Below are positions 1 to 64,000 of a stretch of DNA of 64,000 nt, in pieces. Positions within the stretch are counted from its first letter, which is position 1, and each line of letters starts with the position of its first letter. This DNA comes from a virus (taxonomy: Duplodnaviria; Heunggongvirae; Uroviricota; Caudoviricetes). Where the stretch lies: the IMG/VR virus record IMGVR_UViG_3300032116_000040, positions 58,085 through 122,084 of that record; one strand, given 5' to 3'. The notes below the pieces were generated by a model. It searched no databases and was not told the origin of the DNA. It saw nothing but the letters and a program-made list of their open reading frames with translations. Made by a program: the position numbers and the translations under genes.

Positions 1-252
1 CTGTCTCTTTTCAATGGCTAATCTTTGAAAGTGATTTATTGCAGGGTTGTAGTATTTCATTAGGACCTGATCAACGTAAGTTATTTCACCTGATTTTTTA
101 AAGTACTTAAACTGATCGTCCGTCGTCTTTTTTAGACCAAAGAACGCACCGTCCATTTTTTCGTTGATTATAACGTAACCGTTAAGCAATCCATTTAAAA
201 AGTCTTCTCCCCTTTTTTCATAGATCTCCTTTAAATTGTTTATTCCTGCCAT
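1..252 (-). CDS. N-terminal fragment of a putative ATP-dependent polynucleotide (DNA/RNA) ligase-like protein; the rest lies beyond the left window edge
   Basis: Minus-strand ORF with ATG at about 250-252 that runs off the window. Translation MAGINNLKEIYEKRGEDFLNGLLNGYVIINEKMDGAFFGLKK... carries a K-x-D-G nucleotidyltransferase motif I about 30 aa from the N-terminus, as in minimal ligases (cf. T4 Rnl2 EKIHGTNF). Not in the ORF track because it is truncated. Confidence 0.3.
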   Translation of the reverse strand, partial: MAGINNLKEIYEKRGEDFLNGLLNGYVIINEKMDGAFFGLKKTTDDQFKYFKKSGEITYVDQVLMKYYNPAINHFQRLAIEKRQ

Positions 253-269
253 GTAATTAGCCTTTAGAT

Positions 270-833
270 TTATACTTCAACTTGCGATGATCCTGGTTTT
301 TCTTCAGCTGACGCTTCCCTAGTGGACTCAGCAGGCTTTTCTTCTGGTTTTGGAGCAGACATCGCTTTTCTAATGCTTATTGAATCGATACTAATCGAGA
401 TGCTTCTCAAGTTATCTGAATCCTCTGGGTTAGCCGTGAAATATTCGACAACTTTTTTCAAATTAACGTTATTCATCTCTTCTCCGAATCCTCCGGCATC
501 CTCTATCTTTTGTCTTAAGTTTTTAGCCGCTTTCCAAGTTCCGCCATAACTTAGGGACCAGCAATAGAACCTAACCTGCTCGTTTTTACTATTATAATAG
601 TGCACAATATCCTTAATTCTTTGAATGGCTCCGTTTGCATCTCTGTATGTTGTTGCTCGACCTAAGTTATCAGAAGGAACTCCAAATCTTACTTGATCTG
701 AAAGAACTTCCATTAGTTCTCCGATCCTAGTGATTAACTGATCTGAAGGATATCCCTTTAACGGAGAATTCGCCTCAGCCTCTTCTGCTTCCTTAATGTA
801 TTGTAAATAGCCTAGTGTATATTTGGTAGCCAT
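270..833 (-). CDS. hypothetical protein (187 aa), same operon as the kinase/phosphatase genes
   Basis: ORF track. ATAAATAA-type motif 16 nt upstream of the ATG. Confidence 0.5.
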   Translation of the reverse strand: MATKYTLGYLQYIKEAEEAEANSPLKGYPSDQLITRIGELMEVLSDQVRFGVPSDNLGRATTYRDANGAIQRIKDIVHYYNSKNEQVRFYCWSLSYGGTWKAAKNLRQKIEDAGGFGEEMNNVNLKKVVEYFTANPEDSDNLRSISISIDSISIRKAMSAPKPEEKPAESTREASAEEKPGSSQVEV

Positions 834-841
834 CCTAAAAT

Positions 842-860
842 ATTTTTTATTATTTATTAA
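842..860 (-). promoter_or_regulatory. late-promoter-like AATAAATAATAAAAAA motif upstream of 270..833
   Basis: The minus strand reads ...AATAAATAATAAAAAATATTTTAGG-ATG. It belongs to a motif family that recurs 16-20 nt upstream of many start codons in the window (see findings). Confidence 0.45.
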
Positions 861-862
861 GA

Positions 863-1462
863 TTATTTCCCGTTATTTATTAGACTGCTTAGTATTTGAT
901 TGAATTCATTACTGCTTTCATTGTTAAAGTGATTTATCACCCTTACAAAATCGTTATTTCTGCTTGAATCTGAGATCTCATATCTAAATTCTGAGAATAT
1001 TCTCTCAAAAAGTTCCTTTTCACGATTTACATTTTCAAAGTTACCAAAATAGTCCTTGTCCCTTTTAGTAATTTCAATATCCTCATCGCGTTCAACATAT
1101 AGGATTTTACTATTTTGATAAAGATTGCTGATCAAGATCTTTTGAAACTCGCTAAGCAATCTAAATTGATTCATTCTTTCTCGGTATATCGACCAGACGT
1201 ATGCTGAAAATATGCATCTATCAAAGATTAAGATGTGATCCTTCAGCAAAGTCTCATTTAGCTCAAGAATGGTAAGCACATTTGCAATGCTAAAATAGTG
1301 TACTCCTGGGCCAGATTCCTGATCTCGCATTCCAAGATCATCGATATGCTTAGCAAATTGAAACTTATAATAGTGAACATTTGGATTAGTGTTCTGTTCA
1401 AAGAACCTATCGATTAGGAATGTTTTGCCACTATGTCGGTGGCCCTCGATCATAATTATCAT
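863..1462 (-). CDS. P-loop kinase; candidate polynucleotide kinase (Pnk kinase-domain-like)
   Basis: Walker A GHRHSGKT near the N-terminus. A 4-nt ATGA overlap couples it to the upstream HAD phosphatase gene. Confidence 0.45.
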   Translation of the reverse strand: MIIMIEGHRHSGKTFLIDRFFEQNTNPNVHYYKFQFAKHIDDLGMRDQESGPGVHYFSIANVLTILELNETLLKDHILIFDRCIFSAYVWSIYRERMNQFRLLSEFQKILISNLYQNSKILYVERDEDIEITKRDKDYFGNFENVNREKELFERIFSEFRYEISDSSRNNDFVRVINHFNNESSNEFNQILSSLINNGK

Positions 1463-2049
1463 ATCAATTCAATTCTTCTTGGATGACCTGCACTAAAATC
1501 GTAAAGTGCTATTACTTTAGACTTATCGACAAATTGCATGTCTAGGGTGATTAGATCGCTTAGGCTAGTAAAGGATCGGTGTATCTTACGAGTATATTCA
1601 TAAAAGAACTCCTGATATTTCCTTAGCTGTTCTAGCGAATCTTCATATACTACTATATCTTTTACGTTAGGTAAACGAATAAGTTCTTTTTCAAGAATAG
1701 AAATCTTTTCACAAAGCCGACCTAGGAAATAACTTGTATCAAAGGTTATTCCATGCTTGTCCAATAGCTTTTCTGCACAGGGTCTAAGCTCTTCAGTTCT
1801 GTGAGTTATCAAGATCGTTCGTGTATTTGGATCCTGTGAAGCCTTTTTCCAATCTTCATACACAGTTCCGATCAGCTGAATGTTATGAATCTCTGGATCC
1901 ATTGAGGTGGGGTGATCGTAAAACGAATAAGGGGTTGGAAAATTAAGCTCAGGGTGTAATCTTTCTACTGAAAACCTATCAGTATATCCTGGCATTCTAA
2001 ACATAGTCTCATCAAAATCAAAGACTACTAGTCGAGTTATATCTTTCAT
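1459..2049 (-). CDS. HAD-family phosphatase resembling the 3'-phosphatase domain of T4 polynucleotide kinase
   Basis: DxDxT motif VVFDFDETMF near the N-terminus. A second HAD motif ILITHRTE (cf. T4 Pnk VIFDVDGTLA / VVVSGRES). Confidence 0.5.
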   Translation of the reverse strand: MKDITRLVVFDFDETMFRMPGYTDRFSVERLHPELNFPTPYSFYDHPTSMDPEIHNIQLIGTVYEDWKKASQDPNTRTILITHRTEELRPCAEKLLDKHGITFDTSYFLGRLCEKISILEKELIRLPNVKDIVVYEDSLEQLRKYQEFFYEYTRKIHRSFTSLSDLITLDMQFVDKSKVIALYDFSAGHPRRIELI

Positions 2050-2062
2050 AGTATATTTTATT
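2049..2062 (+). promoter_or_regulatory. TAGTATATT -10-like box upstream of 2093..2584
   Basis: Member of the recurring TTTAGTATAATA motif family. Confidence 0.35.
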
Positions 2063-2092
2063 GATAAATAATAAAAAGTTTTATCCTAAAGC

Positions 2093-2584
2093 ATGACTAG
2101 ATACATTAAACTTTATGAAGATTATCAAAGGGACATAGCAAAAAACTCCGATGAAACCAGTCATACTTGGACTCAAATTAGGGATGCTATCCAAACCAAG
2201 ATACCATTCGTAATAATCACCTTTAAAAACAGCGAAAGTTATAACTCTGCTCTAGACTCAGATCTTATGGAGGACGATTTCATAAAACAAACCGCTGCGA
2301 TTAGCCACGACGGTAAGTTATTAGATTATCCTTCAGTCTTCATGATACTAGATGATGACGTTCGCTTTAAGAATAAGATACCACAAATTTTTGAGAAATA
2401 TAAAGTTAAGAACCTAATTCTTGGTAAAAAGGGTGAAGAATACATTGACTACTATTATGAGGATGGGTCGACCTCTCCTGCAGGTAATGAGGTAGTATCC
2501 TCCATAAGCAAGGACGACATGGAAAACGATGAACACTTTAAAATAGGTTCAACTTATTACAAGTTCATTGATTTTGAAGGTTAA
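2093..2584 (+). CDS. hypothetical protein (163 aa)
   Basis: ORF track. N-terminus MTRYIKLYEDY resembles MKYIKLYEDF of the 46133..46651 protein. Confidence 0.5.
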   Translation: MTRYIKLYEDYQRDIAKNSDETSHTWTQIRDAIQTKIPFVIITFKNSESYNSALDSDLMEDDFIKQTAAISHDGKLLDYPSVFMILDDDVRFKNKIPQIFEKYKVKNLILGKKGEEYIDYYYEDGSTSPAGNEVVSSISKDDMENDEHFKIGSTYYKFIDFEG

Positions 2585-2628
2585 ACTTTTGTTCTCAATT
2601 TAGTATAAAAGATAAATTTTCCATCAAC

Positions 2629-3063
2629 ATGAACGAGGAGACAAAATCAAAGATTTCTAAAAAATTTCAAGATCGTAGATCTGAAGTATCCAAAGAGATT
2701 TATGAGAATATCGAAAAGCTTTCTAACCTAAAGACTCTAAAGGAGGCTCAAGTAAACATGCTTTCCCTTCGACAGAGGCTATTGGAAGATAATCATACTC
2801 TGCTCGAACACATAACGGTTCTTCGTAAGAAATATCGAGACGAGCGCTCTCTTGAAATGGAGAACATCTCTAGAAACCTACAGATACGATATCAAGCCAA
2901 TGAAAAATCAGTGGTGATTGAAGGTCGAACATCATTGACAAAAGAATCGCTAGAAATATTTGAAAATCAAATTTCATTTTTTAATGAATCAATCAAGACC
3001 ATCGATAATATCATCTTTGGTATAAAGACTAGGCTAGATATCGAAAAGACTCTTGGTCTATAA
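2629..3063 (+). CDS. hypothetical coiled-coil protein (144 aa)
   Basis: ORF track. Heptad-like charged sequence. Confidence 0.45.
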   Translation: MNEETKSKISKKFQDRRSEVSKEIYENIEKLSNLKTLKEAQVNMLSLRQRLLEDNHTLLEHITVLRKKYRDERSLEMENISRNLQIRYQANEKSVVIEGRTSLTKESLEIFENQISFFNESIKTIDNIIFGIKTRLDIEKTLGL

Positions 3064-3077
3064 AATAACGCGCATCT

Positions 3078-4652
3078 GTGTTAAGTTTTAAAGTAACTCC
3101 AGATAAAAAATTTATTAAGCTTGTCGATTCAACTCTAAACAGTGAGCGAACAAGCCTATTTAAGTTCTTTAAAAGAAAATCTAAAAAAGCAGCATTCAAT
3201 GTATTAGTTGATCGAGGTATCTGGGACGGCCTTGACTCCTTTATCACCAAGGACGGTCACATTGCGATAGGTCTATGGAAGGAAGTTTATAACTTTGCCG
3301 ATAAGTATGGATACGACTGCGAGATCGAAGGATCTGAAGGATTCGTCAATAACAAGTTAGACAAGTCCAAGTACTTAAAGTACGTTGAAGATCTTCTTGA
3401 AGGAATAGTCGATGAAAGAGGATTCCCAATAGTTCCTCGAGATTATCAGATTGAGGGTGCGTTTAGAGCAATCAAATATAAGTTCTGTACCCAAGAACTA
3501 GCGACCTCTGCTGGAAAGACTCTCATCTTTTTTATCTATAATTCATTTTTACGAGATGGAGGAAAGATCACTAAGGACTCGAAATCACTAATCATAGTGC
3601 CTAACATTTCACTGGTCGGTCAGACTGCTGAAAAATTTGAGATGTACGCTCAACCTGGAAGGGAATGGAGCGTGTGTACCATTGGAGGAAAAGATAAATT
3701 TACCCAAGAGAGATTCGATGAGGCTGAGGTAGTCATTTCGACATATCAAAGCCTAATAAATCTGCCAGTCGAGGTCTTTAGAAAGTTTTCAATCGTTCAG
3801 GTTGATGAGGTTCACAAGTCTAAGGGTAATTCCATTCGAGAGATCCTCCTCTCTTGTGTCAATTGGGAATATCGATTGGGTCTTTCAGGAACAGTAAAGC
3901 TTGATGAGCAGTTTTCTGATTTTTTTAAGGTTCAAGAAAATGTTGGTCCTCTAGTGATGGTGCTCTCTGCCAAACATCTAATCGATCACGGTTACTCGCC
4001 AAACATCAAGATCAAAGTAGTTAATCTTAAGTATGATGAGAGCGAGCCGATGATTCAAAAATACTGGCACTTAAAGGAGACGGGTAAGCAGATGTACAAC
4101 AATCCAAAGGACTTTGGGCGAGACATGTTGGCGATAGAAAAAGGAATCATCTTTGAAAGCAAGGAGAGATTAGATTTTATTAGTGATCTTGCTAAAAAAT
4201 TCGGTAAAAACTCACTGATCCTTTTTTCTGATGTCAAGAACGGTTACGGTAAGATGATTCAATCTAAGCTATTGGAATGGAATCCTAACACTTTTTACAT
4301 CGACGGCGAAGTTGATTCAAAGGAAAGAGACAGATTTAAAGATATACTTGAATCTCAAGATGATGTGATCCTAGTCGCTTCGTTTGGGACTTTTGCTACT
4401 GGAATCGACTCTAAGAATCTGCATCATATAATTTTAGCAGAATCTATTAAAGCTGAGGTGACTCTGCGTCAAGCGATAGGTCGAGGCATGCGTAAATTAG
4501 CTGAAAAGACTAAGGTTTTAGTCTGGGATCTGGTTGACCAACTAGATGGTTATTCTATCCGACACTCAAAGGTCAGGAAGGAAATCTATCGAGAACAAAA
4601 GTTTGAGGTTTCTGAAAATAAAGTAGACTTAACAAAAAAGCGACCCAACTGA
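3078..4652 (+). CDS. uvsW: UvsW-like SF2 DNA helicase
   Basis: Motif I LATSAGKTLIFF, LIIVPNISL, motif II QVDEVHKS, C-terminal HIILAESIKAEVTLRQAIGRGMRK...LVWDLVD. Each block aligns with T4 UvsW (LPTSAGKSLI, LIIVPTTAL, HVVLAHGVKSKIIVLQTIGRVLRK...TVWDLID). Confidence 0.8.
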   Translation: MLSFKVTPDKKFIKLVDSTLNSERTSLFKFFKRKSKKAAFNVLVDRGIWDGLDSFITKDGHIAIGLWKEVYNFADKYGYDCEIEGSEGFVNNKLDKSKYLKYVEDLLEGIVDERGFPIVPRDYQIEGAFRAIKYKFCTQELATSAGKTLIFFIYNSFLRDGGKITKDSKSLIIVPNISLVGQTAEKFEMYAQPGREWSVCTIGGKDKFTQERFDEAEVVISTYQSLINLPVEVFRKFSIVQVDEVHKSKGNSIREILLSCVNWEYRLGLSGTVKLDEQFSDFFKVQENVGPLVMVLSAKHLIDHGYSPNIKIKVVNLKYDESEPMIQKYWHLKETGKQMYNNPKDFGRDMLAIEKGIIFESKERLDFISDLAKKFGKNSLILFSDVKNGYGKMIQSKLLEWNPNTFYIDGEVDSKERDRFKDILESQDDVILVASFGTFATGIDSKNLHHIILAESIKAEVTLRQAIGRGMRKLAEKTKVLVWDLVDQLDGYSIRHSKVRKEIYREQKFEVSENKVDLTKKRPN

Positions 4653-4686
4653 GTCGCTTTTATTTTTAATTAAATTAAATTTTTAA

Positions 4687-5061
4687 TTAATACATTTTAG
4701 GTTGAAACTTTCTCATACCTTGAGTCAAAGGTTCTGCGAAGTTTTTATAGAAGCTTGACTTGTAGAACTTGGATGGAGTAGGTCTAAATAACATGACGAT
4801 ATTGCCAGTTCTTCCTTGCTCAATGCTAATTTTTCCATCATAGTCATGTTGTTCAGCCTGTCTAATAACTGACTCAACTGAATTATATAAATCTGCATCA
4901 GTTAGTCCTTCTTCTTCTAACGCGTCGTCGATCTTTCTGATCAAATCCATTTTTCTAAGCTCTAGATCTTTTTCACTAGGTCCAAAAAGGCTCTCTTGTA
5001 CTTCTGAATGTCTGCGACTCTCATTGATAAATTGATTAAAAGTCTTTATTTGATTTTTCAT
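4687..5061 (-). CDS. hypothetical protein with capsid-targeting-sequence-like N-terminus (MKNQIKTFNQFINE)
   Basis: ORF track. N-terminal motif family. AAATAAATAAATAAAAATAAAAG motif upstream at 5071-5093. Confidence 0.5.
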   Translation of the reverse strand: MKNQIKTFNQFINESRRHSEVQESLFGPSEKDLELRKMDLIRKIDDALEEEGLTDADLYNSVESVIRQAEQHDYDGKISIEQGRTGNIVMLFRPTPSKFYKSSFYKNFAEPLTQGMRKFQPKMY

Positions 5062-5084
5062 AATACTCTTGCTTTTATTTTTAT

Positions 5085-5843
5085 TTATTTATTCAACTTC
5101 TCGTTATTTTCGATCTTTTCAAAAACTTCTTCTATTTTTTTAATTATTGGGTGACGTACAATATCCTCGTTTGAAAGTTGAGCTATTCCTATCTCCTCGA
5201 TCTCAACAAAATACTCCATCAGGATCTCAAGAGCGCTTTTTTGTCCTTTGTTTACTGATTTTTGCTTAATATCTCCCAAGAAAACCATTTTAGAATCATT
5301 TCCGATCCTAGTTATGAGAGTATGAAGATGGTCCTTTGCGATCTGTTGAGCTTCGTCGACCAGGATTATTGCATTGTCTAGAGTTACGCCCAATGCAAAT
5401 TTGATAGGCAAGATCTCAATCGCCCCATTCGCTTTTAACGACTCAGTAGCCTGTTTACCTATTACTTTGTGAAAATTTGAGATGAATGGATACATGTACA
5501 TCTCCATTTTTTCTTCTAGCGTTCCTTTTAAATATCCGATCTCCTCGTCCTTGGGCACGTTAACTGATTTTATTAAGATGATCTTTTTGTAGGTTCCAGG
5601 ATCCTCCTTTAAGTACTTGAGAGCTCGAGCACAAGAAAGATAAGTCTTACCTGTTCCTGGAGGACCGGTCACGATAGAGATATCGTGGTTTTCTATCGCA
5701 TTCATCGCGTCCTTTTGAGCTTTAGATCTGCATTTTATCTCTATTTTATTAGTAAACATTTTTGCAGTCGTTAGTGCCTCTCGCTCTCTTTGCCAAGTTT
5801 CAATATCCTCTAATTCCTCTTTACTTAATCTTTTTTTTGCCAT
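5085..5843 (-). CDS. phoH: PhoH-like ATPase
   Basis: Walker A GPPGTGKT and Walker B ILVDEAQ. Size and architecture typical of PhoH, which is common in T4-like phages. Confidence 0.85.
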   Translation of the reverse strand: MAKKRLSKEELEDIETWQREREALTTAKMFTNKIEIKCRSKAQKDAMNAIENHDISIVTGPPGTGKTYLSCARALKYLKEDPGTYKKIILIKSVNVPKDEEIGYLKGTLEEKMEMYMYPFISNFHKVIGKQATESLKANGAIEILPIKFALGVTLDNAIILVDEAQQIAKDHLHTLITRIGNDSKMVFLGDIKQKSVNKGQKSALEILMEYFVEIEEIGIAQLSNEDIVRHPIIKKIEEVFEKIENNEKLNK

Positions 5844-5846
5844 GTG

Positions 5847-6473
5847 TTAATATATTTTAGCTGCAATCACGATCCCTAGTAGGATCTTTATATAGTGGAT
5901 TTGAAAATTAAGAAAAGCTGTCGCTACTTTAAATTGTTTTTCTGAAAATTCAGTGGATTTTAACGCAGATTCGCTTAGTTTTTGCAAAGCCAATTTTACC
6001 TTTGAAGGAAGGACCGTCTCATAGATCAAAATAAAATCAGAGATGACGTCGCCTACATCAAACTCAGTAAAGTTTTCACAATCCAATAATCGAATGAATT
6101 TTTTACCCACTCGAATTGCCTTTATTTTTTCAATCAAGTTATCACTTTCCAGAGATAGGTCCAATAGAAGTCGAAGTTTATCCATCTTTTTAATCTTATT
6201 AGATTCTTGGGCAATCCACTCAATGTCATCTTTATAGATTGAGATAGTTACGTTTGAGTCGGATTCAGGATAATCAAAATTAACGATAGCTGATGTTCCG
6301 GTGTCGCCGAATGCATTGATTAGGATCGGAGATATTCCTAACGAAACAAAACTACTGCCTTTTTCTACAACAGTAATCTCATAATCAGGAAAAGGAAATT
6401 CTGCCATAAATGGAAGAACCTTCCTTAGGTCCAATAGTTTTCCCTCCGCCTCTTTGTAGTTATGGTCTTCCAT
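5847..6473 (-). CDS. hypothetical protein (about 208 aa from the internal ATG; the track ORF extends to 6509 with a GTG start)
   Basis: The ATAAATAA-type motif TTTTTATTATTTATTTT lies at about 6484-6500. That is inside the 6509-start version but upstream of the internal ATG at about 6471-6473, so I prefer the shorter start. Confidence 0.45.
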   Translation of the reverse strand: MEDHNYKEAEGKLLDLRKVLPFMAEFPFPDYEITVVEKGSSFVSLGISPILINAFGDTGTSAIVNFDYPESDSNVTISIYKDDIEWIAQESNKIKKMDKLRLLLDLSLESDNLIEKIKAIRVGKKFIRLLDCENFTEFDVGDVISDFILIYETVLPSKVKLALQKLSESALKSTEFSEKQFKVATAFLNFQIHYIKILLGIVIAAKIY

Positions 6474-6622
6474 AGCTATCTTCTTTTTATTATTTATTTT
6501 GAAATCCACTCGATCTTGTATGGATGATCTCTCGATAGATTCAAACAGACCATAAAATCCTCATGAAAAAATAGTATCTTATCACCATTAAACCAGTTTT
6601 TAAAAATAAAGTATAAAACTAC

Positions 6623-8056
6623 ATGGAAAACAAAGAAAAACAAATTAAAAAATTAGACCTTAAACAGAATGCGATTAAGATCTTAATTAACTCTATTTAT
6701 GGTGCCTTTGGAAACAAGTGGTTCTATTTTTACAATCCAGATATTGCGCAGTCCATCACTTTACAGGGACAGGATCTAATTAAGTTTTCAATTAAAGCAG
6801 TAAATCACTATTTTTTAGAAAAATGGCATCTTGATACTGAGTTACATCAAAAATTAGGAATCGATGGATATACTATTAATAAGATAGAAGACGAGGCTGC
6901 GATCTACACAGATACTGATTCAATCTATGTCCAGTTTGACTCTGCACTTGACTCAATAGTAGGGGCTAGCTTTACAAAAGACGAAGCATTGAATATATGT
7001 ATCAACATCGATCGATATCGACTCTCTAATTACTTTGATATTTGTTTTGAAAAATATGGGCGTCTGTTTAATACTAAGAATCGACTTAAGTTCAAATTAG
7101 AAAACCTTTCTGAGACTGGAATCTGGCTTAAAAAGAAGAACTATGCCATTCGAGTCGCATACGAACCCAATCCAAACTATGAGCTTGAGCCTCAACAAAA
7201 AAGGTATCTAATAATCAAGGGTCTTGAACCAGTAAAAGGATCATATCCAATCTGGGCTAGAGAAAAGCTAATCGATCTCACGTCTTTCATTATGGATCGA
7301 GGTAAACGTCTTGATATTGAAAAAGATATCGTGCCTCGACTTACTGCTCTTAAAAATGAAGCTCTTTCCCTGCATCCTGACGATCTTGCATTTAACTTTA
7401 ATATCAGAATATACAATAAATACGTTGCTAGTGAAGAGAGATTGGAACTTAAAAAAGGAATTTCCATCTTCCCTAGGGCAGCCGCCATCTATAATCACAT
7501 CCTGATCAAGACGGGACTTGTTGAAAAATACCCTAAGATTAGAGAAAAGGACAAGATCAAGTTTTATTATTGCAATCCTGAAACAAATGATGGAGGTCAC
7601 GACGTCTTTGCATATTCTCCTGGAACATATCCGGATGAAATCGCTCTGCTGATGGATATCGATGCTCAATTCTTTTCGCTAATAGTCGAACCTGTCAATC
7701 GTCTTCTTACTGCAATGAAGATGAGTTCGCTCGATATCAATCTAAAAAGGTCAGTCGATGTCGTCACAGTAAAGAGCAAAAAGGTTTTAACTGATGCTGA
7801 GATTTATCCTTTATACATCGTTGATCAAGAGACATTGGAATACGTTGAGGTTCCAGAGAAATTTTGGAAGATGATCGGTAACCCCGATGCTGAAATTCCA
7901 GAAGAAGATTTTCAAGAATATTTGGGAGTCATCACACGATATGGTCTAAACACAACGATTGTGCCCAAGCCGGAACTAGATAAGTACTTGAAGAGAATGA
8001 CTAAGAAAAAGGAGAAAAATAATCCTGTTCTTGAATTAGAGGAAGAAAATGATTAA
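6623..8056 (+). CDS. 43: family B DNA polymerase, C-terminal (palm/fingers/thumb) segment only; gp43B-like split polymerase
   Basis: KILINSIYGAFGN (KxxxNSxYG motif B) and AIYTDTDSIYV (YGDTDS motif C), close to T4 gp43 KIMLNSLYGALGN / YGDTDS. The ORF starts just before motif B. No exonuclease or motif A region lies upstream. Confidence 0.8.
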   Translation: MENKEKQIKKLDLKQNAIKILINSIYGAFGNKWFYFYNPDIAQSITLQGQDLIKFSIKAVNHYFLEKWHLDTELHQKLGIDGYTINKIEDEAAIYTDTDSIYVQFDSALDSIVGASFTKDEALNICINIDRYRLSNYFDICFEKYGRLFNTKNRLKFKLENLSETGIWLKKKNYAIRVAYEPNPNYELEPQQKRYLIIKGLEPVKGSYPIWAREKLIDLTSFIMDRGKRLDIEKDIVPRLTALKNEALSLHPDDLAFNFNIRIYNKYVASEERLELKKGISIFPRAAAIYNHILIKTGLVEKYPKIREKDKIKFYYCNPETNDGGHDVFAYSPGTYPDEIALLMDIDAQFFSLIVEPVNRLLTAMKMSSLDINLKRSVDVVTVKSKKVLTDAEIYPLYIVDQETLEYVEVPEKFWKMIGNPDAEIPEEDFQEYLGVITRYGLNTTIVPKPELDKYLKRMTKKKEKNNPVLELEEEND

Positions 8057-9185
8057 CCTATTGACTGGATACAACATACACCAATTCATAAAAGATCTCT
8101 TAAAAAAGAGGTTTCCCGAAGATCGATTTAAGCAAGAAGTATACGAGTCTGGCGATAAAATTAATTTTGCTTGTCCATATTGCGGAGACTCCAAATCCGA
8201 TTCTCGAAAAAAGAGAGGAAACTTATATCCTGATCGTAGCTTCTATAAGTGTTATAATGATGGTTGTGGAGTAAAGGTAGATCTCACTAAGTTTATTTCA
8301 AAGTTTTCTCTTAAATATTCGTTGGGTGTTCCTGACATAAAGTCTCCTGAAGTAAAATGGACTCCTCAGACGACTAGGAAGAAGAGAGGCTCGCTCATAG
8401 AATTTTTAATTAGTAAGAACGTCGGTGACCACCTGCTAAGAATAGATGCAATGGTTGACCGTTTTTCGCTGTCTCCGTGCTGTGAGGCTGATGCTGACTC
8501 AAGAGTCGGCTCCTTCATCCGAAATCGAAGCCTGCTAGACCTTCCTCTTTTTAATGAGTGTGCATACTTTGACTCTCGAGACGATAAGATCTATTTATTT
8601 AATATTGATCTCAAGTCAGGTAAGGTCCTAGGATTCGCGATACGTCGAATCGGAGAAGATGTAATTGGACCAAAATACCTGATTAAAAACTACTCTGAAC
8701 TAAAGAAGAACGGTCTTGTTCGAAACGTTGAAGACGATATCGTTTCTGATATCGATTCGATCAACAACTATTTTAATGTGCTAAATGTCGATTTCTCAAA
8801 ACCCATTCTAGTGACTGAGGGCCAGATTGATGCGATGTTTTTAAATAACTCGATTGCAACGACTGGCATCTCCAAGAGCAAGCTGTTACTTGAAAACCTA
8901 TTAAGTAAATCAAATACTTTGATCCTATTTGATAGTGATGTTGCGGGTAAGACACAATCGGTCGACTTGATTAAAAAGGGATATCGAGTATTTTTATGGA
9001 ATAAGATGATGGCAGATCTTCGAAAAAAGTACAATGCGGATTATCGGAACGTTAGACTCATTAAGGATGTGAATGACCTATATTCGTTCATGCTTAAGCA
9101 CGATAGCTCCCTCACGTTCGACTCCTTCAATGCAACAGTTTTACAATACTTTTCTGAATCTCCATTAGATTTGCTCTATGTTTAA
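8049..9185 (+). CDS. 61: DNA primase, gp61/DnaG-like (zinc ribbon + Toprim)
   Basis: FACPYCGDSKSD...YKCYNDGCG matches T4 gp61 FRCPVCGDSKTD...CYNCNY. Toprim ILVTEGQIDAM and LILFDSDVAG. 8-nt overlap with the polymerase gene. Confidence 0.75.
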   Translation: MINLLTGYNIHQFIKDLLKKRFPEDRFKQEVYESGDKINFACPYCGDSKSDSRKKRGNLYPDRSFYKCYNDGCGVKVDLTKFISKFSLKYSLGVPDIKSPEVKWTPQTTRKKRGSLIEFLISKNVGDHLLRIDAMVDRFSLSPCCEADADSRVGSFIRNRSLLDLPLFNECAYFDSRDDKIYLFNIDLKSGKVLGFAIRRIGEDVIGPKYLIKNYSELKKNGLVRNVEDDIVSDIDSINNYFNVLNVDFSKPILVTEGQIDAMFLNNSIATTGISKSKLLLENLLSKSNTLILFDSDVAGKTQSVDLIKKGYRVFLWNKMMADLRKKYNADYRNVRLIKDVNDLYSFMLKHDSSLTFDSFNATVLQYFSESPLDLLYV

Positions 9186-9210
9186 ATAAATAATAAAAAA
9201 TTAAAACTTC

Positions 9211-9519
9211 ATGAAAAGAGTAATGTCTTTTAGAGAATATAAACTAAATGAAATGGAAGAATCTGAAATTCCATTTGAGATCGATGAATCTTTGTTCGAT
9301 GAACTAGTTGAGCTAGTCGGTTCAGAGGAAGACATCGAAGAGGCAGCTGAGGGCGCTTATTCTGATCTTGCAGAAGCAGCAGAAAAAGGAGACGTTGAAA
9401 TGTCAGAAGACGACATGCCAGAAAAACTGGCGATCGCTGCACTATTGGTAAAACTAGTAGAAAAAGGAAAGCTTGGTCCAGACGACGCTGATGGACTAAT
9501 CGAAAAATACTTAGGATAA
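9211..9519 (+). CDS. small acidic hypothetical protein (102 aa)
   Basis: ORF track. AAATAAATAATAAAAAA motif upstream at about 9186-9205. Confidence 0.5.
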   Translation: MKRVMSFREYKLNEMEESEIPFEIDESLFDELVELVGSEEDIEEAAEGAYSDLAEAAEKGDVEMSEDDMPEKLAIAALLVKLVEKGKLGPDDADGLIEKYLG

Positions 9520-9550
9520 TCTTAATTTTGACATATTAAGAGTTTGCTTG

Positions 9551-9580
9551 ACCCGCCACCTAACCGAGGCGGGTTTTTTA
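9551..9580 (+). terminator. rho-independent terminator
   Basis: CCCGCC (9552-9557) / GGCGGG (9568-9573) stem followed by a TTTTTT run. Confidence 0.6.
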
Positions 9581-9597
9581 TTAAATAAATAATTAAT

Positions 9598-10098
9598 ATG
9601 AAACAAGAACGAGACATACATGACTTTCTAAAACCTCAAAAAGGAAAGGTCAAACAAGGTTATTTTACTCCAATGAATCCTGAAAAATATTCGGGAGACG
9701 TTTCAAAGATAATTTACAGATCAAGCTGGGAACTTAAGTTTCTATCCTACTGTGATAACACTGAAGCAGTAGTCGAATATGCATCCGAACCCGTTCCAAT
9801 CGCCTATTGGAATCCGATCCTAAAAAAAGAATCTACTTATTGGGTTGACTGTTACATGGCAACCAAGTCGCCGGATGGAGAGATCACAAAATGGCTCATT
9901 GAGGTCAAGCCTCAAAAGTATCTGACTCCACCCGAAGCTCCAAATAGATTGACTGAGAAGGCGACTCTTAATTATGCTAGACACGCTAAAGCTTACATCA
10001 TCAATGATGCTAAGTTTAGGGCAGCAAAAGTTTATGCCAAAAAGAATAATATGAGGTTTGGAATAATTACAGAAAACTTTCTGTTCAATAAGGTGTAG
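9598..10098 (+). CDS. hypothetical protein (166 aa)
   Basis: ORF track. TTAAATAAATAATTAAT directly upstream. Confidence 0.5.
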   Translation: MKQERDIHDFLKPQKGKVKQGYFTPMNPEKYSGDVSKIIYRSSWELKFLSYCDNTEAVVEYASEPVPIAYWNPILKKESTYWVDCYMATKSPDGEITKWLIEVKPQKYLTPPEAPNRLTEKATLNYARHAKAYIINDAKFRAAKVYAKKNNMRFGIITENFLFNKV

Positions 10099-10106
10099 AA
10101 TATTAG

Positions 10107-10727
10107 GTGAAAGACTTTAAAGACATACAAAAGAACGATGGATCCCTATCACTTAACGAGTCGGCTCGAAGAATAGGAATTGTTCAAAGAAGAAATGAGG
10201 TCATTCCAGGAAGGTTTTACTCCTTTAGGGCACAGGTAGAAGTTCCAAGCCTAACCGAAGAAATCGTTAGAGAGATTTCCGGTAAAAATTACATGGATCT
10301 AAGCCCAGTCGGTCTTTTATTATTTCACGATAATTGGAAAGAGACTGCTCTTGTCTTAAACCTAAAGGCGATGCCGCCTAGGGCAAGCGCAAAGATCCTC
10401 GAAGCATACTGGAAGTTTTCTCAGCTCAACGGTCTAAATAACTTGTTCGATAAGGACGGCGCTCTTCGTTCTATTGAAGAGAGAAGATTAATCGATCAGA
10501 GGTTCTATCTTATCACTCCTTCGGCCTTGAGCACTATACTTGGGGTAAACAACTTAAATTACGCAATAAATAAATATAACATGGACCAAATACTTGAGGC
10601 TCGATTAATAGACTGGGATAACTTCGGCATGCTAGTCAATCCTGCGCTTACTATAGAGGGCATGTTTCCAGATCCAATAAATCTGGCAGTGGTCTGGGAA
10701 GACTTTTTAACAAATACATTATCATAA
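10107..10727 (+). CDS. hypothetical protein (206 aa, GTG start in track)
   Basis: ORF track. The start codon is uncertain. Confidence 0.4.
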   Translation: MKDFKDIQKNDGSLSLNESARRIGIVQRRNEVIPGRFYSFRAQVEVPSLTEEIVREISGKNYMDLSPVGLLLFHDNWKETALVLNLKAMPPRASAKILEAYWKFSQLNGLNNLFDKDGALRSIEERRLIDQRFYLITPSALSTILGVNNLNYAINKYNMDQILEARLIDWDNFGMLVNPALTIEGMFPDPINLAVVWEDFLTNTLS

Positions 10728-10728
10728 T

Positions 10729-12450
10729 ATGGCAGGATTTTTAGACACATCAGGAAAAAAAGTAAGCGGCACGCTATCAAGCTTAAGTAAGTTTGGTACT
10801 CGACACGAAGACCTTTTGCTTAGAAACTCACAAGCGATCGGTTTTATCGAAAGCCAGCTACAGTCTAGAACGTCTAGACTAAACGCAAATGACGAGCTTC
10901 TTAAGTTCTCAATGGCCATCTCAGATACTACTTCTCAACTAAGAACCAAAGCAATTGCCTTTTTTCAATTGGACTATGTAGTTAAGAGAGAAAGACTAAG
11001 GGATGTTGCCTCCAATGGAGAAATCGAGTTTGTTCTTGAGACCATCGTTGATGACATGATAGTCTACGATGAGGAACAACGTTTTCTCTATCCTAGGGAC
11101 CTAACGGGCAAGATCTTTTATCGTGGTGATACTAAAGAAGAGCGTTTAAACTTTCAAGAAAAAGTACTTAAAAAGTACAATGATAACTTTGAAAGAGTTT
11201 ATAATTCTTGGGGATTCGCCGAAGGTATCGCTGCATGGCAATATGCCTTCCAGTTCTTGGTAGAAGGTCACCTTTCCTTTGAGATCATCTATGATAATCT
11301 AGAAAAACCTAAAGAGATAATTGGATTTAAGGAATTGGATCCCGCCAGCATAGCCCCTCAATTACAAAAGGATGCTAAGGGCAAGATCTTTTTACAGTGG
11401 TTACAGTACGATCAGCAGACTGGTTCTACCAGGGTTCTTAACGATTCTCAGGTGATCTATATTTCTTATGCTAATCATTTTAGGACCAAACGCGTTAGCT
11501 TTGTTGAACGATTGATTAGATCCTTTAACCTATTAAGGATAGTTGAACACAGTAAAGTTATTTGGCACGTAATGAATGCTCCAATCCGACTTACTACAAC
11601 AGTTCCCATTGGAAGTAAAAGCTTTCAAAAAGGACAGGAAGACGTTCGAGAGTTCTTAAACTTATTTAAAGAGGATATTTATTTTAATGGGGACACTGGA
11701 GAATTAAACGTTGATGGTAAACCAAACATCATGTTCTATAAGAATTATATCATGCCGGTAAACGACCAAAACCAGCAAGTAAAGATCGAGACTCTTCAGA
11801 CTCCTGGACCAAACCTTTCTGGCTCAGAGCTCTTAAATTACTTCTATAAAAAACTAAAAATGGATTCTAAGATTCCTTATTCTAGGTGGGAAGGTCAATC
11901 TGGAATGGGTGCGTTTACTCTCAATGCTGAGGGTATAACTAGGGAAGAAGTTAGGTATCAGAAATTTATTAATCGATTAAGATCGGCCTTTTCAGAAATG
12001 ATGGTGAAACCTTGGTACTTACAAATGTGTTTAGATTTTCCGGAACTTGCCGATGATTATAAGTTTAACAACGCGATAGGAGTTAAGTATCACAACGATA
12101 ACGTCTTTGAGGAGATGAAGAAGAATGATATTGAAGCTAAACGAATCGCTGCATTCACCGCTAAGAAAGGAATCATGAAAGACGATGGAACTCCATACTT
12201 TGCTACTGAATACTTGATTAGAGAGGAGCTTAAAATGACAGATGTTGAGATCGAAGCCAACAAGACATGGTTTGATCAACAGATCAAAGATGAAGAGGCT
12301 GCAGCAGCCGCTGCCGCTCCAGGCGGTGCTCCAGGCGGTGCTCCACCTGCTCCAGGAGGAGGCGCTCCAGCAGCCGCCGCTGCAGCTCCGGCAGAAGGAG
12401 GTGGCGAGGTGAAGGAGGGAGGAGAAACTTCTGGTGAAGGTCAGCTTTAA
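10729..12450 (+). CDS. 20: portal protein, gp20-like, with an Ala/Gly/Pro-rich low-complexity C-terminal tail
   Basis: IVDDMIVYDEEQRF and SFNLLRIVEHSKVIWHVMNAPIRL align with T4 gp20 IVSDAIVYEDDTEV and [21 protein letters not shown]. Size 573 aa. Confidence 0.6.
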   Translation: MAGFLDTSGKKVSGTLSSLSKFGTRHEDLLLRNSQAIGFIESQLQSRTSRLNANDELLKFSMAISDTTSQLRTKAIAFFQLDYVVKRERLRDVASNGEIEFVLETIVDDMIVYDEEQRFLYPRDLTGKIFYRGDTKEERLNFQEKVLKKYNDNFERVYNSWGFAEGIAAWQYAFQFLVEGHLSFEIIYDNLEKPKEIIGFKELDPASIAPQLQKDAKGKIFLQWLQYDQQTGSTRVLNDSQVIYISYANHFRTKRVSFVERLIRSFNLLRIVEHSKVIWHVMNAPIRLTTTVPIGSKSFQKGQEDVREFLNLFKEDIYFNGDTGELNVDGKPNIMFYKNYIMPVNDQNQQVKIETLQTPGPNLSGSELLNYFYKKLKMDSKIPYSRWEGQSGMGAFTLNAEGITREEVRYQKFINRLRSAFSEMMVKPWYLQMCLDFPELADDYKFNNAIGVKYHNDNVFEEMKKNDIEAKRIAAFTAKKGIMKDDGTPYFATEYLIREELKMTDVEIEANKTWFDQQIKDEEAAAAAAAPGGAPGGAPPAPGGGAPAAAAAAPAEGGGEVKEGGETSGEGQL

Positions 12451-12463
12451 TAAGTAAAATCAT

Positions 12464-12478
12464 TTTAGTATAATAGTC
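12464..12478 (+). promoter_or_regulatory. TTTAGTATAATAGTC -10-like promoter box
   Basis: 16 nt upstream of the ATG at 12492. The same TATAATAGTC core recurs at 22026-22039. Confidence 0.4.
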
Positions 12479-12491
12479 AAAAATTATACTT

Positions 12492-12875
12492 ATGAAAGAA
12501 AAAACCACACAGCTAGTAGATAGGCTTCTAGATCTACCTAAATTAATTGAAGATTTTCAAACTAAAGCTCTTGCTGTCAATGATGCGGTTCAGGAAACTT
12601 CTGAACTAATCGTTTCTAGAGAATCTGAGATAAAATCTGAGATCAATGCTGCAACTGATGAGAATGGTAAAAAACTCTATTCTAATGAGGAGTCAAGAAA
12701 GATTGCCTTTTTAGCAGATTCAAAAGAAGACTCAACCTTGACTCATCTCTATTCAAAAATGAAGGAGCTAAACCATCAAGTATCAATCATTAGGATCGCT
12801 ATCGAAAGTTATTCAAATGAGCAGAGAAACATTCGATCTATTTTAGGAGTAATTAATAGTATTTCTGAATCTTAA
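12492..12875 (+). CDS. hypothetical coiled-coil protein (127 aa)
   Basis: ORF track. Confidence 0.45.
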   Translation: MKEKTTQLVDRLLDLPKLIEDFQTKALAVNDAVQETSELIVSRESEIKSEINAATDENGKKLYSNEESRKIAFLADSKEDSTLTHLYSKMKELNHQVSIIRIAIESYSNEQRNIRSILGVINSISES

Positions 12876-13249
12876 TCATAGAACATCGCAAAGGAGTTCT
12901 TAAGTTCAGGTATGTTTATAAGAAGCACGAAGATATCACGATTAGACTTTTCATCCGGATATAGTGAAGGAGAAACTGTGATCTGTCTTTTTCGTGCTTC
13001 TGCGACATACTTATTGATCTGACCAGTCGCATCCCTACTTAATCCACCTGGATCAATTGAGTATTCAAATAGATAGCTGTCTAAGTCTATTCCAAAATCC
13101 GGTTCTCCTAACACTTCTCCCTTTCTAGTAAAAAGAGTCATTTTTACCTGTTGAACCGCTGATTCGATCTCATCACTAATTTCCAAACGATCTTCTAAGT
13201 ATTTTGGATCCTCGTTTGTTCTAGTATAAAAGTCTCTAAGAATTGCCAT
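12872..13249 (-). CDS. 25: baseplate wedge protein, gp25 / GpW family
   Basis: LFTRKGEVLGEPDFGIDLDSYLFEY matches T4 gp25 ITTRKGSRPFDPEFGCDLSDQLFEN. Size 125 aa. Confidence 0.7.
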   Translation of the reverse strand: MAILRDFYTRTNEDPKYLEDRLEISDEIESAVQQVKMTLFTRKGEVLGEPDFGIDLDSYLFEYSIDPGGLSRDATGQINKYVAEARKRQITVSPSLYPDEKSNRDIFVLLINIPELKNSFAMFYD

Positions 13250-13263
13250 AATTATGTGTAATT

Positions 13264-13998
13264 TTACTGTCTAGTTAAATACATCCAATCCGGTGTATTT
13301 TCTCCCTTCATCATTGTTTTTACGTCCTCCATCTCTTTCTCAGCTGTCGTAACGATGTTTTGATAATTTACGGTTACTCCACCAGGAAGAGTATAGTTAA
13401 AAGTCTGAAGCATGTGAGCTAGTCTTACTTTGGCATGAGCTCTGACGTATCTTTGAAACATCTCATCCTCAAATAACTTATCCTGATCTAGCTTTTTATA
13501 CACTCTAATCACTCCGTTTGTAGCAGGCGTTCTACCTATTACTCCAAGAAGCTTGCTGTTCTTATTATAATCGTATGCAATCGTGTCCAGCATCATGGCT
13601 TTAGTTAGGTCTAGAAAGGAAAACATCACCGTCCTATACATGATACTCTCTCCGATAAATGGAGTCAAAAATATCTCAGATCCTATGAATTTCTGTTCTG
13701 CAAAATCACGATCAATTGTTGCAAAAATAGATCCTCCCTTAGCTTCTTTAAAGTCTACCACAAACTGCACACAGTCAGGTAATTGGATCTGTCTGTGTTT
13801 TTTAAATGTCGGATTAGTAAAAAGTTCTCTAGGAAGTAATAGATACCGACCTTCGACCGCATGTCTCCAGTTATCCCAAAAATACTTAGAATCAATATCG
13901 ATTATTCTCTTTATCTCTTTTTCTGGAAGACCATACGGTAATGCTCCTGAGAAAGTTATCTCATCATTTATGTCCTGAAGTAATTGTTGTTCGGTCAT
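13264..13998 (-). CDS. hypothetical protein (244 aa), possibly baseplate-associated given its position next to gp25
   Basis: ORF track. Context only. Confidence 0.45.
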   Translation of the reverse strand: MTEQQLLQDINDEITFSGALPYGLPEKEIKRIIDIDSKYFWDNWRHAVEGRYLLLPRELFTNPTFKKHRQIQLPDCVQFVVDFKEAKGGSIFATIDRDFAEQKFIGSEIFLTPFIGESIMYRTVMFSFLDLTKAMMLDTIAYDYNKNSKLLGVIGRTPATNGVIRVYKKLDQDKLFEDEMFQRYVRAHAKVRLAHMLQTFNYTLPGGVTVNYQNIVTTAEKEMEDVKTMMKGENTPDWMYLTRQ

Positions 13999-14002
13999 TT
14001 AA

Positions 14003-14446
14003 TTATTGATTTTTACCAGTTCCGTTTCCTCTCTCATCACTAAATCTAACGCTTGATTTATCAATGTCTATGTTAAAGTCTTTGTCTCCCATGGATCTAC
14101 CTAGAGCTCTTTGATTTTTTCGAGCAATAACATCATCCTGTTTTCCAGCTCTTTCCATCGAGTTCTTCATCACCTGGTCTAGTGCTTGAGCCTTCATTTT
14201 CTTTTTCCAATCGCTATGAAAGATCATGTTCATTGCTCTAGTAATATCTACTTCCTGTACATAACCGTTGTATCGACTTGGGTTCCTTGCCGCTTTTTCA
14301 TTAGCCAGTTCCCTAGCGATCGACATGATTGAAGTATACAGTCCGCCTAGTGCTCCTTGAACCATTCCCTTAAAGTTAGTTGGATAAACGACTTCCTTGG
14401 TCGATTCTGTAATAAACTGGTGATATGTTTGTATCTTTCTTTCCAT
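14003..14446 (-). CDS. hypothetical protein with capsid-targeting-sequence-like N-terminus (MERKIQTYHQFITES)
   Basis: ORF track. N-terminal motif family. Confidence 0.5.
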   Translation of the reverse strand: MERKIQTYHQFITESTKEVVYPTNFKGMVQGALGGLYTSIMSIARELANEKAARNPSRYNGYVQEVDITRAMNMIFHSDWKKKMKAQALDQVMKNSMERAGKQDDVIARKNQRALGRSMGDKDFNIDIDKSSVRFSDERGNGTGKNQ

Positions 14447-14754
14447 TATGTATTAGTTGGTGCAGGAGCGGCAGGTTTAGTCTGAGTCTGATTAGCTGCC
14501 GCATTTTTTGCAGCCTGAGTAGCCGCTGCTGCCTTTGCTGTAAGCTCTTTAATCTTGGTGTCCTCCTGCTGTTTTATCTGCTCTAATTGTTTTTCAAGAT
14601 TTCTCTTTTGGTCTCTAATTTGTATTAAAGCCGGATCCGTAAGAAGAGCAGAGTCATCCTCTTCAATCATTTGAGGGTTTGCTCCAGCTTCCACTTCTTT
14701 GTTTGCTTTCTTTTCAGCATTTTGAAAGCTCTTAAAACTTTTTATGTACGACAT
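14446..14754 (-). CDS. Lys/Ala-rich coiled-coil protein (102 aa), N-terminus MSYIKSFKSFQNAE
   Basis: ORF track. AAATAAATAATAAAAAAG motif at 14765-14784, which is 20 nt upstream. Confidence 0.45.
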   Translation of the reverse strand: MSYIKSFKSFQNAEKKANKEVEAGANPQMIEEDDSALLTDPALIQIRDQKRNLEKQLEQIKQQEDTKIKELTAKAAAATQAAKNAAANQTQTKPAAPAPTNT

Positions 14755-14772
14755 TACGGCCTTTCTTTTTTA

Positions 14773-15048
14773 TTATTTATTTGTAAATCCTTTAGAGGTG
14801 TCGATAAACTCCTGATAAGATAAGACTCTTAGTTTTTTCTTCATCCTAGGGTTAGATCCAAATGCGCTGGTTAACCTACCTCCGCTTAGAAACGGAGAAT
14901 TATTCCAATGGGATGGAATGGTCCCAGACGCACCCGAATAAAACATCATGGCGCTTGCTCTGCTGGTATCCGGCTCTAATATTCTATTGACCGAATCTGT
15001 CTCCATTGAGATCGCTCCAAAGCCTTCAACTAATCTCTTAAGTCTCAT
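14773..15048 (-). CDS. hypothetical protein (91 aa)
   Basis: ORF track. Confidence 0.4.
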   Translation of the reverse strand: MRLKRLVEGFGAISMETDSVNRILEPDTSRASAMMFYSGASGTIPSHWNNSPFLSGGRLTSAFGSNPRMKKKLRVLSYQEFIDTSKGFTNK

Positions 15049-15049
15049 G

Positions 15050-15526
15050 TTATTCTTCTGGAAAGTTCAATTCGTCAGACGGTTGGTCTAGTGAGAATGC
15101 GGGAGATTGCGGTTCCATTTGTTTTGAAAAATTAAGATCAGTATCGTCCATTGTAATGTCGTCCTTTTTAGAAGTTTTATCTTCATGATCTTCTTCTCCA
15201 GTAGTCTGGTTAATAAGTTCTTCCTGATTGCTATCGATGAATTGTTTTAGTCCCATGCAAATTAAAGGGTTGATCTTATCACAACGATCCAATAATTCCT
15301 GTACAGTTAAATTCATCACATCAGGTTGAGGCAATCCCTTTGCTTCCTGATCCATTTCTCCTGGAGTCTCATCATCAAATCCAAAATCAGGCATAAGTTG
15401 AGCTGGAGATTGAACTGGTGCAGGAGGTGCCATGTCCTGCATCTGAGGCTGCATCTGATCCGCACCATTCATCGGCATCTGTTGAATATCATCTGCCTCA
15501 TAAAGTCTTTTAATTGAAGTTATCAT
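15050..15526 (-). CDS. acidic Gln/Met/Pro-rich hypothetical protein (158 aa)
   Basis: ORF track. GATAAATAATAC motif upstream. Confidence 0.45.
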   Translation of the reverse strand: MITSIKRLYEADDIQQMPMNGADQMQPQMQDMAPPAPVQSPAQLMPDFGFDDETPGEMDQEAKGLPQPDVMNLTVQELLDRCDKINPLICMGLKQFIDSNQEELINQTTGEEDHEDKTSKKDDITMDDTDLNFSKQMEPQSPAFSLDQPSDELNFPEE

Positions 15527-15593
15527 AATTGAGTGTTATTTTATAGTATTATTTATCCTGAAACCTAAGTACCGTTTTGAGATATAATAAAAC

Positions 15594-15860
15594 ATGAATG
15601 AAAAAGAAATAGCTGGAGCATCATCTGCTCTAAAAAAGGAGCTCCATGATTCCATACGTAAAAAACTTGATCAGATTCGTGAAAATTTAATTCTTGAAAA
15701 AGGATCAGATAAACCTTCTTATTACCAGATGTTGATTAATGTGGATGAGGAGCTAGACGACGTTCTACTCAACTGGGATTATTCTCCGATAAATCCTCGT
15801 CTTTCGTTTCAAGACCAATACGACCTAGGCGATGCGGAAGATGACGACGACTTAGTTTAG
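15594..15860 (+). CDS. small acidic hypothetical protein (88 aa)
   Basis: TAGTATTAT box upstream. It overlaps the alternative minus-strand ORF 15769..15966, so only one of the two is likely real. Confidence 0.35.
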   Translation: MNEKEIAGASSALKKELHDSIRKKLDQIRENLILEKGSDKPSYYQMLINVDEELDDVLLNWDYSPINPRLSFQDQYDLGDAEDDDDLV

Positions 15861-15970
15861 CCTTTTTCTTCCTTTTAGGATTCGATCCATATATCGACCA
15901 TCCGTCTGGACCCTGATTGATTCTCGCCAAGTCTAAAAATTCTTTAAAGTTTTCAACTATTCTCATAGCA

Positions 15971-16567
15971 TTAGTGACTCATTAAGGCTCCACCCAAAGA
16001 TGAAGCATGCACTGCAAGATGATTGATTGATTCAACATCAAGTCGTGTCTTTCTTTTAGTATAATCTAAGCCTAGGACACCTATGAATTTATCATCGATG
16101 GTTTTTATCGAGAAAAGATATCCAGATTTACAATTAGATTCTTCTGCAACGTACTTTAAACCGTATGTCGCTACAGCATCGTCCTTGTAATCAGGTATCT
16201 CAATAGTATCTGCGCTCAATAACTGATTCATCGATTTAGTAAAGAGATTTACCGGAATATTTTGAAAATTGCTTTGAATTGAAGAAGTATTTGGTGAAAC
16301 AGTCTCATAGATGACGCTAAACTTTGCAATTGATTTACCGGTAGGGTAAAAATGACCGCCGTTGTGAAATTGGGTCACCCAAACACGATCCGCTTTGAAC
16401 TCTTCTCTGATATGATCGAGCCTAGCCATTACAAGTTCACCGGTCTTAAGAGCCTCTGTCAACATGTCAGGTTTATTTCGGTCTAATCGGTTTTTGATCA
16501 GTAATATTAAGACTGGGCCCAGTACACCAGTTATGAAAGCTATTGTTATTGCAGTAAATGATTCCAT
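15971..16567 (-). CDS. membrane-anchored hypothetical protein (N-terminal TM helix)
   Basis: Hydrophobic N-terminus ITIAFITGVLGPVLILLI. Confidence 0.5.
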   Translation of the reverse strand: MESFTAITIAFITGVLGPVLILLIKNRLDRNKPDMLTEALKTGELVMARLDHIREEFKADRVWVTQFHNGGHFYPTGKSIAKFSVIYETVSPNTSSIQSNFQNIPVNLFTKSMNQLLSADTIEIPDYKDDAVATYGLKYVAEESNCKSGYLFSIKTIDDKFIGVLGLDYTKRKTRLDVESINHLAVHASSLGGALMSH

Positions 16568-16591
16568 GGCTAGATAAATTTAAAGAGATTT

Positions 16592-17590
16592 TTACATGTT
16601 GCATCCGCAAGAATAACCGTATTCATTTGATATCGGAACTTCTCCACACATATGACACGTATCATCATCTTCATCATGATCGTGATCATAATCTTCAAAA
16701 TACTCATCATCTTCCCAAGGATTAGATCCAAAATCCTCATATTCAGCTTGATCTTGTGCTTTATAATGGTGTCCTCCTCTTTTCCAAAAAGCTGCATCTT
16801 TGGTCGTTGCACCTAAGAGTGAAGCTACTCCTAATGCTGCCGCAACTCCTCCGCTAATAAACATTGCTGCTGGAATAATACTTAATCCTGCACCAATTGT
16901 AATTCCTCCAAGTATCTTATGAATTATTTTTCGAACTTTGAATTCATTTTCGTCCATTCCCAAAGATTCATAGTCTCTTTCTCTAGGATTTGAGCCAGTC
17001 TCAAGATCTTCAATTTCATCCTTAACCAACTCGTTGAATTCTTCGGGGTTTGATTCTAAATATTCTGAAAGGATTTTCTTTTCTCTATACGTTAGTGAAT
17101 CAACTGCTTCCTCTGCTTGTAAAGAAAGATCATTATCTTTCTGTGAAGAATAATCTTCATGATTTTCATTAACGAATTGTGAAAATCCTTTTACTAGAGT
17201 AAAACCTTCTTCTACCTTCTTTTTTGGATTTGCACCAGCTTCTGGATTTCCTTCTTCTACTTCATCAGTCTCCTCTTCTTCAGATTCTTCCTCTTCAGAT
17301 TCTTCATTCTCAGGTTCATCTGACTCCATCTCTTCAGGGGCATTCATTTCTTGGGTGTTTTGTGATGAAAATGCAGGTGAACCCTCTTCTCCAGGAGAAG
17401 CAGGAGTAGTCTCATAGTTTCCAGAAACAGGTCTGTTTGGTCCTATTTGAGGCTGATCATAAGTATCATCATCAAACCCTTCTTCAAAGTTAGAAGATGC
17501 GTTTTTTATGTCATCGATATTAGAAGGTTCGTTACTTCCGCTAGAATATTTGTCAGAAAATTCATTAAAATTTAAAACTCTACCCGGCAT
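16592..17590 (-). CDS. very acidic protein with a C-terminal TM segment and a terminal Cys cluster (CHMCGEV...CGC)
   Basis: EESEEEESEEEETDEVEE run. GGITIGAGLSIIPAAMFISGGVAAALGVASLLG hydrophobic segment. N-terminus VLNFNEFSDKY. Confidence 0.5.
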   Translation of the reverse strand: MPGRVLNFNEFSDKYSSGSNEPSNIDDIKNASSNFEEGFDDDTYDQPQIGPNRPVSGNYETTPASPGEEGSPAFSSQNTQEMNAPEEMESDEPENEESEEEESEEEETDEVEEGNPEAGANPKKKVEEGFTLVKGFSQFVNENHEDYSSQKDNDLSLQAEEAVDSLTYREKKILSEYLESNPEEFNELVKDEIEDLETGSNPRERDYESLGMDENEFKVRKIIHKILGGITIGAGLSIIPAAMFISGGVAAALGVASLLGATTKDAAFWKRGGHHYKAQDQAEYEDFGSNPWEDDEYFEDYDHDHDEDDDTCHMCGEVPISNEYGYSCGCNM

Positions 17591-17642
17591 TGTGTATAAT
17601 TATTTTAGTTATTTATCTTATGCTCACTTGAAGTTTAGATGA

Positions 17643-17873
17643 ATGATTCTAAAAATAATTTGTTTTATGCCAATTAAAGTAAAAGATGATTTTCGTAAAA
17701 ATGACCTAAGTCTTATCCCAGGAGGATCTGAGGTCACAACCTTGTCAAAAGACGGTCGCTTGTTAGTTTACGATAAGGTAAAAAATGTAGAGAGATACTG
17801 TGCCACCCTAAAAAAAGATCCAAATATTATTGAGATAAGGGTGAACGACGAAATCTATTGGAAAAGTAACTAA
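17643..17873 (+). CDS. hypothetical protein (76 aa)
   Basis: ORF track. Confidence 0.35.
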   Translation: MILKIICFMPIKVKDDFRKNDLSLIPGGSEVTTLSKDGRLLVYDKVKNVERYCATLKKDPNIIEIRVNDEIYWKSN

Positions 17874-17886
17874 ATAAATCTAGAAT

Positions 17887-18300
17887 ATGACAGAAGAAAT
17901 GGAAAAGTTAATTGGAGTCTATTATGAAGATTCAATTGAGCTGCCTGAAAACCGACTTCTTTGTTTTAAAAGAGTCCTAAATTACAAGTTCACTGATCGC
18001 CATGCAGTAAAAGTATCAATCGATGATCTTGAGACCGGCTCGAGCATTGAATTGGGAATGTATTTTGATGCTACGTGGACGTTTAGTTCTCCAATGAATG
18101 AACGAACTTTCTGGCAACATGTAAAGTCTAACATTCACAGTTTTAGAGAAGTCTTTGATCGCATGAGAATAAAGGTTCCTAGAATAAAAGAGTTTCATTC
18201 TTATCGAATAAAATTTACGCAGACTGCCTGCAGTGTGTCGTCAAACTTAGATAAATTAACCGCAATCTTTAAAAGCAAACCAAATGGGCCGAATGTATAA
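17887..18300 (+). CDS. hypothetical protein (137 aa)
   Basis: ORF track. Confidence 0.45.
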   Translation: MTEEMEKLIGVYYEDSIELPENRLLCFKRVLNYKFTDRHAVKVSIDDLETGSSIELGMYFDATWTFSSPMNERTFWQHVKSNIHSFREVFDRMRIKVPRIKEFHSYRIKFTQTACSVSSNLDKLTAIFKSKPNGPNV

Positions 18301-18556
18301 AATAGTAGAAACTGATGTCGATGTTGAGATCGAATTTGAAGATGTCATGGAATACATTAATTGTCATGCATCAGATTCCGAAATAGCTGAGATCCTCGAA
18401 GAGATTAGTGAACCTGCTAAAGAACAAAAGTCTAATTCTGGACTTGAAGGTTCCTACGTTATAGAAGAAAAAATGACCCTATTGAACTTAGCTGCAAAAA
18501 AGTATACTCTTGAAGAGCTTGAGCGAAAATTAGGTAATAAGTTCGATTTAATGTAA
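18284..18556 (+). CDS. hypothetical acidic protein (90 aa)
   Basis: ORF track. Confidence 0.4.
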   Translation: MGRMYKIVETDVDVEIEFEDVMEYINCHASDSEIAEILEEISEPAKEQKSNSGLEGSYVIEEKMTLLNLAAKKYTLEELERKLGNKFDLM

Positions 18557-18570
18557 ATTTGATATAAAAA

Positions 18571-18630
18571 ACCCGCTAAGTGTGGGCGACCGTGTTTCAC
18601 AATCCATTAACCATAGCGGGTGTATTAAAA
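18571..18630. terminator. hairpin-containing intergenic element between convergent genes, possibly a bidirectional terminator
   Basis: CCCGCTA (about 18576-18582) pairs with TAGCGGG (about 18616-18622). On the minus strand the hairpin is followed by TTTTTT. Confidence 0.3.
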
Positions 18631-18686
18631 GACTCGCTCTGGGACGCTGTTCTAATGGGTAGCGTAGCAAGTACTGTTAGTCACAA

Positions 18687-19460
18687 TTAAATTTTTTCCC
18701 AAGTTCCTCTTTGTGGAATTGATGCTGCTGTGTAATTATTTGACATTGATCTTCCGAGGTGAAATACTTGACCTGCTGAATTTGGCTCGCCTAATCGTTC
18801 AATTCGATATTCTTCTCCGCCATATTTAACAACATCACCTACTCTCAGTGTTCTATCATCAGATCGATCAGCTTGATCCATTCCTCGTAAATCAATGCGA
18901 TCCTTTATGTAGTCTGGAATATCTGACCAGTCTGCTGAGCTATACTCGTTTGCGATATCTTCTTCTATTCCATCTAAATCTAACATACGCAAAGCATCAG
19001 CACGCTGGTCGTCAGTAAGTGACTTCCATGCCATGCGTTTGTTGCTTGAATGCAATCGAATAGTAAAGGGATCCATTCTTTTTTTATTTACGTCATCGTC
19101 GTCTTCCATCCAGTCTCTATTCGACTCTTCATTTATGTAGCTTTCAAAAGTCTTGACAAACATGCCCTCTTCTAAAAATGGATTTCTTTTTCTATTTACA
19201 GGAACCGCTACTTGATTTTTTAAAAAGTTATACACTTCTTGGATATCGTCTGCTGAAGATGCGATGTGATCTACTGCCCATTCGTGACCGTTCTTTAGGA
19301 TTTCATCAATTTGAGTTCTATCCATTTGAACAAGTTCGTCAATGATTCTTTTCATGGTTTCAAGGTTTCCAAAAAACATGTAGTTTAGATCAGATTCTTT
19401 AGCTCTAATACAGTTGTCAGACGTCCCTCCACACCCACATGAACACTCGTTAATTCTCAT
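18687..19460 (-). CDS. hypothetical protein (257 aa) with an N-terminal Cys cluster (CSCGCGG)
   Basis: ORF track. Confidence 0.5.
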   Translation of the reverse strand: MRINECSCGCGGTSDNCIRAKESDLNYMFFGNLETMKRIIDELVQMDRTQIDEILKNGHEWAVDHIASSADDIQEVYNFLKNQVAVPVNRKRNPFLEEGMFVKTFESYINEESNRDWMEDDDDVNKKRMDPFTIRLHSSNKRMAWKSLTDDQRADALRMLDLDGIEEDIANEYSSADWSDIPDYIKDRIDLRGMDQADRSDDRTLRVGDVVKYGGEEYRIERLGEPNSAGQVFHLGRSMSNNYTAASIPQRGTWEKI

Positions 19461-19467
19461 ATCAAAC

Positions 19468-20286
19468 TTATTTTTTAATTACTCCCCTAGCCATTAGAAT
19501 GTCTTTTCTAGTAACTTTACCGTCCCCGCTTAAGTCTGGAAATTTTTCTTTTGTCTTAGATTTAGATTTTAGCTTATCCTTACCTTTAGTCATTTTATCT
19601 CCCTCTAACTTATTTTTAGGACCTTTTTTCATGCCTTTAGCGATAGGATCGATCGATTTCTTTTTACTTTCATTCACGTATTGATCGAATGAAAGCATCC
19701 ATTTAGATTCATTTGGAAAAGTCCCTTCAGTTTCTCCCGGTAGGACGGATCCGCTCTCAATCTGCTCAGGTGAAGCCGGTACTGCCTTAACGCTTCCGCT
19801 AGTGTCGATATCAGTCGATTTAATGAACTCTACCGTGATGTCAGGAATAGATGTGCCGTTTTGAGCAAGTCCAGTTAAGACTTGCGTAAGTACTCCTGCT
19901 CCTACTCCAGCACTTACACCTTTAGTGATATCCTTCACTAAACGATCGTCTAAGTTAAATAATAGAGCGGACGGATCATTTTTTTGTTTTTCATTACTAG
20001 TGTTTAGAATGACCATCTTAATGTTCTGATAATCAGCCTTATTCTCTTTCTTTTTCCACTTAGCATCTTCTTTAACAACGGCCTCTCCTTTGTTCAGCGT
20101 GTCTAAATCAGTTTGAGTAAGAGTAATTTCTAATATGTGAGTTTCAGCGAGAGCTCCAAAATCTTCCAATTTTTCAGTCGATTCCTTTGGCATTCCTGAA
20201 CTGGGTGTACCCATTTCTTCTGGCATAAGGGGTTCTCCCATCTGCTCAGCTTCAAATATCCTAGCGAAGTTAAAGTACTTGTGCAT
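19468..20286 (-). CDS. hypothetical protein with a Lys-rich basic C-terminus; internal-protein-like
   Basis: ORF track. GATAAATAATAAAAAATAG motif at about 20294-20310, which is 16 nt upstream. Confidence 0.5.
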   Translation of the reverse strand: MHKYFNFARIFEAEQMGEPLMPEEMGTPSSGMPKESTEKLEDFGALAETHILEITLTQTDLDTLNKGEAVVKEDAKWKKKENKADYQNIKMVILNTSNEKQKNDPSALLFNLDDRLVKDITKGVSAGVGAGVLTQVLTGLAQNGTSIPDITVEFIKSTDIDTSGSVKAVPASPEQIESGSVLPGETEGTFPNESKWMLSFDQYVNESKKKSIDPIAKGMKKGPKNKLEGDKMTKGKDKLKSKSKTKEKFPDLSGDGKVTRKDILMARGVIKK

Positions 20287-20308
20287 AAATTCTATTTTTT
20301 ATTATTTA

Positions 20309-21055
20309 TCATTCAGAATAGATCTTAGAGTATATTTCTGAAAGTAGATCAATTATTTCCTCAATCGTCCCGTCTCTTCGTAGCTCCTTAAATACTAGGT
20401 TCTCTACCGCAAATTCTCCTTCTTTGGCAAGTCCTTCCTTTCGATCGCTCATTATCTTTTTCTTTAGCCTATCTAAGTAATCGTATAGGTACAAGTATTC
20501 AATATCCTTTCTGCTAGTCGATCTTACCTTCTGTTTCACCATCTTGACCTCTGACTTGATTACTCTCATCTTTTCATCAACGTCTTTTTGATCAAACTCA
20601 GGTTTCTTCCAAGAGGGAACGATTATCCATCTATCTCGCAAGATAGAAAAGAGTCCGGATGCGATATGTTGTTCGTCCTTATGCTGAACATAACACTCTA
20701 CGTCATGTCCTCGTAAGATTACTGGATGTCGTAAGTTCCACATGAAACGCTGCCCGTCTAAAGCCTTTCTGACCAGTTCTAGGTTCTGATCGATTTGAGC
20801 AAAATCAATTATGATATGAACGTCTAGATCTGAATCTGAATTCCAATTAAAGTTCGCAAGCGAACCCGTTAATTGTATGTCCATGATTGGAACCTCTAAC
20901 TTTAGAGAAGACCAAAAGTCTTCAGCTATTCCCAAAAGCCTTTTTCTTATTTCTGGATCCATTTTATCGTCATTCCAGATCTTTGGACAAAGTTCCTTGT
21001 GATATTCTACCTTTTCATTAATCCATTGATTAAAAGTCTTTGCTCTATTTTTCAA
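20309..21055 (-). CDS. nucleotidyltransferase-fold protein (minimal NTase GS...SDxD motif) with capsid-targeting-sequence-like N-terminus; TTG start
   Basis: TGSLANFNWNSDSDLDVHIIIDF matches the GS-x(9-13)-D-x-D NTase signature. N-terminus (M)KNRAKTFNQWINE. The start codon is TTG according to the track frame. Confidence 0.5.
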   Translation of the reverse strand: MKNRAKTFNQWINEKVEYHKELCPKIWNDDKMDPEIRKRLLGIAEDFWSSLKLEVPIMDIQLTGSLANFNWNSDSDLDVHIIIDFAQIDQNLELVRKALDGQRFMWNLRHPVILRGHDVECYVQHKDEQHIASGLFSILRDRWIIVPSWKKPEFDQKDVDEKMRVIKSEVKMVKQKVRSTSRKDIEYLYLYDYLDRLKKKIMSDRKEGLAKEGEFAVENLVFKELRRDGTIEEIIDLLSEIYSKIYSE

Positions 21056-21126
21056 GACAACTAAAATAATTTATTTTATTTATCTTACTAATCTTTTTAA
21101 AAGTTTTTTGTAAGATAAATATTAAT

Positions 21127-22011
21127 ATGAATAGATATGTTATGTCATTTGATTCTATCAACGAATCAATGAAACAGCAGGGAATAGTCTTGATCAAGGG
21201 CAAGCCAAGAGGCAAGGACAGGGAGCAAAATCTCTTTGCGACCCATGTTAACAATTGGGCAGAAGTTCGCCCTGGAGCAACCATGCTCTTTCTTTCTGAT
21301 ACCTTTTATAGGGTGGTCAAGGAGGACAAGAAACTAAAGGGCATACGAATCAATTGGAAGGACGAAGATTCCCTAAAGGACGTCCTTAATTTTAAGTCTC
21401 CGGGAAAACTGAGTGTCGTTCGTAATAACAACAAGACTCCATACCATTGGAAGACTCTAAAACACTCTAACCTAAAGGACGCTCTAGATGCAGTCGAAGA
21501 AGACTTACTTGACTCAAGTTACGTGTTCGAATCAGCTGGTCCAGTTTCTCCCTATTCAATCGTGTTAGAAGATGCGCTTGAATCCATTTTTGGAGATGGA
21601 AAAAATGTCATTGTCCTAGATTGGACTCTACCTGATTTTGACATAGTCGATACCGTAGAGGGTGACGATTCACGAGGAACTGATACAGTAGATTGGGAAG
21701 CATCATTCGATTGTCTCTATGTGGGTCGACCTGAATTAGACGAAGCCCTTACTCAAGAGGATCTTCGTCGATTTGAACTAAGCATAAATTTTGAGTGCGA
21801 GTTTAAATACAGTCAGTGGTATGATTCTGGAAATTACGATACTCCACCAGAAGGAGAAATCACACTCGAAGAAGTTTCAAATTCTGTCACATCAGTATAC
21901 ATCAACGGAGAAGAAGTGGAACCTTCCTTTGACATCGAAAGCATAGTTAAACCAATGGATTTTGAAGACTTGGAAAATTTCATCAAAAAAAATCACGCAA
22001 GATTTATTTAA
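21127..22011 (+). CDS. acidic hypothetical protein (294 aa)
   Basis: ORF track. Confidence 0.5.
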   Translation: MNRYVMSFDSINESMKQQGIVLIKGKPRGKDREQNLFATHVNNWAEVRPGATMLFLSDTFYRVVKEDKKLKGIRINWKDEDSLKDVLNFKSPGKLSVVRNNNKTPYHWKTLKHSNLKDALDAVEEDLLDSSYVFESAGPVSPYSIVLEDALESIFGDGKNVIVLDWTLPDFDIVDTVEGDDSRGTDTVDWEASFDCLYVGRPELDEALTQEDLRRFELSINFECEFKYSQWYDSGNYDTPPEGEITLEEVSNSVTSVYINGEEVEPSFDIESIVKPMDFEDLENFIKKNHARFI

Positions 22012-22025
22012 CCTTTTTCTTTTTT

Positions 22026-22039
22026 TAAGTATAATAGTC
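22026..22039 (+). promoter_or_regulatory. AAGTATAATAGTC -10-like promoter box
   Basis: 17 nt upstream of the ATG at 22054. Confidence 0.4.
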
Positions 22040-22053
22040 TAAACGTTACTGGT

Positions 22054-22473
22054 ATGGACTCTCTAGAGGAAAAGATGGATGCCTACTTACAATCAATAGG
22101 CGGGCTTGAAAACGGATATCAAAAGGATCGTCCTCCCATCACTGACTCCTATTGTTTCGAATGCGGTGAGGGCTGGTATCCACTGATCCAGGAACTAATA
22201 GAGGACTTAATCAAATTGGGATGGAATAAACAGATCTGTCAAGTTAAAGAAAAATTCGGCGGACTTCGCTTTTACATTAACGATGGCTCAAAGGAAATAC
22301 ATGATCGAATCTCTCAAGCAGAAACATTGAGCTATGAGACTTGTGAAGAGACAGGCCGTCCGGGTAAATTGAGACGGGATCTAGGCTGGTGGGTAACACT
22401 TTGTGATGAAGAATACGAAAAAAGACTGGCAGAGAAAATACGCAAGGCAATCGAAAATAAAAAACTAAATTAA
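22054..22473 (+). CDS. hypothetical protein (139 aa)
   Basis: ORF track. Confidence 0.45.
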   Translation: MDSLEEKMDAYLQSIGGLENGYQKDRPPITDSYCFECGEGWYPLIQELIEDLIKLGWNKQICQVKEKFGGLRFYINDGSKEIHDRISQAETLSYETCEETGRPGKLRRDLGWWVTLCDEEYEKRLAEKIRKAIENKKLN

Positions 22474-22474
22474 T

Positions 22475-22681
22475 ATGATGACTTTTTTAGAATTTACATT
22501 TACCTCATTTTGGCACTTTATTGGAATGCTAATCATGATCTCGCTAGTTTCAAATTTCTTGGCTAAGGTCTGGAATCGTTTTTGGAGGCACTTAAACATT
22601 CGTAAACATGGATATCCTCCATCCCATTGTGATGCAGACGGAGATTTTTTAAAATCTAATGAACTTGAGTCAAATGATTGA
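22475..22681 (+). CDS. small hydrophobic protein (68 aa)
   Basis: ORF track. One predicted TM helix. Confidence 0.3.
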   Translation: MMTFLEFTFTSFWHFIGMLIMISLVSNFLAKVWNRFWRHLNIRKHGYPPSHCDADGDFLKSNELESND

Positions 22682-22856
22682 GATTCGATATCGTGATATT
22701 GATCCAGATACTGGAGAGGTTTCGACAGATCGATTGATGTGCACCTGTGACGATGAGAGGATAGCGAATTGGATCTTTTTGGCAATAGTCAAGGACATGT
22801 CGCTAAACTATGACGATCCTAATCGTGAAATCTACATAAAATCAACAAGCGTCTAA
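22659..22856 (+). CDS. small hypothetical protein (65 aa)
   Basis: ORF track. Confidence 0.3.
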   Translation: MNLSQMIEIRYRDIDPDTGEVSTDRLMCTCDDERIANWIFLAIVKDMSLNYDDPNREIYIKSTSV

Positions 22857-22912
22857 TTTTAATGGTGAATAAGATTTAGTATTATTATCTTATTCACCAT
22901 TAAACTAGAATT

Positions 22913-23512
22913 ATGAAAAGCTTGATCCTTTTCCTTTTAACGTTAGTCGTAACTATCTCCCATGCACAGATTCCAGCCAATCTAATAACAAATAAAGCTG
23001 ATCTTTCGATTCAATTACTTGATCAGATAAACGAATACCGAAATAAAAATGGGCTAACTTCGCTAATTCTTGATAGTAATTTAACGAAAGCATGCATTCA
23101 TCATTGCGAATACTTATCAGTCTATGATGAAGGAGCTCACATTGAGACAAATAGAGATTCAAGTCATTTAATCGAAAACCTAGTCTCACCAGAATCAAGG
23201 ATCAAACGGTTTAATGCAGATGTAGGTAATCGAGTTGCTGAAAACTGCTTAAATATTGGGCCGATGGTATTTAAAGAGGCAAAACATCAGATTTCAGGAG
23301 ATCAGTGGATTCAAAATATTAAGGCTGGAAAAATTGATCCCAGCCTATCTGCACTATGTGTTTTAAACTATTGGATTGAATCTCCGGGCCATAATTCAAC
23401 TCTATTGAAAAAAGAAGCAACTGTTTGTGGAGTATATCAAAAAGTCTATGTCAACAGGCATGGAAAATACCGGATAGTGTCTACATTATTGATAACAAAT
23501 AGAACTTACTAG
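22913..23512 (+). CDS. secreted protein with an N-terminal signal peptide; possibly CAP/SCP-like
   Basis: MKSLILFLLTLVVTISHAQ signal-peptide-like N-terminus. SPGHNSTLLKKEATVCG weakly resembles the CAP GHYTQ motif. Confidence 0.4.
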   Translation: MKSLILFLLTLVVTISHAQIPANLITNKADLSIQLLDQINEYRNKNGLTSLILDSNLTKACIHHCEYLSVYDEGAHIETNRDSSHLIENLVSPESRIKRFNADVGNRVAENCLNIGPMVFKEAKHQISGDQWIQNIKAGKIDPSLSALCVLNYWIESPGHNSTLLKKEATVCGVYQKVYVNRHGKYRIVSTLLITNRTY

Positions 23513-23514
23513 TT

Positions 23515-25449
23515 CTAGCCATATGCATCGCATAGATCTTCAACGCTCCATCCTCCGCCTGCAGGCATATCTGGAAAAATTTTGTCCCAATTAATTCCTC
23601 TAATTGCTTTTCTAGGTCGAGTTCTTCTTCTTTTTCTACTAGTTGAACCTCCACCTTGCCATCTGATTTGATATAGCCATTCTCCGACTACTTCATAATC
23701 TGATACAACAGTCTCGTCCGGAGTCGGAGGAGTTGTTGATTTTTCAATTGTCATGTATACAACATTAAACAGGATTCCTGAGTATTTAGGTTTAGCAAAC
23801 AATGCTCGATATTCTGCATCAGTCTGTTGAGTTGCTCTAGGATCTTTGTGGTCAAGTCGCATCCATTTTTTATCTTGATACTTAGCGCTGCCGTCCGGTA
23901 AAGTATTATTAGCAATAAGAGTCTCACCTTCTTTCTTTACTAGTGTCTTATCTATTCCGAGAGTATTGATTGCATTCGTTAATGCAGTTTCAATTACCTT
24001 AGCTCTAGCTACAACTAAATATTCATTATTTTTAGTCGAGTAAGGTTTACCGATAGTCCCATTCGGTTGATATGCAGAAGGCTCATCACTAGTTGATGCG
24101 ACTATTCTATAAGTTAAAGAGATAAGCTTTCCTTTTTTATTAGCGATTTCAGCCAATATTTCTTTGACTGCATTCTCAATTTCCTTATCCTTACCGTCTT
24201 GTATTACTGCTTGATCGCTTTTAAAATAAGTCATCGCAAGTTCTGCACCTACGCCCTTACCTTTGGCATACGGCCAAGCGAAATCCCATTCGTTTTCAAC
24301 CTCAACTTCAGTTCCTTCGCTACCTTGAGTGACTACTATAGGCTTAGGCATAGTTTCCTGTGCATCAGCTGGCCACCAAGTAATAGAAGATGCCAGATAT
24401 ATTGCTGCCTCTGGATTAAGGCTTGTGCTTTTTCCCCACCTAGCCCTTGACATTTCCATTATTCCATTAATGATGTTGATCTTATCTTGATCAGTCATTT
24501 TTGTAAATAACGTCCTAACATAAGTAGGATTCTCAAATCGATCTAATAGTTTTTTAAATTGTGCCTCGTCAGATATTATTTTATACCATAACCAAAAACG
24601 GCCAGTTTGTTCTCTTCCCTTTTTAATATCATCGATTGAAAACCATACATTATCACTTTTCATTCCAGGAGAAAACATATCAGCTAATGCATCTCTTCTT
24701 GATTTTCCGCTTTGCTCAAACGTTTCTTTTGCCTTTTGTAAAAGAATTTTACTCTTTTCAACGATTAATGACTGGTCGAAATCAATTGATGCATTTTTTC
24801 CTGCACTATATTTGGTTCCCTCAAACTCATATTCAGGATCCATATTAGTATTAAATTTAGTTAAAGGATATCCAGTTTTAGATTTAGCGTTCCATCCACT
24901 CTCTATTAAAGATTTAACTTTCTTAGGATCACTTAATTGTTCCAATTGTTTAATCAACTGATTACTATCAGCAACCCCATAATTATTTGATGTATTTGAA
25001 GTATCCATTATTCCGTGCCAGTATTCCATGCACCTAGCAATGTCTTCTTTTTTCATAGAAGGTTTAGTTGACTCAAATCTTTTCTCAAGACTTGGAGTAT
25101 ACTCTATGAGTTTTTTAACATTATTATTTTCTTTTCCTGGATCTCCCTTTGCGTACATCCAATCCATGATAGCATCCCATGGTCTAATCCAATATCCTGA
25201 AGGTTTAGCTGTATTTTTTACTGCCACCGAATCAGTATCGACAGATTTATCTACTAAATATTCAATTCTTTTTACTATATCACTAGGAAGTTTTTCATCT
25301 TCTTTAGGCTTAATCTTACTGCCATCGACCTTTGCTGTTTTTCCATCTGCTGCAATAAGATCATCTCCTCCGTCTTCAAGTAGAGCAGCATCCGCTTTGG
25401 CTTGTTCGTAGAGAGCAGACCATTTTTTATAGTTTAAAAGGTATGACAT
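23515..25449 (-). CDS. large hypothetical protein (644 aa) with a basic C-terminal tail (RKRRRTRPRK); candidate virion or internal protein
   Basis: ORF track. Confidence 0.5.
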   Translation of the reverse strand: MSYLLNYKKWSALYEQAKADAALLEDGGDDLIAADGKTAKVDGSKIKPKEDEKLPSDIVKRIEYLVDKSVDTDSVAVKNTAKPSGYWIRPWDAIMDWMYAKGDPGKENNNVKKLIEYTPSLEKRFESTKPSMKKEDIARCMEYWHGIMDTSNTSNNYGVADSNQLIKQLEQLSDPKKVKSLIESGWNAKSKTGYPLTKFNTNMDPEYEFEGTKYSAGKNASIDFDQSLIVEKSKILLQKAKETFEQSGKSRRDALADMFSPGMKSDNVWFSIDDIKKGREQTGRFWLWYKIISDEAQFKKLLDRFENPTYVRTLFTKMTDQDKINIINGIMEMSRARWGKSTSLNPEAAIYLASSITWWPADAQETMPKPIVVTQGSEGTEVEVENEWDFAWPYAKGKGVGAELAMTYFKSDQAVIQDGKDKEIENAVKEILAEIANKKGKLISLTYRIVASTSDEPSAYQPNGTIGKPYSTKNNEYLVVARAKVIETALTNAINTLGIDKTLVKKEGETLIANNTLPDGSAKYQDKKWMRLDHKDPRATQQTDAEYRALFAKPKYSGILFNVVYMTIEKSTTPPTPDETVVSDYEVVGEWLYQIRWQGGGSTSRKRRRTRPRKAIRGINWDKIFPDMPAGGGWSVEDLCDAYG

Positions 25450-25576
25450 AATTGGGTCCTTTTTATCTTATTTATTTTATCACTAGATAAAAATTATACA
25501 CTATTTAACGAACTAGTTTTTAATTTTAAGATTACTTGTGTATTTTATCATTAAATAATAGTATAGTCTACTAAAT

Positions 25577-25894
25577 ATGCAAGACTTGAAAATTAATGAT
25601 TGTAAAGTGGATAAGCACACCAAACCCGAACTAAACGATTTTAAAGCAGTCGCTATCGACACTGGCTGTATAAAGATCATGATCTCAGAAGAGTTAGATA
25701 TTAAGGGAGCTTCCTTAAAGATCTTGGGTGAGAACAGGAACTTTATCACTGAGCTTAAAAACATAGAGTACACCACGACTTTCTGTACTTATTCTGGAAA
25801 TCCAATGTTCATTGAGCTACATACACCGGGTGGAGTATCCGTTCACTACGTTGAGGGTTCAGGTAAAGACTTTTATAAAAATTTTAAAAACTAA
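25577..25894 (+). CDS. hypothetical protein (105 aa)
   Basis: ORF track. Confidence 0.4.
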   Translation: MQDLKINDCKVDKHTKPELNDFKAVAIDTGCIKIMISEELDIKGASLKILGENRNFITELKNIEYTTTFCTYSGNPMFIELHTPGGVSVHYVEGSGKDFYKNFKN

Positions 25895-25896
25895 CA

Positions 25897-26165
25897 TGTC
25901 TGGCTTATTTCGATTTTCGATACTTATTTTAACCATATTGCTGTTTCGTTCCTGTGTGATCGAAGACTCTAATTCTAAAAAACACACGCCAGTAAGATAC
26001 TTAGATAAGTCATCTAAATACTGTAATCAACAGTATGATGTATACTTATTGGACGGCTGTGAATACATAGTGGTTGACGCCGGTAGCCGCCAGTGGGGAT
26101 CACATAAGGGAGACTGTAAAAACCCAATACACCTAAATAATGGAGAAGTACATACTGCTAATTGA
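25897..26165 (+). CDS. small secreted or membrane protein (likely start at internal MSGLFRFSILILTILLF)
   Basis: The track ORF 25812..26165 overlaps the upstream gene. The internal ATG directly precedes a hydrophobic signal-like segment. Confidence 0.4.
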
Positions 26166-26508
26166 TATCGACGGAACCGTTTGTGAAGACATTAAGAACG
26201 AGGAATCTTACCTATACTATTCAGCTAAGCCGATCGAAGGTGCACGAGAAAGGTGTAATGATTGGTACGAGAAGGGTGCACAAATCCATTTCTTTACTGC
26301 TCGAGAATCCAAGGACCGTGAGGTAACTGAATTATGGTTAAGAAAAGAAGGTTTTCGATATCACTCGTTGGTGATGGACAAACCCAGAATTAAAGACGGC
26401 GAGGAATATGTTTGGATCGATAATAGAAAGGTCCGAGCAATCACCTTTAAAGGGATCTGGTCCGACCTAGTGGAATACACGAAAAAAGTTTTATCTTTTG
26501 AAGAATAA
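26140..26508 (+). CDS. small HAD-family phosphatase
   Basis: LLIDIDGTV (DxDGT), FFTARES, WIDN. Paralogous to the 32526..32912 protein. Confidence 0.5.
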   Translation: MEKYILLIDIDGTVCEDIKNEESYLYYSAKPIEGARERCNDWYEKGAQIHFFTARESKDREVTELWLRKEGFRYHSLVMDKPRIKDGEEYVWIDNRKVRAITFKGIWSDLVEYTKKVLSFEE

Positions 26509-26525
26509 TAGTAATTTATCTTAAA

Positions 26526-26930
26526 ATGAAAGTATATTGTAAGTCTTGCGAAAAACCTACCCAGCATCGTCAGAAGCTTCACGACATCGTCTGTAATAAG
26601 TGTGATATCTGTAACTATCCAATCTTTCTTCAGAGGTTAGGAGATGGGCGCAGTAATGTTGCAAAAAGATTAGTATGGGTAGAATGGACAGAGGGCGGTC
26701 GAGGAAAGGCTGTGCACACTGAGCCGCAAGTCGGATTTAGTCTCTGTCTAGGTCCATATACCATCAATTCAGAAAATGGCGGATCTCCGTTGGCTTCAGG
26801 ATACGATTGGATGACGACTGAGGTGACTGAGATAGTTGAGGATAAAAAGTCTAATGAATATCGAAAAATAAGGTTCAAGACGAAAAACTCAGAGTACGTT
26901 TTACACATGACTGATATAAAAACTGATTAA
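26526..26930 (+). CDS. zinc-ribbon protein (CKSC...CNKCDIC)
   Basis: ORF track. Cys4 cluster. Confidence 0.45.
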   Translation: MKVYCKSCEKPTQHRQKLHDIVCNKCDICNYPIFLQRLGDGRSNVAKRLVWVEWTEGGRGKAVHTEPQVGFSLCLGPYTINSENGGSPLASGYDWMTTEVTEIVEDKKSNEYRKIRFKTKNSEYVLHMTDIKTD

Positions 26931-26933
26931 CCC

Positions 26934-27134
26934 ATGACTGATTGGAAAGAATTACCCAGCACAGCTAGATGCTTTCAGCTTGATGAAGCTCCAGAATTAA
27001 TACACGTGATTAGGACGGGCTTTAATGACATGTACATGGTAGTACATGAGGATGCATATGAATATTCCCTAGGCAAGGTTGAGATAGGAACCAAAAGGGA
27101 TGTTGAAGTAAGATATAAAATAAACTTAGACTAA
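26934..27134 (+). CDS. hypothetical protein (66 aa)
   Basis: ORF track. Confidence 0.35.
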   Translation: MTDWKELPSTARCFQLDEAPELIHVIRTGFNDMYMVVHEDAYEYSLGKVEIGTKRDVEVRYKINLD

Positions 27135-27547
27135 TGGAAAAAAGAATCATTCTAAACCAGATCAGGACGCCGGACGGAACCGTCCTAAGATCGATGCATC
27201 GTCATGATTATGTGACATATACTGATAAAAACGGGCTTGAATACATGGTAGATGGAGGTAATGAATACTTACGACGCACCGTTCATGAAGAGGCTCCATA
27301 TGAAGAGCTGACTATATATGAGGATTCTCCATTTGAAGTGATTCGTGAAAGTTTTCACCGCGGAGGTCGAGGTAAGGACGGTAGACAGCCTCTTACTTGG
27401 GTGCCGATGTCAAAGATGAGCGACGAATGGTTACGAGCGTGTATCATTTATAATGAAGAACGTGGGCTCGGAGAGAGCATTGCGAACGAGTTATACAAAA
27501 AAGAGTTAGAGTATCGCCAAGAAAATGGGATCTCCATTGAAGACTAA
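27134..27547 (+). CDS. hypothetical protein (137 aa)
   Basis: ORF track. Confidence 0.45.
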   Translation: MEKRIILNQIRTPDGTVLRSMHRHDYVTYTDKNGLEYMVDGGNEYLRRTVHEEAPYEELTIYEDSPFEVIRESFHRGGRGKDGRQPLTWVPMSKMSDEWLRACIIYNEERGLGESIANELYKKELEYRQENGISIED

Positions 27548-28174
27548 TTAACCGACCGCCGTTTTTATCTTTATAGCATTAGCAACTCTTCTATCCATGT
27601 GAGAAAGAGAAGCAGTAGGCTTAAATACTCTATTACATAATTCCTTAGTTAGATCACTCACGTTTTTTCCAGCAATAGTCGCAGTTTCAAAATCTCTAGA
27701 TATTGCTTGAGTCTTAGTTAGTTCCTTTCTAGTCTTAGTGTATTTTGGAACAGTAGATGTTCCTGAATTAATGTATACTAAGTCCTTTGGCACTCCGCTC
27801 ACATAAGGTAGATAATAGTCTTTCATTTCGTGCTTTACGAAATCCATTTGTGTCTCAAGATCGGTGTGAGCTTTTTCTTTCGCTGCTGCGAACGCTTTTA
27901 GCGCCTTTAATCTTGCTCCCTGCCATTGACATAGACCGACTGCTTTACCGTCAGTTGCAGCAGTATTGAATCTTGATTCAACTGACATGTTTCCAGCTAA
28001 GCTAACTGCCTCATTTTTAGTGAAACCCCTAGATATCAATCCATTGACAACAGTTACTGCAGTTTTAAGCTCAGCTGATGTGATATCGGCAGCTGTTGTG
28101 CTTTCGGAACCTTCAGTAGATTCGATATCTTCATTTAAAGTTCTCCACTCATTAATTGATAGTATATGTTTCAT
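27548..28174 (-). CDS. lytic transglycosylase (SLT-domain) protein with capsid-targeting-sequence-like N-terminus
   Basis: SLAGNMSVESRFNTAATDGKAVGLCQWQG fits the SLT E-S-x-F...GLMQ signature. I prefer the internal start MKHILSINEWRTLNE over the track's 28243 start, which overlaps the next gene. Confidence 0.5.
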   Translation of the reverse strand: MKHILSINEWRTLNEDIESTEGSESTTAADITSAELKTAVTVVNGLISRGFTKNEAVSLAGNMSVESRFNTAATDGKAVGLCQWQGARLKALKAFAAAKEKAHTDLETQMDFVKHEMKDYYLPYVSGVPKDLVYINSGTSTVPKYTKTRKELTKTQAISRDFETATIAGKNVSDLTKELCNRVFKPTASLSHMDRRVANAIKIKTAVG

Positions 28175-28175
28175 C

Positions 28176-29549
28176 TTAAAATAACCAGTTACCTGAGCTT
28201 TTTCCTTGTGCAGTAGATGATTTTTTAAATTCATCGTCAGCATCGTCCATTGTGATTCCTAATGCACCAGCTATGCTTATTTCAGGAGTCTTAATTTTAC
28301 CTGTGACTAGGAATGCTGCGAATTTATCAATTGCCCCGTCTAGAGTGTGGTTTGCGATTATGCTTGGAATCGAGGCATAATTACCAGAAATCGGTAATTG
28401 CCTTTTATATTTTTCAGGCTGAGCCTCTCTAAATCCAGTCTCAGGATCAGTGCTCTCCTCATCCGGGCTAAATCTTTTAGTTGAGATGGTGTACATGTTA
28501 CCCCATACACCCTTCATCTTTGCATTATCATTTTCTTTTTCTAGCTCAAATCCAGCAGTCTTAGTATATGCGCTTGGCGCTCCTTCAACACGACCTCTAC
28601 CCTCTTCAAAAAGCTCCTTTCTGAACTTTGCAAAGGAAGTCATTAACCACGATTGAACTCGTCTAGGATCTGCTCCAAGAGCGCTTGCTAATTCTTCAAC
28701 CTCAGGATCAGACTTTGAAGCATATGACGCTGAACCGATCGAAGCAATTAGTTTTCCTTTAATCGAATCGCTAGCTCGATTTGCAAGTTTGCCGAAACGA
28801 TCTGCGAAAACTCTCAAGAAATCTGTGGAAAGAGCTTCACCTTTAGCCGAAGTCCTAGCTTCTCTAGTGACTCTCGGTTCGTAGTCTGGAGTAACAGGCA
28901 ATACGTAAACATACAGGGGTTTTTCTAGAGATGGAGCATATTTTTTACCTCCTTGTCTAGTAACTGCTCGAACAAATTCCTGAATCTTACCGTTAGTGTT
29001 TCCTCCCTTAGTATCGTGAACTCCTCTTAATTGAGAGCGGTCTACTCCGCTAGTGGTAAGCTCAGAATATCCATAATCAACTACCTTTTTTCTTTCTGGA
29101 TCCCATGCCATTACCGCATACTGCTCTCCGGTAGCTCCTTTGCTCGGTTGCTTGTGATATAGGAACATAAAGAAATCAATGTCCTCGTTTACGATGAAGA
29201 TTCGGATCGCTCCAAATGGAATCGACTGAAGATACCATGCAAAATCAGTGTACTCACTCTTAACCTCCTTGTCTTGGAATGGGCTTCTGTTAGACTTACG
29301 ACCCCTTAACTTGATTGGTTCTGGGATATCGATCTCTGGAGAAGGGATAAAGTACTTATACGGCATAGGTACTGCCGCTCTTGACTTATATGTGTGTCCC
29401 ATTTGAGGATATTTTTCGGTGTAGTGCTCTTCTTTAGTGTGAATCTTTCGGATCATTTCTTTAGGAAGACCCATTTTACTTAAATTAGAATCTTCAAACA
29501 GTGCAAACGCTTCAAATGAAGTTGCACAAAACTTGTTAGAGTTTGACAT
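28176..29549 (-). CDS. hypothetical protein (about 457 aa), N-terminus MSNSNKFCATSFEAFALFED
   Basis: Start chosen at the internal ATG, which is preceded on the minus strand by AAATAACAAAAAAGCC. The track extends it to 29627. Confidence 0.45.
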   Translation of the reverse strand: MSNSNKFCATSFEAFALFEDSNLSKMGLPKEMIRKIHTKEEHYTEKYPQMGHTYKSRAAVPMPYKYFIPSPEIDIPEPIKLRGRKSNRSPFQDKEVKSEYTDFAWYLQSIPFGAIRIFIVNEDIDFFMFLYHKQPSKGATGEQYAVMAWDPERKKVVDYGYSELTTSGVDRSQLRGVHDTKGGNTNGKIQEFVRAVTRQGGKKYAPSLEKPLYVYVLPVTPDYEPRVTREARTSAKGEALSTDFLRVFADRFGKLANRASDSIKGKLIASIGSASYASKSDPEVEELASALGADPRRVQSWLMTSFAKFRKELFEEGRGRVEGAPSAYTKTAGFELEKENDNAKMKGVWGNMYTISTKRFSPDEESTDPETGFREAQPEKYKRQLPISGNYASIPSIIANHTLDGAIDKFAAFLVTGKIKTPEISIAGALGITMDDADDEFKKSSTAQGKSSGNWLF

Positions 29550-29601
29550 TCGATCGGCTTTTTTGTTATTTATTCGATAAATAATAAGAAATGTTCCCAG
29601 T

Positions 29602-30822
29602 TTGTTAAAGGATTTCCAAAGTTTCATAAACGAGGCACTAACTCTAAAAAAAGATGGAGGTTCTCATTATTTAGAAAGAGTCGAGACTAGGCTCGCTCGG
29701 CTCGAGTTAATAGGATTTACTGACAAGAAAGGAGAACAAGTATCAGCTTCACCGGATGAAAAGGCAAAGGCTCAACAGTTTTTTAGAGACGTTCTTTCAA
29801 AGATAGCAGACCCTACTAAAAGTAAGATATTTAGTGAGGCCGACGTTCCAGTCGGAAATATCGGAATCCTGCGATTGGGAAAAGCTAAGGTCACCCTTTC
29901 TAATGGAGAAGAAGTTGAGCCAGTCTTTAGAGTCTATGAAAGAACGGATGCTAGTACCGGAAAAGAAGTCTTTAGAACGGGAAAATGTTTTTGGCTTTTT
30001 TCGGTGGGATCACAGGTCTCTACGATCAAGCTTTATAACGTTGACGGTAATTCACCGAGCGAAAAAAAGTTTTTAATTAATAAATCAATCGAACATCTAC
30101 GATCAGAAAGAGAGGCGGAGATAGCTAAGATCTCAAGAGTCTTTTCAGTAAATCTTGAATCGAGTGAAGAGCTTGAGAAAAGACACAAGGTCATTCTAAC
30201 TCCAGGAGGAATATCAATCATTTCGCTTAATTTTAATTCTGGAGAATCATATGAACAACAACTAGAATCCTTTTTAAAGGACTCGTTAGTTATTAAACAG
30301 GAAGTGGTCAGAATGCGACCTGACCTAGAAAGAGAATCAACCTTTAGCCTTGAATCTATTCCAAAGCAGATGAACGTTACTCCTGAAAAGGTGTGGTTGC
30401 TTGAAAAAAACGAAAAATTTAATACTTGGGGAGCTCTTCCGATCCTGCAATCTAAGCTGATTAAGGGAGCTACTGGAAACGAGGTTCAGATAAAGGTGGG
30501 CAAGAAGTGGTTACACTGGTTGGAGAAACCAATGTTTAACCTGCCGGTGCAAACTGATCGACTCATTAGAAAAGGAGAAAAGATCGCTCTAGCTAAGGAG
30601 ATAGGTCGAGGTTCATGGCTAGTAAATATCGGAACCGTCACAGATATCGCAGTAGATTCAAGATCAAGCGAGTTTCCTTATGTAAAGACTAAGGGATGGG
30701 ACTCTTCTTTTATAATTGATGGCGATGAGGCTACAAAGATCTTTATGGATTTTCGGCAAGCGAACGAAAGCTTTTCACCAGTCTTAAGTTTTAAACAGTG
30801 GAGCTTAACTATCCTTCGATAA
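29602..30822 (+). CDS. hypothetical protein (406 aa), TTG start, N-terminus LKDFQSFINE
   Basis: ORF track. GATAAATAATAAG lies 12 nt upstream of the TTG. Confidence 0.45.
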   Translation: MLKDFQSFINEALTLKKDGGSHYLERVETRLARLELIGFTDKKGEQVSASPDEKAKAQQFFRDVLSKIADPTKSKIFSEADVPVGNIGILRLGKAKVTLSNGEEVEPVFRVYERTDASTGKEVFRTGKCFWLFSVGSQVSTIKLYNVDGNSPSEKKFLINKSIEHLRSEREAEIAKISRVFSVNLESSEELEKRHKVILTPGGISIISLNFNSGESYEQQLESFLKDSLVIKQEVVRMRPDLERESTFSLESIPKQMNVTPEKVWLLEKNEKFNTWGALPILQSKLIKGATGNEVQIKVGKKWLHWLEKPMFNLPVQTDRLIRKGEKIALAKEIGRGSWLVNIGTVTDIAVDSRSSEFPYVKTKGWDSSFIIDGDEATKIFMDFRQANESFSPVLSFKQWSLTILR

Positions 30823-31243
30823 AAGCTCGGATATCTTCTCCATCAGGATTGTCTAGCGTCCAGCACGCATCACCTATTTCGCTACTTGCACAGTCTATCG
30901 AAGGATCACTCTTTAGCTTGTTCCAGATCTTATCCACCATTGGGTTCTGACGACGACCTTTTCCAGAATAGAGATGGCCCAGCCTTTGGATTAGGGCTCG
31001 ATAAATCTTGGTAGCAAGTCCCTTTCTTCTGATTTCTTCTCCGAGAGTTATGTGAGGCTGATATAGATAATCGTAGATGACCTGTATGGTCAACTGTATT
31101 TCTGGATTGGGTTCATTCTCTCCAGGAAGGATCACTCCCAAATTCATTAAGTTTCCTTCGGATTCTAATCGAACGAATCTGATTCCTTTCCAGTCAATGC
31201 CTTGAATGTCCATGAATTCTTCTCTTTCAAGTATGTGTTTCAA
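30809..31243 (-). CDS. hypothetical protein (144 aa), TTG start
   Basis: AAATAAATAATAAAAAATACCTGGAA-TTG spacing matches the motif rule. Confidence 0.45.
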   Translation of the reverse strand: MKHILEREEFMDIQGIDWKGIRFVRLESEGNLMNLGVILPGENEPNPEIQLTIQVIYDYLYQPHITLGEEIRRKGLATKIYRALIQRLGHLYSGKGRRQNPMVDKIWNKLKSDPSIDCASSEIGDACWTLDNPDGEDIRAFIEG

Positions 31244-31325
31244 TTCCAGGTATTTTTTATTATTTATTTTTAAACTTTATCTAAAATAGAGTATAATATA
31301 AACCTGAAAATTACTTATTAACACT

Positions 31326-31562
31326 ATGAAAAATGAAAAGAAGTTAAGTCTTAAAATTGGTCCTTGGGGCGTGGTCGCTCTGACGATCGCCTACATCGCG
31401 ATCATGAATCTCTACTTTGAGTACTGCATCAGTAGAGAGTTTGATCCCATTTTGCAAATGGTATCCACCCTAATTGCAATCTATTATACTTGGTGGCAAA
31501 TTAAATTGATCGTGAATACGATCATCAATTACATAACTAATAAAATAAAAAAAGAAGAATGA
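31326..31562 (+). CDS. small two-TM membrane protein (78 aa), translationally coupled to the SPFH gene
   Basis: Two hydrophobic helices. ATGA overlap with the next gene. Confidence 0.45.
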   Translation: MKNEKKLSLKIGPWGVVALTIAYIAIMNLYFEYCISREFDPILQMVSTLIAIYYTWWQIKLIVNTIINYITNKIKKEE

Positions 31563-32461
31563 TTTCAGGTATCTTAATCGCGATTTTTATAATCGTAGCG
31601 ATCGTTAAAGTGGTGATCGCAAAAAATAATGATGACGAACGAGGATTCATCACAGGAATAATAATAGGAGTAGTTGGAATCGTGATCGGGGTCGTTCAGC
31701 CGTTTGCACTAGAAAGAGTCGATGCGGGTCACGTTGGGATCAAAGTTAATCTGACCGGCGATAATCGAGGAGTTTCTAATTACGAATACAAGACTGGATG
31801 GGTGATGTATAACACTTGGGTTGAGCAGCTCCTAGAGTTCCCAACATATCAGCAACACATCGAATACAAGGACCAGACAGTTATCACTAAGGGTGGGTTC
31901 GCAGCTTCAATCAAACCAAGCTTTAACTATTCGCTTAAGCCAAATGCAATAGGAAACATGTTTGAAAACCTACGATTAGACATAAAACAAATTGAGCAGG
32001 GCTGGTTAATGAACGCTATCGTTTCTTCAGTAAATGACGTCGCTAATAAGTGGGAAGTCGACGCGATATTCAATAATCGTGAGCAGTTTGAGGCGGCTAT
32101 CGTTGCTGAGTGTAATAAGAGGCTCTCTAAATGGTTCACTGTTTCTCAGTTAAGAACTAATATCACTCCGCCAACCGCACTTCAACAGGCCATTGAATCT
32201 AAAACTAAGGCTGTTCAGGAAGCGCAAGCTGCGATGCAAAGAAAGCTTGTAGCAGAAGCTGAAGCTCAAGAAAAAATTGCAATCGCAAAGGGTGACTCAG
32301 CTAAGGCGATCATCGACGCCCAAGCTACCGCTCTATCGATCAAGCTTAAGCAGCAAGAATTGAGTCCAGCCTATATCGAATACATTAAATGGACTAGTTG
32401 GAATGGTCAGCTTCCTACAACAATGACCGGAAACACAGGAACTCTATTAAACATAAAATAA
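31559..32461 (+). CDS. SPFH/band-7 (stomatin/prohibitin/HflK-like) membrane protein
   Basis: N-terminal TM. GHVGIKVNLTGD and a coiled-coil AQAAMQRKLVAEAEAQEKIAIAKGDSAKAIIDAQA typical of SPFH proteins. Confidence 0.65.
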   Translation: MISGILIAIFIIVAIVKVVIAKNNDDERGFITGIIIGVVGIVIGVVQPFALERVDAGHVGIKVNLTGDNRGVSNYEYKTGWVMYNTWVEQLLEFPTYQQHIEYKDQTVITKGGFAASIKPSFNYSLKPNAIGNMFENLRLDIKQIEQGWLMNAIVSSVNDVANKWEVDAIFNNREQFEAAIVAECNKRLSKWFTVSQLRTNITPPTALQQAIESKTKAVQEAQAAMQRKLVAEAEAQEKIAIAKGDSAKAIIDAQATALSIKLKQQELSPAYIEYIKWTSWNGQLPTTMTGNTGTLLNIK

Positions 32462-32482
32462 TAAGAACTCTTGATAAATAAA

Positions 32483-32508
32483 AGAGGCCCATATAGGCCT
32501 CTTTTTCA
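32483..32508 (+). terminator. rho-independent terminator
   Basis: AGAGGCC / GGCCTCT stem followed by TTTT. Confidence 0.55.
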
Positions 32509-32525
32509 TTAAAATAATTAAAACG

Positions 32526-32912
32526 ATGGACATATTAGTAGATTTTGACGGAACTTGCACAACACACGATTTTCCATATGTCGGAAAAGAGATAGGTGCA
32601 CCGGAAGTATTAAGAGACCTTGTCATCGCAGGTCATAACCTGATTCTTTTCACCATGCGAAGCGATACTAGCAAGGGAAAGTTTTTAAAGGATGCAGTTA
32701 ACTGGTTTGAGAAGAATGATATACCTCTTTATGGAATCCAAGAGAATCCAACTCAACGGGCTTGGACGAGTTCGCCTAAGGCATACGGTCAGTTAATCAT
32801 TGACGATATCTGTTTGGGAATTCCGCTTAAGGTTGACCCTCAAATGTCAGATCGACCCTTTGTAGATTGGGAAAAGTGTAGAACTCTAATGGAAGAGATG
32901 GGGATTCTTTAA
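32526..32912 (+). CDS. small HAD-family phosphatase
   Basis: ILVDFDGTC (DxDGT), FTMRSD, IIDD. Confidence 0.5.
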   Translation: MDILVDFDGTCTTHDFPYVGKEIGAPEVLRDLVIAGHNLILFTMRSDTSKGKFLKDAVNWFEKNDIPLYGIQENPTQRAWTSSPKAYGQLIIDDICLGIPLKVDPQMSDRPFVDWEKCRTLMEEMGIL

Positions 32913-33235
32913 TCTCTAAACTTTCCTGGAAAAAGCATTCTCCATTCATGTCCGTGAGGAATGTCCTTCGCTCGTACTCCAAATATCTTTTTTTCGGGTT
33001 GTTCGCAAGGATCTTCTCCGTTCCATTTAAACCCATTTCGACAGGCCCAATTTTTCATAAATGGTTTCTGTAGAGGCTGACCTGTCACGAATGGAAATCT
33101 GACACCTGCTTCGTTATCGATCTCTTCAATCTTGCCGTGTTTTACCTTGATCTCAATCGTTCTTCCCATTCTTGACTTAAGAGTGATCTCCTCCTCTCGC
33201 TGCCAACTTTCAAATAACTGAATGTACTTTTTCAT
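32909..33235 (-). CDS. small protein (108 aa) of unknown function, last gene of the cyclase-patatin operon
   Basis: Its start overlaps the patatin stop. N-terminus MKKYIQLFESWQREEE. Confidence 0.45.
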   Translation of the reverse strand: MKKYIQLFESWQREEEITLKSRMGRTIEIKVKHGKIEEIDNEAGVRFPFVTGQPLQKPFMKNWACRNGFKWNGEDPCEQPEKKIFGVRAKDIPHGHEWRMLFPGKFRD

Positions 33236-34194
33236 TAATTAAAAAACTTTTGTAATTTTTCCATCTCGTCAGGATTAGTTAGTATCTGTGAATATACTCT
33301 TTCTATCAAATATTTATAGGTTGCTGGTCTAGAATCAGCCATGTCGCTCTTTTTTTCATCGTCGATTGACACTTGAAAACGTAGGTGTTTTTTCAATATC
33401 TCATCACACTCGTATGTGACCGCTTTTGCTGATGCTTGCATCATGATAGAGGTGATCGGCTTTATCCAGTTTATTGCTCCCCAACCAGTTGTTTTTTCAT
33501 CTAAACTTTCTGAATATATTCCAGTACCTAGTGAAAGACACTCGATATTGCTTATATCAACGTCTGGTCGGCTACGTAAGACGTCAGCTACTGCTGCCAT
33601 CGCTGGATTATTAATGTACACTCCGCCGTCTACTAATAGACGACTCTTAGCTTTAAAATCCATCTCGTATGAAGGAAGATATGTGGGAGCAGCAGAAGTT
33701 GCTCTACATATTTCTTTTAACTTAGCGTTATATTCAGGTCCAGCGCTAGCTAGCCTGCTTTTAAACATTACTACCTCGTTGTTTTTAATGTCATACGAAC
33801 TTACAATGATGGGTTTTAAAGTATCCTTTAGTGTAGAATCTGAAAAATATTCACCCAATAGCCTGTCTAATCCATCAGGAGAAAACTTTGGATTAAATAT
33901 CGAGTTTATTCCAGTTATTGCTTTTGAAAATATGTTTCTCTTATATGGAAATATCTCAGTTCCCTTGTCAGTATATAGGGATATTAACTGGTCTAGGCTA
34001 ACTGCTGGCTTTTTTCCGTCTTTCGTATAGGTCAATCCGCAGGCTATTATTCCACCAGTCGAGGTTCCAGCAATGACATCAAAAAGCTCATGGATGAGTT
34101 TACCTTGGGTCTTTTCAATCTCCTTTAATATCAAGAGGGGAATTATTCCACGAAGACCTCCTCCGTCTAGTGACAGTATTCTAATTTTTTCCAT
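33235..34194 (-). CDS. patatin-like phospholipase
   Basis: LSLDGGGLRG (oxyanion GGGxR/KG), AGTSTGG (GxSxG nucleophile), LVDGGVYINNP (DGG catalytic Asp). Confidence 0.8.
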   Translation of the reverse strand: MEKIRILSLDGGGLRGIIPLLILKEIEKTQGKLIHELFDVIAGTSTGGIIACGLTYTKDGKKPAVSLDQLISLYTDKGTEIFPYKRNIFSKAITGINSIFNPKFSPDGLDRLLGEYFSDSTLKDTLKPIIVSSYDIKNNEVVMFKSRLASAGPEYNAKLKEICRATSAAPTYLPSYEMDFKAKSRLLVDGGVYINNPAMAAVADVLRSRPDVDISNIECLSLGTGIYSESLDEKTTGWGAINWIKPITSIMMQASAKAVTYECDEILKKHLRFQVSIDDEKKSDMADSRPATYKYLIERVYSQILTNPDEMEKLQKFFN

Positions 34195-34195
34195 G

Positions 34196-34897
34196 TTATA
34201 CTTTTATTTTATATGCAGTTGTTTTTGCTACTCCTTTAAGGGACCTAAGAGGTTCACACGAATGCAGTTGAAGTTCAGATAAGAGTCGACCGCTTCGTTT
34301 TCTCTTGCCTTCCCAACATCTCTGCTGATAATCGATGATCTCAAGCTTCATCTTTTTAGATGTCACCAAGTCCTCGATCTTTTTTTCTTCTGACTTTGGT
34401 AGGTTTTCAGTAAAGCTAAAGGTCACATAACCTGGCTCAGACACAGTTGACTCCATTCTAGATGCAGTATTGACCGTGTTTCCAAAGTAGTCCCAAAGCT
34501 TTTTTCCTTGGACATCAGTCTGTTTTTTATAGAGCGGACCCCAACAGATTCCCAAACGAATCGTCATTGATTTTTCTTTTATCTTGATAGGTTTTTCCCT
34601 AAGATCCATCTGTATGTCAAGCCCAGCTGCAACCGCTCTAAGTAAGGAGTTAGATCCTTCGAAGCTTACCATGTAACTATCGCCGATTGTTTTTACAATC
34701 ATGCCGTCATGCTTAGCTAAGATCTTTTTGATTCTTTTTCCGTGCTCTTCCAATGCTTCAAACATTCCGGCTTCATGTAGCTTCCATAGCTTAGAGCTCG
34801 ATTTAACATCAGTAAAAAGAATAGCTTGTTCTTTTTCTTGAAGCTTTTTTAAAGAGTCGACACTTTCCCAAATAGGATACGATAGTAAATGTTTCAT
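34196..34897 (-). CDS. class III nucleotidyl (adenylate/guanylate-type) cyclase domain protein
   Basis: LFTDVKSS (first metal Asp), KTIGDSYMVSF (second Asp), IRLGICWGPLY (R-x-G-x-x-x-G-P), YFGNTVNTASRMES (N...R transition-state residues). Confidence 0.7.
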   Translation of the reverse strand: MKHLLSYPIWESVDSLKKLQEKEQAILFTDVKSSSKLWKLHEAGMFEALEEHGKRIKKILAKHDGMIVKTIGDSYMVSFEGSNSLLRAVAAGLDIQMDLREKPIKIKEKSMTIRLGICWGPLYKKQTDVQGKKLWDYFGNTVNTASRMESTVSEPGYVTFSFTENLPKSEEKKIEDLVTSKKMKLEIIDYQQRCWEGKRKRSGRLLSELQLHSCEPLRSLKGVAKTTAYKIKV

Positions 34898-34925
34898 ATA
34901 CTTTATTTATCAATGAGTAAAATAA

Positions 34926-34949
34926 AAAGGATCCCATAAGAGATCCTTT
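34926..34949 (-). terminator. hairpin terminator (copy 1 of AAAGGATCYC-NNNN-GAGATCCTTT)
   Basis: 10-bp stem with one mismatch and a 4-nt loop. A T-rich run follows on the minus strand, downstream of 35012..35341. Confidence 0.5.
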
Positions 34950-35011
34950 AATGATGCTTGACTTTAACGTGAGTCAATCGAAATAAATCAATAGTGTCTA
35001 TGCAAAGAAGA

Positions 35012-35341
35012 TTATTCAGCAGGCACCGCTACTGCTGCTACTAGCTCGTCGACTAAGTTATTTAAAAGAGTCGAGTCAACATCAGAAAAACTAACACTAA
35101 AATGTGTCTTTTCCTGATTATTCTCAGATCCTTTACCTAGATATCTAACGTCAGCTCCATTAAAGATATGAATTACGTGATAATCGGTAAGTGTGACGTC
35201 TTCGGGTTTAAATGTTTTAATGTGATCTACGAATGCAGTAAGGTTAGTTAAGGTATCTGACTTTACTGTGCCTTTATTATCTTTTCCAATGATTTGTGAA
35301 TCACCAAAGCCAAAAAGATGGATAGTATTAAATGTTGACAT
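35012..35341 (-). CDS. hypothetical protein (109 aa)
   Basis: ORF track. GATAAATAATAAAAAAC motif upstream. Confidence 0.45.
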   Translation of the reverse strand: MSTFNTIHLFGFGDSQIIGKDNKGTVKSDTLTNLTAFVDHIKTFKPEDVTLTDYHVIHIFNGADVRYLGKGSENNQEKTHFSVSFSDVDSTLLNNLVDELVAAVAVPAE

Positions 35342-35377
35342 ATTAATAGTTTTTTATTATTTATCTCTTAAAACAAA

Positions 35378-35401
35378 AAAGGATCTCATTAGAGATCCTT
35401 T
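35378..35401 (-). terminator. hairpin terminator (copy 2, perfect AAAGGATCTC-ATTA-GAGATCCTTT)
   Basis: Perfect 10-bp stem followed by TTTTTTGTTTT on the minus strand, downstream of 35422..36228. Confidence 0.55.
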
Positions 35402-35421
35402 AATAGAGCCTGACTTAAATT

Positions 35422-36228
35422 TTATATTCGCGTTCCGCAGTTAGGGCAGAACTTCCAACTCGATTTTTTGTGACGAGTTCCACAATTGGTGCAATAGTTT
35501 CTAATCTCTTTTACTTCTACTGGTTTTTGAGATTCCGGTATGATTTGCATGTGAACAGTATTGCAGGTCCATGAGTTAAAAGAATCGTTTGAGTATTCAA
35601 ACTCTTGTTTAGATTCTTCTCCTTTTTCAGATCTACCAGTTTCAATAGAATTTGAACTAAACAGAGAAGTCGGAACGATTGAACTGTTTTGTCCGATAAT
35701 ATCCGATGATACATTACTTGTAAAATACATAGTATTTTCAGTGCTTCCTCCATAGACCGGATGACTCATTTTTTCATAAGTCCAGTTAGATCCCCAAACA
35801 GTAAGACCACCAGTAGGTGGAATGAACTGATCATAGAACTCTACTTTGACTTTTCCGTTTTCTCTGATTGCTCCTTTTGCTTCAGTTGAATCCTCTACTT
35901 CGTAGGTCTCGAATAGGAACTTTCGAGGTTCGTCTAACCATCTTTCTAGAAAGACTCTCTGTCCAGGATTCAGGATGATTCCTGAAGAGGAGATCGGCTG
36001 ACCGTCTAAATAGATTTTAGCTAGAACCTTGGTTGTTTTTGGATTAAAGAGCTCGATCTCATAGTGAGTCTTGTCCTTTAAATAGATTTTTTCGCCGTAT
36101 GACTTTAGGCGATTTCTGTTTACTGCAATATTAGCAGTTGGACTCATTGAGCCCGAGATTGTTTGATTGTACATAAGTTTACCTGTTATTTTTATAAGCA
36201 GACGTCTTTGTGGCTTTATACCACTCAA
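35422..36228 (-). CDS. hypothetical protein (268 aa) with a C-terminal zinc ribbon (CTNCGTRH...CPNCGTRI)
   Basis: ORF track. Confidence 0.5.
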   Translation of the reverse strand: MSGIKPQRRLLIKITGKLMYNQTISGSMSPTANIAVNRNRLKSYGEKIYLKDKTHYEIELFNPKTTKVLAKIYLDGQPISSSGIILNPGQRVFLERWLDEPRKFLFETYEVEDSTEAKGAIRENGKVKVEFYDQFIPPTGGLTVWGSNWTYEKMSHPVYGGSTENTMYFTSNVSSDIIGQNSSIVPTSLFSSNSIETGRSEKGEESKQEFEYSNDSFNSWTCNTVHMQIIPESQKPVEVKEIRNYCTNCGTRHKKSSWKFCPNCGTRI

Positions 36229-36424
36229 AAGTTATTAACTCGACGCCGACTAGAGTGTCAGGCTCTAATTATATTTAACTCCATTTTTATGGAAAGTTTT
36301 CGATTGATTCTTTAACTGATGCAGACGCTTAGGTCAAAGGACTGAATATACTATTATTTTATCACTTAATTTTCCATAAGATTTTCTTTTAGTATTCTAG
36401 CTAAGAATAAAGAATACGATATAA

Positions 36425-36694
36425 ATGGAAGAAACCAAAATATTTGTTTGTAACTGTCACTCATTAGAGCATCAGGTAAAATTCATGCACGATGCGGATG
36501 ACGATGCATTATATGTATACATTCACCTAAATCAACGAAATAGTTTCTGGAAAAGGCTTGTTGCTGGAATAAAATACGCGTTCGGTTACTCTTCGAGGTT
36601 TGGTGAATGGGACGAGTTTATATTTCAAGAAAAAGATCTGGAAGAGTTAAGTAAGTTTTTAAATAGGATTAATAATGGCGACCCGCTCCCTTAA
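36425..36694 (+). CDS. hypothetical protein (89 aa)
   Basis: ORF track. Confidence 0.4.
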   Translation: MEETKIFVCNCHSLEHQVKFMHDADDDALYVYIHLNQRNSFWKRLVAGIKYAFGYSSRFGEWDEFIFQEKDLEELSKFLNRINNGDPLP

Positions 36695-36977
36695 GATGAA
36701 AATAGGAATCGTTGAATACGATTTTAACGAGATAATTGACGAGTGGATCAAGAAAGAGTGTCGACGTGAAGCGCGTAAGATAATTAAGGTGATGCTTAAC
36801 TGGGAAACTCGATATACTTACGCTCTCCTTGTTGAGCTCATCATCTACCATGAAAAAGAGATGGGAAATATTGTGTGTAGCCACCTTGATTTCATGAAAT
36901 CAAAACTAGTAGAGTTTGGAAAAATAAAATCTGGAGGATGTTTCGGTTCCCCGTTTACAGATTTAGAAAAAAGCTAG
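36675..36977 (+). CDS. hypothetical protein (100 aa)
   Basis: ORF track. Confidence 0.4.
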   Translation: MATRSLKMKIGIVEYDFNEIIDEWIKKECRREARKIIKVMLNWETRYTYALLVELIIYHEKEMGNIVCSHLDFMKSKLVEFGKIKSGGCFGSPFTDLEKS

Positions 36978-37660
36978 GAATTTACTCTCATTTGAGCATC
37001 AGTCAGTTCGACTGCGATGCACGCTTCTCCCTGTAACTTGATCAGTCTTTCCATGTATGGAATTGTGATCCATGCATGACCGCCCTGACCCCAAGACTTA
37101 CCCCAAGAGTTTTTGATCCTGATCTTATTTGCTTTAGTGTCTACTCCATTTAGAACATACGCATGACCGCCCACAAGCTGACCAACTGGCTGAATAAATC
37201 CTAGCCTATTTGGAGTCATCATATTAGAGTACCAGTTAGTACCTACTACTAGGGGACCAGTAGTAAGTAGAGTGTTTACTATCGTCCTGATATCGAATGC
37301 CCAATAGTAGCTTGATATCTTTTTAGCTGCCTTTAAGTATTTTGCCGCTCCTCTGACTGATGTACCTTCATAGTTTTCTCCAACCCATTCGTCAACCTTT
37401 TGGGCCTCATTATAAATCAATTGGGGCGGAACGATCGGTGCTATTCCAGCATGTCCAATGGGCCCGTCTTCGATCCAATGTGCCCAAGCATAACCCACAC
37501 AGTATGGTGTGTCTCCTTGATCTCCCCACCAGCCGTTTGCATCCCAGTATCGTTGTGTGTATCTCACGGTCTGTTGGATGGGCAGGTGTTGTCGTATTAA
37601 ATACTTCTTATCTCTTGAATCAGGCGAGTATACTCGATTTAATGTTCTTGATCCCGTCAT
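36974..37660 (-). CDS. papain-like (C1 family) cysteine peptidase
   Basis: CVGYAWAHW (catalytic Cys context), GGHAYVLNG (His), IKNSWGKSWGQGGHAWI (papain NSWGxxWG signature). Confidence 0.55.
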   Translation of the reverse strand: MTGSRTLNRVYSPDSRDKKYLIRQHLPIQQTVRYTQRYWDANGWWGDQGDTPYCVGYAWAHWIEDGPIGHAGIAPIVPPQLIYNEAQKVDEWVGENYEGTSVRGAAKYLKAAKKISSYYWAFDIRTIVNTLLTTGPLVVGTNWYSNMMTPNRLGFIQPVGQLVGGHAYVLNGVDTKANKIRIKNSWGKSWGQGGHAWITIPYMERLIKLQGEACIAVELTDAQMRVNS

Positions 37661-39159
37661 TATGAATTAAGTTTTATCCAAATGTAATAAGGAAGTAGAG
37701 CAGATTCTCCTAAATATTTCTTGCGAACCGCCTCAGCCGCCTCCTTACCGCCAGTTCGATAGGCATCTAGGATCAGATCATTTATTTCATCTTGAGTAAG
37801 GTCTTCTTTTTCAGGCATCTCAATCTCGGGTTCTTTCAATGGTGATTCCTCAAATTCTTCCGGTTCAGGTGCAGAATATCCCTGTTTTTGTGAGGCCTGA
37901 TACTCTTCTTCTGCATCCAAGTTATTAAGAGCTTCTTCAACTATTGGATAGAATAGAGACTCAATGGCTTCCTGATCTTCAATTAAAACTGAATATACTA
38001 TTTTTAACATGCTTTTTGCATCATCTTGATGTGCAGTCGCAAGTAAACCATATACCATCCAGAACAATTGTTCTTCGAATGCTCCCATCTCGTCCCAAGC
38101 ATCGTCGGTATCTAGCGTTCTTGTAAAACTGTCTAGTCTCTCTTTTACTTCAGGGTTTGACGTTATCGCTTTATAAAAAGACACTTGCATTTCTGGCCCA
38201 TACTTAAACTCCTGAGCCTCATCAAGTAGAGTATCAGTATTAGCAATCACCAATTCTGCTTCTTCCTCAGACAGGTGCTCCAAGCTTAACTGTAAAGGCA
38301 ACATATAGATTCCCTTGATGGCTTCGTGAATTAGGACCGACATGTCCACTCCTCGAGCAATGATCTTTGCACCAGTTCCTTCGATAAGATCCTTTGCAGC
38401 ATCGCTCTCTTCAAGGTCTCCGCCTTTTGCAATCTCATCTAAAAGTTCATCAGCTAACTGTTGATTCTGTTCTTCAAACTCTTTTTTACTAACATTCTCT
38501 TTTTCTTCAAACTCGATCTTACACGCTCCAGCAGTTCCTCCTCTTAAAAACTGTTTAATCATCTCTTCAGATAATCTCCAATCATTAAACTGTGCAATGC
38601 TTGAAACTTTATTTAATATTTGAATGTATTCCTGTGCTCGATCACCTAGGATCTCTCGGATTCCGTTTTTAAACATCGGAAGATTCAGGATGGCTTTTGA
38701 AGTTAATCCCTTTCCCTGTTGAATTGATCTTAGTATCTTACGTCTTTGGATTTCGCTAAGAATCTTTTCGTCCTCGATATTTTCGATCTTCATCTCAATG
38801 CATGATTGCTCTGATGGAGTTTCCTGAATGACTTCTCTAGACTCGTTTCCTAGTTTAAAATCCAATTCAACGTCGTCTAATAGGCTTTTAAAAAGAGTCC
38901 TAAAAGAATCTTCAGCTAGCTTAGATAGCTCTTCTTCATGACCTCTTTGCATTTGTTGAGACTGTCCAACGAGTTGCATGAATCGCATGATATCTTGTCG
39001 ATTCTCACGTTCGAACTCTGCCATTCTTGAGGTCTTTTCAGAACCGACCTTTTTTAACCAGGACGGAGCCTTATCTCCACCTTCTCCTGGAATTCCTAAG
39101 TTTCCTTCTAACGATACTTCGTTTAAGAAAGATTTAAAATCGAATACTTTATTTTGCAT
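37660..39159 (-). CDS. acidic hypothetical protein (499 aa) with capsid-targeting-sequence-like N-terminus (MQNKVFDFKSFLNE)
   Basis: ORF track. Confidence 0.5.
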   Translation of the reverse strand: MQNKVFDFKSFLNEVSLEGNLGIPGEGGDKAPSWLKKVGSEKTSRMAEFERENRQDIMRFMQLVGQSQQMQRGHEEELSKLAEDSFRTLFKSLLDDVELDFKLGNESREVIQETPSEQSCIEMKIENIEDEKILSEIQRRKILRSIQQGKGLTSKAILNLPMFKNGIREILGDRAQEYIQILNKVSSIAQFNDWRLSEEMIKQFLRGGTAGACKIEFEEKENVSKKEFEEQNQQLADELLDEIAKGGDLEESDAAKDLIEGTGAKIIARGVDMSVLIHEAIKGIYMLPLQLSLEHLSEEEAELVIANTDTLLDEAQEFKYGPEMQVSFYKAITSNPEVKERLDSFTRTLDTDDAWDEMGAFEEQLFWMVYGLLATAHQDDAKSMLKIVYSVLIEDQEAIESLFYPIVEEALNNLDAEEEYQASQKQGYSAPEPEEFEESPLKEPEIEMPEKEDLTQDEINDLILDAYRTGGKEAAEAVRKKYLGESALLPYYIWIKLNS

Positions 39160-39421
39160 ACCTATTGTGTAAGTTTTTAATCATTTTCTTTCCTTCTGGT
39201 GTGTCCTTCATGTTCTCTAGCTCTTCAAAGAACAGGTCAATCATTTCCTTATATTCGGCCATTGGTTTGGTCTTTTCTTTTTCGCTAGGTCTTTTAGTAG
39301 GAATTGGTCGAAATGGTCTAGTTACTGGAGGTGCAGTTACGGGCGGAGCAGTCTTCGGTTTAGTCTTAGTATCGTCCATCACGAATCTTTCGTTCATGGT
39401 CTTGATGTGCTTTCTAGACAT
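39149..39421 (-). CDS. small basic Pro-rich protein (90 aa)
   Basis: ORF track. GATAAATAACTAAAATAAATC motif upstream. Confidence 0.4.
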   Translation of the reverse strand: MSRKHIKTMNERFVMDDTKTKPKTAPPVTAPPVTRPFRPIPTKRPSEKEKTKPMAEYKEMIDLFFEELENMKDTPEGKKMIKNLHNRYAK

Positions 39422-39527
39422 AAAAATAGATTTATTTTAGTTATTTATCTCTAACTCAAGATCAATTAGATAAAGAAAGAGTATATCTATTAAGATAAAT
39501 AAGTCTATAAAATATTTTTTAGTTACT

Positions 39528-41048
39528 ATGGGTACGATGTTAAATTTTTCTCAATGGACAGGCTCAACTCGTTCAAATAAGGATACCAAATCAGCGAGCT
39601 TGAATGAAAACGTAAAAGCAGCTAAGTCTTTTTTAATTAAAAGATATGCTGAAAAACATAAGATCGAGGAGATTACTCCAGAAGTTGAACAAAAAGCAGT
39701 TAATAATAAATCATATGATAGAATCAGAGAGATTTTAAAAGGAAATGACGGTTATGTTTATGCATTCGTAAAATTTCATTTTGATCATGGAGCAACCTTA
39801 ACCGATCTTTCGGAGCTTTATCAAAAAATAAAAGATAATTCCGGCTCCCTAAACTCTCTACCTATGACTATCGAAGAGTATTCAAAACAGGAGACAGTAA
39901 ACGGAGTAAATCCATTTGAGGCTCTAATGGACCAGTTTCACAACATTGAGCAACGTAGAAAACAAAAATGGATCATTGAAAAGGTCAATGGCGATCTACG
40001 TCGAAGCATAAAACAGCTTCCACCAGAAGACATCGATCGTCTTTATAAAGCTGCCAAGGTGATTGATGACGCAGACGAAGATGCTGGTGATTTTGAAGAT
40101 CCTGATACTGGGCACAAGACAAACAACCGATTATCATTACTTAAGAAATCGAACGCATTTAGCGATGCCAAAAAATACCTTGTTTGGGTTGAAGAAATGG
40201 CAGAAGGAGTTTCTAATTCTGACCTAACAAGCAAGATAAACGCTCTACGAACTTTACAACCTGAGGCGGGTATCATATACAGTAGAGGAGGTTATCTTGT
40301 AATGAGCATTAGGACTGAAAACGCGCAGAAAGAGCTTTGTTCGGTAGCAAACTGGTGCATCAATCGAGGACTTTGGGGAAGTTATGGAGGAAAATCTAAT
40401 TATCTACAGTATAACATTTTTAATTTTAACTTACCTGTCACCCATCCATACCACATCACTGGAACGACGGTAGACTCAAACGGAAGAGTGTATGCTTCTC
40501 ATGATAAAAACGATGCAAGCATCGTAAAATCTTCAGAACCTAGTCAACACTTTTCATCTCTTGGATATTCTGATGACCTGACTAGATCAATCATCTCAAG
40601 CATTCCGATGGAAACCACCATCAAACAGATCGTTACTGGACTAGGCATCAATACTTCCGAGCCTTTTGATCTACTTGCTTCGCTAGTTAAATCTACATAT
40701 AAAATAGACCTAGATGTTGAGGAAGAAATTAGAAACGTGGTGATCGGAATCCTAAGAGATCAGCTGTCTAAAAAGTTATCTAAAGAAAAAATAATCGATC
40801 TTTACATGAAGTTCGGAGTTCTTTCTACTTTCTCAGCAAGAATGATAAACATCCTGATTCCTGATCTTAATGATGAGGAGAGAAGAAAAATTCTAGATAA
40901 TAATGACAGGCTCATGAACGATCCGGGAAGAGGACTTAAGGCCATCCTTGCTAGGACAGGTCGATCAGCTTATCCTCAAGTGACAAGGGCAGTCGATAGC
41001 GAAGATCAGATAAAACAAATTATTTCTAGCGGAGAGTCTCTTACCTAG
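39528..41048 (+). CDS. hypothetical protein (506 aa)
   Basis: ORF track. Confidence 0.5.
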   Translation: MGTMLNFSQWTGSTRSNKDTKSASLNENVKAAKSFLIKRYAEKHKIEEITPEVEQKAVNNKSYDRIREILKGNDGYVYAFVKFHFDHGATLTDLSELYQKIKDNSGSLNSLPMTIEEYSKQETVNGVNPFEALMDQFHNIEQRRKQKWIIEKVNGDLRRSIKQLPPEDIDRLYKAAKVIDDADEDAGDFEDPDTGHKTNNRLSLLKKSNAFSDAKKYLVWVEEMAEGVSNSDLTSKINALRTLQPEAGIIYSRGGYLVMSIRTENAQKELCSVANWCINRGLWGSYGGKSNYLQYNIFNFNLPVTHPYHITGTTVDSNGRVYASHDKNDASIVKSSEPSQHFSSLGYSDDLTRSIISSIPMETTIKQIVTGLGINTSEPFDLLASLVKSTYKIDLDVEEEIRNVVIGILRDQLSKKLSKEKIIDLYMKFGVLSTFSARMINILIPDLNDEERRKILDNNDRLMNDPGRGLKAILARTGRSAYPQVTRAVDSEDQIKQIISSGESLT

Positions 41049-41083
41049 AACCTTTTAACCCAGTCGAGTATAACATAAACAAT

Positions 41084-41308
41084 ATGGCAAAAGTAATCTT
41101 AGAATTCGATCCTACTGAAGACCGAGAAGATATGGAATCGGCCATCAATGGATGGAAATGGAAAATGTTAGTGTGGGACCTAGATCAACATTTACGATCT
41201 GAATTAAAGTATAACGATTCAATTACTGGAGAAGTATATAAAGCTCTAGAAAAGGTTCGTGATCATCTTCATGAATTAAAAAGCGAAAGCGGTTTAAAAT
41301 TAGACTAG
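41084..41308 (+). CDS. hypothetical protein (74 aa)
   Basis: ORF track. Confidence 0.4.
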   Translation: MAKVILEFDPTEDREDMESAINGWKWKMLVWDLDQHLRSELKYNDSITGEVYKALEKVRDHLHELKSESGLKLD

Positions 41309-41348
41309 TCCATTTTATTATAATCCTCTATCTTAGTATAATATATTC

Positions 41349-42089
41349 ATGTACGATAAGATATATGATTTCTGTAAGGTTCGTAACTTTGGCTCAATCT
41401 ACAAAAACGGATTAACTCAAACACCTCGAGTAAAATTCTTGATGGATCTGACCTCTGAACTTGGCCTTAATTCTGAACTTCATGAGTTTAAGGTAGACGA
41501 AAATACTATTGGATTTAATATAGTCTTGCGAGGAAGCTCAAGTAAAATTATCACAGCTCATCACGATATCGTGAATCCAAATATAGATAACGCAAACGAC
41601 AACTCAGCATCAGTGATCAATGCGATCGCAACCAAGTTGCTTAAACCTGAGGTGACCGTCGTTCTGTTGGATGGTGAGGAGGTCGGTGGCTTGGGTGCAC
41701 AATACCTGTCTGAACAGATACTTGATGGAGACTTTGGAGAGGTTGACTGGGTGCTTAACCTTGAGCTGACGGGTCGTGGAGGTTCTACTTTCTTTGTTGG
41801 AAATTATCCGGGTAGGTTACTAGATCACATTAGAGGGATCTTTGATTGCCCGATAGTTAGTACGCCATTTAATGATTCGGTGATCTTTAGGAGAAACGGA
41901 ATTGACTCTGTCGTAATCAATCCCTTGCCTATTTTAGAAGAGGGCACAAGCCAAGTGATGTGGGAAAGTTCCTATCTTGACTATTCGATGCTGTTTAACT
42001 GTCATACTAAAAAAGATACCCTCGACACCATAAGTACCGAGGATATGCAAAAGTTTGTCGAAGGGATTATTATCCCAATCGTCAGTTAA
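41349..42089 (+). CDS. putative M28/M20-like zinc peptidase
   Basis: ITAHHDIV (H-x-D), LLDGEEVGGLG (D...EE) and NLELTG fit the metal-ligand pattern of M28 aminopeptidases. The TAGTATAAT box lies only 6 nt from the ATG. Confidence 0.35.
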   Translation: MYDKIYDFCKVRNFGSIYKNGLTQTPRVKFLMDLTSELGLNSELHEFKVDENTIGFNIVLRGSSSKIITAHHDIVNPNIDNANDNSASVINAIATKLLKPEVTVVLLDGEEVGGLGAQYLSEQILDGDFGEVDWVLNLELTGRGGSTFFVGNYPGRLLDHIRGIFDCPIVSTPFNDSVIFRRNGIDSVVINPLPILEEGTSQVMWESSYLDYSMLFNCHTKKDTLDTISTEDMQKFVEGIIIPIVS

Positions 42090-42398
42090 TTATTTTTGAT
42101 CTTTTACTTTTTGTTGAAGATGTGCAGTATAATAAACCTTAGTTTTATCACTAACTGTCGCTGAATCTTCTTGAATACTTCCCTTAATCTTAGTTTTTTC
42201 ATTTATTAAGACCTTATCCCGAGGAATAACCACCCATTGTGATAATTCAGATTTCACAGACTCAATTGTTACAGTCGCATCATCCGCAAAATTAACATCG
42301 TAATCCATTTTTTGAGCAACAGTATTTGTTTTTAAATCTAGTATCGTAACGTCAATAAAATATTTCATAAGTGTTTTTATTTTTTTAATTAGTACCAC
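42090..42398 (-). CDS. small protein immediately downstream of the large fibre-like gene; possible fibre assembly or chaperone protein
   Basis: ORF track. Context only. Confidence 0.35.
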   Translation of the reverse strand: MVLIKKIKTLMKYFIDVTILDLKTNTVAQKMDYDVNFADDATVTIESVKSELSQWVVIPRDKVLINEKTKIKGSIQEDSATVSDKTKVYYTAHLQQKVKDQK

Positions 42399-45181
42399 GC
42401 TGCATAATCGTTTGATGTTCGCCAGTCATCATTGTTTATGTATTCTTTCCTGATAAATGAATCTCCTTTCATTATTGCAATAATTGAATGTTCATCCTCA
42501 TTTTCATCAAAATAGTTAGTCACGATATATAATCGATTATCAATTATTCTAACAGTATTTACGTTAGTCTCGTTAGATACATACGTTGAAATTAATTCTA
42601 AGTCGATATCGTATACATCAACACATGCAAAACCATCTTCATTATTGTATGCACATGCACACATATTCGGCCCTAAATCCAATCCTTCATTATAGAATAC
42701 CGAATCCTTTTCGATTACTGAGCCATCAGCTTTAACTAAAGTTAAAGTATACGATTCAGTGTTTGTAATCTGGTCAGTTATAAGAGAATAATCTTCATTT
42801 AGTGCAGTTAATGTAGCAGATATTGATAAATCATCAACGATAGCTAAATATGCGTCAACCACATTATGAAAATCTGTTTCAGTGAATCCGTGCTGAACTG
42901 ACTCATTATATGTTGACATTAGAAGATAGTGTACTTCAGTTACGCCAGCAGTATCTAGTCCAAGTATCTTGTGATAATCATTATTAGTATCAAGGTCAGT
43001 ATCGACCTCTTGAATTAATGCAGCATCTTGTGCATTTACAATTATGATTTGATTAATAGTTGGATCAGACTCGCCGTCCATGTCACTACCTCCACCAGTA
43101 GTAGTCTTTAGGAATGCAGTATATTCATTACCACCTACTGTTACTTCATATGAATCAAGTGTATTATATCCGTTAGTGTCAATTCCAGTTGAACCCGTTA
43201 TAAAAAATTCAGTGATATCTACGTCTTTAGCAACCATCGTAAATAATCCAGGATATAAGTTAGTAAAGTATTGTGAACCTGTTCCAAAGTCAGCATCACC
43301 AACGACTACTGCTCCGTCCATTTCAAACACACTTAGAGTAGCTTCATCATTTTGGCTAAATACATCAGGTATTACCTCCATTTGAGTATGAGTATATGCA
43401 ATCTCAGATGCAAGATCAGTGTTTAAACGATTTCCACCATCGTACATGTCATCACCGCCATCAGATATGCTATCTTCACCAATATCATTAAATAGATACA
43501 ATCGACGACCTTCTCCGCTCTGGATCAAGAGATTTCCTGGATACAGTTTATCTTTTTGGCGATATGTTGAAGTTGTCTGGATTCGTCCAAATGGAGGCAA
43601 TATATTCGCCGTAAACGGTGCGGGATCTTCAGCCGGTAAATAATATGATTGAAAATCAGTATCGCTTGAATTTCTCCATACTACTATATTTCCTTCTTTC
43701 TCCCAATAATTTGAATCCCTAACGTCATATGAGTACTCTAAAAAGCTATCACCGTCTTTCGTTGTTATAAAATATTTTCCAGGAGAGTCAGTCTCATCTA
43801 GATATGCATCAATTAGATATCGATTACCTAACTCATAAGTATTAAAATAATCGTAATCATCAAATGAAATTAACGGAGATGTACCAATATTACCGTTACT
43901 ATTAAAATTTAAGTAAGCTAATTGAGGTAGAACCGCATCTCTATCTGTACATACTGGCAAATATATTGAGTCTGCAACGTGAATCTGGTCCCAATTAATT
44001 GCCTTTGGTTCGTTGTCAGCAAAAGTATATACTGTCGATAAGTCCTCCATTCCGTCATATAATCGAATAAAATCACAATATGTCACATCACGCAAGTCTT
44101 TGTTATACCCAAGATCGTCTGAGAATGTAATTAGCCCGTTTTCAGTTATAATATCGTATTGACTACCGTTATTTCGATATTGGCCCTTAACTACAAAATT
44201 AGGATAATTTACTCGATCATGAGTAGTGGTCAATAGATTACCGACTACTTCATCATAATAACATATAAAGTATTCAGTATTATTATAGAAGGTATCGACA
44301 TGTTTACCTGCACCAAAAACATCTGCAAATTTACCAGTATAATTACCAGCAGATAAGTCAAGACTTGCTAGTTCAACGCCAGCGTTATCATAATAATAAA
44401 TGTTCTTCCACTCATTATCATCACCATTATAGACAGCTAGCCTAAAAATATTTGAGTTTTCGTATACTTCTAAGTAATAGTTTTCAAATTGATCAACCTC
44501 AATTTTACGTATCAACTTTAATCCAGATTCGTCAGTAAAGAAGACATTGTAGAAACCAGGAGCTTCGGGCCCATCACCTTCAGCAGTATATGATGTTATA
44601 AAAAATCCTGATAAGTTGTCATCCGAATAATCCCACTCAATCGTATCTTGTGAAAGATCTTCAGTCCTTACTTCTAATCCATCGAACCACCATAGTTTAT
44701 ATGCATCCCAATCACATACTACAATAAAATTACCATTTGCACTGTATATGCTAGTGTCTATTGTGGTAAGTTCTAATTTTTGGATAAGCCCTCCTCCTGC
44801 ACTAAAGAAGAAGAATACTCGATCAGCCGAACTGTTATTACTAAACGTCATTAGATACCCGCGATCTTGAACAATGTACGTCCCATCGTAGTTATTATCG
44901 TCATAGTACCAATCTTCACTAGTATTAAGACCAGTATTAAATACTGCAGGAAATGATTTTTTTTCAAAATCCATTATTCCAATATAAAATTGACCGGTCT
45001 CGGATTCATACGTATACGATGAAGTTTGACCCTGCTTAGTTCGAGGCAATCTGCCGCTTCCCGCAGCAGCTGCTGCCATTGCCGCATTATATGACATTTG
45101 TTCGAATATCATTCGCTCTTCCATTTTTCTTCTGATCTCCTTTTGTTCAGGTGTCTCATGACCCCAGTTAATAAATGACAT
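42389..45181 (-). CDS. large tail-fibre or receptor-binding-like protein (930 aa) with the conserved N-terminal module MSFINWGHETPEQ
   Basis: Asp/Asn/Tyr/Gly-rich repetitive sequence. It shares an N-terminal module of about 45 aa with 49906..50724 and 61341..61949. Confidence 0.5.
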   Translation of the reverse strand: MSFINWGHETPEQKEIRRKMEERMIFEQMSYNAAMAAAAAGSGRLPRTKQGQTSSYTYESETGQFYIGIMDFEKKSFPAVFNTGLNTSEDWYYDDNNYDGTYIVQDRGYLMTFSNNSSADRVFFFFSAGGGLIQKLELTTIDTSIYSANGNFIVVCDWDAYKLWWFDGLEVRTEDLSQDTIEWDYSDDNLSGFFITSYTAEGDGPEAPGFYNVFFTDESGLKLIRKIEVDQFENYYLEVYENSNIFRLAVYNGDDNEWKNIYYYDNAGVELASLDLSAGNYTGKFADVFGAGKHVDTFYNNTEYFICYYDEVVGNLLTTTHDRVNYPNFVVKGQYRNNGSQYDIITENGLITFSDDLGYNKDLRDVTYCDFIRLYDGMEDLSTVYTFADNEPKAINWDQIHVADSIYLPVCTDRDAVLPQLAYLNFNSNGNIGTSPLISFDDYDYFNTYELGNRYLIDAYLDETDSPGKYFITTKDGDSFLEYSYDVRDSNYWEKEGNIVVWRNSSDTDFQSYYLPAEDPAPFTANILPPFGRIQTTSTYRQKDKLYPGNLLIQSGEGRRLYLFNDIGEDSISDGGDDMYDGGNRLNTDLASEIAYTHTQMEVIPDVFSQNDEATLSVFEMDGAVVVGDADFGTGSQYFTNLYPGLFTMVAKDVDITEFFITGSTGIDTNGYNTLDSYEVTVGGNEYTAFLKTTTGGGSDMDGESDPTINQIIIVNAQDAALIQEVDTDLDTNNDYHKILGLDTAGVTEVHYLLMSTYNESVQHGFTETDFHNVVDAYLAIVDDLSISATLTALNEDYSLITDQITNTESYTLTLVKADGSVIEKDSVFYNEGLDLGPNMCACAYNNEDGFACVDVYDIDLELISTYVSNETNVNTVRIIDNRLYIVTNYFDENEDEHSIIAIMKGDSFIRKEYINNDDWRTSNDYAAWY

Positions 45182-45190
45182 GTTAAAAAG

Positions 45191-45209
45191 TTATTTTAAT
45201 TATTTATCT
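45191..45209 (-). promoter_or_regulatory. late-promoter-like GATAAATAATTAAAATAAC motif upstream of the fibre gene
   Basis: Motif family. About 10 nt upstream of the ATG at 45181. Confidence 0.4.
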
Positions 45210-45372
45210 TACTCATATTTTAAAAATAGATTTCAATATAGTATATTATGTACATGAAAAGAAGAACATACATTCTGAAATCGAACGTATTCGAGAAGAA
45301 CTTAAGAAGACCACTAAAGTAAAAGAACAAAAGGCAATGGGATTCAGCAATGGAAAATAATTAATAATTAGC

Positions 45373-45591
45373 ATGAAAGAGTTAATAAAAAAATACCCTA
45401 ATGACTCAGAATTGGGTCGAGCGGTTCGCAAAAAATACCTAGAACAGGGAGAGGATGCGCGAGATCAATTGATTGATCTATTGGAAGGTCAAGTAATTGA
45501 GCTGACCATGTTGTCAAAGATCGAGATTGGCGATGATGTGATTAAAGAAATCATAAGGTTAAAATCAATAATAAACGAAGATGAAAGGTAA
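45373..45591 (+). CDS. hypothetical protein (72 aa)
   Basis: ORF track. Confidence 0.4.
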   Translation: MKELIKKYPNDSELGRAVRKKYLEQGEDARDQLIDLLEGQVIELTMLSKIEIGDDVIKEIIRLKSIINEDER

Positions 45592-45811
45592 GATCATAAT
45601 TAGCGAAGGCGAACGCATGGTGGAATACCGAAACGCTTATAGCAAAATCAGAACGATTCCCGTCTTTTCTTCAGAATTTGAATTGACTGAGGGAGCTGAC
45701 GTTGAGTTCACGATAGTTGATGAGTTTACTCACCCTCAACTGTTTAGAAACGTTCCTCTATATGAGGGTCTGCCGTCCGCAGTAATACAACGTCTTCTTG
45801 GAAATGATTGA
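45581..45811 (+). CDS. hypothetical protein (76 aa)
   Basis: ORF track. Overlaps its neighbours. Confidence 0.4.
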   Translation: MKGKIIISEGERMVEYRNAYSKIRTIPVFSSEFELTEGADVEFTIVDEFTHPQLFRNVPLYEGLPSAVIQRLLGND

Positions 45812-46136
45812 GGATATCAAAGCGATTCACCTAAAGAGTAACGCACAGCGTCTTGAGACCTGGATTGCCATGGTAAACGGCGAGATAGTCGGTCACATCT
45901 ACATGGAAAGAGAGGAGAACAAAAAGATCAAGTTTCTAGACGCTTGGGTTCACGAAGACCATCGGCGTAAGGGAATATTTAGAAAGCTTTGGGACGCTCG
46001 ATGGGAATACGTTCAACAAAAGTATCGAGGCTACCTAGTCTATGCGTGGTGTAAACCCGCTTCCCTGCCTCTCCTAATAGAAAAAGGATTTGATGCAGGC
46101 GAGACCTGTACCTATGTTGAAAAGGTAATCGATTAA
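45798..46136 (+). CDS. small protein, possibly GNAT-like acetyltransferase
   Basis: HRRKGIFRKLW resembles GNAT motif A (R/Q-x-x-G-x-G/A). 112 aa is short for a GNAT. Confidence 0.3.
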   Translation: MEMIEDIKAIHLKSNAQRLETWIAMVNGEIVGHIYMEREENKKIKFLDAWVHEDHRRKGIFRKLWDARWEYVQQKYRGYLVYAWCKPASLPLLIEKGFDAGETCTYVEKVID

Positions 46137-46651
46137 GTCAACTGATCCTTTTCAGGAGAAGGGCTGGTCTTTTTATACATTTTTAGGGCTCCCCAGTGAT
46201 CGCTGCTGTTTGAGTTAGATGCACCAGCTACGATTCCCTTTCCTCGAGGAACGCTTGGTCCAACATACACGTTTTGTGCTGGCACTCCTGCCTTAACCGC
46301 ATTCTCAACTATCTTTTTTGTTCTAGAGCTTGATGCATAGGGTTCGATAATGAATATACGTTTGGGATCAACGTCTGGACTCTTAGCAAGGTCTTCTGCC
46401 TTACCGCAACCCGCACTAAACATGTAGATATCGACTCCTCGTTTTGGATTTTCTTTTAGGAAGTCCAATATTTTTTTGGTCGGTTCTTTGTATCTAAAGC
46501 CCTTTACTTTTTTGTTAGCGCCATACGTCTTTTTCAACATCTCGACTTGTTTATCAATGGGAAAGTCTCCTCTTCTATAGTCAAGACCGCCTATCAGTAT
46601 CGCATCGTATACGATATCTCCAAAATCTTCGTATAATTTAATGTACTTCAT
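46133..46651 (-). CDS. hypothetical protein (172 aa)
   Basis: ORF track. Confidence 0.45.
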   Translation of the reverse strand: MKYIKLYEDFGDIVYDAILIGGLDYRRGDFPIDKQVEMLKKTYGANKKVKGFRYKEPTKKILDFLKENPKRGVDIYMFSAGCGKAEDLAKSPDVDPKRIFIIEPYASSSRTKKIVENAVKAGVPAQNVYVGPSVPRGKGIVAGASNSNSSDHWGALKMYKKTSPSPEKDQLT

Positions 46652-46688
46652 ATTTTTTATTTATCTGTTTTTTGTGTATAATATTCCC

Positions 46689-47294
46689 ATGATAGACAAT
46701 CTTGAACTGGTCAAACCTTTACTTAACTTTTCAGAGACTGGAGATTTTTACATGCTCTATGTGTTTAAACGTAAGAAGGATCAGCCCGAGAGGGAACGCG
46801 ACAATCACCAGTCAGTTCGAACCATTAAATCCTATTGTATCGAGAGCATAGATCACCTGGAGAGACGCTGGGATGAGATCAAGCAGCTTTGCGAGATGTT
46901 TAAGGCACGAGCCTACATCCACGTTCAAAAACAGAATCATCGAGATGTATCTTTAAATATGATGGTTGCACTGGCTCAAAGAATCCAGGACGGTAATCAT
47001 AGACAGAAAGGTTTATTTGATTCTGTTGTTGGTCAAATCAAGACTCAAGAAAAACGTTGGATTGTTGATATTGATAGTAAAGATACTAAAGAGTTATTCA
47101 ATGTTAAACTTGCGATTGACAGTTGTGAACCTTTCGGTAAAGATAAAATCATAAGTGAAATCCCTACTAAGAATGGGTATCATCTGATTACTGAACGGTT
47201 CGATGTCAAATCATTTTCAGAAAGGTTTCCTGAAATAGACATCCAAAAGAAGAACCCGACCTTAGCCTACTTTCCTGATTCATTAAATACTTAA
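46689..47294 (+). CDS. hypothetical protein (about 202 aa; start moved to internal MIDNLELV)
   Basis: The track start at 46641 adds a poly-Phe/Tyr leader. GTGTATAATATTCCC lies directly upstream of the internal ATG. Confidence 0.45.
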   Translation: MIDNLELVKPLLNFSETGDFYMLYVFKRKKDQPERERDNHQSVRTIKSYCIESIDHLERRWDEIKQLCEMFKARAYIHVQKQNHRDVSLNMMVALAQRIQDGNHRQKGLFDSVVGQIKTQEKRWIVDIDSKDTKELFNVKLAIDSCEPFGKDKIISEIPTKNGYHLITERFDVKSFSERFPEIDIQKKNPTLAYFPDSLNT

Positions 47295-47539
47295 TTATAT
47301 TCAAAAAAATAATAGAATCATAATTTTTAAACAGATCAGATTATTAGTATCTTATATTAAAATTTAGAAAACAAAATGAGCCAGACAGAAGTACACTTTG
47401 GAAAACTACGAAAAGTAGATTTTGAAGGATTAGATCTCACAGTTCATGGATATCTCATGGAGATGCTTTATGGGATGGAATGATTTGGCGGTTTAGGGAC
47501 TAACATGGAAGAATTAACTATCTCATACTCTAATAATTT

Positions 47540-47788
47540 ATGAAAATTACCCTTTATGTAATATTGCTCTTTCTTTTTACAAGCTGTGCTAATTGGCAGC
47601 ATCAGGAGTTTACTTACTTGAGATGTAAAAAGACTGAACGGATCCACGTCCATCTATACTATCATGAGACTTGTGAGTGGAACTGTCTGTGCTTGGATGA
47701 AGGATACTACATATTCGTGGATACTACACGGGTCAAGTACAAGACAAAAAGAAACGGAAAAATCAAAAAAATAAAACTTATAAAATGA
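47540..47788 (+). CDS. putative small lipoprotein
   Basis: MKITLYVILLFLFTSC signal followed by a lipobox-like Cys. Confidence 0.4.
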   Translation: MKITLYVILLFLFTSCANWQHQEFTYLRCKKTERIHVHLYYHETCEWNCLCLDEGYYIFVDTTRVKYKTKRNGKIKKIKLIK

Positions 47789-48159
47789 AAGAAACAGCAG
47801 AAAAAATACTTGGTTGGAACGGTCGCATGATCTCTGGATCCAAGTCTGGCTACATGAGAAATCATCCCAACAACCTAACGGTCTTTAATTCGAACATAGT
47901 GATCGGAGAAGACAATCCAGTAAAAATCTGGTATGGAGACATTGACATCACTCTAAGCATCGATGACGTAAAAAAACTTGCCAAAGAGCTTGATACTACT
48001 GTGTATGTTTTACGAGAAATGGATGCTCGTTTTGAAAATGAGGATCGTCCTCGAATTGATCGTTTCGTCGTTAAAGCGGATGCGAACGGTGACATTGAGT
48101 TGGGTCAGCTAGAGGTCGATTACTATTCAGCTGAAAATCTCATGAAAATTAATTTTTAA
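47785..48159 (+). CDS. hypothetical protein (124 aa)
   Basis: ORF track. Confidence 0.4.
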   Translation: MKETAEKILGWNGRMISGSKSGYMRNHPNNLTVFNSNIVIGEDNPVKIWYGDIDITLSIDDVKKLAKELDTTVYVLREMDARFENEDRPRIDRFVVKADANGDIELGQLEVDYYSAENLMKINF

Positions 48160-48188
48160 TTTTTAAAGTTTTATAGTATATTATAAAC

Positions 48189-48833
48189 ATGAAAAAACCC
48201 AAGCACGAGACCATAATTAAGGTGTGTAAAAATCATGGTGAGACTGAATTCTATGAATACACATATGGTGCATGCCTTCATTTAAGTTGCAAAAAATGTA
48301 CTAGAGAATTAAGAAAAGCTCGATACCTTGATCCAGTCAAAGAAAAAATGGATCGAGAATACAGTAAAAGCTGGGCTAAATTAAACCAGGATCGATTAAA
48401 AAAGGGTTTAATCAACCGAAAGATAATGCTCGACCAAAGGATTGCCGACCTAAAGATTAGAGTGTTTGAAGAAAACGAAAGGGAGATCCTGTCCATCTTG
48501 AACCTATGTAAGCCTAAAGCTGAGTTTGATAGAGAAAAAGCAATGGCTTTTTATCTAAAGGAGGTAGCCTTCCTTAATTCCAGTTTTAATTGGAACAAAG
48601 CTAAGTCCACTCTTATGAATAGGACAAAGCAGTTAATCTATCAGAGGGAAACAGTTAAGGTCAAATCTAAATTAGGTCTGATAAGAAGCGGAGGCACAAG
48701 TGAATACGTGAACAGTTATCCTAATGCTCCAGAGAAAGTAAAACAGGCTGTGCGAAAGGAATCCTTAGAGAGGACTGATGCCATCATTAAAGGATTTGAG
48801 AGTTCACAAAAAATCGAAACCCCCTTTAAATAA
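48189..48833 (+). CDS. hypothetical protein with an N-terminal Cys4 zinc finger (CKNHG...CLHLSCKKC)
   Basis: ORF track. Confidence 0.45.
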   Translation: MKKPKHETIIKVCKNHGETEFYEYTYGACLHLSCKKCTRELRKARYLDPVKEKMDREYSKSWAKLNQDRLKKGLINRKIMLDQRIADLKIRVFEENEREILSILNLCKPKAEFDREKAMAFYLKEVAFLNSSFNWNKAKSTLMNRTKQLIYQRETVKVKSKLGLIRSGGTSEYVNSYPNAPEKVKQAVRKESLERTDAIIKGFESSQKIETPFK

Positions 48834-48841
48834 ATATAACT

Positions 48842-48961
48842 ATGAAAGCTCTAATAATAATTGCATCGATCGTACTCTTCCTTCTTAGTTCTTGTAAATC
48901 AAGCAAGCCTTCTTGTGATGCATACGGCAGCTCTAATCAAGGGGTTAATTCTAAAGGGTAA
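48842..48961 (+). CDS. tiny putative lipoprotein (39 aa; MKALIIIASIVLFLLSSC...)
   Basis: Not in the track because it is under 60 aa. Signal plus lipobox LSSC. Confidence 0.3.
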   Translation: MKALIIIASIVLFLLSSCKSSKPSCDAYGSSNQGVNSKG

Positions 48962-48979
48962 CTCAAATTTCTTTTTTCA

Positions 48980-49549
48980 TTATTCATTTTTAAGTAGAAA
49001 AAAGATTGCCTCATTTATCTCGTCAATTGATTTAGCTTTTCTATCTGATGCTTCTATTCTAATACTAGATATGTAATTTTTAATGTGGGTCGAATCAGTT
49101 AAGTTTAAGTATCTGGGAATTATTTCCTTTTGTCCAAGTATCTCATGAGTCTTTATTAAAGCGAACCGATCTGCTACCTTTTCTGCAAATAAAAGCTTAT
49201 CAGTAGCTTTTTGCAGATCAGTTGTACTTGAATAAACATCAAGCATATAGTCACAACCGTATTTTTGATATTGATATTGGTGAGATATCTCATGTAATAC
49301 GATGTACATGAAATACTCAATGGGAAAATTTAGCACAATTAGATTAAGAAGACACTCACCGGGTTTAGAAAAACCCGCAGCTCTTCTTCCCAATTCAGTA
49401 AAACTGATTTTATTACAGCCCGATCTTTGAATGAACTGGCTAACCTTTTTTAGAGCTTCATGTGAGATATCAGTTCTAGCTCTTTTAATTAGGTCGATAA
49501 ATTCTTCGAGTCCTTCTACTCTATTTAACGATCTTGAATCTATCTCCAT
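48980..49549 (-). CDS. putative HExxH zinc metallopeptidase-like protein
   Basis: IVLHEISHQYQYQKYG contains HEISH. Confidence 0.4.
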   Translation of the reverse strand: MEIDSRSLNRVEGLEEFIDLIKRARTDISHEALKKVSQFIQRSGCNKISFTELGRRAAGFSKPGECLLNLIVLNFPIEYFMYIVLHEISHQYQYQKYGCDYMLDVYSSTTDLQKATDKLLFAEKVADRFALIKTHEILGQKEIIPRYLNLTDSTHIKNYISSIRIEASDRKAKSIDEINEAIFFLLKNE

Positions 49550-49904
49550 CTATAAAAGCGATTATCTCGCGAATAGCTTTAACGTAGTTTTTAACTGACC
49601 CTTGATATAGGTCGTATTCGGCCAGCGTCGCATCTCCTGCTATCATGGCAGTCCAAAAGGTTTCAAAGTTTAAATTAAGTTCATTATATGAATCTATTCT
49701 TTGCTGAAGAAGCTCATTTAGTTTTTCTGAACACGGAGAAACAGCAAGGTTTGATTTTTCAAGGTATATTTCTACTTGGTTATCTATTGCTTCCAGCGTT
49801 GTCATCGCGATGTTTTCAGCATCGCTCCATGCTATTTCACTTACGGGTAATTGGTTTAATCCAATTATTCCAAGAACCTCATAGTCGGATAAATCAAATA
49901 GCAT
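49521..49904 (-). CDS. small protein downstream of a fibre-family gene; possible assembly factor
   Basis: ORF track. Context only. Confidence 0.35.
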   Translation of the reverse strand: MLFDLSDYEVLGIIGLNQLPVSEIAWSDAENIAMTTLEAIDNQVEIYLEKSNLAVSPCSEKLNELLQQRIDSYNELNLNFETFWTAMIAGDATLAEYDLYQGSVKNYVKAIREIIAFIDGDRFKIVK

Positions 49905-49905
49905 A

Positions 49906-50724
49906 TTATAAAGATTTTTTTATTTTATAGTCAAGTATGTACTTGTTTGCATATAGGAAAGACGTGATGCTATTACTCAATTGATTTTTGTATTTAGCAG
50001 CATCACCACTATTATCCCTTTGCACTGATACGACGTCTGCGACATATGTCTCAAAGAAATTTGAGGTAAATTCACCAGCATCTGGGTCCCAAGAGTAGAA
50101 TGTTCCATCACTCATAACGTGTACTATTTCTCCAGGATTTCCAGAAGTCGGTAGGTTTGCGGGTGAAGCTACTTCAGTCAAATAGTTAAAGTATTTTACC
50201 CCTGGCATCTTGTCTGCAGGTGAAAAACCCGTCACTTTCACTTCAGTCCAACTTTCATACTCAGTCACAGGTAACCACTGAGTATGTTGAGAGTCAGTGA
50301 GCACATTCGAATAGAACTTCGTAGATTCTGGCAGAGGAGGAAGTTCAACTATGTTACTAATTTTTCCTAACTCTCGAGCGACAGCATTTTCACTTTGCTT
50401 TTTAAGATAGAGGTCGCGAGCTGCCCTAAACTCAACCCCTAAATCATCTTCAACAAGTCTATCATAAGTATCGAAGTCCTCATCCGTCATCCTATAGCGA
50501 TCGCTGATTAGATACTGCAAGTCAAAATAATTGTTCTGTGGAGATATTGCTTTTTCTCCACCGCAATATTTAGGAAGAGATATTCCGCGACCGCCACTAC
50601 CTGCTGCAGCAGCCGCGGCTGCTGCAGCTGCAGACATCATTTGTTCAAAGATCATCTGATCTTCCATTTTTCGACGAATTGCTTTTTGTTCTTCTGATTC
50701 TTCTCCCCAATTGATAAATGCCAT
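49906..50724 (-). CDS. fibre-family protein (272 aa) with the shared N-terminal module MAFINWGEESEEQ
   Basis: N-terminal about 45 aa homologous to 42389..45181 and 61341..61949. Poly-Ala linker. Confidence 0.5.
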   Translation of the reverse strand: MAFINWGEESEEQKAIRRKMEDQMIFEQMMSAAAAAAAAAAGSGGRGISLPKYCGGEKAISPQNNYFDLQYLISDRYRMTDEDFDTYDRLVEDDLGVEFRAARDLYLKKQSENAVARELGKISNIVELPPLPESTKFYSNVLTDSQHTQWLPVTEYESWTEVKVTGFSPADKMPGVKYFNYLTEVASPANLPTSGNPGEIVHVMSDGTFYSWDPDAGEFTSNFFETYVADVVSVQRDNSGDAAKYKNQLSNSITSFLYANKYILDYKIKKSL

Positions 50725-50736
50725 GTATCTTTAAGT

Positions 50737-50776
50737 TATTTTAATTATTTATTTTAATTATTTATTTTAATTTTTT
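50737..50776 (-). repeat. about 2.7 tandem copies of a 14-nt AATTATTTATTTTA unit that contains the late-promoter-like motif
   Basis: TTATTTTAATTATTTATTTTAATTATTTATTTTAATTTTTT immediately upstream of 49906..50724. Confidence 0.5.
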
Positions 50777-50821
50777 ATGTATCATACTAAAACTTTATAG
50801 AAGAAAGGAATCATGACTTCT

Positions 50822-51340
50822 TTAGAATGATATTTTAGTATAGATCTCATCAAAATCAGTGTAACCCTGAGTAAAGGTCCGCCAATCAATTGTGCCGGGT
50901 TCGATCACGCCTGCCTCGACTGCCATATCAATTAGGTCTTGAGCATTTTTACGATCGGTCGCAAGCAGCGCCAGAGTATCTTCTAAAAAAAGGTGAAGCC
51001 TACGTGCCTTTCTATTAACCTGCACAAGAATGTTTACATTTCCCCAATCAGCATCTTTTCCGATTATGGTAAAAGCCTGATCGAAAAACTTATCTGGGAT
51101 AACGTCTATTCCTGTGACAGAAAGATAGCACTCCCTCTTGGAAGGAGAGCTTGAAGAGCTTCGACCGATTAACTTAATCTCACTCGCTACCTTATCGCTA
51201 GCATACTCCTTTCTGTGACTAGCAACACGATCAGCGAATGGGTGCATGCCTTTCCCGCGTAAGTTTGCCTCAATCTCTCTCCATTTTTTGTTAGAAACCT
51301 CGTTAACGAAGGCTTCGAATAACTTGACGTGATTCTTCAT
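50822..51340 (-). CDS. hypothetical protein with capsid-targeting-sequence-like N-terminus (MKNHVKLFEAFVNE)
   Basis: ORF track. Confidence 0.5.
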   Translation of the reverse strand: MKNHVKLFEAFVNEVSNKKWREIEANLRGKGMHPFADRVASHRKEYASDKVASEIKLIGRSSSSSPSKRECYLSVTGIDVIPDKFFDQAFTIIGKDADWGNVNILVQVNRKARRLHLFLEDTLALLATDRKNAQDLIDMAVEAGVIEPGTIDWRTFTQGYTDFDEIYTKISF

Positions 51341-51369
51341 TGGAGTACTTTTATTTTATTTATTTGGTG

Positions 51370-52035
51370 CTAGCCGAACATTTTTGATACGATTCCGGCC
51401 ATTACCTTTTCGTGATCGAGTATGCAGCTACCGCCGAATGACTTTCGGTTTATGAGTAGTCCACGACCGAACTTTGTCATCTTTTCTATGTTGGAACTTT
51501 GTACCGGTCCGCTTAGTTTCTTTTCAATCACTGCGGTCCAAGCAGAGGCACTTGCATGGTCTGGATCTAAATTGGGACCAAATGCCTGAATGTACACGTC
51601 GTTCACAGCAATGCTAGTATAATCGAGAGTCTCATTATTTATCACTGAAGGAATGCCCTCAAACTTCATTTCAGAGTTAGTATCCTGCAAGACAAACACT
51701 ACTGGTACTTGAGTATCAGCAGAAGGTTGAAACTTGAGACTCAGCATCTTTTCAAACTCAGCATACAGGTCTCCAGTCTTGCAAGATGACTTGCCGCTGC
51801 CAAATGATACTGGATTAAAAAAGACTGCTAGGGCAAACCCATTGTCCAGCACTCCGCCCTTGTCTTCAGATAAAGGACTGACAACGTTATAGTTTAGGTT
51901 ATATACATAATCTTCGAGAGTGTGTCGACCCGTCTTGATAAAGCCAGAATCCTTTATTCCCGGTGTCATTAGGTTTGCATAAGAATAATTGGCCTCCTCA
52001 AAAAGTCTCCATTCATTAAAGCTTAGTAGTTTCAT
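51370..52035 (-). CDS. hypothetical protein with capsid-targeting-sequence-like N-terminus (MKLLSFNEWRLFEE)
   Basis: ORF track. Confidence 0.5.
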   Translation of the reverse strand: MKLLSFNEWRLFEEANYSYANLMTPGIKDSGFIKTGRHTLEDYVYNLNYNVVSPLSEDKGGVLDNGFALAVFFNPVSFGSGKSSCKTGDLYAEFEKMLSLKFQPSADTQVPVVFVLQDTNSEMKFEGIPSVINNETLDYTSIAVNDVYIQAFGPNLDPDHASASAWTAVIEKKLSGPVQSSNIEKMTKFGRGLLINRKSFGGSCILDHEKVMAGIVSKMFG

Positions 52036-52122
52036 CAGTCTTTTTTATTTATTTATCTCTTTTAACCGGTCTGAACTTTTTAGTATTATAGTCAAGCAAT
52101 TACTACTAAATAGAATAGAGAA

Positions 52123-52530
52123 ATGATACAAACAACAGTAGAGTGGTTTAATCAACAATTAGTTGATAGGCAAAATGGTAATAATTATGGTGGAAGTTGG
52201 GATGAAATATTGGAACAAGCCAAAGAAATGGAAGCTAAACAACGCCAAGAAGATACTAACCATGGCTATTCACAGGGATATGATGATGCCTCTCAAGGTA
52301 AAGAACCGATGCGACCTAAAATAATAAATAGAAAGCAAATAAAAGAATTTCTTGACAAACTAGATCAACTTTGTTGGGAATATGGTTGTGAGATAAAACC
52401 AACTCACCCTATACCACAAGAAGAGCATGCTACCGTAACGATCACAAATAATACGGAAACTGTGAAATTAACTTATATTGACGGTGAAGGCATTGGCATT
52501 GGCGGAGATACTACATATAAATCAGAATAG
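52123..52530 (+). CDS. hypothetical protein (135 aa) carrying the repeat-A module (DTNHGYSQGYDDASQGKEPMRP)
   Basis: ORF track. It shares about 100 nt at roughly 87% identity with the 3' end of 56360..56971. Confidence 0.45.
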   Translation: MIQTTVEWFNQQLVDRQNGNNYGGSWDEILEQAKEMEAKQRQEDTNHGYSQGYDDASQGKEPMRPKIINRKQIKEFLDKLDQLCWEYGCEIKPTHPIPQEEHATVTITNNTETVKLTYIDGEGIGIGGDTTYKSE

Positions 52531-52687
52531 GATGGAGTGGACGACTGCTAATCCCATTAGGGAAGGAAAGTACGTGGTGGAAACAAAGACCGCGATGGGT
52601 AGGATACAGAGACTTGAGTCCTACTGGAACGGAAAATCGTGGTCCTTTACGAATCAAGTGTTCTTAAGGTATCTGAAGGAGGGGTAA
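52531..52687 (+). CDS. small hypothetical protein (about 52 aa from internal MEWTTANPIREGK)
   Basis: The track ORF 52478..52687 overlaps the upstream gene. The internal ATG sits at the upstream stop. Confidence 0.3.
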
Positions 52688-52818
52688 GAACTAGTTGAAT
52701 GCTCGACCCGAATGGATCATGGCAGCGATCCTATCTGATTCCAACTTACCTAACTGATCTAGTATGCGGAGAATCCTTTTACACATTCGACTAAATTTTT
52801 TTTATTTATTGTAGATAA

Positions 52819-52830
52819 TTTAGTATAATA
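52819..52830 (+). promoter_or_regulatory. TTTAGTATAATA -10-like promoter box upstream of the small peptide and prs-like gene
   Basis: Motif family. Confidence 0.4.
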
Positions 52831-52894
52831 TCATTAGGGCGGAAGCTCGATTATAGAGCAGCCGACGAAATACGTAAATTAAAAATGGTGTAAC

Positions 52895-52984
52895 ATGGAA
52901 ACAATTATTGCAATTCTCATACCGATCGCCTTTGCGGCACTGATTCTTTTTTCCTACGCGATGTGGAAAAGAAATAACTTTTAA
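52895..52984 (+). CDS. 29-aa hydrophobic peptide (METIIAILIPIAFAALILFSYAMWKRNNF) directly upstream of the prs-like gene
   Basis: ATG with a TAA stop 10 nt before the prs-like ATG. One TM helix. Coding status uncertain. Confidence 0.25.
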   Translation: METIIAILIPIAFAALILFSYAMWKRNNF

Positions 52985-52994
52985 AACGACTAAT

Positions 52995-53894
52995 ATGAGC
53001 ATATCTAAACTAAACTTAACAAATCCGATGGATTCGGATGTAAAATTCAAGATCTCTCGGTTTCCTGATGGACAACAAACTGTAGATATCGAATCTGCAC
53101 CAATGTATATCAATGGATTAGATGTTAAGATCTATTCTCGAATGAATTCTTTTCGTGATATCGAATTGATTATTGCTGCCAATCAAGCTCTTAGAGAAAT
53201 GGCGGTAGGAACCGTTACCTTATATGTTCCTTATTTCTTGGGTGCACGCTCGGATCGTAAATTTCAACAAGGAGGAACCAATTACTTAAAGCAAGTGATT
53301 TGTCCAATCATCAATGCACAAAAATTCGATTGTGTAATTGTTTTAGATCCACACTCAGATGTACTCGAAGCTTGCTTAAATAACTTCGGAAAGATTGATA
53401 ACCATACAATCGTTAAGTATGCTCTTACAAATATCGATAATCGAAACGCCGCTCGAGACAGAATCTGTTTAGTTTCACCGGACGGCGGTGCTCTAAAGAA
53501 AATCTATGACATCGCACACGAGTTTCAAATTCATCATCTTGTCACGGCAATGAAACACCGCGACATTCAAACTGGAAAAATCAATCATACTGAAGTTCCG
53601 ACCTTGCCAGCTTCTCTTGATGGTGAAAAAATGAAATATGTTATAGTTGATGATATCTGTGATGGAGGTAGAACATTCACTGAATTGGCAAAAGCAATTC
53701 ATGCCCAGCAGCCGGAAGCTAAACTTTACTTAATCGTAACACATGGAATCTTTTCTGCAGGATTTGAAGATCTGAGCAAGTACTTTACTAAGATTTACAC
53801 ATCCAATTCTGTAAAAGATATCATGAATGAAAATGATGATACTGATGCAGAAAGAGCTGCAAAACAAATCGTAACACAATTTAACGTATTCTAA
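52995..53894 (+). CDS. ribose-phosphate pyrophosphokinase (PRPP synthetase) family protein; candidate ADP-ribose pyrophosphokinase of a phage NAD+ reconstitution pathway
   Basis: KFKISRFPDGQQTVDIE, YVPYFLGARSDRKF, LDPHSD and the PRPP-binding loop YVIVDDICDGGRTF parallel E. coli Prs (GRFSDGEVSVQI, IPYFGYARQDRR, VDLHA, VLVDDMIDTGGT). Confidence 0.75.
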   Translation: MSISKLNLTNPMDSDVKFKISRFPDGQQTVDIESAPMYINGLDVKIYSRMNSFRDIELIIAANQALREMAVGTVTLYVPYFLGARSDRKFQQGGTNYLKQVICPIINAQKFDCVIVLDPHSDVLEACLNNFGKIDNHTIVKYALTNIDNRNAARDRICLVSPDGGALKKIYDIAHEFQIHHLVTAMKHRDIQTGKINHTEVPTLPASLDGEKMKYVIVDDICDGGRTFTELAKAIHAQQPEAKLYLIVTHGIFSAGFEDLSKYFTKIYTSNSVKDIMNENDDTDAERAAKQIVTQFNVF

Positions 53895-54370
53895 TGAAGA
53901 TAATCAAACCTCCACACTCAATATCGAAAAACTACGATAGACGAACCAAAAGAGTGTTTTTAGCCGGCACGATAGAGATGGGAAACTCCCATGACTGGCA
54001 GAGCCAGGTGGAAGAGGCTCTCATTAATACTGAGTGCACGATATTAAATCCACGTAGAGAGGCATGGGATTCAAGTTGGGAACAGAGGATCGAGAGTCCT
54101 CAATTCTATCAGCAAGTCAATTGGGAACTGGATGCTCTTAATAAATCCGATCTGATCATCCTGAACCTCCTGCCTGACTCCAAATCACCTATCTCTCTTC
54201 TTGAATTAGGATTATACGCTAGTAGTGGAAAATTACTGGTATGCTGCCCAGATGGATTCTGGAGAAAAGGCAACGTTGAGATCGTGTGTGAGAGATACGA
54301 CATTCCACTATACGAAAGCCTAGCCGATCTTTTAAATTCACTTACGATAAATCAAGCTATAATAATATGA
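53894..54370 (+). CDS. nucleoside 2-deoxyribosyltransferase / Rcl (DNPH1) / LOG-like N-glycosidase superfamily protein
   Basis: N-terminal RVFLAGTIE (LAG motif) and SLLELGLYASSGK (catalytic Glu context) in a protein of about 158 aa. Translationally coupled on both sides. Confidence 0.45.
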   Translation: MKIIKPPHSISKNYDRRTKRVFLAGTIEMGNSHDWQSQVEEALINTECTILNPRREAWDSSWEQRIESPQFYQQVNWELDALNKSDLIILNLLPDSKSPISLLELGLYASSGKLLVCCPDGFWRKGNVEIVCERYDIPLYESLADLLNSLTINQAIII

Positions 54371-54543
54371 AAGAACAAAAATTTTTAATCATTGATGATG
54401 CATCTGAAGTAAATTCATACTTACGTGATGGATGGGAAGTAATTTCGGTAACAGCACAACATGTTGCAGCCGCAGGATCACATAGCTGGTCAGAAAAACT
54501 TGAAGGTAAATTTGCAGTAGTAATCGAAAAACAAAAACAATAA
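54367..54543 (+). CDS. small protein (58 aa) between the Rcl-like and NAMPT-like genes
   Basis: ATGA overlap with the upstream gene. Ends 3 nt before the NAMPT ATG. Confidence 0.35.
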   Translation: MKEQKFLIIDDASEVNSYLRDGWEVISVTAQHVAAAGSHSWSEKLEGKFAVVIEKQKQ

Positions 54544-54545
54544 AT

Positions 54546-56051
54546 ATGAATCCATTATTATTAACTGATGGTTATAAAACATCGCATAATAGACAGTATC
54601 CAGAAGGAACTACTCTAGTCTATTCAAACTTTACACCACGATCTAACAAGTACGCACCGAAAGGATGTGACGAAGTAGTAGTGTTTGGAACACAGATGGT
54701 CATGATTCAGCTTCACGAGATGTTTCAAAAAGATTTCTTTGATAAACCAAAAGATGATGTGTGTCGTGAAATGAAACAAGAATTGTCAATGTATTTGGGA
54801 ACAGAATATGACGTTTCTCACTTTGAAAAGCTACACGACTTGGGTCACTTGCCGATCCATGTTAAATCTCTACCTGAAGGAACCAAGGCACCGATTAAAG
54901 TTCCGGTACTTACGATCTATAACACGCATCCTGATTTCTATTGGATAACAAATTACTTGGAAACGATCCTTTCAAACCTATTGTGGAAACCAATGACATC
55001 AGCAACAATTGCTCATCAGTACAGAAAAGTATTGACCGAGTGGATGTTAAAGACAGATAAGGGCAATGCTTCATTCATTGACTGGCAAGGTCATGACTTC
55101 TCAATGAGAGGAATGGACTCAGTAGAAGCGGTAATTAGTTCTGGCTTGGGCCACTTAACATCATTCTGGGGCACCGATTCATTACCAACAATCTATGGTG
55201 CTCGTAAATACTATGGTGAAGAAGGTTTCTTTTGCGGATCAGTTCCTGCCACTGAACACTCAGTTATGTGTGCAGGTGGAAAAGAGGACGAAGTTGAGAC
55301 ATTCCGCAGATTGTTGAAGACATATCCTACCGGAATCCTTTCAGTTGTATCTGATACTTGGGATTTATTTAAAGTGTGTACAGAACACGTAGTTACTTTG
55401 AAAGAAGAGATCATGTCTCGTGACGGTAAGTTAGTTATTCGCCCTGACTCAGGAGATCCCGTTGATATTCTTTGTGGTAATACATTTACAAAACATGGTG
55501 AATATGTAGGAAAAGGCACATCATTTTATATCGAATCTACGGATGACACGCCTGACGCAAAGGGAGTAATTGAATTACTTTGGGATGTATTCGGTGGAAC
55601 TATCAATGAACAAGGTTACAAAGTTCTTGATTCACACATCGGAGCTATCTATGGTGACTCAATCACGATTGACAGAGCAAACGAAATCTGTAAGCGTTTA
55701 GAAGCAAAAGGGTTTGCATCAACAAACGTAGTGTTAGGTATTGGATCATTCACATATCAATACAATACCAGAGATACATTTGGTTTCGCAATGAAAGCAA
55801 CTTATGTTGAGGTAAATGGTGTTGGTAGAGAAATCTTTAAGGATCCGATTACTGATGATGGTACAAAGAAATCTGCAACAGGTTTATTAAGTGTTCACAA
55901 TCATGATGGTAAATATGTTTTAGTTGATCGTTGTACTTGGGAAGGTGAAGAAGTTAGTTCACTCCAAACCATTTATGAAGATGGTGAATTTGGTGTATTT
56001 TCAACTTTAACTGAAATTAGAGCTCGTTTAAAAGATGATAAGAAACTTTAG
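54546..56051 (+). CDS. nadV: nicotinamide phosphoribosyltransferase (NAMPT/NadV) family protein; candidate nicotinamide ADPR transferase
   Basis: MNPLLLTDGYKTSHNRQYPEGT N-terminus typical of NAMPT. 501 aa. GTDS and other family blocks present. Confidence 0.8.
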   Translation: MNPLLLTDGYKTSHNRQYPEGTTLVYSNFTPRSNKYAPKGCDEVVVFGTQMVMIQLHEMFQKDFFDKPKDDVCREMKQELSMYLGTEYDVSHFEKLHDLGHLPIHVKSLPEGTKAPIKVPVLTIYNTHPDFYWITNYLETILSNLLWKPMTSATIAHQYRKVLTEWMLKTDKGNASFIDWQGHDFSMRGMDSVEAVISSGLGHLTSFWGTDSLPTIYGARKYYGEEGFFCGSVPATEHSVMCAGGKEDEVETFRRLLKTYPTGILSVVSDTWDLFKVCTEHVVTLKEEIMSRDGKLVIRPDSGDPVDILCGNTFTKHGEYVGKGTSFYIESTDDTPDAKGVIELLWDVFGGTINEQGYKVLDSHIGAIYGDSITIDRANEICKRLEAKGFASTNVVLGIGSFTYQYNTRDTFGFAMKATYVEVNGVGREIFKDPITDDGTKKSATGLLSVHNHDGKYVLVDRCTWEGEEVSSLQTIYEDGEFGVFSTLTEIRARLKDDKKL

Positions 56052-56295
56052 TTCAATAATCCTAGTTGTAGTAATAACTGGGTTAATATATGGCGGAATA
56101 ATGTATCTTGCTATTGAAGATAGTAAGGTCTGTGATGAACAGGTCACATTGGATGATGGAACTTTGATCAAATCTACTAATGTAGTCTCTCGTGATAACG
56201 GAATGAGCACCATAGAAACCTGTGATGGAGAGCGCATACAGGTGCCTACTATAAAAATTAAAATGATTACCCGAGATGAAAGCAAAACTGATTAA
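56035..56295 (+). CDS. small membrane protein (86 aa)
   Basis: ORF track. N-terminal TM IILVVVITGLIYGGIMYLAI. Confidence 0.4.
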   Translation: MIRNFSSIILVVVITGLIYGGIMYLAIEDSKVCDEQVTLDDGTLIKSTNVVSRDNGMSTIETCDGERIQVPTIKIKMITRDESKTD

Positions 56296-56359
56296 AAAAG
56301 AAGATGGTTATAACTGACTCTTGATGACAATGGATGCTTAATACTAAAAAAAATATAAA

Positions 56360-56971
56360 ATGAAAAACATACACATATTACCAACAGAAAAATCAAGTAG
56401 GTTATTCAAATTTGCAAATCAATTGCATTTAGACACTATTCCAAAAGATTATTATAAGAAATACCAAATCTACATCACTTCTGATGAAGAAATTAGAGAA
56501 GGGGATTGGGGTTTGTCAAAACTTAATGAAGTAATACTATTTGGTAGAAGTTATAATGAAAAATTTTACAACAAAATCATCCTAACAACAGACCAAGAAT
56601 TAATTACAGATGGAGTACAATCTATTTCTGATGAATTCTTAGAATGGTTTGTGAAGAATCCAAATTGTGAGGATGTTAAGGTTAAAAATGTTATTAGCAA
56701 GTATTTTGATTGTGTAAGATATATTTACAAAATTATAATCCCACAAGAAGAATCTAAGCAAGAAGGTTACATTTGCCCACATACTAAAACACAATGTGAT
56801 GATGAATGTTGTGTAAGTGCTGAAGATTGCCATATAACATATTCATTGGCTTCAGGTATGGTTGACTGTGACGAACCTAAACAAGAATGGAAGCCAAACA
56901 ACGCCAAGCAGACACTAACTACGGTTATTCACAAGGTTATGATGATGCTGCTCAAGGTAAAGAACCAATGA
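56360..56971 (+). CDS. Cys-rich hypothetical protein whose 3' end is frame-shifted relative to the repeat-B module
   Basis: ORF track. In the +1 frame the last about 100 nt encode EAKQRQADTNYGYSQGYDDAAQGKEPMKPELI, homologous to the middle of 52123..52530 and ending at about 56987. Confidence 0.45.
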   Translation: MKNIHILPTEKSSRLFKFANQLHLDTIPKDYYKKYQIYITSDEEIREGDWGLSKLNEVILFGRSYNEKFYNKIILTTDQELITDGVQSISDEFLEWFVKNPNCEDVKVKNVISKYFDCVRYIYKIIIPQEESKQEGYICPHTKTQCDDECCVSAEDCHITYSLASGMVDCDEPKQEWKPNNAKQTLTTVIHKVMMMLLKVKNQ

Positions 56972-57002
56972 AACCCGAACTAATATAAATTATAATTAAC
57001 AT

Positions 57003-57497
57003 ATGAAAACGTTTAAGGAGCTTATATCTCAGGAGTATTGGAACTGGATGCCGGGCGAGGACTTTATCCGATCGAATGATCCTCGACAGATCGAGGGATT
57101 TATCCGTGATTACCTAGTCGATGAAGGAGACTGGGTAAAGGTTGAACGCGAGCCACACCCGATTGGTGAACGGGTCAGGATATGGTGGGGAGACACAGTC
57201 GGTCGCAAAACCTGCCATGCAGTAGTAATACCAAATAATCCAGGCAAGCTCTTGGACGAGGAACGTGCTATTCTTACTAAGTGGGATGACTTACGAGAAG
57301 TCGTCATCTACTACATTGGAGGCGGACTGCTTGAACACTGGTACGAGGATCGAGGAGAATATTGGGAGGAGGACATGCTCGAACAGCAGATAACGGAGAC
57401 GTTTTCGGCGGCAGAATTCAAGCTCATGGTATGGGAAGCCGATCGTGAGATGGCGGTTGCTCGTCTAAGAAATAAGTTAATGGATAACTCAAACTAA
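57003..57497 (+). CDS. hypothetical protein (164 aa), noticeably higher GC than its surroundings
   Basis: ORF track. Confidence 0.45.
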   Translation: MKTFKELISQEYWNWMPGEDFIRSNDPRQIEGFIRDYLVDEGDWVKVEREPHPIGERVRIWWGDTVGRKTCHAVVIPNNPGKLLDEERAILTKWDDLREVVIYYIGGGLLEHWYEDRGEYWEEDMLEQQITETFSAAEFKLMVWEADREMAVARLRNKLMDNSN

Positions 57498-57513
57498 CTT
57501 TTAAATCAGAAAT

Positions 57514-57705
57514 ATGAAAAAAGAAGAACTTGAAGAGGCTGCGGCAAATCTAGCAGATCCTAACCTATGCAAAACGGACAATTGGCTGGCTGGAGCCAAG
57601 TGGTATGCTGAGAACACGGATAAGATATACAGCGAAGAAGACCTTCAAAAGTTAAAAGACTTTGATACTTGGAAAGAATGGAAACATACTGGCATAATAG
57701 AATAG
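57514..57705 (+). CDS. hypothetical protein (63 aa)
   Basis: ORF track. Confidence 0.35.
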   Translation: MKKEELEEAAANLADPNLCKTDNWLAGAKWYAENTDKIYSEEDLQKLKDFDTWKEWKHTGIIE

Positions 57706-57797
57706 AAAGTGGCGAACAAGGATGGGATTTATTGGTACTTTGCATTGACTCTACGGTTGACCGCATTATTAACCATCGCTAAAAATTAAGAAGCAAT

Positions 57798-58163
57798 ATG
57801 AATAATGAAAAGATAATTGAGTACATTGAGAAAAACCCTCAGATTCTACCCGGTAAGACTCGAGCTCAAACTTATGCAAGATACTATCTATTTAGCTTAT
57901 TACGCGAGTCCGGTCTGACCTATGTTCAAATAGGTGATATCTTAAATAAGAACCACTCAACTGTGATCCACGGCATACGGCTACACGATATCTTTGAACA
58001 GGCAGGCGATCGCATCTATCTTGACAATATTAATCATTTACGTATCCTATTTAAGGAGCCACTCAGCGAACTGAATCTAGAACAGGATATCTTAAACTGT
58101 ACTAACTTACGGAGCCTTGGAATAATCAAAGCTAGAATACGGGCTGGCTCATATAGTAGATAA
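57798..58163 (+). CDS. DnaA domain IV-like helix-turn-helix DNA-binding protein
   Basis: LTYVQIGDILNKNHSTVIHGIRLHD resembles the DnaA C-terminal signature (IAKEFGKRDHTTVLHACRKIE). Confidence 0.45.
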   Translation: MNNEKIIEYIEKNPQILPGKTRAQTYARYYLFSLLRESGLTYVQIGDILNKNHSTVIHGIRLHDIFEQAGDRIYLDNINHLRILFKEPLSELNLEQDILNCTNLRSLGIIKARIRAGSYSR

Positions 58164-58224
58164 CCCGAGTCACTCAAGGCAGGTACGGTATTTGCTCGAT
58201 AAATAAGTAAAAACCGTCTGCTCC

Positions 58225-58746
58225 ATGTTCAAGTACCTAGCCGAAATCCTAAATAGCTTTTCACCTGCACAACGAATCCTTGCACTCCTCATCCTGGTCT
58301 CTACGATCACCATTATCACGCTGGGCCCGACCCTAATTAAGGAGAACACCAAGGACTGTGCTGAGCTTGAACTTAGACTGGCTAGCCAGTCTCGTCAGAT
58401 CAAGGAGCTTACTTCTAGGATTGAGACGCTAAATGGTGAACTTATTGCAGGTCAACAGTTGTGCACAAATAACCTGATTCAAAAACAACAGCAGATCATG
58501 GGTCTAATCGATGGCATGATCCAAGAGACCCAGACCGGAGCAAAGTCGGTCGCTCGTCCCACAAAGGTAAATGACAAGCATACTAACGAAAAACAGGATC
58601 CAAACGAACCTGTCATGATGATGACGGTCAGACCGGATGCAGAACCCGACAATCGTAAAGCAGTCGAGTCCTATCAGGAGACGCTTAAAAAACTTAAATC
58701 TCTTAAGACCCAGGTAAACAAGACTCTTTCTCCTAATTTGCCGTAG
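58225..58746 (+). CDS. membrane-anchored coiled-coil protein (173 aa)
   Basis: TM ILALLILVSTITIITLGP followed by a coiled coil. Confidence 0.45.
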   Translation: MFKYLAEILNSFSPAQRILALLILVSTITIITLGPTLIKENTKDCAELELRLASQSRQIKELTSRIETLNGELIAGQQLCTNNLIQKQQQIMGLIDGMIQETQTGAKSVARPTKVNDKHTNEKQDPNEPVMMMTVRPDAEPDNRKAVESYQETLKKLKSLKTQVNKTLSPNLP

Positions 58747-58829
58747 GCATTTTCTTTCTATCAAGTTTTAAAAGAGTTCTGAAATATAGTATCATTTACT
58801 CTATAAAGAAATTAACCTTTAAAAACAGG

Positions 58830-59177
58830 ATGGAAGACCTATTTAAAATCGAACCACAAGAGCCATATAGGATGAGCCAAAAAGAGTTTGTAGAGAAAAC
58901 AAAATCTGTTTTGGAAAAAATATACAATGCGTATTCACAAGGATGGCAAAGTAGAGTTTTAACAGATGATGAATACCCAGAAGAAAACGTATGTGATAAA
59001 TGTACAGGCTGTGGTATTTTCTTGGAAAACGGAGAAGAAAGAGATTGTGTTCAAGATAGAGAACAAGGAGACTGTTTTCACAGATTTTGTGATTACGAAC
59101 AAGTAGGCATGGACTTGGAAAATTATCTTGAAGATGTATGCGATCTACTTTCAGTGGATGAAGTCTTAAATAATTAA
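58830..59177 (+). CDS. acidic Cys-rich hypothetical protein (115 aa)
   Basis: ORF track. Confidence 0.4.
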   Translation: MEDLFKIEPQEPYRMSQKEFVEKTKSVLEKIYNAYSQGWQSRVLTDDEYPEENVCDKCTGCGIFLENGEERDCVQDREQGDCFHRFCDYEQVGMDLENYLEDVCDLLSVDEVLNN

Positions 59178-59188
59178 ATCAGAATAGA

Positions 59189-59617
59189 ATGGAAAAAGAA
59201 TTTATACCTTATGAGCTGGCTTTAAGAATGAAAGGACTTGTGTTTGATGAAAGATGCTTTAGGTATGAGGCAGTTAAAAAGATTTGTGAAAATCAGGCAC
59301 AGCCTGGAGGATGTCAATTACCTAATGTACATTGCGCATATCCTGGTTGTACTATTGATCGCAGCGTTGAGTCGTTACCTATCCCTGTTTGGCAACAAGC
59401 GTTTAGGTGGTTTAGAGAGAAGAATTTTCACGTTAATATAGATTCATATCACAGCTTAAGTAAGAATAAGCCTTTTGGATTATCGATTGATTATTTACAC
59501 GAATCTGGAAAATTGGATTATGTTGATTACAGAGATGATGAGGATTTTGAAACCTATGAAGAGGCACAAAAAAGAGCAATTGAAATTATTATTGAACTTT
59601 TAGAACGAAAGAAATAG
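59189..59617 (+). CDS. hypothetical protein, tandem paralog A
   Basis: Shares (F/V)xYELAxx(K/M)xLxF...(Q/S)QAFRWFR(E/D) with 59622..60041. Confidence 0.45.
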   Translation: MEKEFIPYELALRMKGLVFDERCFRYEAVKKICENQAQPGGCQLPNVHCAYPGCTIDRSVESLPIPVWQQAFRWFREKNFHVNIDSYHSLSKNKPFGLSIDYLHESGKLDYVDYRDDEDFETYEEAQKRAIEIIIELLERKK

Positions 59618-59621
59618 AACA

Positions 59622-60041
59622 ATGAAAGATTTTGTATCATATGAATTAGCAGTCAAGCTTAAAACATTAGGATTCAATTTGCCATGTTACATGTACATCT
59701 ATACAGGAGATACTGGTAATAATTATGATCATTACTTGGAAGTAAAACCTAGTGATTCAAAGGATTGGAATGGTAAGTCTGACTTATGTGTTTCCCGTCC
59801 AACCTTCTCACAAGCATTTAGATGGTTTAGAGATAACTACAACTTATTCTGCGAAATAAACGTAGATAAGACAATGGAACCTAAGTTTGCTTTTACCATA
59901 AAAGAGTATGAGTCAGATCAGTTCCTTGAGGGATTTGGAGAAGACGTCTTGTCTGAGTATTTGTATTATAAGCATGAAGAAGCAGAACTTGCTTGTCTCC
60001 AAAAACTCGTTGAGATTGTCGAAGAAAATAAATTAGCATAA
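59622..60041 (+). CDS. hypothetical protein, tandem paralog B
   Basis: See paralog A. Confidence 0.45.
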   Translation: MKDFVSYELAVKLKTLGFNLPCYMYIYTGDTGNNYDHYLEVKPSDSKDWNGKSDLCVSRPTFSQAFRWFRDNYNLFCEINVDKTMEPKFAFTIKEYESDQFLEGFGEDVLSEYLYYKHEEAELACLQKLVEIVEENKLA

Positions 60042-60095
60042 GTTTTTTCTTAATCGAAAAATTAGTAATATTTACTTATAACTCAAAAAAGAAAT

Positions 60096-60341
60096 ATGAA
60101 AATCTTTAAATTAGTAATTGAATCAAGGTATGGTGTAGTGGGCGGAGATGAAATGCGAGACATCGTCTTAATATTTCCGGAATCAGAAGCATCGTTTACT
60201 CGACGTAAACACTACGATGAATACTATTTTAACTCTAGTGGCTGTAATGTTGAGGTCACTATGGATAAAATAGTTAGGATAACGAACGATGCATGTCTGG
60301 GTGTTGAATTTGGAAGAGATGAAATTATAATTAAGTGGTAA
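60096..60341 (+). CDS. hypothetical protein (81 aa)
   Basis: ORF track. Confidence 0.4.
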   Translation: MKIFKLVIESRYGVVGGDEMRDIVLIFPESEASFTRRKHYDEYYFNSSGCNVEVTMDKIVRITNDACLGVEFGRDEIIIKW

Positions 60342-60437
60342 TGCTTCAGTCTAAGTTTTTCACGAGAGATCTTTACATTTACTTATAATTAAAAACCTAA
60401 ACCCATGAAAAATCATCATTAATAAAAACAAATAAAA

Positions 60438-61274
60438 ATGACCGATCAATTAGGCGACAGAATGAAGGACTTTTACGAAGACCGAACACGTTACAAGTTG
60501 GCACGTCGCACCAACACAATCATCCGCATCGACGGAAAAGCTTTCCATACTTATACTCGAGGACTTAAGCGTCCATTCGATGAAGGGTTAATGGAAGACA
60601 TGAACAAGACAACTGAGTACCTATGTCAGAATATCCAAGGTGCAAAATTTGGATACGTTCAATCAGATGAGATTTCAATTCTCATCACTGATTACGATGA
60701 CATTTCTACACATGCTTGGTTTGATGGTAACTTGCAGAAAATGGCAAGTATCGCTGCTTCATTGGCAACTGCAAAGTTTAACCAACTAAGAACACTAAGA
60801 AGAATGGAAGAACTTCATGATTACGAAATCATGAGCGTAGTGGAAGAAACTAAACTTGCAATGTTCGATGCTCGAGTATTTCAAATTCCTTACCAAGAGG
60901 AAGTGATTAATTACTTTATTTGGAGACAACAAGATGCTACAAGAAATTCTATTTCTTCTGTTGCTCAAGCTTACTTCTCCTCAAAGGAATTACATGGAAA
61001 GAAAACCAATGAAATGCAAGACATGCTGATGTTGGAAAAAGGAATCAATTGGAATGATTTTACCCCAAGAGAAAAACGAGGATCTCTTATCCGTAAAGTA
61101 GAAAAGACTTATGTGAAATTACAATCTGGACAAACAGTTCAAGTAAATCCTTCCCAAGTAGATCCTAGATTAAACGAAACATTCTCAAGAAACAAATGGG
61201 AAGCTGATAAAGAAACCCCAATCTTTTCGCAAGATAAATGTTATCTTCGTGAGTTAATGCCAAACCACAATTAG
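60438..61274 (+). CDS. Thg1-like protein (tRNA-His guanylyltransferase family 3'-5' nucleotidyltransferase)
   Basis: TIIRIDGKAFHTY, FGYVQSDEISILI and NLQKMASIAASLATAKF align with the Thg1 blocks VVVRLDGRNFHRF, IAYGQSDEYSFVF and FKRRASKFMTHVASQFAS. Confidence 0.65.
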   Translation: MTDQLGDRMKDFYEDRTRYKLARRTNTIIRIDGKAFHTYTRGLKRPFDEGLMEDMNKTTEYLCQNIQGAKFGYVQSDEISILITDYDDISTHAWFDGNLQKMASIAASLATAKFNQLRTLRRMEELHDYEIMSVVEETKLAMFDARVFQIPYQEEVINYFIWRQQDATRNSISSVAQAYFSSKELHGKKTNEMQDMLMLEKGINWNDFTPREKRGSLIRKVEKTYVKLQSGQTVQVNPSQVDPRLNETFSRNKWEADKETPIFSQDKCYLRELMPNHN

Positions 61275-61340
61275 AATGGACCTAGAAGACCTATTTAAAC
61301 CCGACCCGGAGTAGACTGGATATAGACCAGTACGGCCCAT

Positions 61341-61949
61341 TTAACCGATCTGCTCAAATCGAAGAGGATCGATATTACCCGACCCCACATCAGTGATCAG
61401 TCCAGGCACACCATCACCGTCTACATCGGAATAGATTGCACCGTATCCAATGGTCCCGTCAGGGGAATCTCCACCATTGGGTAGGCTAGACTGGGAAGTC
61501 AATTGTGTCATCAGCTGCCAGGTAATTATACGAGTACCGTTCGCCAGGTCAAGATACACCTCGTCATGGGATCCCTTAAGCTCGGTGTTAACGGCCAACG
61601 AATAGCTCGTGTTGTTGACTGGCTGCGAAATACTTGTCCGGTACCACACGTCATAATAGAACAGGTCAAGGTCGACTAGGTTCGCGAAAACATAACGATT
61701 GCCCACCTTAGTATACTCAACATTGGTGAGCTCAAGAGCCTCTGCTAGGTCAGATTTTGGATAGAGCCATGCAGTATCGGTAGCAGTCTTCCAATAAGGA
61801 ACCTGTAACCTCGATCCGCCTACACCACCGATACTGGCCATCGCACTAGAAGCACGGACTGCCTGTTCAAATAAAGCCTGTTCCTCCTCAAATCTCTTAC
61901 GTAGCCTAAGCTGTTCTGGGCTCTCTCCGCCCCAATTAATAAATGACAT
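61341..61949 (-). CDS. fibre-family protein (about 202 aa) with the shared N-terminal module MSFINWGGESPEQ
   Basis: True start taken at the internal ATG at about 61947-61949. The track's 61988 start would place AAATAAATAACTTAAAAAG inside the coding sequence. Confidence 0.5.
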   Translation of the reverse strand: MSFINWGGESPEQLRLRKRFEEEQALFEQAVRASSAMASIGGVGGSRLQVPYWKTATDTAWLYPKSDLAEALELTNVEYTKVGNRYVFANLVDLDLFYYDVWYRTSISQPVNNTSYSLAVNTELKGSHDEVYLDLANGTRIITWQLMTQLTSQSSLPNGGDSPDGTIGYGAIYSDVDGDGVPGLITDVGSGNIDPLRFEQIG

Positions 61950-61992
61950 CTCTTCTCTTTTTAAGTTATTTATTTTAAAGGATCCCATCTAA

Positions 61993-62005
61993 TTAGTATA
62001 ATATA
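61993..62005 (+). promoter_or_regulatory. TTAGTATAATATA -10-like box in a bidirectional intergenic region
   Basis: Motif family. Also AAATAAATAAATAAAAAAAATAG directly before the ATG at 62060. Confidence 0.35.
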
Positions 62006-62059
62006 ACTAACCATCTACTACGGAGGTCGGTTCGGCAAATAAATAAATAAAAAAAATAG

Positions 62060-62635
62060 ATGCTTACTATGATTAAAGGATTTCAGGCATGGATAAATGA
62101 AAATGAAGAGACTCCTGGTCGGGAAACCACTGACGACATACAGAGACTATTTGACTTGGGAATGATTGACCGAACCGATTTTGCAAGGTCAAAAAAGAGA
62201 GTCGACCCTGCAGGATGGGTGGCTCGTCTACTACAGGAGCTAGAAGATCGACACCTGGCCGAACCCAATATCTGGGGAAAACCCGTACTTAGACCAACTC
62301 CTTACAATACACTTGAGTTTACCCTTAGTTCAGACATGGTAAACCTGCCAGAACAACACTATAATAATTATCAATACTTCCTGCTCTGGACAGAACCAGT
62401 CACAGTAGTAATCTACCTAGGCGGAGACTCCTATCTTGAACTAAGAGCAAGCTATGCTAACGACGACTTTGAAGAAGAGTATGGTAATGAAGAGGACCAG
62501 TACGATGCAACTTGGACATATTACGGCCAAACAGTAATACACACAGTAGACGATATCCTTACTATCATTAGCGAGTTTAACGATGAGGTAGACTCATACA
62601 CTATTGAAGACTCTCCAAACTGGAGTCACGACTAG
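62060..62635 (+). CDS. acidic hypothetical protein with capsid-targeting-sequence-like N-terminus (MIKGFQAWINENEE)
   Basis: ORF track. Start may be at MIKG, 9 nt downstream. Confidence 0.45.
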   Translation: MLTMIKGFQAWINENEETPGRETTDDIQRLFDLGMIDRTDFARSKKRVDPAGWVARLLQELEDRHLAEPNIWGKPVLRPTPYNTLEFTLSSDMVNLPEQHYNNYQYFLLWTEPVTVVIYLGGDSYLELRASYANDDFEEEYGNEEDQYDATWTYYGQTVIHTVDDILTIISEFNDEVDSYTIEDSPNWSHD

Positions 62636-62726
62636 TCCAACACTGGGCTAGTCTCCCGACTCCTGTAAGATCCAATATGCTTTTATCTTTTTAAAGTAGA
62701 ACACCCATTTAGTATAATAGCACTAT

Positions 62727-62957
62727 ATGAAACGCTACACCGTAATCCTTAAACTCTGCGCAAAGCGCTCGCCTTGGCCCTACATTGGAGTCGACGACCA
62801 CGAGTTTGAGTTTGAACACGACATCCGACTCATACTTATCGGAGAACCCAAATACTATGTCGACTCCAAGAAACAGGTCAAGTTTAGAGTAGAAGGCGGC
62901 ACTCGAGAATACTTTACTGAACTAGGCAACTTTCTCCAAAACACGGAACCCATATAA
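62727..62957 (+). CDS. hypothetical protein (76 aa)
   Basis: TTTAGTATAATAG lies 8 nt upstream. Confidence 0.4.
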   Translation: MKRYTVILKLCAKRSPWPYIGVDDHEFEFEHDIRLILIGEPKYYVDSKKQVKFRVEGGTREYFTELGNFLQNTEPI

Positions 62958-62985
62958 CTAACTACACAGAACAGGTACTCCTCAA

Positions 62986-63639
62986 CTAGACCAGTTTACT
63001 AACGCTGTTGTCACTACGGAGTCCAGTCTCATCCCGTTCCAAGTATCCTAAAAAACCATCAAGGTCCCTTAGCGAACCCATAGGTATTAGGGATTCTGGA
63101 TTGACTATTATGATCTCATAACGACCGTCGTCCGGCACGATCGCATCGTAACCAAGCTCCCTAGACCTGTCCCCAATCCAGGAGAACCACTGTAACCGAA
63201 AGTCCGTCTCCAATGTGGGATCGAACTTAAAACCCTCCTTGATCTCTGGAGCATTGCTAAAGTTATAATCAGTGAGGAGAAAGTTGAGACCCTTTGGGAC
63301 CAGGATAAAGAAATTAAGCTTGTCCTCGGATATCTCCAGTTTCGGAGAAACAAAGAAAGCGTCTGCGCTGTTGAAATTTTCCTGGCCTCTCTTAGTGGGC
63401 GTGGATATGGAAGCACGCAATATCTCGTCTGACCGAGAATAATGATGAGTCACGAAATAATCTGCATAGGCATGTTCTACCCAACCCCGATAGTCTTCGA
63501 GGCTGCCTACTTTACCGATCGAACGGTCTTGCCAGACCCAGTCAATCACCCAATCGGGAATTCCACGATCTAACGCTTCTTCAAACGAGTTCGGCTCTTT
63601 ACTGGATTCCGCAATGAACTGAACAAATGATTTTAACAT
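62986..63639 (-). CDS. hypothetical protein with capsid-targeting-sequence-like N-terminus (MLKSFVQFIAESSKE)
   Basis: ORF track. AAATAAATAACTAGAAAAAAG motif upstream. Confidence 0.5.
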   Translation of the reverse strand: MLKSFVQFIAESSKEPNSFEEALDRGIPDWVIDWVWQDRSIGKVGSLEDYRGWVEHAYADYFVTHHYSRSDEILRASISTPTKRGQENFNSADAFFVSPKLEISEDKLNFFILVPKGLNFLLTDYNFSNAPEIKEGFKFDPTLETDFRLQWFSWIGDRSRELGYDAIVPDDGRYEIIIVNPESLIPMGSLRDLDGFLGYLERDETGLRSDNSVSKLV

Positions 63640-63682
63640 GGGCCTCTTTTTTCTAGTTATTTATTTACTACGGAGTCCAGCA

Positions 63683-63973
63683 CTAATTGGCTCCGCCTCG
63701 CTGTAATCTAAACCAGTTCCTAAAACCAATAGGCGTCAGGGTAGTCAAGTCTTCTCCACGGTCACCTGACCAGTCTACAAAGTCGATAAGATCTACGATA
63801 TTCGCGCCGATCTCTATAAGACCACCTTCGCCTATTTCATCAACTAATTTCCGCACAGTCGCATTTTCCAAATCATCTAAAGAATCAGCATCCTCAAACG
63901 GCCATTCCCAAGTAATAAGATCAAATACAGTATCGTCAATTACCCAACTACTATCAACCTGTCCATCTATCAT
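63683..63973 (-). CDS. acidic hypothetical protein (96 aa)
   Basis: Preferred over the fully overlapping plus-strand ORF because it continues the minus-strand block. Low certainty. Confidence 0.35.
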   Translation of the reverse strand: MIDGQVDSSWVIDDTVFDLITWEWPFEDADSLDDLENATVRKLVDEIGEGGLIEIGANIVDLIDFVDWSGDRGEDLTTLTPIGFRNWFRLQRGGAN

Positions 63974-64000
63974 TTGAGAATAGACCTCTATCTCTACCTC

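Follow-up and report, generated by a model that had tools for sequence, protein, structure and literature searches.

The window, that is, the whole 64-kb stretch of DNA that was analysed, is a portion of a T4-like jumbo phage of ~248 kb from an uncultured freshwater lineage; its phage origin is supported by a T4-type portal, a UvsW-like helicase and PhoH, all found in the window. In a variable region, flanked by small ORFs without assigned function, lies the gene for a bacterial-type Thg1-like protein (TLP). Its features are given below, along with their basis in comparisons with the TLP of Bacillus thuringiensis (BtTLP).

60342 to 60437, plus strand: A+T-rich spacer of 96 nt upstream of the TLP gene, with no convincing promoter
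60438 to 61274, plus strand: complete coding sequence of the bacterial-type TLP, a predicted 3'-5' nucleotidyltransferase (Pfam, PHROG and PDB profile matches, AlphaFold model)
60525 to 60548, plus strand: RIDGKAFH block, aa 30-37 (BtTLP alignment and PMC3701042), with R30, D32 and H37 invariant in 26 phage homologues
60654 to 60677, plus strand: YVQSDEIS block, aa 73-80 (BtTLP alignment, homologue conservation)
60729 to 60764, plus strand: NLQKMASIAASL helix, aa 98-109 (BtTLP alignment, homologue conservation)
60789 to 60851, plus strand: hypervariable surface loop 1, aa ~118-138, helical in the model (BtTLP and homologue alignments)
60924 to 60956, plus strand: RQQDATRNSIS, the TLP-type segment at the position of the HINNLYN motif of eukaryotic Thg1 (PDB alignments)
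61098 to 61187, plus strand: hypervariable loop 2, aa ~221-250 (alignments and model)

The ORF is one uninterrupted frame of 278 codons plus the stop, running from ATG to TAG without frameshift or truncation, and its start is consistent with the homologues, which open MKDxLGDRMK. The Thg1-family assignment proposed in an earlier note on this DNA is borne out, as Pfam, PHROG and PDB profile searches all return Thg1. The Pfam Thg1 profile PF04446 matches over its positions 2-130 of 130 (E 3.9e-28, 98.4 bits; gathering cut-off, 29.2 bits), PHROG 4717, named 'tRNA-His guanylyltransferase', over the full length (E 1.3e-92), and BtTLP (PDB 4kgk) with an E-value of 2.9e-66. On the C-terminal part, Thg1C (PF14413) is sub-threshold, at 20.1 bits against a cut-off of 26.3; the BtTLP alignment extends to residue 273 and the Foldseek alignment covers ~270 columns, the latter including the C-terminal Thg1C domain (fingers, tRNA-binding). 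These matches are far above chance and confirm the ORF as a genuine member of the Thg1/TLP family. NCBIfam and PADLOC searches with the protein returned no match, which places it outside the known defence-system models. The identical protein is present on 12 metagenome contigs. Clustering at 90% identity yields more than 120 clusters that share 73-100% identity with it, on contigs of up to 317 kb.

The immediate surroundings of the gene are less constant. Synteny is not kept even between TLPs that are 74-80% identical. When its flanks were scanned for promoters and terminators, promoter-like sites were no commoner than in shuffled sequence, and no tRNA genes are present in the 64-kb window or in the next 7 kb. 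It was also observed that NAMPT and PRPP-synthetase-like genes repeatedly adjoin the TLP gene, namely in the window and in the relatives L010, L013 and L015.

The three sequence blocks that had been quoted for the gene, RIDGKAFH, YVQSDEIS and NLQKMASIAASL, are all found in the translation, and so are the catalytic carboxylates in the alignment. The triad D32/D77/E78 corresponds to D30/D75/E76 of BtTLP and D29/D76/E77 of the human enzyme, and it is invariant in the 26 phage homologues. The same holds for E14, R18, R30, H37, K101, R146 and R163, which align with BtTLP E12, R16, R28, H35, K99, R131 and R147. Within the first block, R30 is predicted to touch the NTP, D32 to be the first metal-binding carboxylate (BtTLP D30) and H37 to touch the ribose 3'-OH. 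In the second, Q75, S76, D77, E78, I79 and S80 are all invariant in these homologues, and D77 and E78 are the predicted second and third catalytic carboxylates. K101 lies in the NLQKMASIAASL helix; its BtTLP counterpart, K99, reaches across from the adjacent subunit to touch the triphosphate of the incoming NTP (PMC3701042). The position of BtTLP K43 (human K44) is occupied by R45 in the phage TLP, with K44 adjacent, and by K, R, S or I among the phage homologues. In BtTLP, K43 positions ATP in the activation and matters for the ATP-dependent, not the GTP-dependent, reaction (PMC3701042). Since this lysine matters for ATP-dependent activation only, its replacement would be a difference in detail and not a loss of function.

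The type of the enzyme is indicated by the segment RQQDATRNSIS, which reads RQQDASKNSIS in BtTLP and RQVDCHINNLYN in Candida Thg1. R163, Q164, D166 and N170 of this segment are invariant in the 26 phage homologues. HINNLYN, the motif to which the anticodon-contacting H154 belongs (PMC6471195), is not present in the phage TLP when aligned to Candida Thg1. Because the carboxylates and the NTP-binding residues are invariant and HINNLYN is absent, the protein is, judged by its sequence, a bacterial-type, template-dependent TLP rather than an enzyme for G-1 addition to tRNA-His of the eukaryotic kind. With eukaryotic Thg1 (yeast, human, Candida) it has the palm-plus-fingers fold and the two-metal active site in common, and it would use the same three-step chemistry, but the identity is only ~20% (E 1e-6 to 1e-10, against 3e-66 to BtTLP). 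As HINNLYN and its anticodon-reading histidine are missing, the enzyme would not be expected to place G-1 opposite A73 without a template. Among cellular homologues, the TLPs of Bacteroidota are closest (53-57% identity); the identity to those of Paenibacillus is 47%. In a rough NJ tree, the phage TLP falls in its own phage clade, beside the Bacteroidota TLPs and apart from the Bacillales clade.

The AlphaFold model of the monomer (pLDDT 78.8, pTM 0.79) points to the same relationship. Its best PDB matches by Foldseek are the BtTLP structures 4kgm and 4kgk (E 5e-21, 42-46% identity; TM 0.77 for 4kgm, normalised to the target), and the top 32 PDB matches are Thg1 or TLP without exception. The N-terminal 22 residues were modelled with low confidence. 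This would fit their packing on a partner subunit, as in the homotetramer, with active sites shared between subunits, that characterises the family. BtTLP is thus the best match in sequence as well as structure, with the same carboxylate triad, NTP-contacting arginines and lysine and a common RQQDA(S/T)(K/R)NSIS segment, and templated 5'-end repair would be expected by homology. The phage protein differs from it in being phage-encoded, in its position in the tree with phage sequences next to Bacteroidota rather than Bacillales, in S174 at the place of BtTLP M158 besides the K43 to R45 change, and in being 33 aa longer through insertions in the two loops. Loop 1 exceeds its BtTLP counterpart and varies in length by ~0-30 residues among relatives; loop 2 is a beta-hairpin extension of the C-terminal domain, ~21 aa longer than in BtTLP. 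Among the phage homologues, sequence changes are restricted to these two loops.

The earlier note had combined the TLP with a 'Pnk/ligase operon'. Such a block does exist in the window:

1459 to 2049, minus strand: RNA-repair-type HAD phosphatase (HAD_SAK_1; PF10307, 31.8 bits, cut-off 25.6), the first gene of the four-gene block
863 to 1462, minus strand: P-loop kinase of uncertain family, overlapping the HAD gene by 4 nt
270 to 833, minus strand: conserved protein without assigned function, the third gene of the block
1 to 252, minus strand: the first 84 codons of a 624-aa RNA-ligase-like/NMNAT-like fusion protein, cut at the window edge

Its identity as a Pnk/ligase operon is only moderately supported. 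The HAD_SAK_1 gene has a weak match to phrog_415, 'polynucleotide kinase', and the P-loop kinase resembles deoxynucleoside or dTMP kinases (dNK/TMPK) more than it does T4 Pnk. The 624-aa protein combines an RNA-ligase-like N-terminal domain (motif EKMDG) with a HIGH-type, NMNAT-like nucleotidyltransferase. The ligase domain PF09414 is matched in 14 of 22 homologues and is sub-threshold in this phage, while PF01467 is matched in 22/22; a PDB profile search finds the NMNAT-like C-terminal domain only, and weakly, so that the RNA-ligase call comes from Pfam alone. The tie of this block to the TLP is the weak part of the claim: it lies 58 kb away on the opposite strand, it is conserved in relatives with no TLP within 10 kb of it, and the TLP is not physically linked to kinase, phosphatase or ligase genes in the window.

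Among the 19 non-redundant IMG/VR relatives that were compared, a HAD_SAK_2 phosphatase or an RNA ligase is found 0-9 kb from the TLP gene in several, the phosphatase adjoining it in L006, L007 and L011/L012 and the ligase lying 0.5-9 kb away in L012, L017, L019, L021 and L024. A CCA-adding-type enzyme is near it in L010, L021 and L022, and tRNA arrays of 4-30 genes in L010, L013, L020, L023 and L025. The tRNA density is 2.1 per 10 kb at TLP genes against 0.11 per 10 kb at the portal genes of related phages, a crude control that compares with a structural module from another set of phages. PhoH loci were considered as a second control and rejected, since they fall in the stretch of genome that also carries the portal loci and are not independent; they served only to show the conservation of the HAD, kinase and ligase-like block. 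Across the TLP neighbourhoods, phage TLP genes are associated with tRNA arrays and with genes for CCA-adding enzymes, for RNA ligases and for HAD_SAK phosphatases.

All 13 tRNA-His genes seen in the phage loci examined, those of two TLP-adjacent arrays (L010 and L020) included, encode both G-1 and C73; thus, only templated addition would ever be needed, and non-templated G-1 addition was rejected on this ground and for the missing HINNLYN. The other three of the five TLP-adjacent arrays of at least four genes (L013, L023 and L025) hold no tRNA-His within the sequence covered. A search of IMG/VR with an exact 25-mer of tRNA-His matched 11 contigs, the closest large relatives L006-L008 not among them, the pattern being too specific. 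Editing of tRNA 5' ends as in amoebozoan mitochondria found no support and was rejected: when the acceptor pairs 1:72 to 3:70 of ~300 phage-array tRNAs, some of them TLP-adjacent, were inspected, the only mismatches were the normal C1xA72 of initiator tRNA and a few doubtful predictions.

Phage TLPs as such are not new. The view that they are uncommon in phages is roughly right, with a TLP in 164 of 50,697 GenBank phage records, yet they are already well documented. The gene class has been annotated since 2010 and was treated in papers of that year (PMC2904730), 2013 (PMC3601020) and 2021 (PMC7824862); the present annotation repeats the databases and these earlier comparative papers. Such genes are known from large, often tRNA-rich phages, their function having been inferred only (PMC3601020, PMC6292376, PMC2904730, PMC7824862), and no experimental test of any phage TLP was found in the literature. 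The PHROG 4717 proteins of the Bacillus phages Eldridge, BM15 and Bc431v3 (gp143) and of Pseudomonas phage 201phi2-1 are of the same family, the identity to the Bacillus phage TLPs being 47-50%, whereas the present copy comes from an uncultured freshwater T4-like jumbo-phage lineage. The phage collection has no record more than 60% identical to it, nor any that megablast matches to the DNA.

The best explanation, to which we give a probability of about 60% as a whole, is that the gene encodes a catalytically intact bacterial-type TLP that would restore 5' nucleotides of tRNAs as part of a phage toolkit for tRNA maintenance and RNA repair. Maintenance or repair of tRNAs had been suggested before, in the earlier note as in the earlier papers, and the neighbourhoods in relatives speak for it. 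Against it stand the small ORFs and the missing tRNA genes around the gene in this phage, the shifting synteny and the varying residue at R45. By homology to BtTLP, ATP or GTP would activate a 5'-monophosphate RNA end, or a 5'-triphosphate end would be used directly. D32 and D77 would hold two Mg2+ while the 3'-OH of the incoming NTP attacks the activated end, and nucleotides would be joined singly, in the 3'-to-5' direction, with the 3' strand of the tRNA acceptor stem as template. The most likely targets in the infected cell would be host or phage-encoded tRNAs missing 5' nucleotides, and templated G-1 addition opposite C73 of tRNA-His may be among the additions. In this way, translation could be kept going despite mis-processed or nuclease-damaged tRNAs. 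The data show that the protein belongs to the family, has its fold and a conserved active site, is of the TLP and not the eukaryotic type, is phage-borne, and that its gene recurs near tRNA and RNA-repair genes in relatives; how it catalyses, that tRNA is its substrate and any part in countering host immunity are inferred.

An enzyme dedicated to tRNA-His maturation, placing G-1 opposite C73 on phage or host tRNA-His that lacks it, is what every phage annotation of the family implies by its name. Such a role would matter if RNase P cleaved the phage pre-tRNA-His at +1 and not at -1. BtTLP is able to add G-1 opposite C73 (PMC3061083), the C73 of all the tRNA-His genes seen could template it, and tRNA-His genes do occur in two TLP-adjacent arrays. 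However, an encoded G-1 in 13/13 genes makes the addition dispensable in the normal pathway, three of the five arrays hold no tRNA-His, and the histidine that contacts the anticodon in Thg1 (PMC6471195) is absent. Moreover, the measured preference of BtTLP itself is for the template-dependent repair of 5'-truncated tRNAs, whatever their identity (PMC3061083; PMC3701042), and it amounts to 5-160 fold (PMC3061083). The dedicated role is considered unlikely. The enzyme might instead act on phage or host RNAs other than tRNA, extending or repairing their 5' ends, for instance after a kinase has acted on a 5'-OH, or, less likely, make a nucleotide product as do its distant GGDEF/Cas10 palm-domain relatives. 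The palm domain is common to Thg1, GGDEF and CRISPR polymerases (PMC2904730), weak Cas10/Csm and GGDEF structural matches were returned by Foldseek, and the adjacency of NAMPT/PRPP-synthetase-like genes in the window and three relatives is unexplained. One Dictyostelium TLP is reported to have non-tRNA roles (PMC5041481). Against both variants, all BtTLP residues for templated addition are kept, the C-terminal tRNA-binding domain appears to be retained in the alignment and by Foldseek, and the neighbourhood consists mostly of tRNA genes and tRNA/RNA end-healing enzymes; even jointly, they appear quite improbable.

It may further be asked whether the gene is recent bacterial passenger DNA without any role in infection. 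The variable region, where neighbours differ between close relatives, and the 53-57% identity to Bacteroidota TLPs would be compatible with this. Nevertheless, a protein identity of 73-100% kept over more than 120 clusters, invariant catalytic residues with changes confined to two loops, a phage clade of its own and an intact reading frame make it very improbable. Restoration of tRNA 5' ends by an intact TLP is the preferred reading, and it bears comparison with the T4 Pnk/Rnl1 pathway, in which anticodon-loop breaks are mended by ligation and no TLP is involved. Both would be phage-borne means of RNA end-healing and sealing that keep tRNAs usable, and the window also has an HAD phosphatase, a kinase and an RNA-ligase-like gene. 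In contrast to the T4 enzymes, the TLP would refill a lost 5' segment by templated synthesis, and it is unlinked to the healing and sealing genes. A tentative and rather doubtful extension is that the TLP, a kinase and a HAD_SAK phosphatase form a previously undescribed 'refill' branch of tRNA repair, as counter-defence. Here, a host or rival-phage nuclease would strip 5' nucleotides from the acceptor stem, the kinase would phosphorylate the 5'-OH and the TLP would resynthesise the segment on the 3' strand. We know of no defence nuclease that strips tRNA 5' nucleotides, and the source of the damage is therefore hypothetical.

To our knowledge, Thg1-like enzymes are the sole polymerases that make nucleic acid in the 3'-to-5' direction, and the clade of the present TLP, carried by uncultured T4-like jumbo phages of freshwater, is abundant and strongly conserved. 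Its gene neighbourhoods are circumstantial support for a part in maintaining tRNAs in the infected cell. If this role is true, a step of 5'-end refilling would be added to the phage tRNA-repair repertoire, and a matching kind of tRNA damage would be hinted at. Should the 'refill' reading hold as well, the TLP would be a counter-defence gene, and a new class of tRNA-targeting immunity would be predicted.

The gene in which the earlier note had seen three Thg1-family blocks is an uninterrupted reading frame, and all three blocks are present in its translation.

60438..61274 (+), Thg1-like protein (TLP) gene, 278 codons, ATG start, TAG stop
Residues 30-37 (+), RIDGKAFH block
Residues 73-80 (+), YVQSDEIS block
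Residues 98-109 (+), NLQKMASIAASL block

The Pfam Thg1 domain (PF04446) is matched with an E-value of 3.9e-28 and 98.4 bits (gathering score 29.2) over all 130 profile positions; Thg1C, at 20.1 bits, stays under its cut-off (26.3). PHROG 4717, annotated as 'tRNA-His guanylyltransferase', is matched over the full protein (E 1.3e-92). Among PDB entries, the Bacillus thuringiensis TLP (BtTLP; 4kgk/4kgm) comes first by a wide margin (E 2.9e-66), followed by eukaryotic Thg1 and archaeal TLP (E 1e-6 to 6e-10). The Pfam, PHROG and PDB searches thus agree in supporting the family assignment of the earlier note. With 34 homologues as input, AlphaFold gave a model of mean pLDDT 78.8 and pTM 0.79, in which only the first 22 residues are poorly predicted. 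In a Foldseek search of the PDB with this model, the 32 best matches are without exception Thg1/TLP chains, and BtTLP ranks first (E 5e-21).

The functional residues named in the BtTLP structure paper (PMC3701042) were transferred to the window protein through sequence alignment.

Functional residues of BtTLP and their counterparts in the window TLP
E12, E14
R16, R18
R28, R30
D30, D32
H35, H37
D75, D77
E76, E78
K99, K101
R131, R146
R147, R163

The catalytic carboxylates are thus retained (D32, D77 and E78), and none of the ten mapped residues varies across 26 aligned phage homologues, whose identities go down to 43%. Two further positions differ. M158 of BtTLP, an Asn in eukaryotes, is replaced by S174, and K43 by R45, a position held by K, R, S or I among the phage relatives. 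In BtTLP, K43 places ATP in the activation step and is not needed for GTP-dependent activation (PMC3701042). Where eukaryotic Thg1 carries HINNLYN, a eukaryote-specific motif whose histidine stacks on the anticodon of tRNA-His (PMC6471195), the window protein has RQQDATRNSIS, which is nearly identical to RQQDASKNSIS of BtTLP. The protein is therefore a TLP of the bacterial type and, strictly speaking, no Thg1. Two insertions relative to BtTLP, at residues of about 118-138 and 221-250, are the sole hypervariable parts of the clade in the phage alignment; they are modelled as a helical and a beta-hairpin extension, respectively. BtTLP adds nucleotides only opposite a Watson-Crick template and favours 5'-truncated tRNAs of any identity 5-160 fold over G-1 addition (PMC3061083). 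The window TLP is predicted to be an active, template-dependent 3'-5' nucleotidyltransferase, with a probability of about 0.9.

The gene content of the window places it in a T4-like myovirus: a portal protein of the T4 type (gp20 family, E 2e-61) is encoded together with PhoH, NAMPT, a UvsW-like helicase, a family B DNA polymerase and a ribose-phosphate diphosphokinase-like protein. No near-identical DNA was found in the GenBank phage collection. The polymerase is apparently split into two ORFs overlapping by 8 nt, and the gene calls on metagenome contig L026 show this split too.

6623-8056 (+), family B DNA polymerase, first ORF, 477 aa
8049-9185 (+), family B DNA polymerase, second ORF, 378 aa, no Pfam match

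Genes for an SPFH/Band 7 protein (31559-32461, +) and a patatin-like phospholipase (33235-34194, -) lie close together; as auxiliary genes of a T4-like phage, they are unusual.

The identical TLP is found on 12 metagenome contigs, the longest of 248 kb. In a protein database clustered at 90% identity, more than 120 clusters are 73-100% identical to it, on contigs of up to 317 kb; the IMG/VR relatives (74-80%) lie on contigs of 248-290 kb. The nearest cellular homologues belong to Bacteroidota assemblies (53-57%), and Paenibacillus TLPs are about 47% identical. In a rough neighbour-joining tree, which carries no support values, the window TLP falls within a clade of phage sequences that adjoins the Bacteroidota group and is separate from the Bacillales group with BtTLP. 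The best 'cellular' match (54%) is archaeon-binned, on a 425-kb contig labelled as a Pacearchaeota MAG (JBBACR010000001.1, L041), and several other top matches come from small MAG contigs; phage DNA binned in error may lie behind some of these matches. A TLP homologue, usually annotated already, occurs in 164 of the 50,697 GenBank phage records, whose hosts are mostly Bacillus, Prevotella, Caulobacter, Mycobacterium, Erwinia, Brevundimonas, Vibrio and Aeromonas; no record of this isolate collection exceeds 60% identity to the window TLP. A Thg1 homologue was noted in Pseudomonas phage 201phi2-1 in 2010 (PMC2904730), that of Bacillus phage Bc431v3 was called 'highly unusual' in 2013 (PMC3601020), and in 2021 such homologues were described as occurring sporadically in jumbo phages (PMC7824862). 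Together, the phage homologues make up PHROG 4717. No experimental test of a phage TLP was found in the literature.

A long run of rightward genes, among them an NAD+ salvage set, ends with the TLP gene, which is directly flanked by small ORFs of unknown function. Two such ORFs, just upstream, are paralogues with a common AFRWFR motif.

52995-53894 (+), ribose-phosphate diphosphokinase-like (PRPP-synthetase-like) gene, NAD+ salvage set
53894-54370 (+), nucleoside deoxyribosyltransferase-like gene, NAD+ salvage set
54546-56051 (+), NAMPT, NAD+ salvage set
59189-59617 (+), small ORF, 142 aa, phrog_25117
59622-60041 (+), small ORF, 139 aa, phrog_12005

NAMPT and the PRPP-synthetase-like gene, 4-7 kb upstream of the TLP gene in the window, adjoin it in three more distant relatives (L010, L013 and L015). 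A promoter and terminator scan around the TLP gene gave nothing above background, and no tRNA gene was found in the 64-kb window or in the 7.4 kb past its right end (recovered in the fetched locus L002).

The earlier note had tied the TLP to a 'Pnk/ligase operon'. A four-gene block of this kind does exist, and it continues in locus L027 (2516-4390).

Within 1..2049 (-), HAD phosphatase of the RNA-repair type (HAD_SAK_1, 31.8 bits, cut-off 25.6)
Within 1..2049 (-), P-loop kinase, overlapping the HAD gene by 4 nt
Within 1..2049 (-), conserved protein of unknown function
Within 1..2049 (-), 624-aa RNA-ligase-like and NMNAT-like protein, cut by the window edge

The 624-aa protein is a fusion of an N-terminal RNA-ligase-like domain (PF09414, 23 bits against a cut-off of 27), which contains EKMDG, a motif of the KxDG type, and a HIGH-type nucleotidyltransferase resembling NMN adenylyltransferase. 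Among its 22 homologues, 14 match PF09414 (best 7e-6) and all match PF01467. Such a fusion is unusual and could tie RNA repair to NAD+ supply. The profile search with the kinase led to thymidylate and deoxynucleoside kinases and not to T4 Pnk, and a Pnk/ligase repair cassette is a plausible but not firm reading of the block. Its tie to the TLP is weak: the block lies 58 kb away on the other strand, its order is kept beside UvsW and PhoH in 26-31 of 37 related loci, and none of these loci shows a TLP gene within 10 kb of the block. The block is thus a stable feature of the lineage, and the TLP is an accessory gene sited elsewhere.

Across 19 non-redundant IMG/VR loci (TLP gene +/- 10 kb), gene order is not conserved, even between 74-80% identical proteins; the kinds of neighbours recur, with at least one of the following in about two thirds of the loci.

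Recurrent neighbours of TLP genes, by locus
HAD_SAK_2 phosphatase: L006 (39 nt downstream), L007 (0.9 kb downstream), L011/L012 (just upstream)
RNA ligase, PHA02142 or T4 Rnl1 type: L012, L017, L019, L021, L024 (within 0.5-9 kb)
CCA-adding-type nucleotidyltransferase: L010, L021, L022
tRNA array: L010 (12 genes), L013 (4), L020 (30), L023 (6), L025 (17 and a tmRNA gene)

The TLP loci hold 74 tRNAs in 353 kb versus 8 in 715 kb around the portal genes of related phages, a crude control, as a structural module is an unlikely tRNA site and the phage sets differ. Two TLP-bearing jumbo-phage contigs encode, in their tRNA arrays, CUA-anticodon tRNAs ('Pyl' in ARAGORN; L013:18546-18619, L013:20592-20665 and L020:11304-11380), which are likely amber suppressors and hint at TAG recoding in these phages.

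A biological role in the repair or maintenance of tRNA 5' ends has somewhat better than even odds, the best-supported form being general, templated repair or quality control of these ends during infection. The TLP would work alongside 3'-end (CCA) and break-sealing (ligase) enzymes, which phages of this size often carry. The tRNA upkeep suggested by the earlier note is reasonable, in agreement with comparative work that proposed 5'-end repair or quality control for phage TLPs (PMC2904730, PMC7824862). A dedicated G-1-adding enzyme is not needed, since G at -1 and C at 73 are genome-encoded in 13 of 13 tRNA-His genes of the fetched loci (two in TLP-adjoining arrays, L010 and L020). Bacterial tRNA-His genes are ordinarily arranged in this way, and RNase P then does not remove G-1; should G-1 be lost, a templated enzyme could restore it. 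Mitochondrial-style 5'-editing is unsupported, because about 300 array tRNAs show almost no mismatches at 1:72 to 3:70. Many tRNA-His genes of related arrays (L030-L039 and L020/L040, e.g., L031:1396-1467) have one or two U-U mismatches, at 4:69 and 5:68, with the encoded G-1 and C73 kept; the stems may be genuinely weakened, or the genes may be decaying. It is also conceivable, though unlikely, that a 'refill' pathway centred on the TLP answers an undiscovered defence targeting tRNA 5' ends; we know of no defence nuclease that trims them, and the literature search found none.

Phage TLPs were thus already known, and the window TLP stands for an abundant, uncultured lineage of freshwater T4-like jumbo phages. 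Beyond the existing annotation, it is added that the templated, bacterial type is confirmed residue by residue, that the activation lysine is not conserved across the phage TLP clade, and that their gene neighbourhoods link phage TLPs with HAD_SAK_2 phosphatases, RNA ligases, CCA-adding enzymes and tRNA arrays.
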